Source of the DNA: Mesotaenium endlicherianum
Taxonomy: Eukaryota
Assembly: GCA_009602735.1 (NCBI GenBank)
Contig: WELA01000853.1
Coordinates: 143,217 to 176,191, forward strand
DNA: 32,975 nucleotides
Direction of reading: 5' to 3'
The notes under the pieces are model-generated. The model saw only the letters and a list, made by a program, of their open reading frames with translations. It did no database searches and was not told the origin of the DNA. The position numbers and the translations under genes are program-made. Numbering within the stretch: position 1 is the stretch's first letter; each line of letters starts with the position of its first letter. This document shows positions 1 through 32,975 of the stretch, piece after piece.

Positions 1-1517
1 GAGGGAGGGGGGGAGGGGGAAGGGGGGGAAGCAGCAAGATAGCGAAGAGAGCAGGCAACAACGCACCCAAGAGCGTAAGCACGTAAGCAACGTGGGACTT
101 ACAGATCCCTTGAGACAGCCTAGGACTGAGACAATGTGAACAGATCTCTAAGGTAGCACAGCTCTCCAGGCGAGTAAAAGAATCATCCCCCAATGAACCA
201 CCCCATCCCACCTGCACGAGGCGCCATGGCACGTACTCTTGGAACCTCCGGTAGGACACCATAGGTGGGATGGGATGACCCAGCAGCATGGGTACCAACT
301 GCTAGGCCACGGAGAGCCCACTTGCGGCGCGTGTGTCCGACAGCGGATACAGCCACACATAGTAGCTCAGTTGCGTAGATCCAGCCCCACCCGGGCCCCC
401 CCCACCCCCAAAAGGTTCCTCCCCTCTCACCCTCCACCATCCCCATTTCTCCCAAGGAGCCAGCTCTCCCTGCCACCACTCGGCCCCTTCGCCTACTCCC
501 AGGCACCTCCTAAGGCAAGCGTGTGCCCTGAGAGGCCCCCAGGTGGCAGCATTGCAGCAAGTAGCGAGTGCTCGGTGTCCGAAGATGCTCGGCCGGTGTG
601 CCCATGGCACTAGCCACCCCGCTACTGCCATGGGCTATGCAGACACAGAAAGGGAGGGGGGAGGGGGAGGACGGGGTGAAGATTGTGGTAGGAGTTACTG
701 CACAAGTGACTTGAAGCTTGGCTTCTATGCAGCAGAGAAAACTGACAGACGCAGAGTTACATGATCCGCTTGCGCCTACGTTCTCTGTTGCTGTTGCAAA
801 CACGATGTAATCCATTGCCACAACTACGTGGCCAAGATCGGCACCTACAGAGCCCCAGGACCAGCATGTGCTGGCACCACCACTGCCTCCGAGTTCCCCC
901 CCCCTTCATTGGCACACCCTTCCAGTGAAGCTGCATGTGGCTCCCGCGCACAGCACCCTCATTCTGTTTCTGTGCACTGTGACCAACACCCTCAAAAGAA
1001 GGTCAACAAATGAGCCCCAGATTTCCCGTATGACTAGATTGTGCCTGCAAAAAGACCGTGGCGGCTGCTAGAGCTCAAATGCAAGGCAAGCTAGCACGTT
1101 GACTTGCTCTCCTCCATATAAGACACCATGAGTGATTGCTTGCTCGTCCAGAAAAAGTCAACTGCAAATTTAAGCAGAGATATTCGAACAGAAAAAAAAC
1201 TCCCGCAGCATCCGGGCTACAGAAACTATGACGTTACAACTAACCGACAGCAGAGACCGATGGGCCATGGATTCACGAGTATGCTTCATGTTAAGCATGA
1301 GGAGTCAACATAACCAGAACAACCATATCATATAAGACATCATCGACGTATCCATTCGCCCAGCTCCATCGTCCTGAAGAAACCCGTTGCATTATCGTCA
1401 TGCACGAGAGCACAAAAAATGACACTTGGGCAAAGATAGTTCGTCACAAGGACGAAGCAAAAGCACCAAGTTCAAGTCTCAGCAGTTTGGAGACAAGGAT
1501 CAAGTTTAGCAAGTAAC

Positions 1518-1616
1518 TTTCATGAGAGAACGACCTGGAGTGTGAGCAGTAGTCGTACCAGGCGCGAGAAGATGTAGAGTTACCACCAAGAGGAGAGAAA
1601 GCGAGCGCAGCGCCAT
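1518..1616 (-). CDS. Possible first exon of an unidentified secreted-protein gene running leftwards
   Basis: ATG at 1616 gives MALRSLSLLLVVTLHLLAPGTTTAHTPGRSLMK, a signal-peptide-like hydrophobic N-terminus. Pyrimidine-tract+AG acceptors occur downstream near 1374, 1045 and 845, but I could not assemble a unique exon chain or recognise a family. Confidence 0.3.
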
Positions 1617-4600
1617 TGTGCTTTGCAGGGCACGCACACCTCTTTTTTTCTGTTTCTGGGACCTTATCTTCGCTGCGTCACCTTCTTCTCTTCCGTAGGA
1701 GGAGTGCTCGAGACTGCTGCAAGACGCATGCAAGCACTCCAGCTCTCGTCGAAAGGAGTGCAGAGCGGAGTGAGTTGCAACGTCTCGAATGCGGAACTTT
1801 TGGTCAGTTGTTGCAGTGCTTTTTAAGAAGCGTGCTAGGAGACATTCGCAAGACCTCCTGGCGTAGTGGAGTGGACCATGCCGCATTTATTGGATGAATA
1901 GCGTCAGAAAATGCCGGCCAGAAGAGATCTGCCCGAAAGTGAGAAGCAGAATAGCCTGGGCAACCTCGGGCAGATAAAATATTAGTCACTTTCAATCGCT
2001 TTCCACAGGAACGTTGCACTGTCGCAATCCCGCCGTTTGCGTTCTTCAATTATGGCAAGTCAAACAACAGAGAACGCGTGAGAAAAAAATAAGAAATGAA
2101 AATCCACACGGTTTTGAAAATGTTTTACTTTCTGTAGACGTATGAATACAGTCAAACAGTACGGACAATGGAAATGCAGCAGGCGCGTTCATGAATCGGT
2201 TGCCCTTCATCGCTGTCCATTGCCCTCAATCCAGGCTCTCAGCCGTGGCGCATGTGGTGGCACACGTATATGCCGAGCAGTAAAATTTTTGCGTGGTTTG
2301 CTAAGAAAGTTTAGTATAGCTTGTACACTTTCTGCTCCTTTCAACAGAAATAAATCCGGTTATGCCCAGGAAGTTGCTCTGGACGCGGGATGGGCTCAAG
2401 GAGATCGTTGGGTCTGATTGGACATGGCATGGTTTTGCTTTCCGTGGTCCAGATTTTTGATCTTTTACTAGTTTCTACTTTATATGCTGGGAATGGTCAT
2501 CCGAAACTTCATAACTGTAGCTCATCGTGGACGTTTTAGAAAAAAAGAGGTTTGGAAAATGTTTATCGTTTGTAAAGAGGTAACAACAGGAACGTCCACA
2601 AGGGTGATAAACTTCATGTCAGGGCCAATCTTATATGAGTCATTCCGTCGTATCTGGTTTCAAGGCAACGACTGGCAACGACCTGCGATCTGAGTGTCAA
2701 CAAGGTCAGCCAACAATGACAATTCAATGTTGAACCAATTAGCACTCGACATGTGATATCCATCGCACGAAGCAGGCTTTTCCCTCCAAAGAGATAGGAA
2801 GTGCTCGGCTGCCAAGTGGAGTAATGAATTGCCGAGCATCGGCAAATTCGGGCAGAAAGCCGATGAGAAGTGACAGCCTACAGGCATTAAAAAGGGCCAG
2901 GATGGGTGAGGAATCAGGATGTATGACCGAACAGCCACATCGGCGGGAAATTCATATCGGGTGTAATTAAATTGTGGAATCCTTGCCATTAAGATCCATC
3001 CGATGTTGACGTCGATCGATCATCTTTGATCGTAGGCATTGTTAGTGACTATCATTGTGGCTCAGTCCTCTGAAAACTTTTTAAAAATTGAAGCTTCGTG
3101 TTTAACCGACCGTACTACAGAAAAGGACCCCCACGCCCACATACCCGTTACTTCCTGTCGCTATCATACATTCCCCATCAAACAACACCGTACTGAACAG
3201 CAAGGACCAGAAACGTCCAACAAGGAACAACACAAATGACAAGGTGGGGTAGGCGGACGGTGATCACGTCATTATCACTTGCACGAAAAAACCGGAGTGG
3301 GTCGGGAGTGGGCCTGAGTGGGCCACCTTTGGCCACCTTCCATCTCCTGGAACTTTGCCTGAAACCAGGAGAATCTGACGTCACAATACAGACAAAATGG
3401 TTTACTCGTGTTTGCTGCCACTTGTGTCAGTACACACATTTGTCAGGAGCATAGGAGGTAGTTGGTCGGCAGTTGGCTGGGGTTGGTTGGGTGCAGTTGA
3501 GCATCAGTTGGGCACCAATCCCTGGAAGTGCCTGGAAGTCTCGTTTTCGGCCAATTTTCTAGTCCGCGTTGAAGTGCTAGTCAAACCAAGTCAAATCAAT
3601 TCTCCTTGATTTCTTTCCGCATTAACCGTGTGCTTCCGATCAATTTGAAAAATGCCAGACGTGTACGAATATCCCATGACTTTTTCCACACTTCTCAATA
3701 CCTACAGCTATCCCTCCGGGTACTGACACTTATAGAGGGAAGCGATTCCCGATTATTTCAGGCGTCGGGCTAACCCAGGCTAACCAGTTGACTGCGACGT
3801 GAGAAGTCATCGATGAGCCTTCAATCTTATGACTTGCCACGGCTTCCAGCCTTCACGACTTTTCATCATGGACTTTCATCATAAAGCTAGAGCTCTGAGC
3901 TTTGCATTAAACAACCCGCTGCCCCCACTTATCTAAAAGAATCACATGCTCGTATGAAGTGGGGAGCTTGCAAGGAACTCCGCAAACATAAGGTAGCACT
4001 TTGTAGCTCACATCCACACATTGCGCAAATGGTTTTAAACGGCCCTGTCGATCGACGCAAAAAGCAATGGAAAGTCGATCTGGATGGTTATCTAAGTGCA
4101 CCCACTCTGGGTTTCCTTGTTTCAAGTCTCGTATATAATTTGTTTGTCTGGAGTACGTCCATATCTTTCTCATTCGCCACGGAAAGCCAAAAAACTCTAG
4201 GTTGCGAGCGTTTCAAGAATTGCGTGAAACTATTTTTATACCTACCGACGGCCATTCTTGATCTTGAAAGTTATCAATGGGCTACGGAAAATAAACTTTC
4301 TTGTTTCTTGGAATTCATTGTACTTTGATTGCTGACTCTTTCTTCAACAAAATAGGCTTACAAGTTGATTGACTATGAAGCATGTGAGCATCATATACAC
4401 ATAAAATGTCATTTTTTAAATATTTGAATACAACATCATGAAGTCTTAATCAAATTATCCCCTTATGTGCTTAAAATTTATATGGTTGGAACCATTTAAA
4501 TGCCTCTTGGATCCTAGCAAAGTTCTATGAAGAACAATGACAAAAGAAACAATTTTGCAAGGAATAAGAAGTTTGATATATTTTGCAACCATGTTCAAGC

Positions 4601-5229
4601 TTCTACAATCCACGAATTTGGTGTGGGTTATTTTTGTTGTATATATTGGCCTATTCCCAAAATACTCTCTTAGTTGCAAAAGTTGCACTGTACTTCGATT
4701 TAAAGCCCAAATTTCATAAGTTGTCAAATAAGATGTTCATCTTCTCAAAATTTGAGCGCGATGTTGATTTGCGCATAAACTATGGAACCAGAAACAAGCT
4801 TATCGATGTCGCACGCGTATTCTTTCGACCTTCACACGGAAATGTCAATTTTCTACTGCCCATTCCAACGGATTAGCAACCTACCACCCTGTCATCGACC
4901 ATGGCTACCATCGCATAGGAGAACCCTGCATCTCATATAACTCTGCTAACACCAACACTTATGCACTCGTCTTTAGCATTATAAAAATATACTTTTAGGG
5001 CAAAGTAGCTAGCGGCTTATTGGAGCTACGCTTCAGCCTCGAAAAGGGTCAAAGCAATCTCAAATAACAATTCTTCCACCTCTTCAATTGCGACTTGAGG
5101 TTTCGTGGGCATAGCTTCCATCAGCTTAACCCCTTCGTGTGGCTCTGCGTTACAGTGCCTTCTCAAGTCATGTAACTATTTTAGTATCGTAGCTTCAGTC
5201 ATTCGTTTAATTGTCCACCATCTTCGACT

Positions 5230-6246
5230 TATGCATCGAAGAACATTTCAACACCAGCTCGTTGAAGCGCAAAACATACTCCTGAACACTTCCTCTTTCA
5301 CAAAGGCGACCCAAGAAATCTCAAGTCGTAGCCTCGGGTCAAGGGTTGAAGTTGTAACGTGAAACCTTCAAAGCTAGCTGATCAATAGTAATATCTAGTT
5401 AAGGGATACTTGTGCATAGGTCCATGAGCATCACGTGTACCACGTAGGTCCAAGTATTTTGAAAATACCAAAAAAACGTGTCCAAAAACGTGAGAAGAAT
5501 TATTTGACAAGTATAATATGTTGATATCCTTTTTTTTTCTTTTAGCACGTTCTGCTTGTAGTAAACTGACTCCTCTACCATCCGCAACCAAACAAGCTTG
5601 AACTTTTGAAGTATTGTGGAAGTAATAAAGCCTTCTAATTTTTCCAAGAATCTTGGAAAATATGAATACATGCGTATTTTCATATTTTACACGTATAATT
5701 TTAATACGTCGTTATACCAATATTTCGTATTCGTATTCCATAACTAGGTGGTAATATACTGTAGAGAATTGCTCTTCTTGCTCAAAGCAAGCTCCAATAC
5801 ACTTCTCTAGTAAGCTAATCATGAAAGCGTCTTGCTTGTCGGACGCTAGCGCAAGAATTTCTTGAATCTTCACATCAAAACATCTACTAATAAACACATG
5901 GCAATTTTACGCTCTGCATCACATACCTTTGGCTTGCGAGCACGCACTCTTGGTACGGGTGGAATTATTGGCGGTACTACAAATTGACCATGGAATAGTT
6001 GGATGACAGGGTTTGGGTGCCATACTCGTCAAACTAGCTTCTCTAACCACAACTTGCACCAATCTCTCCACCTCCACACGCATACTTCACAAAATTTTGG
6101 TGGACATTGCCTCAAACAACGTTTGCTATTTGTTTCATCATTGTCTGCATTTTTTGTTACTGTCTTCTCAGAAGTGGCGCAGCTTTCTTGACGGGCTTTA
6201 CGTGCTCGACATGCTCTTTTCCTCTGGTTACCAACTTTAATTCCAT
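5230..6246 (-). pseudogene. Degenerate gag relic of the same chromovirus family as 8714-15567
   Basis: Colinear DNA similarity to 14110-14774, e.g. 5258-5280 ctcgttgaagcgcaaaacatact vs 14142-14164, and 5365-5390 ccttcaaagctagctgatcaatagta vs 14251-14274. Translation ALASDKQDAFMISLLEKCIGACFEQEEQFSTV matches ALTSDKQVAFVIILLKRIAGAWYEREEQLSRV. An ATG at 6246 is equivalent to 14774. Interrupted at 5395-5747. Confidence 0.85.
5395..5747. mobile_element. Non-autonomous TIR element (MITE/Mutator-like) inserted in the gag relic
   Basis: 15-bp terminal inverted repeats CTAGTTAAGGGATAC (5395-5409) and GTATTCCATAACTAG (5733-5747) match at 13/15. Flanking direct repeats are ATAGTAATAT (5385-5394) and GTGGTAATAT (5748-5757). 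Removing the element rejoins the two gag halves colinearly. Confidence 0.7.
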
Positions 6247-7569
6247 GATTGATATAAATTTTAGAAGAAGAAATGCCCTAATGAAGACGTATTACCTCAC
6301 GAGGAACCAAACCAATTGCCAATATATTGAAAAGTGGAACGGCATATTATAAGGAAGCTTCATAAAATTACTAAACATTCATAACAATTGGAATGTGCTC
6401 ACTAATGTCGTGCATTAGGGTGTCGAGTGCGCATCATCAGCATAAGCAATACACCATAGGCAAGCAGGCTTTGCTGCAATGAAGTTTGGAATGCATGTGG
6501 CCTTAAAGCCAAAAGGGAGTCAAACATCAAATGTTTTGATTAAGAGGCTTGTACCTTAAAATGTACATTGGAAAGAGAACAACTACTGAAATGTGGCCCA
6601 AAAGATCACTGGAAGCACATCATGATCTTCGTAGAGTAGTCCCACGCAAGGGTTTAAGCTGTGAGTTTGCTCACCACTTGTGAAGTTCTTCAAGTGACTG
6701 AAAGCCAGGAGGGCTTGCTCTTTGCAAGAGAGAGACTAAGTGGTCCTGAAACACAAGAGGTCAAAGTGTAAGCCTTATTGATAACTCTGTCACTTACAAC
6801 TTGCCATAACGAACTTCTAAAAGATGGTCCACTAGGGACATCTCAACTTCTTTGTACTCCTAGAAAATCGGCGCAGAAGGTGAAAAATTTAATGCATGCA
6901 GTCACACTAGGAGACTCTCCTGTGTCCACGATTGAGCACAAGGTGTGTGCTGGCACTCTTATAAGCTAAGCATAACATAAGTGAGAAACCAATCAAAACT
7001 AGTTGCAAAGAATATCTCAATGGTGGAGCTTACCTCGACAAATGCTACCTAGATAAAGCCTCAAAAGTGGATCTCGAACTTGAGGAAGCTTCCTGTAAGG
7101 ATAGATGATGCAGTCACCAAGTTCTAGACTTAATGATGCACATGTACTATACTGATGCAAGATACGTGTAGGCTAGGGAGCTCACGAATTTGTGCGCACA
7201 AAGCTAAGGGTCCTTGGGGTCAGGAATAGCCAACAATTTGACCTTTGGGGCACATTAAGACACAAGTTGGCCTTTGGTGAAATTCCGCTTGGGGCCGGCA
7301 GGTGGCGCGGTCTAAATTGCGAGTATCTCGCTCGACACTTGACCAAAGACGCGAAACCGGTACCATTTGGAAGATAGCTCGGCGCTCTACACTCTAGTGG
7401 CTCAAAAATCTAGAAAAGATTTGCATATGGATGCGTAAAGTCAAGTCAAAGTTGGCAGTCCGAGGTTGGTAGTCTACACATGTGTAGCTCGGTTTTGTGG
7501 GACGACCTCGACCTAACAAATCACGACGCCAACAAAACCATATATAATAGATATTGTTCTTGCGTAAGT

Positions 7570-8080
7570 TTAGAAATTTACAAAAGTGAAATTTGGTGAG
7601 TAACAAATTGAAGTTATGTGTAATTCTTGTTATCTATGATGTTTACTCCACTCTTTGAGCGGGAATTGCTTAGGAACAAAATCCCTAAGTGTTTGTCAAT
7701 TCAACCCCTTTTCTTTGAGATTCCGCCGTATGACTTTAAGCTGACGAGCCAAGCAGATTTCAGGTCCACATACAATGTATAAAATAATCTAAATATAACT
7801 TAGGTGCGTCGAGTTAAATCAAATTTCTCATTTGAACATGTGGACACTTCTCGTCAACCAAAGTTACGTGAAAGGTAGACTGCAATGCAACGGGCCTTAT
7901 TTCTTGTTGCTTTTTGTCAACCCAACAATTGCGCTCATGGCAAATCAATAACAGTGATTAAATGATCCAAAAAGCAATCAAACTCTTAGAGATTCTTAAC
8001 TTTCTCAATACTTGTCCGATTTCGACATCCTTTTTACCACAATAATCACAAAAATGTACTCAACAATCCTATGACCTTGC
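7570..8080 (-). mobile_element. Old degenerate LTR of the chromovirus family
   Basis: Colinear matches to LTR 8714-9470: tagaaatttacaaaagtgaaatttg (7571) vs 8895; cgtcaaccaaagttacgtgaaagg (7852) vs 9192; tttctcaatactt (8001) vs 9339; cctatgaccttg (8068) vs the LTR end at 9457-9470. Confidence 0.8.
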
Positions 8081-8299
8081 GTTGCTTATATATGAGTTTT
8101 CTTAGTTCATGATTGATGCCCAAAACGTCATTTCACTTGCAATTATTTCTATTGTGCTGTGCACCTTTTTTTGAATTAATCATAAAGGATTTTTGATGAC
8201 TTCATTTTTTTTTATAGAAGATACTCATTGGTAAATCAATTCATTACAAGTACATTGGGTTTTTGTAGTCACAGGCTATACGAATGGTTCGAACAAGGT

Positions 8300-8713
8300 C
8301 TTAAGCAATTATTATCAATACCATAGAAGGACATTTGGAAGATAACGTGGTTAATACAACTAAAACATCACCGCGTTAGCTAGAGAGGTTAAGGATGCTA
8401 GTGTCGCTCTTATCGCGATAGCAATCCACCAAGCCGAAAAAGGGATTGTTACCAGAAGAGAGTTCAACCAAGGCAAAAAAAGATACAACAGAACAAAAAG
8501 TAAATTCGGAGAGGCTCGAGAGGGAGAAGACCAAGAGACACTAAGGGCCAATCTTTTGTGCAAGCCTTATGATGTGCCTCATGTTGTACGTTTGATTACT
8601 ATTTGCGGAAACTGAGCGGCCATGAGCTAATTGAAACTGTACCAATCAAAAGTGTAAAGGTTGTTGCCAATTGATTGAATGTCGCTGCTGTTAATCTACA
8701 AACTGATGATGGT
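8300..8713 (+). pseudogene. Relic of a second (plus-strand) retrotransposon gag 5' region; continues at 15573 after the chromovirus insertion
   Basis: Shares gcgatagcaa, agggccaat and ttgaatgtcgctgctgttaatctac with 17400-17790. Joined across the TSD to 15573-15650, it aligns with 15745-15910. Confidence 0.55.
8709..8713. repeat. Left target-site duplication ATGGT
   Basis: Identical to 15568-15572 and directly abuts the LTR terminus. Confidence 0.95.
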
Positions 8714-9470
8714 TGAAAGGGGCAGAGTGCCGTAGTGGAAGCGTAGTATTTCACGAGGAAAGAAACTAGTTGCAATTATACTAAAAAGTGCAGCGGCATA
8801 TCACTAAGAAAGCTTAGGAAAAATACTCAACATTTTGAGTAGCAATAAATGCTCACAATGATGTTGGATGGAAGGCCTCGTCATTACAAACCCGTAGAAA
8901 TTTACAGAAGTGAAAATTTGATAAGAAACAAAGAAGTCATGCCTATTTATAGTTTTCTACGAGGGCCGCTCGCCCCTAGGCGAGAGGGCCGCTTAGCAAC
9001 GGATTTTCTTCAAATCGTGTTTGTCAAATCGTCCCTTCCAAAATATTTGTGAGAAAGCCAGATCAGTCTCATCTAACGTGTCGGGCCGATTTGACGTCCA
9101 CATGCATGCATCGAAATATATAGAATACACTAACTTAGACGCGCTAGGCTAATCCGAAACTTATAGGTAAATCGACCTAGTCGGCACTCTGCGTCAGCCA
9201 AACTTACGTGAAGGTTCGAATTCACTTTAACGGCCCAGATCGTTTGCATTGTCGGTCAATCCGACGGTCGCGCTCACCGCGAATTGAGGAAAGTCGTCAA
9301 CCGACCTCAAAATTAATTAAACTTCGGAAATCCATAACTCTCTCAATACTTAACCATATTCGATGAACATTATATCAAATTGACCACAAAAAAACACTCT
9401 ACACTTCTATCTAATCAAAACATACTTTTAAGGAACTCAAAAATGCACTTTGTACACCTATGACCTTACA
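8714..9470 (-). repeat. 3' LTR
   Basis: TGAAAGGGG...CCTTACA on + strand. Roughly 60 differences from 14812-15567 by manual count (about 92% identity). Confidence 0.97.
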
Positions 9471-10770
9471 TCATCCCCCTCCTCAAGATGCGACGTCCTC
9501 GACGCATTCTGCAGATAACGTCTCAACTTACTCTTACGATGTGTCAAGTTGGTCTTTGGCTCCCAAGTGTTGTCGTTCGTATGGTAGCCTTTCCACTTGA
9601 CTAGATACTCTTGAACAAATCGTTGACCTCGCTTGACTCGTCGATCGCCGACAATCGCCTCCACTTCATACTCCAATACATCGTCAATTTTGACCCGTGG
9701 TGGCGGTGTAGGTAGTCGTCCTGGATGTCCTTCATTTGGGTCAATGTATGGCTGCAAACAACTGACATGGAACACATCATGGATACGCCAACCTGAAGGA
9801 AGTTCCAACTTGTAGGTCACTGAATTAACCTGCTTGAGCACCACAAAGGGACCTGTGAATCGTGCTCGCAGTTTCCTTTTGCCCGTGAAAGGTAGATTCT
9901 CTATTGACAAGAGTACTTTGTCACCCACATGGAATGTCACTTCCCTCCTATGCTTGTTAGCATGCTTGACCTGCTCTTCCTGTGCCTTCCAAATACACGT
10001 CTTCGCCATATCCCAAGTGTTGGCCATCTGCTCCATAAAAGCTTGTGTAGTAGGAACCTGAGTTTCCTTGGCCTTCTCCAACAAGATGTTCCCTGGATGA
10101 TATACTTCTCTGCCATAAACTATAGCGAATGGTGACTGCTTGGTGGATCCCTGCATGCTGATGTTGTAGGCAAACTCCAATCCTGGCAGCTTCCTATCCC
10201 ACTTTGAAGGGTCTTCCATAGTGAAACTCCTGAGCACCTCTTGCAAAGTTCTGTTGAGTCTCTCACTCTGGTCGTCTGTCTGAGGATGATAGGAAGTGCT
10301 CATACTCAGCTTGGTCCCCATCAAAGTAAACAATGACCGCCAAAAGTTGCTAGTAAATCTTAGATCTCGGTCTGAAACAATCACCTTCGGCAACCCATGT
10401 AGCTTGAAAATATGATCAAATAATAGTCGTGCCACATCTGCTGCCGTACAAGTCTCCTTCATGGGAAAAAAGTGAGCCATCTTGCTGAGTCTATCAGATA
10501 CAACCCAAACTGCATCGTGCCCTTGACCACTCACTGGTAACGACGTGATGAAGTCCATAGCAATCTGCTCCCAAGGATACTCTGGAATAGGTAGGGGCTG
10601 CAATGTACCTCCCTTCTTTTGATTTGGTGTCTTGTTACGCTGGCAAGCATCTCAATTCCTGATCCACTCCTCAATGTCCTTGTCCATATTTCTCCAATAG
10701 TACTCCCGCTTCCGCACACTTGTCGTCTTTTTGCTTGCAAAGTGTCCAGCATATTAGCAGTCATGATGCT
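9458..10770 (-). pseudogene. Integrase with C-terminal chromodomain
   Basis: Core motifs PWEQIAMDFIT, IVSDRD, QSERLNRTLQE and TGPFVVL; chromodomain EYEVEAIVGDRR...YLVKWKGY...NTWEP. The upstream HHCC zinc-finger region (10640-10770) carries stop codons. Confidence 0.95.
9471..9484 (-). promoter_or_regulatory. Polypurine tract
   Basis: Minus strand GAGGAGGGGGATGA immediately precedes the 3' LTR. Confidence 0.9.
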
Positions 10771-11410
10771 CCGCAAGTAGTAAGTCTCGTAGCTCCTCGA
10801 TGTCAAGTACCACCACTCTCTTGGAATCACCATAATACCATATGCCGTCCTTTTTCTGCATACTCAAGTTGGACTCAGCTGCTCCACAATTAGCAAACTT
10901 TGGGTCCTCTTCATAACCTCTCTGAAGCTTCTCCTTGAAGTTCATACTCTCCTTGATGACTGAGACAGCTGCAAGGTCGCACCTCCTGGATAAAGCGTCT
11001 GCAGGGTTGATCTTCCCAGGTAAGTACTCAATCTTGTGGTTGAACTGTTGCAGAAACTCCATCCACCTTGCTTGTCTTGGTGTCAATGTTGGCTGCGTCA
11101 TAAACTTCTCCAAGCTCTTGTGGTCGGTCTTGATGAACACCTTCCGGCCGTCCACATAACATCGCCAAATCCTCAAAGCCTGGATAATAGCCAACATCTC
11201 CCGCTCGTGTGCTGCATAATTCTGCTCAGCAGGACTCAACTTCCTGCTCTCGTATGCCACAGATTGCAATCCTTTACCCTGGTCCTGGAGAAGAATGGCT
11301 CCCACTGTAAAGTTTGATGCGCCCGTGATGATGGTGAAAGGAAGCTCTGGACTGGCAATTGCCAACACAGGTGCCTGTGTCAACAGCTCCTTAATCTTCT
11401 CGAAGGCTTG
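10754..11410 (-). pseudogene. RNase H domain of pol
   Basis: TGASNFTVGAILLQ (canonical TDAS; the catalytic Asp is Gly here), AYESRKL, YAAHEREMLAI, TDHKSL, RQARW, NPADALSR. Confidence 0.93.
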
Positions 11411-12762
11411 CTACTCCTTGTCACCCCATAGCCACTTCTCCTGCTTCTTTAACATGTCCGTGAGCGATGCACACACCTTGGCAAATACTTCAATGAAGCG
11501 TCGATAATAATTCACCATGCCGAGGAAGCTCCTGAGTTGATGAATATAAGCAGGTACCGGCCAATTTCCGACTGCTTGCACCTTCTTCTGCTCCACCTTG
11601 ACTCCTTCAGCTCCCACTATGTGCCCAAGAAACTCGACTTCCTTGAGACAGAAGTCGCACGTGCTCATCTTCCCATATAACTTCTGATCTCTCAAGTCCT
11701 CCAACACCTTCCTCACATGCTCCACATGCTCTTCCAAGGTCTTCGAGTAGATCAAGACGTCGTCCAATAATACCACCACAAACTGGTCCAAATAGGGTCT
11801 GTAGATACTATTCATGAGTCCCATGAATGTAGCAGGTGCATTGATCAATCGAAAAGGCATGACTGTGAACTCAAACAAACCATAGCGAGTCCTGAAAGCA
11901 GTCTTCTGAACGTCTCCTTCCGCAATCCGTACCTGGTGATAGCCACTCCTCAAATCGATCTTCGAGAAGTACTTCGCCTCGACAAGCCTGTCAATTAACT
12001 CGTCCACTCGTGGAAGTGGGTACCTGTTCTTGATAGTGACCTTGTTGAGTGCCCGGTAGTCGACACACATCCTAATAGTTCCATCCTTCTTCTTCACAAA
12101 TAAGACTGGCGCTGCAAATGGAGACTCGCTGGGTCGGATGAATCCCTTCTCCAATAACTCCATCAGCTGCTTCTTCAACTCATCCAACTCCGCAAACGAT
12201 TGACGATAGGCGGGTCTCACTGGTGGCTTGCTCCCTGGTTCCAACTCGATCTTGTGCTCCGTAGCTCTCTGTGGAGGTAATCCTGCAAGTAGCTCCTCAG
12301 GAAAAACGCACTTGAACTCCTCCAACAGCGCCTTCATGTGGGCAGGCATCTCAGCAGGCTTCTTCTTCTCTTGAGTGGTTGGGCTCTGCTCCTTTTGAGC
12401 AAGGGGATCAGACACCGCTACTTGCTCCTCCGGCGATGTACATTTGCCCAAGCTGTTAGGATTCACGCTTGCTCCATCTGATGACCTGGCCAGGGCCATC
12501 GAAACAAGGTGCATCTCCTTCACCTGATTCGTCCTGCATAGCTTCTTAACTTGCAGGCTTGATAGAAAACAATTACTTGTGGTCGTATCTACCTCCACCT
12601 GTTTTGCTGTCTCCATTCGACCATCACGCCCTTGGACTTTCACTTGTCTTGTGCTCCAATGCACTTGGGGGTTGGCTTTTCTTAGCCATGGTCGACCCAA
12701 TATCACCTCATGATGACCCAACTCTGCCTGCTTCATAACTTCCTTACTCCGGTGCCCCGCTA
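11411..12762 (-). pseudogene. Protease C-terminus, linker and reverse transcriptase of pol
   Basis: [70 protein letters not shown]. An in-frame TAG at 11411-11413 separates it from RNase H. Confidence 0.96.
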
Positions 12763-13047
12763 CTTCACGTGAATAGCTTCCGTAGGTGCACCACACTTGA
12801 GTCTCTGCCCATTCACCAAAATTGCCTCCTTAGGCTCATAATGCTTCTGCACAGGGATTTGCCACTCTCTCACCAGCTTCTTGTGCACAAAATTTGCACT
12901 TGCGCCACTGTCGACCATACACTTCGCCTTGTTGCCGTCGACTACTCCTTCCACGATGATAGGCTTGTCAACATCTCGTCTTTCGCTTCTCGGCAGGCTC
13001 CTGGGGATAACCTCCTTGTAAGTTCTCGTCTTCTCGCCAGTAGACAC
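12760..13047 (-). pseudogene. Retropepsin aspartic protease of pol
   Basis: CMVDSGASANFV active-site motif. An apparent 1-nt deletion near 12762 shifts the frame ([11 protein letters not shown]). Confidence 0.92.
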
Positions 13048-13058
13048 CCCAGAACAAC

Positions 13059-14774
13059 TTACTGGCGTCCTCTTTTTTCATGCTGTTGAGGTTGCTTCGC
13101 CTTCACATGGCAGTATCGAGCCAAATGTCCATGAAAGGGAAGAGGGTGCGGAGAGTGCGCCCACACACACTCACGCACCCTCACCCGCGAGTGGAAGCGT
13201 GCACGAGGACCTTTCCTAGTTGCATACACTAGGTGGAGTGGCTTTGTGGTGTGCCACCCTTGCAAGAGAGAGAGAGTTACATGAGCGAGGAGTGGAAAAG
13301 AACTCACTTTATAAGAAAAGTTGTGTACAAGATACGAAGGTTAGACTAGAATGAGCTCTCTCTACTTCCTTGTGCTTCTCATTTATCCTTTAACTCTCAG
13401 TGTCCTCTCTAGCAAAGTATCTCCAGAACCTTCTACTATGGCTCCTTCCATGTAGATGACCTTGCCTAGTTGGACAAGCTAGCACACTCACACGCACACA
13501 ATCACACTCTAGAATATTCTACTACACAATCCACTAACCCCTCACGGAGTTTCTAGAAATTCCACGATCACTTTCGCACTCTACGTAATTGTACGTAGTT
13601 TCTGGAACCCTCATGTTTCAATGTCCTACTTCCTGGACTCCAACCGAAATTTACGTCACTGGACCTGTCCTTGTCACTAAATAGAATCCATGACATTAAA
13701 AACTCACTAAAAACTTCCAAAATTCATAACTTTCTCAATACTTGTCCAAATGACTTGAAATAAAGGCCAAAGTTCTTCTCAAATCACACTCTTTGCATAT
13801 AAAATACTAGAAAGATACAAACTACACTTTCATAACCTTACAGTCCAAGCTTGCCACAATTATAGCAGGGTCCTCTCGGCTTAAAATTCTGCGGCCTGCG
13901 CTGGTACTGAACAAGTCCCAACTCCATAGGTATTGGACCTTGAACACTCGTGCTTAGCGCTTGAGATCCAAAGTGTCGATATCCTCCAAAGTTGTGGCTG
14001 CCCCACTGCCTTTGACTATACTCCACAACGTCGACCCTTGTTGCCAATGCTATCATTTCTCCAAGATTGGTAGGGTCCTTGAGCGCCACTTCCTTGGCCA
14101 CAGTTGGCCGACTCGTGCATGGATGGACATTGAAGCACCATCTCGTTGAAGCGCGAAACATACTCGTGAACGCTTCCTCATTGACGAAGGCGCACCAATA
14201 GATCTCGAGCGGTAGCCTCGGGTGCAATAGGTTGAAATGGCCTTTTCAAGCCTTCAAAGAGCTGATCAATAGTAGCAGGAACTCTGGACAGCTGCTCCTC
14301 TCGCTCATACCAAGCTCCAGCTATCCTCTTCAACAAAATAATCACAAAGGCGACTTGCTTGTCGGATGTGAGCGCAGAATACTCCATAAATTTCTTCATA
14401 CCAAAAATCCATTGATGAACAGGCGGCGATCCACGCTCTCCAGTGTACACTTCAGGCTTAGGCGCACGCACTCCCGATGCGGGTGGAATAACTGGTTGCA
14501 CCACTGGGTTAACATGGATTGGTGGTACAACAGGTGCAGGTGCCGAACTTGTCGAAGGGACATTTCCAACAACAACTCGCACCATTCTCTCCACCTCCGC
14601 GCGCATGTTTTGTTGAAATTGGGCGTAGACTTCTCCTCTAATTGCATTTGCCATTTGCCTTAGCATCGCCTGCATCTCTTGTTGCTGTCTGGTCATTGTT
14701 GGTGCCACCTGCTGCCCCGCGCTCTCAACATGCTCGACATATTCGCCTCCTCCAGCTGCCGGTTGCGACTCCAT
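13059..14774 (-). pseudogene. gag, split by a solo LTR
   Basis: PKPEVYTG, AGAWYE, LRQ*GSVHEY (stop at 14178-14180), a frameshift/deletion near 14110, and GPIPMELG. The zinc knuckle CYNCGKLG|HLARYC is restored when 13132-13847 is removed. Confidence 0.93.
13132..13842 (-). mobile_element. Solo LTR of a related chromovirus family nested in gag
   Basis: 711 bp with TGAAAGGG...CCTTACA termini like the host LTRs. Perfect 5-bp TSD GTCCA (13127-13131, 13843-13847). Shares the cataact(t/c)tctcaatactt motif, but the interior is otherwise divergent. Confidence 0.93.
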
Positions 14775-14797
14775 AATATAATATGCAAACTAGCCCA

Positions 14798-14809
14798 GCT
14801 CCGATACCA
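14798..14809 (-). promoter_or_regulatory. Primer-binding site, tRNA-iMet type
   Basis: Minus strand TGGTATCGGAGC lies 2 nt after the 5' LTR, one mismatch from canonical TGGTATCAGAGC. Confidence 0.92.
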
Positions 14810-14811
14810 AA

Positions 14812-15567
14812 TGAAAGGGGCAGAGTGCTGTAGTGGAAGCGTAGTAACTCACGAGGAAAGGAACTAGTTGCAATCATACTAAAGAGTGCAGCGACATATC
14901 ACTAAGAAAGTTTAGGAAAATTACTCAAAATGAGTAGCAATAAACTGCTCACAAATGATGTTAGATGGAAGGTGTTGTCATTACAAATCCGTAGAAATTT
15001 ACAGAAGTGAAAACTGATAAGAAACAAAAAAGTTATGCTTATTTATAGTTTTCTACGACGGCCGCTCGCCCCTAGGCGGGAGAGCTGCTTAGCAACGGAT
15101 TTTTTTCAAATCGTGTTTGTCAAGTTGTCCCTTCCAGAATATTTGTAAGAAAGCCAGATCAGTCTCATCTGACGTGTTGAGCCGATTTGACGTCCACATG
15201 CATGCATCGAAATATCTAGAATACACTAACTTAGACACGCTAGGCTAATCCGAAACTTCTAGGTAAATCGACCTAGTCGGCACTCCGCGTCAGCCAAACT
15301 TTTGTGAAGGTTCGAATTCACTCTAACGGCCCAGATCGTTTGATGCTGTCGGTCAATCCAACGGTCGCGCTCACCGCGAATTAAGGACAGTCGTCAACCG
15401 ACCTTAAAACTAATTAAACTTCGGAAATTCAAAACTCTCTCAATACTTAACCAAATTCAATGAACTTTATATAAAAATGACCACAAAAATACATTCTACA
15501 CTTCTATCCAATCAAAAAATACTTTTAAGGAACTCAAAAATGCACTTTGTAAACCTAGGACCTTACA
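14812..15567 (-). repeat. 5' LTR
   Basis: Direct repeat of 8714-9470, adjacent to the PBS. Confidence 0.97.
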
Positions 15568-15572
15568 ATGGT
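15568..15572. repeat. Right target-site duplication ATGGT
   Basis: Identical to 8709-8713. Confidence 0.95.
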
Positions 15573-16220
15573 GGCTCGAGAAGATGATGGTGTGAGTGAA
15601 AAGATTGATGACTTTATTATGCGTTTCACTAAGAGGATAGAAAAATTATGTGGAACAATCACAAAAAAAGGAATCAGAATGGTGATCTTTGTCTATGCAG
15701 TCTATTAGTTCTAGCTGGCCCACCAAAATTGTTGAGCAGCTCTAAGATAATTCAAATCGGACCAATAAAAAATGTCCAGGCTGCTGCCAATCGCTTGAAT
15801 GTCACTGCTGTTAACCTGCTCATCGAAGGTGGTGGCATCAAGAAAGTGACGATTTGAATGCAGAGATTGATAACTTGTATTATGCAATCCACTAAGAGAA
15901 TAGGAAAATATGCGTAAATTAAAAGGGATCGAAATGTGTATTTTCATAGTAATTAAAGTGGTTTTGGCAGGAGACCCAATAGACCAAATTCTAAGGCACC
16001 TTAAAATTATGATACTAAAGGAAAGAAGAATATTTAAACTGATATGATTTTGCATTGATTTTTTATAGTGGTTGAAAGGTAACTTGGAATTGCAGAAATA
16101 TAAGAAGATTGGGCACATTGATGCATTTTTAAAAGGCAACGCTATTAATTGGTGGTTGGAAGGAGGACTAAAAGACTAAACAACTCGACATTTTTTTGTG
16201 CAAAGAGTTTGTTCAGTAGT
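15573..16220 (+). pseudogene. Degenerate Ty3/gypsy gag relic (second family, copy A)
   Basis: PKAP*NYDTKG near 15990 and WLKGNLELQKYKKIGHIDAFLKGNAINWW at about 16069-16156, the L-x-G-x-A-x-x-WW capsid motif. Homologous to 17890-18140. Confidence 0.65.
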
Positions 16221-17353
16221 TACATGACAACTTCAATGTCATAAATCAGCTAGAAAAAATTACCTAGTTAAGAATCTCTTCGTTGTTAAAACAACTTATA
16301 TTTGTTGTCAAGTATACTCAAAGATTTCAAAAATACTCGATGAAGCAGTCGCTGCTATCTATGTTGTACAAAATAGTATGTTTTTAACAATGGCTTGACG
16401 ACAAAAAGTGTCTAGTACATCAGTTGAGGAGATAAATAAATTATTGGTTGATTTAATTTGAGATATTGATGTTGAACATCAATAAAGATTTGATGACAAG
16501 CATCTGGTTAGTGTGCACTGGTAGCTAAGTTTGTTAAAGATTTTACACGGTTTCTTAATTGCAATATAAGATCACGAGGATGAAGACGAGTTAGTTTGTG
16601 AGGGCAACACATGAGTATCAAGTGATGCAGTCTAGATACAGGTCGTAGTAGATCCTCTTGAGGAGGCTATAGGAGAGGCGATAGTAGAGTTAAGCCAAGG
16701 CCAGCCTCATCAAACTCAATCTCCTACCATTGCCAAGAGAAGGTACACACTAAGGCCGCATGTCTTAACAAGCATTTGCCTCAAGTCTGCAGAAAGGTCA
16801 AATCGCAAAACAAAGGCAACAATTATTAACGCAGCCTCTTATATGTGAGAATGCTAAAGGTAGTGAGAAATTGCTACTTGTCCTCCTAGCAAGTGTCATG
16901 GGACCTACTAAACTCGATTCACTATGTATGTTTGTCAATATGGATTTTCAGAAAGTACACACTTTAGATTGTCTTGTTAAATTTGATGACTAACATTTTT
17001 TTATTTCTTTGTTACGTCAGGAGAATAATGCAACCATTTAAAAAAGTGAACTCCTCCCATCACACGGCATTGCATGATTGCAAGCTTAGAGGAGAGAGCA
17101 TTTTTTACCGGAGGAGCGTCACACACATGTATCAATGAGGACTAAGATCAGCGACTGCAATGAATTAGTATATTATAAATTACATTGGTTAAATATTCTA
17201 AAAAATAGGTTTAGTATGCTGAGCTTTATAATTCAGTATGATGGCTTAGCTAAAAGTAACGGGCAGGCTAAAGTCTACTTAAGTCAGCTTGCTGATACAT
17301 TCTCTGACAACCAGTTTACCACCTCAAGCGGAACTTACGTCCACTCATATTAC

Positions 17354-18140
17354 TGGTATGGGAGCTCTTATCACAATTTCTTTAGTAGTAGTACAGACTC
17401 GGTGTCAAATTAGCAATCCGAATAACATGAAAGGTCAAAGAGATACATCCATGGTCTTTTTATTGAAGTCAAGGCTGTGTTAGTTTAGAAATTGAGAAGC
17501 CAAATAAGAAGCTATCGCATTCGTAGCGATAGCAACCCGGTAGGCTGACCCTGTTAAAGTAGAATTTGAGTGCTTAGCTAAGAGAAAGGAGACATTTGGC
17601 TGATGCCAGAACAGTCAAGGAAGATATGGCATTCAGGGCCAATTTTTGCAATAACCCTTTTGTTGTATCCAATATTGTTTTAATTGCAATTGTTCGAAGG
17701 AAATTGAACGGGAATGGGGGTGACTAATGCAGTAGCCAGAGAAAATGCAGAAGCTGCTACGCTTGAATGCTGCTGCTGCTGATCTACCTCCACATAATGT
17801 TCGTTAAAATGCAGATGCAAAAAGGATCATGCTTGGAATGCAAGTTGCAACGGACAAACCAAGTTGGCTCTCAAACTGACCGAAGTGGTAGTAGAGGACC
17901 TAGTAGGCTGAAACCAAAAGCACCTCATAATTATGACTCTGAGGAAAATGATAGGTACTATCTTGTACAATGACGTTTTTTAGTGATGTTTAGCAATGGT
18001 TGGAGAATTATCTCGTCCTGCAAAGCTTGGAAAAGGTCAAAGACACTGGTGCTTTGCTGACAGGCAGCGCGGCAGACTGGTGGCTCTATTGGAGGGAGGA
18101 GAGGAAGTTTATACTACTCAATGAGCCCACATGGGAAGTT
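17354..18140 (+). pseudogene. Degenerate Ty3/gypsy gag relic (second family, copy B) preceded by a PBS-like motif
   Basis: TGGTATGGGAGC at 17354-17365; LKPKAPHNYDSEE at about 17908-17946; WLENYLVLQSLEKVKDTGALLTGSAADWWLYWREE...PTWE at about 17997-18137. Confidence 0.7.
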
Positions 18141-19157
18141 GTATTGAATCAATTTATTATTATTTGAGTTATTCCATCAAAGTATATGTCAATAAATTAG
18201 TGAATATGTCAATATACTCACATGTGCGAATAAATTTTAATGAATGTATATCGATATGATGCGAGTTTACTCACTTTGTCGAAAAGGTCAGTAGGATGAC
18301 ATATGCATCACAGTGTAGTTCACTGGCTTTGTCAACCGAGGTCACAAACGTTTATATTTGTAATAGATCATAAGTAGGCTAATTTGTAGACATAGTAAAG
18401 TTGCTTAATATTATTAGACTCAGTACGTTGAGGGTATATTCATTTAGATGAGTATTATATATTGGCACATATGAACGATCCTTACTACTAGGTAGACCGA
18501 AAGTCGAGTGGTTGACTGAGTTCGGTGAACCGATGTTGTACTTGTGTGGATAGACGGAGACGTTATCAGTTAGCTGGCAATTACGACTTCTGTCGATCGA
18601 CCAAATAATATGGTCGTTATACTTCAATCCTTGGGTTGCAACTAAACATGTTTCCTTACAAAACGACGCACCTTGCGCCATGGTGAACCAAGTGGTCATA
18701 AGGTACATAGCAAGCTGTCGACTGAACTCTTAGGATTTCAGTCAACCAACTGGATAATGTGGTCATTAAACTTATATCCGAAGTGTTCTAATTTTGCTAC
18801 AGCTAACTTAGCGAACTAACGTACGTATCAAACTAAGCATAGTAGCGTACATCGTAATCTTGCTTTAACGAGCCAATGTACAACCATGTTTCTAGAAAGG
18901 ATGAGCATAGGAAAACATCATAAAACATATCTATCTCCACAAGGCTCAGCCGGGAGCTATATGCACACATCGCTAAGAGTGGTGTTGAGGTATTTGTGCT
19001 GTACTAAGACTTGAGTGAATGACTTGAGTAAGTCAGTCAGCAACGTGGTGGTGCATCTTCATGGTAACAAAGACTTGACACAATACAAGTACGTTACACA
19101 CGGAAAAATACTCATTGAAATGTGCTCACCTCAGCACATCATAGGGTGACGAACTAC

Positions 19158-19209
19158 TTTGTAACCTTCGGACGTTGACAACATTTGTAACCTTCGGACG
19201 TTGACAACA
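19158..19209 (+). repeat. Perfect 26-bp tandem duplication
   Basis: TTTGTAACCTTCGGACGTTGACAACA x2. Confidence 0.95.
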
Positions 19210-19788
19210 TTATAGGGAGAGTTGCACACCAGCTTGTCTGCAACTCTGTGGAATTAAGCTATGAAGGTGCTTGCGGGGGATACATGTTTGTACTAACACG
19301 AGATGTGGTCAAGGCATCCAAACATCTTTAGAGTCCCGAGGGCCGAAGGGTGGTACATCCATGGCCATCCATAGCCCCCTCGTGACACATGTACGGCCGC
19401 ATTAACCCTTGGGGCCAAGCACCACCACCACAATAAGGATAGCAATGAGCCCGCTGACTCTCTGAGCAGCAATGATTGACGGCATCAGAAGCTCTTTGAA
19501 GAAAGCTTAACCCCTTACCTTGTAATACCCACACCTCTCTCCTCCCCTCTTCCACCCACCCCCTCGGCGCGACCTGCTTGAAGAAGGCAAACATAGGGTT
19601 GCAAGGCCTTCAGAGAGACAAAAGAGCTTCATCTGTTGAACCCAAACAGACCCTCAAGAAATTCCTCGTTATCACAAGCTGCATGCAGACATAAGATTTA
19701 TGTTTTATCCTTATCTGCGCCCTCTCACATAACGACACCCACCCATTTTTCTCTCACACTCTCTCTCCAATCCCCCTTCATGCTGGCG

Positions 19789-22700
19789 CTAAGTGACGCC
19801 CAGTATCCATCCTTCTTCCATGATGACTTTCTCGACAGCGATTGCGTGTGTGATCATGTCGCCCCCTTGCTGTTGCTCTAGCTCATTCAGAGAATTCCTG
19901 TCAACTTGCGCTTGATTCTTGTGATGAGACTGACTGCTGCAGGCTTGCAGGCTAGCCAGGTGGCGGCCCTTGAAGGTGGGCCCCTGGAAGAGGGCGGCAA
20001 GGAGGCCGGCAGAGTCCAGCTTGGCGAAATGCATGGCCAGGGCTCTGACCTGTTCATTGAAAAAATGTGAAGGAGATGATCAGACTAAATCATGATTTAA
20101 CATGAACAGATGACACTTGCATGCCAGGTAGACGGAGTGAGAAGCTGAGTATATGTCATCAATCAATCACATGAACGTTCCCTTGCGCACATGCACAGGC
20201 CTGCACCAGGTTGGGCTTTCGGTTTGCTGGCACCTATTTACGATCACCCCCGCAAGTGCTGTGGGCAACTTGTGTTCCCCATAGGCATAGCATACGATTA
20301 AAGAAATCAGCACGAAGCGGCATGGTAGTGTGAGCACGAGCCGCATGCACGCAAACTCGATGCACGCCACTTTGAAGCGTATTAAGTCGTCCCAAAGAAG
20401 AGAACGAAGAAACGTTTCTCAGAAAGTCATTCAGGTACGAACTCAAATTGTACGCAAATGTCATATGCAGTGTCCATTTAGAGGGCCACATTATCAAAAA
20501 ATCATGCCACATGAATGCTAATCACTACTTCTCCAGGTAGGATGACAGGTGGCTCAGGTGAGGTGTGCCACCTGGCCGGCGTCTTTGGGCTCTCCCGGGC
20601 GGCAGTCGGGCGGGATTAGCGACGGATACACCTGCTCCCCAGGGATCACCCCACTCTCCCATGCCCACCAGAGAACGTAGTGTGCGCGTCTTGTGAGGGA
20701 GAACCCAGGGCGAGCATGTGACCACGCATGGAAGGAGCAGAGGGTGCACAAGGCCGAGCGGGTATTCGAGCGAGGATGACGAGGACGCATGATCGAGCAC
20801 TTGCCTTCTCGTGAAGACGATCAACGCTGGCATGCAAGCTACCCTTTCAGACTTAGGGGGGTGGGGTTTTGAGCTTTGGGACAAGCAGGGCCGGCTCGAA
20901 GCCTAGGGCTGCACACTTTGCACGGCCTATCCACGATCTACATCCCTCACGCCCTGACAGCTGGCACCCAGGAGTTCGATGCCAAAGGTCTCGTGGGCTC
21001 AACAGCAAGACGAACGGTGGGCCTTACCCTAAGCCTGACACCCGCAACCCTAAGCCCGACCAAAACCCTAAGACTCCATACGCCCCTGCAAGAACTAACG
21101 CCGGAATTAAGAAAGAGCAGAGCTGACGGATAGCTTTGCTTCATTCAGAGTCCCGGAATTTACGCGCATGCGTGTCTACATCCTGGTAGCCCTAGGCCTC
21201 CTCTGATGTCCGCACTCCAAAGAAGAGAGGATACTACCGCACGCATGCTGTCGCCAATTGTCGGCATGTGTGGCACCAGGTGAGGGGCGGCGCACGTGGC
21301 GCCACTCCCTGCAAACAGCCACTTGGCGCCACTTGGAGCTACCTGGTGCTACCTGGCAGCGCCATCTGGACCGGGGAATGTAGGGGTTGAATTCGTCAGG
21401 AGCTGACGCAGAGGACTCACCTCAGCGAAAATGATTTGCGCCTCCCTCCCCGGCCCCTCCTGGCCCTCCAGGTGGCCTCCTGCGGGCGTGACAGGTGGCG
21501 CACAGAGAGGGGCCCTCAGGCCGGTCTCGTAGGGCCACACGAGCGAGCACCGGCGCAGGTGGGGGTGGTCTCTCAGCTGCCGGACTCGGGGGATGCCGAG
21601 CAGACTCTGCATGCGCAGGAGGAGGGGGAGGAAGAAAACGAGCACGTGAAAACTTGGCGGGAGCGTGTGTACTTGATCAATCGGAGCTAAAAAGGGAGAC
21701 TTGGAGGGGGCGAACAGTGTGTGGATTTGTACAACTCACGAACCCCTTTCGCCCAACGAGACACATGGCACAGAATGGTGGGAGCATCACACATGCGTCA
21801 CGCGCATGAGTGCCGCCTCCGGGAGGCGAGAGTCTGCTTTCTCACGCGCGGCACTGTCCAAGCTCCGCAGAAGGCAGGAGGCAGGGGTGAGAAGGAAAGG
21901 GGGAAGGAGGGGCTCCCTTGCTCTCACGGGCAGGCCGCACATGCCATGGGAGTTCTCTACAGGTGCGATACTCGTTTGCTGCGCTCGCTCCAGAGAAGGG
22001 GTGGTCAACTCATTCTTTCAAGAAGGTGAAGTTATCCTCTCTAGTAGAATGAACGCCCTACGGCCCCTCCCTCTGCGTTTTCCACCTGCCCGCATACTCC
22101 CTGCCAACAGCCAGAGGTGGAGGGCACACCTGACCGGAGAAACAGAAGGGTACCTGAAAGCTGAGGTGCCCGTCAAAAAATGCACCTGGGTGTCGTGACA
22201 GGGGGTTCACATCTGGGTCGAGCAACAGACGGGCGCCTGTATGGGTGCAGGTGCAACAGAAGGGCACCTGACCTGACCTGGGAGCCCACAGAGCCAGTGG
22301 TGAAGAGCTTCCAGGTGGAGTGTGCCCCGCACCTCTCCTCTGCCAGCCGCCTCTCCGCCAGACGTGGGGACCATTCGACGCCCCTCGGATCCTGGGGAGG
22401 GGGCTTTGTCATGGTGAGAAAAGGGCCCACTTTTCCCTTGGGGCACCCCCAGAAGGGATATGCGCCGCCCGAAATCTGCCATGGCACCACTGAGCAGAAA
22501 GTTCAGCTCTGTCGATGAGCACTGTCTCTTTATCTCGGCCTTGGGTTGCAGCTGGAAATACGGACTTATGGTCATACGGACATGGGGAGGGACGCCAGAG
22601 GATGTGTAATAAGAGTAATGAAAAACTCGACGCGACCACGCGGACACAGATACAAACATAGTCGTAGGTAGGCAGGCAGGCAGGCGGGGAGGGAGGGAGG

Positions 22701-24607
22701 GAGGGAGGACGAGAGGGAGGGATGCAGAGATGGAGGGCGGGCGGGCGGGTGCTAGCACAGACCAGCGCGTTCATGCCAGCCGCCGCTTCGAAGCGGTTGT
22801 TCTCGTTGGCTGGCCCGTCTCGGACAACGGCCGACAAGTAGCCCCACACCTTGCGCCACGCGCCGTCCCCTCCTCCTGCTGCGGCTGCTGCTGCTTCTGG
22901 TTGACCACCCCGACCTCCCCCATGACTGAGCTCGCCTTCTCGACCTCCCTGCAGACTCGGTTGCCCACCTTGACCTCCCCTTTGACCACGTGGGAGTGGA
23001 CCATTTTTTAGGCCCAAATCATCGGGTTGACCCCGTTGACCTCTGCGTTGACCAAGCCCACTTGCTGGCAGCCTCTCCCCACCATCACCTGCAGTCTCTG
23101 CCCCGTCCTCATCCACCTGGCGTCTGCTACAGCGCGCCACGTCGTTCTCCTCCTCCTCTGTCTCCTCCGGCCCACGTCCATCATGATCCGAAACTCGAAC
23201 TCCCACATTTAACCCTAACCCTAATCCTGAACCTAAAACTAGAGGCTCCTGGGCCTCCCCTCCGGAGCCCACCCTCCCTCTGTGCGCACCTGGCCCCCCC
23301 CCCCCTAGCAGAGCCTGGGCAAAGCCTGCTGGGAACCCAAGGGAGAAGTCAAACCCCATGAGCACCCTGCGCCGCTGGCCTCTTTCACGTTGACCTTCTT
23401 GACTAGGACCCTCTTGCTCACGCTCACGCTGCCTTTGACTTTGACCCCGACTTTGACTTTGACCCCGACTTTGACTTTGACCTTGAGTCTGCCGTTGACT
23501 TGGCCCGTGCCCTCCCCGACGAGCTGCGTCATCATTGTCCTCGTCACCGTCGTCACCTTCGTCGTGACCACAATTGGCGCCCCCACCGCCACCGCCGTCA
23601 AGACCACCATGGAGATGGTCAGGGGCATCTATCCCCCCACGCACGGCCTCGCACGCCAGCTGGCACAGCTCGGCCTCTGCCTGCGCCCTAGTTGCCACAT
23701 TGCGCACACACCGTATCGACAAGTGGCCAGATGCTACCGAGATTGTCGGGACGTCCGGCCCGGCAACTCCAAGGCTGGGCTTTGCGTTGCTTCCAGTTGA
23801 CCTCCTGTTGACCTCCTGTTGACTGCCTGTTGACCCGCCTGTTGACCCAGGGCCTGTGGACGTGAGGTTGCTTGCGCGACACGACTCAGGCACATCATCA
23901 GCATCATCATCATCAGCAGCACCACCACCACCTATCACGTGGCACCACCTATCTTGTGCTGCCCACGAATGTCGATCCGTGGTTGATGGCCCGTGACGGC
24001 TTTCTTCTGCCAGATTGCGGTGCATTTCTGTTAACAGGTGGCAGCTCTCTTCTGCTGACACGTGGCGGTCCACCACGCAGTACCAAATGCTATCCTTGCC
24101 TGTCCGTGGGGTGCTTGCGCCAGACCAGTCCACCACCACATATGTGTCAAACAGAGGCAGCTTGACACCCGAGGGTGCACTCACGGTCAGCCCTGTTGAC
24201 CTGGTTGACCTGGTTGAACGGAGCAGAGGCTTGCCAGCTTTGCTGAAACTGGCACGAGAGGCCTTCTCTACTGAAGGACTTTCTGCAGAGACACCCTGAG
24301 GTGATAAATGACACCTTGTTGACCTGTTTGATGCCTGTCTGCCATCTGTTTGACCTCTTTGAACTGGCTGACCTCCATCTATTTCACTTTTGTTCTGGAA
24401 TGACCTCCTTCTGGGACTGGCGGTACTTTGGAGGGGCGTGGTTACTTCAGGTCTCCTACTACTGGACCTGGTGACAGTTTGCACAGGGACATGCTGATAC
24501 AATCCCGCTTCCTGGGGTTTTTCTTCTGCAATAGATGACGTCCTTAATTTTACACACCTCCTCGTTTCATATTCACGAGCACTGTTGCATTGCCCCTTCC
24601 GTTTCAT
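19789..24607 (-). CDS. Five-exon gene encoding a bacterial-type DUF429-like RNase H-fold predicted nuclease with long low-complexity insertions (about 849 aa from ATG 24607; alternative ATG 24685)
   Basis: Exons 24607-22763, 22475-22278, 21606-21421, 20631-20572 and 20049-19789. All four introns are GT-AG and phase 0, and the joined frame is open. Motifs in order: FDTYVVVDWSGA...DSIW, NVATRAQAE, VLMGFDFSLGFPAGFA, WRKVW...NNRFE, PFWG, RRLAE, WKLFTTGSVGSQ|SLLGIP, VWPYETG, FAE|VYPS, KDAGQ|VRALA, EEGWILG. Confidence 0.9.
23433..23482 (-). repeat. 18-bp coding minisatellite (GQSQSR repeats)
   Basis: CTTTGACTTTGACCCCGA x about 2.8 on + strand. Confidence 0.9.
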
Positions 24608-25929
24608 TTCCGCTTGCCTTACGCACAGTAGAGTTGGAAAACGATGGAGGAAGGAATACTTCAAGGTCGTCATACATATCAACATATTGCGTGCAACATA
24701 TTGAAAAGGTCAAGAAGCTCGCTTTCAAGTACAAGAATCTTAGTCAGTAGCTGATGGAAGGGTGGACCGGCAGAGGGCGTTGCCCGCTGCTTTTTAGTTG
24801 TTCGTCTGAAATACAAATTTCGTGGGGTACTTGATCAAGGCACTCTTGGTATAGTAATCAGGAAGAGCCTCATCTATCCCTTGTCCATACTTAATCGCGC
24901 CTACGCTCTAGCAATTCTCGCCGGAACTGTAGTTATCCTAACGAAACAATACAACAAGCAAGCTGCATCAGTGCCGTTGTGGAACAATGGCACTTCCTGT
25001 GATAGTCCAGCTTTTAATTAGTCCTGTTGGCCATGTTGAGCTTGCGTTGCACCAGTTGCTCCTGACCTGCTTTGTAACGTAGTGTGCTTTGCGTGTCCGA
25101 AGTCCAGCGTCGCTGCCTATTCCACTCTGTTTGGTGCAGACCAGTACAGACAGTCAACCATGGTCAGGAGTTAGGCATTATCCTTTAATCAGTCAACTCT
25201 ATGGTCCACATGCCGTCGTTGCTTCAATAGTGTCAAAAAAACAAATGTAATATTCAGGCTTTAAAACTTGAATTCAAAAACTTTTGGTGAAAAAGAAGAA
25301 TGAAGCAAGAAGAGCTGTATTGAAAAGCCAAAGATATGTAGATGGTGCAAGCAATGGGTAAGCTTTTTACAATTCTTATGGCTAGCCATTGGATGGCTTC
25401 TTGCCTCTCCACAAAGCTCAAGCATATCCTGCTGCATTTGCTTTTCCATTCTCGCATCCTACTCCCCACACTCTCAATCGCTACATTTGAGATGGTTTCC
25501 TAATGAGATGCATACCCATGTAGTTACTTTTATAATACGTCTTTCAATTTTTTTTCAACGTCATCAATTGTCACCATATTTGTGATTGCATCATCCACTA
25601 TTTTGGCTTTAGATCATGCTCGAATACGTCACCTCATACGCTTGAGCTTGTCTTGGCAAAACGCCTAACCTATGGGTAGGGTGGAATGCAGGCTTTGATT
25701 AAAAGGCTTAAGGACCCGCTATTCATGGCATTCAACTTCTTCTTATATAACTAGGCCAACACATGGTCTAAAGATGTAGAGCACATGAGTTGGAGCCTAG
25801 AACGACTTCATGCAGTTGTGAAGGACACGCTCTGGAGAAGGATAGGCACTTAGTTTGCCAGTCATATATAATATTTGGTTCTTGCTCATGTCATCAAAAT
25901 TGCCCTATTTCTTTCTTACTATGATCGTT

Positions 25930-26840
25930 CATGGACCTATGCATGCAAGTGCTGGACAGTTTCTTCAAATGTTTAGTGGTTCATTATTTTTAATGTGAGG
26001 GGGTGCATTCAGCTATTGGAGGCACTAAATTGTTCAAGTAATTATATTATGCTCTAGGATTTGTCCTTGAGTGGCCAACACCTAGATGAATTCGTTAAGA
26101 AGTTCAGACCAACACCACAAATTTCTTTTATACATTACATGAAAGGTTTCCAAATAAGGAAACTTGGCAAGAAGTTTGGTAGCAATGATCCGTTTAGCAT
26201 AGTAATATGACATGTACATATTTCAGCTGCACGTTCTGTATTTTGATTTTTTTTTGGCCTTAATATTGAGACCCCTCGAGCTAATAAGCCATGAAGGATT
26301 TGCCACTTTATGCCACATGGCATAGCAAAGTAGTATGTCAATTAAATTGCTCCGCACAATCTTTTACAGTGGCCTCATGTGTGGAGTACAACATTTACAG
26401 CCTCCAATGTGCAATTCCAAAATTTCTTAACATGAAAGGTGACAGGCGGAAGGAAAGAGAAGGTTACCAAGATTGTGACCCTACAATAGTAGCCGTCAAT
26501 ATGGATAGAATAGCATGACGTACAGCATGCGAAGAATCCAACATTCATATTTTTGCGACTAGCACGCTAAGAAAAGTCAAATTTAGTCATAAGGTAGTCG
26601 ACTTTGGCTACCCGCAACAAGACGTTATTTACAAGACTTTGGTCTGTGTCTAGAGGTGAGAGGGCTGAGATTCACCAGAATACCTATAGAGCAGATAAAT
26701 CACCTGCAAAATACCATGTAAAGCTGGCAGACTTTGGACAAGCTGTCTATCTAGAGGAAGGCGAGAAAATGGATGGGCCATGCGGTTCTCTTTACTATCT
26801 GGCTCCAGAGCAATTACAGGGTAAGGAGTATGGCTTTGAA
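25930..26840 (+). pseudogene. Decayed Ser/Thr protein kinase relic(s), CAMK/CDPK-PEPRK-like
   Basis: Well-preserved subdomains VII-VIII, VKLADFGQAVYLEEGEKMDGPCGSLYYLAPEQLQGKEYG (26718-26834), truncated before subdomain IX. Weaker upstream remnants are TYACK (about 25936-25950), CIQLLEALNCSSNYIML*DL (about 26004-26063) and KVVDFG (26591-26608). No HRD motif is intact. Confidence 0.7.
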
Positions 26841-27047
26841 ACAATAATCATTCAAAAGAACCCCCAACCAAAAAGAGGAGTCTGTCAAAAAGTCGAGTCG
26901 CGTGGCAATCTGTTTTGCGTAACGGCTCTTCAATGGAAAATGCTGACGCTTCCAATAGTTCATCAAAACTTTGTCATACGATGCATACACAGCTGTAACC
27001 CGTAAAAGAATGTAAGACCAACATATATGGCTGCATCTTCTGTGATG

Positions 27048-30000
27048 CTATAGTAGACAACTGGCCAGCAAAATGCTGACAATTGATGCCAATACCGCAG
27101 CCATGGACGAAACAGGTAGTCTGTGAGAGGCAGCGGGTGAGCCGACAACTATGCTCACGTTCACGTTGGAGTTTGTGCCTTGCGCGTGTATTGTGCCTGT
27201 GGAGCCTGCAGACAGACGGGCAGACGAGATGAACTTAAGACGTAGTGAAGATCATGCTTCGGCAAAGAGCACAACTACTGTTGTACGCTAGAGAGTCATC
27301 AACAGCATGTCAACATCTTTTGACAGAACCCACAGAATACCTAACAGTATGTCACCACACCATCTTTTGACTCAGCCCATACAATACCTGTACATAAGTA
27401 ATGGTGCGACTGCTATCGACAAGGGAAAGTTTGGCCAGAACTCCGGGAGAAACATGAGCCCTATACAGGTGCACGCTGCTCAACTGAAGCAGAAAGCCTT
27501 GAAGGCACCACATCATGCATGCCTCAGCGTTTAGAGTCCAAAACAAGCAGCCGTGCACTATTCGCGCGCAACCGCACACCCAGAGGCACAAATGCGCGTG
27601 CTCCCCCACACGCATGCACGCACAGACACACACACACACACACACACGCGCGCGCATTCACACGCGCACAGACGCGCACGGACAAGAAAATGCAGCACAT
27701 TCAGGAGGAAAGGGAAAGCTCTGTTGGTGGCCACTCACAGTCAAAGTCCATCCACCCGATGGAAGCGTCCGCGGGGTCAAACACCATGAGCTTGTCGCGC
27801 ATGATGATGTCTGCAGAGAAACAAACAGCACCTTTTCCCTGAGGAGGGGGGGTTGTTCCCACTGTCGTAAACCCAGGCAGAAGGGAGCATTCCAGTCTCC
27901 ACATCACCGACTCGGGCCTACTAGCATAACGAGTTCCCTCTCACGTATTGAGATGATTTGAGTGCGAGTCCTGAGCTCGGATTCCGGGGGCAGAGCAGCC
28001 AGATGTCGTAAGAGGGAGACCCACACTTGCGCGCACGCCACGCATACAAGCACACGTGTGGGGCTCAAGCCATCAGCACACTCAGTACTGTACTGATCCC
28101 CACGCATGTACAGACAGTCTTCCACAATTCACCCGACAATGACGGGAAGGAAGCATAAGGTATTTGCAGCATGTCACATGGTGCCTCCAGCCGTCACCTG
28201 TGGTATTACATTGACATAATATGCCCAGGCAGATATACTTAAGCGCGCAACATATTCATAGAAAAATTGATGTCTTAGAGCATGCGCATGCGTGCTTATG
28301 CACGTGATGCATGCATCACACTGACCTGATTGGACTTCTTGTCCAGGCATATGCAAGCGCAAATCACTTGTCGTGGAGGAGGTGCGCAGCTGCAGCACTC
28401 ACTCCCAGTCATGACAAGTCAGCATGGCTGCTGACTGGTTAACGTTTGAAACAGGCTGACATGTGGATACATGCGAACAAGGAAAGGTACCTCCGATGAT
28501 GGAGAGGGAGGAGGTCGACCCTGCTTGACCCGACGAGTCCCACCCGATGCACGCGGCCAACGATCCCGAGCCCTGTTTACACCAGACACTCGCCACACAC
28601 ACACGCACAGGTCATCACACAGTCACACAGGCAACACCCCACACACACATATACACACACAGTCCATCATGCAGTCACGCAGACACACGCGCACAAGCAC
28701 ACACACACGCACAAAGGTCATGACAGTCACAGAGACACCACCCACAGACACGCGCACGTACGCACACGCACACACACATGCGCGCGCGCACGCAAAGACA
28801 AACGCAAACACACACGCGCGCGCACAACACACATTCACACACATCACTTAGTGGCCCAGAAACAGCATACAGTCCATCACGACAAGCAAAGCACACACGT
28901 GTGCGCAGACCCTTGCAAGAAGGCAAGAGTGCCTGCATGTAGAGTCAGAATTCAACTTCAAACCTCACATACAGCACAGTCTCAAGGGGGAGGAGATGAA
29001 AAAGGCACGTACGCTGGAAAGGAGCATGATGTAATTCTCCGGGCCCAAATCCATATCCGCCCCATCGAATTTTAACGTCACGTTTGGAAAATGGTCCGAC
29101 AAATCCTCTGGCGAGCTGGAGTCACATCCCGAAGAAGAAAAACAAAGGACATAGAAAGTACTGAATTTTGTACGCATCAACTCTCACGCATATGCAGAGG
29201 AATTGTCGCCTCAATGTACGCATACATACACACACTTTCTCATATATACAGAGACATAAGTGTGCGTCCACGAATATGAGGACGTACACAAGTATGCCTC
29301 CGCACGAGAGTGTGCCCTCATACGTGCAGCAACAATGCATGAGCACCAGCACAACTAAACAGCAGGGGGTGCACGAATGCGTACACACGCACACACGCAC
29401 ACGTGCGCACACACGAACACCCACACACGCTGCGCACGCATGAAAGAAGCACGGCCTCGGGGCACTAGGGAGCCTAAAATTCTTGGGAGCAGGACATCTC
29501 TAAGGAAGCAAGGACATCTGGGTGGGAATGGGGGTGGCGGTGGGGGTGGGGGCGCGTACCGCCCAGAGGAGTCGAGCAGCAGTGCGCGCACGTTGTCCGT
29601 GTGCCCGCGCAGCTTCATCTGCTTCTGGCCCGAGCGCGCATCCCACACCCTCACAGCCTTCTCCGTGCCACCGGACACGATAACGGTGGCAGCGTCGTTC
29701 ATGGCCAGCGCATACACGGACTCCTTGTGCCCCTTCACGGCCACGGGTGTCCTACTGTGTCCACCTGCTGCTGCTGCTGCTGCTGCTGGTGGTGGTGGTG
29801 GTGGGGCTGGCACCGACAGCGGCTCATCGGCTGCAGCATGCGAGTCCAGAGTGCAGCTCAGGGGCGCCATGGCCCGGGCCACGTCCCACAGGTACAGCTC
29901 ACATCCCAATCCCGCGGACGCCAGCACGCTCGTCTGCCCGCCCGCCACATACTCCCCAGCAAATATCAGATGTCCCGCATGACAGACTCTGCTGTGTACA

Positions 30001-31920
30001 TGTGGCTTAAGCTTGGGCTCGGGTTGGGAGGGCGGCAGGAACCCAAGCAGCACCTGAGAGGAGGCGGCCAGGCAGGTGANGGGGGGGGAGGTGTCAGGCC
30101 CCAGGTGAATGGGGGACGAGGGGGGGGAGGAGAAGGGACGAGGGAAAAGGGAAGCCGAGCTAAGAGGGATTAGTGGTGATCAAAATGTCCAAGAAGCCGC
30201 AAGCATATGATTGGTGCAAACAATGGTTGGTGAAGCCCGCACGTTGTTGGCGCCCCTGGCTTGTAGCAGCGCGTCACAAAGTCAAGTAGGGGGGCCAGGG
30301 CGTACGGATCGTAAGTACTTGTGTGATTGCATTATGTGGCTAATGCATATTATGTGACAGAGACTAAGAGCTGACTGCAGCCCACTACCGCCGGTAACAC
30401 AGACAGGTGAGGGGAAGCTCCGCTGGGGCGGGGGAGGTAGAGGAGGGAGGGCCAGGAGGAGGAGGAGGAGGAGGAGGAGGAGGAGGAGGAGCAGGAGCAG
30501 GAGCAGGAGCAGGAGAAGTGGCACTCCTTGACGGAGCAAGGGGCCAGCCGCCTGGGTGGCGCAAGCATGCAGGCCTGCATGGCACCTGGCGCTTCCACAG
30601 ATATCATGGCGCTCATGATGACGATACAACCGCATATGTGTGCGTGAATATCTGGCAACAAGAGAAAAGCAAAACCCCGCCCTTACTCCATCCCCTTTTT
30701 TTGCCTCTCGCCTTCAACCCCTTGCCACCTGGCGGCGATCCACTTGACTAAATCTGGACCCCTCTCCTCCCCCCCTTCCCCCCCCTGAAAAACGCGTCCT
30801 TTCCTCCCCCTCGCTACTCCAGGCGTGCATCCGCGCGCACACGCACACGCACACGCACGCGCACACGTACACGCCCACGCACACGCGCACACGCACACGC
30901 ACACTACTCACGCCACAAAAACCTGTGTTGCAGCTCAAGACCTGACTGTGAACCCTGCCCCCCAAAACCCCTGACTCAACGCTTGGGCGCACAAGCCTGC
31001 GTAAACCAGGCGCCCCACACATCGCCAACCCTAGCCCTGGCCCACATCACATCTGAGCTTTACCCGCAACCCTGCGCGTGCAAAAGGTGGGCACACTAGT
31101 TCCCCAAGGCCACATAGCCCCCACTTGGCCCCCACCCTCCCCTACCCTCCCCTGCCCTCCCCTGGCCTGGAGCCACAAGCCATCTGAAAGGGGCAGGTTT
31201 GGAAAATAGTAACACAGGAATGACCGACAACGAGATTCCCCGACAGGAATGGCCGCGCCAATTGTGAGTAAGTCAACATCAGGTCTTACTCTCGACCCCA
31301 CCCGCCGCCTTCCCTCCTCTGCCTTTGTCTACCCCCCGAGTCCATGAGGGGGTTGAGAGGAGAAGGAGAATGAGAGGGAGGGTGCCTGGTTCCCCTCACA
31401 CGCACAACAGAGTGGACTTTCCACGAGTTCCCCTCCTCCCCGGCGACGCCACCTTTTCACCCTCTTCTCCCTCCCCCTCCTCTCCCCCCCCCNGGGGATG
31501 AAAGAACCCACCTCGGCTTGCCACGCTGTCATCACGTCGTGCGGCCACAGCGACAGCGTGGTCCCGCTGTCAAACAGCACGCCCGACCGGTCGGCCGGCT
31601 TCCCGAAGCTGGATGCATCGACACCTGGCACCGCCTCGCCGCCCACGCTGATGCCGTCCAGCTGTGCAAAGTAATACGTGTACCCGTTGCCGTCGAGCAT
31701 GGGCGTTGTGCGCAACGAGTTGTTGGTGTTCGTCACCTTGCCCAGGAGCAGGGTACCACCGCCCGCCTCCTCGCCGCCCAGGCAGTGGGCGAACGCTCCC
31801 GTGGACGCCCCGAGGGCCGCCAGCTGGCTGACGAGCGAGAGGGGGCCGCGGCCGAGGCCCATGAGGCCGTCCACAAGCTGACCGCTCGTCAGCAGGTCCT
31901 CGCTCTGGTTGAAGCCGCAC
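27048..31920 (-). CDS. 3' part of a GPI-anchored pepsin-family (A1, plant atypical; A36/A39-like) aspartic protease; 5' exons not found in the window; possibly disrupted
   Basis: Phase-compatible GT-AG exons: 31920-31512 ([25 protein letters not shown]), 30651-30243 (interrupted), 29115-29013 (FPNVTLKF...PENY), 28572-28491 (CIGW...SIIG), 27810-27739 ([12 protein letters not shown]...IGWMDFDC) and 27205-27048 (ending in the hydrophobic tail [18 protein letters not shown]). Confidence 0.9.
28590..28845 (+). repeat. Degenerate (CA)/(CG) intronic microsatellite tract
   Basis: Alternating purine-pyrimidine low-complexity run; similar tracts occur at 27607-27680, 29380-29440 and 30832-30903. Confidence 0.9.
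29560..29946 (-). pseudogene. WDR48: Orphan exon fragment of a WDR48/LRS1-type WD40 gene within a protease intron
   Basis: [15 protein letters not shown]...[14 protein letters not shown]...[13 protein letters not shown]...[20 protein letters not shown] matches plant WDR48 as I recall it. It ends at a GT donor (29559). No preceding or following WDR48 exons were seen in the window. Confidence 0.85.
30326..30636. mobile_element. 311-bp insertion splitting a protease exon
   Basis: Flanked by TGTGTG at 30320-30325 and 30637-30642. Removal restores [30 protein letters not shown] between a phase-0 acceptor and a phase-2 donor. Contains (GGA)12(GCAGGA)4. Confidence 0.55.
30455..30514 (+). repeat. 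(GGA)n/(GCAGGA)n microsatellite
   Basis: Seen directly in the sequence. Confidence 0.95.
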
Positions 31921-32469
31921 CTGGTCAACCGGAGGCCGGAGGAGTCAAAGCCGGTCAGATAGGGTCAACGGCGGGAGGACCAGGGGCCAAAGCTGGTCAG
32001 GCGCAGGTCCAGAATATAGTCAGGTGGTTTTCTGGAAAAAAAACAAAGTCAACTATTCGAGGCAGGACATGTTAGACCCGGTCAAAGGAGGTCAGACGCA
32101 GTCAACGATGGTCAGACCCAGCCCTGTGGCATGGCACTAATGCGGCCGTGGCCCCGAGCTGGCCAGACACGGCGAGGTGGCCAACGTAAGTACAGCAGGA
32201 GAAAGAAGAAGCACTTCACGTCCGCCAGCAGATTCGGGCGTTGGAGAAATAAAAGGCAGCGGTCATCACACGCGAGACACGGAATACGGCTTGCCAACGA
32301 GCTGGAGAGGAGAGCAGCAGACCTCCGCGGCACAACAGTGGGAGTTGGAAGGATATAGGTGAGGAAGAAAGCATATCGTGCACAGGCATGTGCGGTCCGT
32401 GTCTGACTAAACCTGAATGAGTGAACCCCTTGGAACATTTGAATATTACAAACGAAGTCAGAAATCCAT

Positions 32470-32620
32470 AATTGAATACATATTTATGATATTATATCAT
32501 ATACATATATGAGATATATATAGTATATATAGTATATATATTATACAAATGTATATAAATAGATACATAGATAAATAAATAAAAAGGAATATAGATATAA
32601 ATATATATAACAAAAATAAT
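32470..32620. repeat. AT-rich (TA)n-like low-complexity tract
   Basis: Nearly G/C-free degenerate TA repeats. Confidence 0.85.
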
Positions 32621-32866
32621 CATAAAAGCATTTTCTTCAGTTTTGATACATGTTTCATCAATACATCTGAAGTTGCTCAACGATGTGCTCTGCACTGCAC
32701 ATCTTAGAACTGACTGTCGAGTTCCGCACATCCCAGCAGCACTGCACCCAACGTTGCACGCTTGTGGCTACGTGCCAAACAACAGGAAAAAGGCAAACGC
32801 CCACCATTGCCGTGTGATTCTCTTCACACGGGACTGGGCAGGAAAATCACCGGATACACTGTTGAC

Positions 32867-32870
<4 letters not shown>

Positions 32871-32907
<37 letters not shown>

Positions 32908-32917
32908 GCGCGCGCGC
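32871..32917 (+). repeat. (CA)17(CG)6 microsatellite
   Basis: Seen directly in the sequence. Confidence 0.95.
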
Positions 32918-32975
32918 CTACGTATGTGATGCCCGCACACATGCGCATACACCTCCCCCCCTCCCCCCCTTCTCC

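Follow-up and report, generated by a model that had tools for sequence, protein, structure and literature searches.

Structure of the locus

The window analysed here is a stretch of 32,975 nucleotides of the Mesotaenium endlicherianum assembly (contig WELA01000853.1), and its minus strand carries, from 24607 to 19789, what is almost certainly a real gene. Five exons, each with a length divisible by three, join into a frame of 849 amino acids with a lone stop at its end, and the four introns (287, 671, 789 and 522 nt) are of the GT..AG type and in phase 0 throughout. The features, in the order of transcription, are as follows.

22763..24607, minus strand: exon 1, 615 codons counted from the ATG at 24607
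24128..24130, minus strand: D160 in the VDWS motif; its bacterial counterpart is D11, where strand 1 of the model ends; predicted to be catalytic
23348..23350, minus strand: D420 in the GFDF motif; its bacterial counterpart is D75, which directly follows strand 70-74; predicted to be catalytic
22476..22762, minus strand: intron 1, 287 nt, GTCTGT..CAG, phase 0
22278..22475, minus strand: exon 2, 66 aa, with YPFWGCP, ERR and WKLFTTGSVGSQ, motifs that belong to the insert specific to the family
21607..22277, minus strand: intron 2, 671 nt, GT..AG, phase 0
22154..22277, minus strand: alternative extension of exon 2, 124 nt, with a donor at 22153 and a skip of 547 nt
21421..21606, minus strand: exon 3, 62 aa, with SLLGIP, WPYETG and IFAE; the last codon is E743 (21423-21421)
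20632..21420, minus strand: intron 3, 789 nt, GTGAGT..CAG, phase 0
20572..20631, minus strand: exon 4, 20 aa, VYPS to KDAGQ; D760 at 20583-20581
20050..20571, minus strand: intron 4, 522 nt, GT..AG, phase 0
19789..20049, minus strand: exon 5, 86 aa and TAG, VRALA to EEGWILG; E842 at 19815-19813
19566..19788 at least, minus strand: 3' untranslated region, from X2 contig 19566-20052

Exon 1 begins with 150 amino acids rich in S, R and T, followed by the VDWS, RNVATR, GFDFSLGFP and NNRF blocks, with three stretches of low complexity (about 112, 85 and 141 aa) inserted between them. The position of the start codon is not fixed, because the frame is open upstream to 24709 and contains in-frame ATGs at 24685, 24673 and 24607. 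All 14 motifs searched for were found at the expected places in the spliced protein, and three splice junctions interrupt motifs (GSQ|SLLGIP, FAE|VYPS and DAGQ|VRALA). As a control on splicing, 30 open-frame GT-AG combinations, the chosen one included (4, 17, 7 and 2 per junction), were scored with the family HMM, and the choice made in the preliminary description had the top score at all four junctions.

Transcripts

RNA evidence came from three raw-read runs, of which 6-24% each were sampled, and from X2 contigs (one run, kind unrecorded). Splicing of intron 1 was seen in nine reads (two of the three raw runs), of intron 2 in three reads (one run), of intron 3 in seven (two runs) and of intron 4 in eight (all three runs); X2 contigs also span all four, that over intron 2 at a depth of 24.3. 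The intron-bearing gene proposed from the letters alone is thus seen spliced in RNA at every junction, and read orientation in two stranded runs indicates transcription from the minus strand. At intron 2 the junction from the donor at 22153 was also found, in seven reads from two of the three raw runs and in an X2 contig at a depth of 11.3, against 24.3 for the full intron. The isoform with the 124-nt extension reaches a stop at 22175 after 715 aa, so that E743, D760 and E842 would go missing, and among raw reads this unproductive junction outnumbers the productive one (seven to three). Raw-read depth is near zero over 23140-23326, yet one X2 contig is continuous over 22763-23319 with no joint listed; exon 1 is also covered by X2 contig 23453-25000.

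Membership in a bacterial family

The core of the algal protein shares 40-52% identity with members of a large bacterial family, which corresponds to the C-terminal part of NCBIfam PRK14495 (NF011066), annotated there as "unknown domain", and for which there is no Pfam model. A family HMM built from five bacterial sequences matched the algal protein with E = 1.2e-81 over positions 2-294 of 297, in five pieces, and of the 88 columns that at least 90% of 241 bacterial proteins conserve, the algal sequence has 76; two of the missed columns (N44 and T47) reflect an alignment slip at an insert. Together these results bear out the bacterial core claimed in the preliminary description. Five acidic residues (D11, D75, E232, D249 and E291) are invariant across 70 bacterial proteins, and alignment confirmed the further claim that all of them are retained, as D160, D420, E743, D760 and E842, respectively. 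Judged from the alignment and the model, the five algal inserts appear to lie between predicted secondary-structure elements. Pfam searches with the five raw algal ORFs gave nothing relevant, and exon 1 had no Pfam match at all.

A second algal member is the Klebsormidium nitens protein GAQ85358.1 (KFL_002310140), which is 55% identical to that of M. endlicherianum over about 257 columns. Its inserts follow the same motifs, and the wordings FDFSLGF and EPKDAGQV are common to both algae, whereas the insert sequences themselves are unrelated. As annotated it has 439 aa, and because it starts right after VDWS and ends ahead of EEGWILG, the gene model is probably incomplete. Matches to the NF011066 profile cover positions of about 167-441 in bacterial relatives and in the K. 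nitens protein (E = 1e-69 to 7e-28). The full equivalog, a MobB fusion with a cut-off above 596 bits, does not describe these proteins, since the relatives reach 98-235 bits and only over the C-terminal half.

The family comprises at least 4352 near-length matches and at least 647 longer ones (2187 representatives), and all 80 genome loci retained were bacterial. It is richest in Alphaproteobacteria, though patchy there, being carried by 29 of 301 evenly drawn genomes. A search with exon 2 recovered five bacterial proteins among 74 candidates and is uninformative on absence, because it missed the K. nitens protein itself.

Fusions, operons and database labels

CbiC is present in all of the best 120 of the at least 647 longer relatives. 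A scan of 43 bacterial representatives that were longer or unusual found CbiC in 16, CbiG_C in three, and TP_methylase, MoeA, MobA-like, CobU and aldolase II domains in one each; operons of the order mobA-mobB-[family domain + moeA] are also present. Within 5 kb of the gene, 58 of the 80 top loci have cob genes, with cbiX upstream in 49, cbiC in 50 and a separate true cbiG in 28. The figure of 58 is biased to one clade, because in the even sample of 29 carriers cob genes are neighbours in only 12 and Moco genes in one, 13 in all, and the other 16 have neither; several of the regions compared reach contig ends.

Across the 301 genomes, CbiC co-occurs with the family in 20 of 29 carriers against 74 of 272 others (Fisher p = 2e-5, in a test that makes no correction for genome size, completeness or kinship), and CobS in 23 of 29 against 108 of 272. 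Six of the 29 carriers have neither, and only 20 of the 94 genomes with CbiC bear the family.

The database labels "cobalamin biosynthesis protein CbiG" and "molybdopterin guanine dinucleotide synthesis" attached to these proteins most likely come from such true fusions and operons with CbiC, CobE/CbiG_C, CobU, MobA, MobB and MoeA. The preliminary description was right to set them aside as enzyme names, but they mirror real genetic associations, and these fusions and operons are the best functional clue found. Identity with CbiG or MobB itself was rejected: the domain has no CbiG Pfam match, and a separate cbiG stands in the loci counted above.

Predicted fold

A predicted model of a bacterial member (pLDDT 93.7, for the bacterial protein and not the algal one) has three strands, a helix, strand 4, strand 5 and a C-terminal helix, an order that would place it in the RNase H-like fold on the RuvC/YqgF side; for K. 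nitens, a model made from the one sequence was of no use (pLDDT 37.4). In a structure search the top 50 rows were almost entirely RNase H-like, at middling Z scores of 5.2-7.6 and rmsd 3-8. Nucleases or proteins derived from them head the list (Cas12i RuvC, Z 7.6; Tex, 7.2; terminase, 7.0; RuvC, 6.8), and small-molecule enzymes stand just behind (pantothenate kinase, 6.2; Ppx/GppA, 6.0), all of them near-tied. Foldseek against PDB and viral models returned nothing at E <= 0.001, the same RNase H-like families leading; a sequence search of PDB gave a sole match at E = 0.15, and no solved structure of the family was found. The RNase H-like fold anticipated in the preliminary description is therefore supported, as far as a predicted bacterial model and its top structural matches allow.

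Membership in DUF429 was not supported. PF04250 (cut-off 23 bits) matched none of 70 bacterial members, even at E <= 0.5, and none of the five ORFs of the algal locus. It also found nothing in five carrier genomes, and its two matches in five further ones were other genes. Profile-profile comparison with hhalign aligned the strand-4 motif alone (15-18 columns, probability 1.5-4.6%, with a DUF429 alignment of only 15 rows), and in global mode the real score of 3.0 fell inside the range of 20 block-shuffled controls (-1 to 17).

Proposed function

Our tentative reading is that the algal protein is a metal-dependent RNase H/RuvC-like hydrolase acting on a nucleotide-bearing cofactor; its gene was likely acquired once, from a bacterium, early in the streptophytes. 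The predicted enzyme would split a phosphoester bond not in DNA or RNA but in a small cofactor or intermediate that bears a nucleotide; the metal would be held by D160, D420, E743 and D760, and the substrate may be of the corrinoid or molybdopterin-dinucleotide type. That the substrate is a cofactor at all is a suggestion drawn from the bacterial gene associations and put forward with corresponding caution.

Eukaryotes are not known to synthesise B12, so the alga would not need the domain for making it. Retention of the complete acidic site in two distant algae unable to make B12 suggests that the domain works without the biosynthetic pathway, and a role in salvage or clean-up may be envisaged. 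Algal retention in this way limits what a family with thousands of mislabelled members is likely to do.

A more specific proposal, which we consider speculative and rather unlikely, is that streptophyte algae gained from bacteria an RNase H-fold cobamide phosphoesterase that takes the nucleotide loop or the lower ligand off B12 variants. The algal protein is a candidate for the lower-ligand removal step of algal B12 remodelling. One study reports METH across streptophyte algae, including Klebsormidiaceae (10.1101/2023.06.07.544158), and another states that no CbiZ was found in Chlamydomonas (10.64898/2026.08.07.738727). If this proposal were true, these algae could salvage or remodel bacterial corrinoids without CbiZ, the gene would have been lost as land plants abandoned B12, and the enzyme would account for an unassigned step in the cob and Moco operons of Alphaproteobacteria.

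A true nuclease is a close rival of the cofactor hydrolase, though we regard it as the less probable of the two. In this reading, which the preliminary description had proposed, gene and origin are the same, but the protein belongs to the RuvC/YqgF side and would cut nucleic acids, whether to process RNA, to repair or to defend; its place in the cofactor operons would be a lineage-specific lodging. RuvC-type nucleases do lead the structural matches, and on the model the acidic residues fall on strands 1, 4 and 5 and on the helix after strand 5, an arrangement that fits the pattern of RuvC. The 16 carriers without cob or Moco neighbours fit a nuclease as well, as do four carriers in which the gene is convergent with one of the PolyA_pol/CCA type, and the tails of two members (P0262 and P0384) that carry an RxxxxH motif of HEPN-like appearance by eye. 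So does DUF429, which PMC3985635 assigns to clade D of the RNase H-like superfamily and predicts to be a nuclease. Against this, the domain is repeatedly fused to at least six different cofactor-pathway domains, and the roughly 150 conserved residues inserted between strands 4 and 5 have no equivalent in the short resolvases. The HEPN-like tails match no HEPN model, PADLOC models match none of 15 proteins, the family occurs on only two viral contigs, and the proteins carry little net charge (median +2, range -14 to +25), which is weak evidence.

It is unlikely that the domain is a non-catalytic carrier or a metal or cofactor chaperone of the CobE/MobB kind, handing on a tetrapyrrole or nucleotide cofactor, with acidic residues that bind metal or substrate without turnover. 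Accessory proteins (CbiG_C/CobE and MobB) are among the fusion partners, the upstream cbiX and the MoeA fusion are links to metal insertion, and nuclease-inactive RNase H-like folds (Tex, Spt6, TEFM and the MutS connector) are among the top structural rows; however, five acidic residues invariant in 70 proteins and kept in the alga fit a catalytic site better.

Origin of the algal gene

Two quick trees, of 98 and 76 rows, were made with a selection from 390 proteins and the loci; four of 148 bacterial representatives were left out as partial, and 40 lower-ranked ones were drawn at random. In both trees the K. nitens protein is the sister of the M. endlicherianum protein (SH-aLRT 96 and 99), and the eukaryotic copies, two sequences only, form one clade among bacteria. 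The clade nearest to this pair has an SH-aLRT of 80-90 and contains different bacterial neighbours in each tree. Among the best 150 of 2187 representatives, 15 of which were looked up by name, the K. nitens protein was the one eukaryotic member recognised besides that of M. endlicherianum, and it too is from a streptophyte. More eukaryotic copies may exist, because K. nitens (242.9 bits) lies only just within those best 150, the lowest of which has 242.5 bits. FDFSLGF was rejected as a eukaryote-specific marker: it had one match among the fetched proteins, whereas 20 of 68 metagenome loci matching it were family genes, all with uninterrupted bacterial-type frames, and none was eukaryotic.

The algal gene was thus probably transferred from bacteria, as the preliminary description had proposed and as the Klebsormidium sister in both trees supports. 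The sister position of the two algal proteins points to one early streptophyte acquisition, and in direction and timing the transfer would have run into early streptophyte algae. The gene has spliceosomal introns, is transcribed and lies among eukaryotic neighbours of the host type, as expected of a domesticated transfer.

Descent from an older mitochondrial, plastid or ancestral eukaryotic copy, lost in most eukaryotes, is decidedly improbable. Alphaproteobacteria, in which the family is most abundant, are the source group of mitochondria, and our view is limited to the best 150 of 2187 representatives. However, the one eukaryote among the matches listed there (15 of 150 looked up by name) is a streptophyte, the family genes among the metagenome matches all have unbroken bacterial-type frames, the family is patchy even within Alphaproteobacteria, and Synechococcus elongatus, one of 14 control genomes and a single cyanobacterium, has no NF011066 match. 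Bacterial contamination, misassembly or a decaying pseudogene, which the low read depth, the near-empty stretch in exon 1 and the abundant stop-carrying isoform might suggest, is scarcely credible in view of four spliceosomal introns spliced in RNA, stranded reads from the minus strand, an unbroken frame with its conserved residues, eukaryotic neighbours and a sister sequence in a second alga, which agree with the earlier argument from introns and neighbours.

Comparison with known systems

Early streptophytes are known to have taken up bacterial genes, and Cheng 2019 and Ma 2022 are reported to have surveyed those of streptophyte algae; the present case would be of the same type, a bacterial gene bearing introns in an early streptophyte. 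A literature search returned no paper on the bacterial family or the algal gene, and supplementary lists of horizontal transfers may include the family.

For the proposed cobamide chemistry the nearest parallels are two cobamide-remodelling enzymes, CbiZ and one of Akkermansia (PMC7733943). The likeness to CbiZ and to the Akkermansia enzyme, CbiR, would lie in the hypothetical job only, hydrolysis at the cobamide nucleotide loop.

DUF429 (PF04250; COG2410/COG4328/COG4923) shares the fold neighbourhood of RuvC, YqgF and Tex, and by eye its D-x-P strand-4 motif, E-x-[YH]-P and D-A motifs are similar to those of the family. In contrast to this, the family has about 300 aa and NNRF, PFWG and WKL motifs that are absent from the DUF429 alignment, and its fusions are to cofactor-pathway domains, whereas the partners of DUF429 reported in PMC3985635 are NUDIX or RelA/SpoT. 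CbiG (cobalt-precorrin-5A hydrolase; PF11760/PF11761/PF01890) has operons in common with the family, as well as the CbiG_C fusions in three of 43 members, but neither the algal ORFs nor the bacterial family core match a CbiG_N, mid or C domain.

The PRK14495 C-terminal domain family has a motif series that recurs in the algal protein. The latter differs in having no MobB, CbiC or other partner, in its eukaryotic host and four introns, and in being about 550 residues longer through an N-terminal extension and five low-complexity inserts.

Gene structure and transcription

As the preliminary description had proposed, five exons join into one spliced gene, with an open frame of 849 codons plus one stop and four phase-0 introns (287, 671, 789 and 522 nt), each bounded by GT and AG.

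Features of the gene and its surroundings in the window (neighbours assigned by Pfam)
24607-22763, minus strand, exon 1
22475-22278, minus strand, exon 2
22154-22277, minus strand, alternative extension of exon 2 (donor at 22153, 124 nt added)
21606-21421, minus strand, exon 3
20631-20572, minus strand, exon 4
20049-19789, minus strand, exon 5
9458-14789, minus strand, chromodomain Ty3/gypsy-type retroelement; its gag-like, RT, integrase, Tf2 SH3 and chromodomain pieces are spread over several frames
26598-27005, plus strand, isolated protein kinase fragment
29355-30179, minus strand, WD40 repeat exon (unknown bases in the window here)
31329-31964, minus strand, plant-type aspartic protease exon, TAXi_N/Asp (unknown bases in the window here)

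All 14 of the motifs searched are placed as expected in the product, and the splice choice made earlier scored highest at all four junctions when 30 open-frame GT-AG combinations near them were compared. Mapping of RNA-seq made splicing visible at each junction, both in raw reads of three runs with the same species label (9, 3, 7 and 8 reads across introns 1 to 4, respectively) and in contigs of a fourth run, with 6–24% of each run read and a low depth. Almost all first mates in the two stranded runs map to the plus strand, a pattern that in most libraries indicates minus-strand RNA. The second donor of exon 2 was found in 7 reads, and its isoform ends at a stop after 715 aa and lacks three of the conserved acidic residues; a sizeable share of the transcripts is thus unproductive, and the stop-carrying isoform may represent regulation through decay.

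Candidate start codons are located at 24685, 24673 and 24607, and a contig extends past 25000. Raw-read depth is near zero at 23140-23326, and one contig spans 22763-23319 unbroken, with no joint listed. Just downstream of the gene, a 26-bp stretch was recognized by eye as a head-to-tail repeat (about 19158-19209). Judged by the Pfam neighbours, the DNA of the window is eukaryotic and of the plant lineage. Together with the phylogeny described below, these neighbours suggest a streptophyte alga.

Family membership, predicted fold and putative active site

A search with exon 2 retrieved bacterial proteins of about 300 aa (48–53% identity). They contain no Pfam domain, and their sole match is to the C-terminal half of NCBIfam PRK14495, 'MobB/unknown domain fusion'. 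The family comprises at least 4352 near-length and at least 647 longer proteins; at 50% identity it falls into 2187 clusters. Against the family HMM, the window protein aligns over the entire domain (E = 1.2e-81). With 241 bacterial proteins it shares 40–52% identity in the aligned columns, and 76 of the 88 near-invariant columns are preserved in it, among them D160, D420, E743, D760 and E842, so that the putative catalytic acidic residues had rightly been described as retained. Its extra 550 residues consist of an N-terminal stretch of 150 aa rich in S, R and T (net charge +17) and of five inserts rich in G, Q, S and E, which our own mapping places in loops of the bacterial model.

This AlphaFold model was built for P0001, a bacterial member (70-row alignment; pLDDT 93.7, pTM 0.92). 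The RNase H-like fold suggested before was recovered on it: the structural matches were RNase H-like domains nearly throughout, including Cas12i RuvC (Z = 7.6), Tex (7.2), herpes terminase (7.0), Spt6 (7.0) and RuvC (6.8), together with the small-molecule enzymes pantothenate kinase (6.2) and Ppx/GppA (6.0). No structural match reached Z = 8, and Foldseek returned nothing at E ≤ 0.001. In the bacterial model, D11, D75, E232 and D249 (D160, D420, E743 and D760 of the window protein) lie where strands 1, 4 and 5 end, or just beyond, and where the next helix begins. RuvC-type enzymes carry metal ligands at such positions, and the placement, compared by secondary-structure position alone, would fit a RuvC-type metal site. 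Strands 4 and 5 are separated by a conserved insert of some 150 aa, which carries NNRF, PFWG, ERR and WKL motifs.

The narrower assignment to DUF429 was not borne out, as none of 70 family members matches its HMM and profile-profile comparison gave a probability of 1.5–4.6%. The fold is consistent with the RNase H-like clade to which PMC3985635 assigns DUF429, and the family is best regarded as an RNase H-like family in its own right.

Gene contexts in bacteria

The best 120 of at least 647 longer relatives are all fused to CbiC/CobH. In 43 bacterial representatives that are longer or odd, the partner domains were CbiC (16), CbiG_C (3) and, once each, TP_methylase, CobU, MoeA, a MobA-like domain and aldolase II; Pfam gave no match for 19. 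Both database labels, CbiG and molybdopterin guanine dinucleotide synthesis, most probably stem from such fusions. The family domain is not CbiG itself, because 28 of the 80 best genome loci contain a true cbiG as a separate gene. In 58 of these 80, cob genes lie no more than 5 kb away, typically in the order cbiX, family gene, cbiC, and Roseobacter-type loci show the order fdhD-mobA-mobB-[domain+moeA].

The spread of the family is patchy (29 of 301 evenly drawn Alphaproteobacteria). CbiC was found in 20 of the 29 carriers versus 74 of the 272 others (p = 2e-5, ignoring kinship, genome size and completeness), and CobS in 23 versus 108; six carriers lack both, and of 94 CbiC genomes only 20 possess the family. 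The neighbourhoods of the 29 carriers were cob in 12, Moco in one and neither in 16, where the neighbours are mixed and include, in four genomes (loci L183, L184, L185 and L187), a convergent PolyA_pol/CCA-type gene. The cob link is real but looser in this sample than among the best loci, and the loose co-occurrence and mixed neighbourhoods indicate an accessory domain and not a required biosynthetic step.

A 558-aa membrane-type gene (L027:8009-9682 and 16 similar loci) was found inside 17 of the 80 loci, in most of which it lies between cbiE/T and cbiL of a cob operon; it is glycosyltransferase-like by eye, with no Pfam match at E ≤ 1e-5. Two family proteins (P0262 and P0384) have C-terminal tails with an RxxxxH motif that resembles HEPN by eye, and four others (P0278, P0287, P0290 and P0308) have a common N-terminal domain of about 110–130 aa; neither the tails nor this domain has a name in Pfam, NCBIfam or PADLOC. 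An intact family gene also exists on two viral-collection contigs (L168:2661-3554 and L169:129-1022), without cob or Moco neighbours.

Proposed function

Because the invariant acidic cluster is located on an RNase H-like core, we propose that the domain may perform metal-dependent phosphoester hydrolysis. The cobalamin and Moco pathways both handle nucleotide-bearing cofactors with a guanylyl-transfer step (CobU, MobA), fusions of the domain to the enzymes responsible (CobU, MobA-like) occur, and the conserved insert might seal a pocket for a small molecule. We tentatively prefer salvage or clean-up of a nucleotide-bearing cofactor. With RuvC among the structural matches and cofactor enzymes among the fusion partners, a nuclease acting on nucleic acids is a close, slightly less likely alternative. 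A non-catalytic carrier, with the pathway fusions on one side and the invariant acidic residues on the other, appears improbable. The domain stands alone in the window protein, and to our knowledge eukaryotes do not make B12. Two studies report METH in Klebsormidiaceae, Zygnematophyceae, Charophyceae and hornworts (10.1101/2023.06.07.544158), and remodelling of pseudocobalamin by some algae, with CbiZ not found in Chlamydomonas (10.64898/2026.08.07.738727). That the domain is a cobamide-remodelling enzyme would be an improbable reading.

Origin and comparison with known transfers

Among the best 150 of 2187 representatives, 15 of which were looked up by name, one is eukaryotic: Klebsormidium nitens KFL_002310140, with a bit score of 242.9 against a listing floor of 242.5. 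The window protein would score 361.6 bits, yet is absent among the matches listed, and thus is not itself one of these representatives. The K. nitens protein is its best phmmer match among 390 proteins (55% identity), and the two are sisters with SH-aLRT supports of 96 (LG+G4, 98 rows) and 99 (LG+C20, 76 rows). Its inserts are placed after the same motifs as in the window protein. As annotated (GAQ85358.1), it differs in lacking the first (VDWS) and last (EEGWILG) motifs, and its gene model is probably incomplete.

Most of the family is alphaproteobacterial; further members occur in Acidobacteriota, Actinomycetota and others, and profile NF011066 found no match in one cyanobacterial control genome (Synechococcus elongatus). 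The bacterium-to-streptophyte transfer put forward in the preliminary description is favoured by the introns and transcription, the bacterial family and the sister relationship in two trees; the preliminary interpretation as a whole is partly supported. On the sequence comparisons, the simplest reading would be a single acquisition predating the split of the two algal lineages. A literature search outside the principal surveys of plant HGT and their supplements turned up no publication on either the family or its algal copy. In short, both the family and its branch in eukaryotes appear to be undescribed, and the kind of event, entry of a bacterial gene into early streptophytes, is already known.
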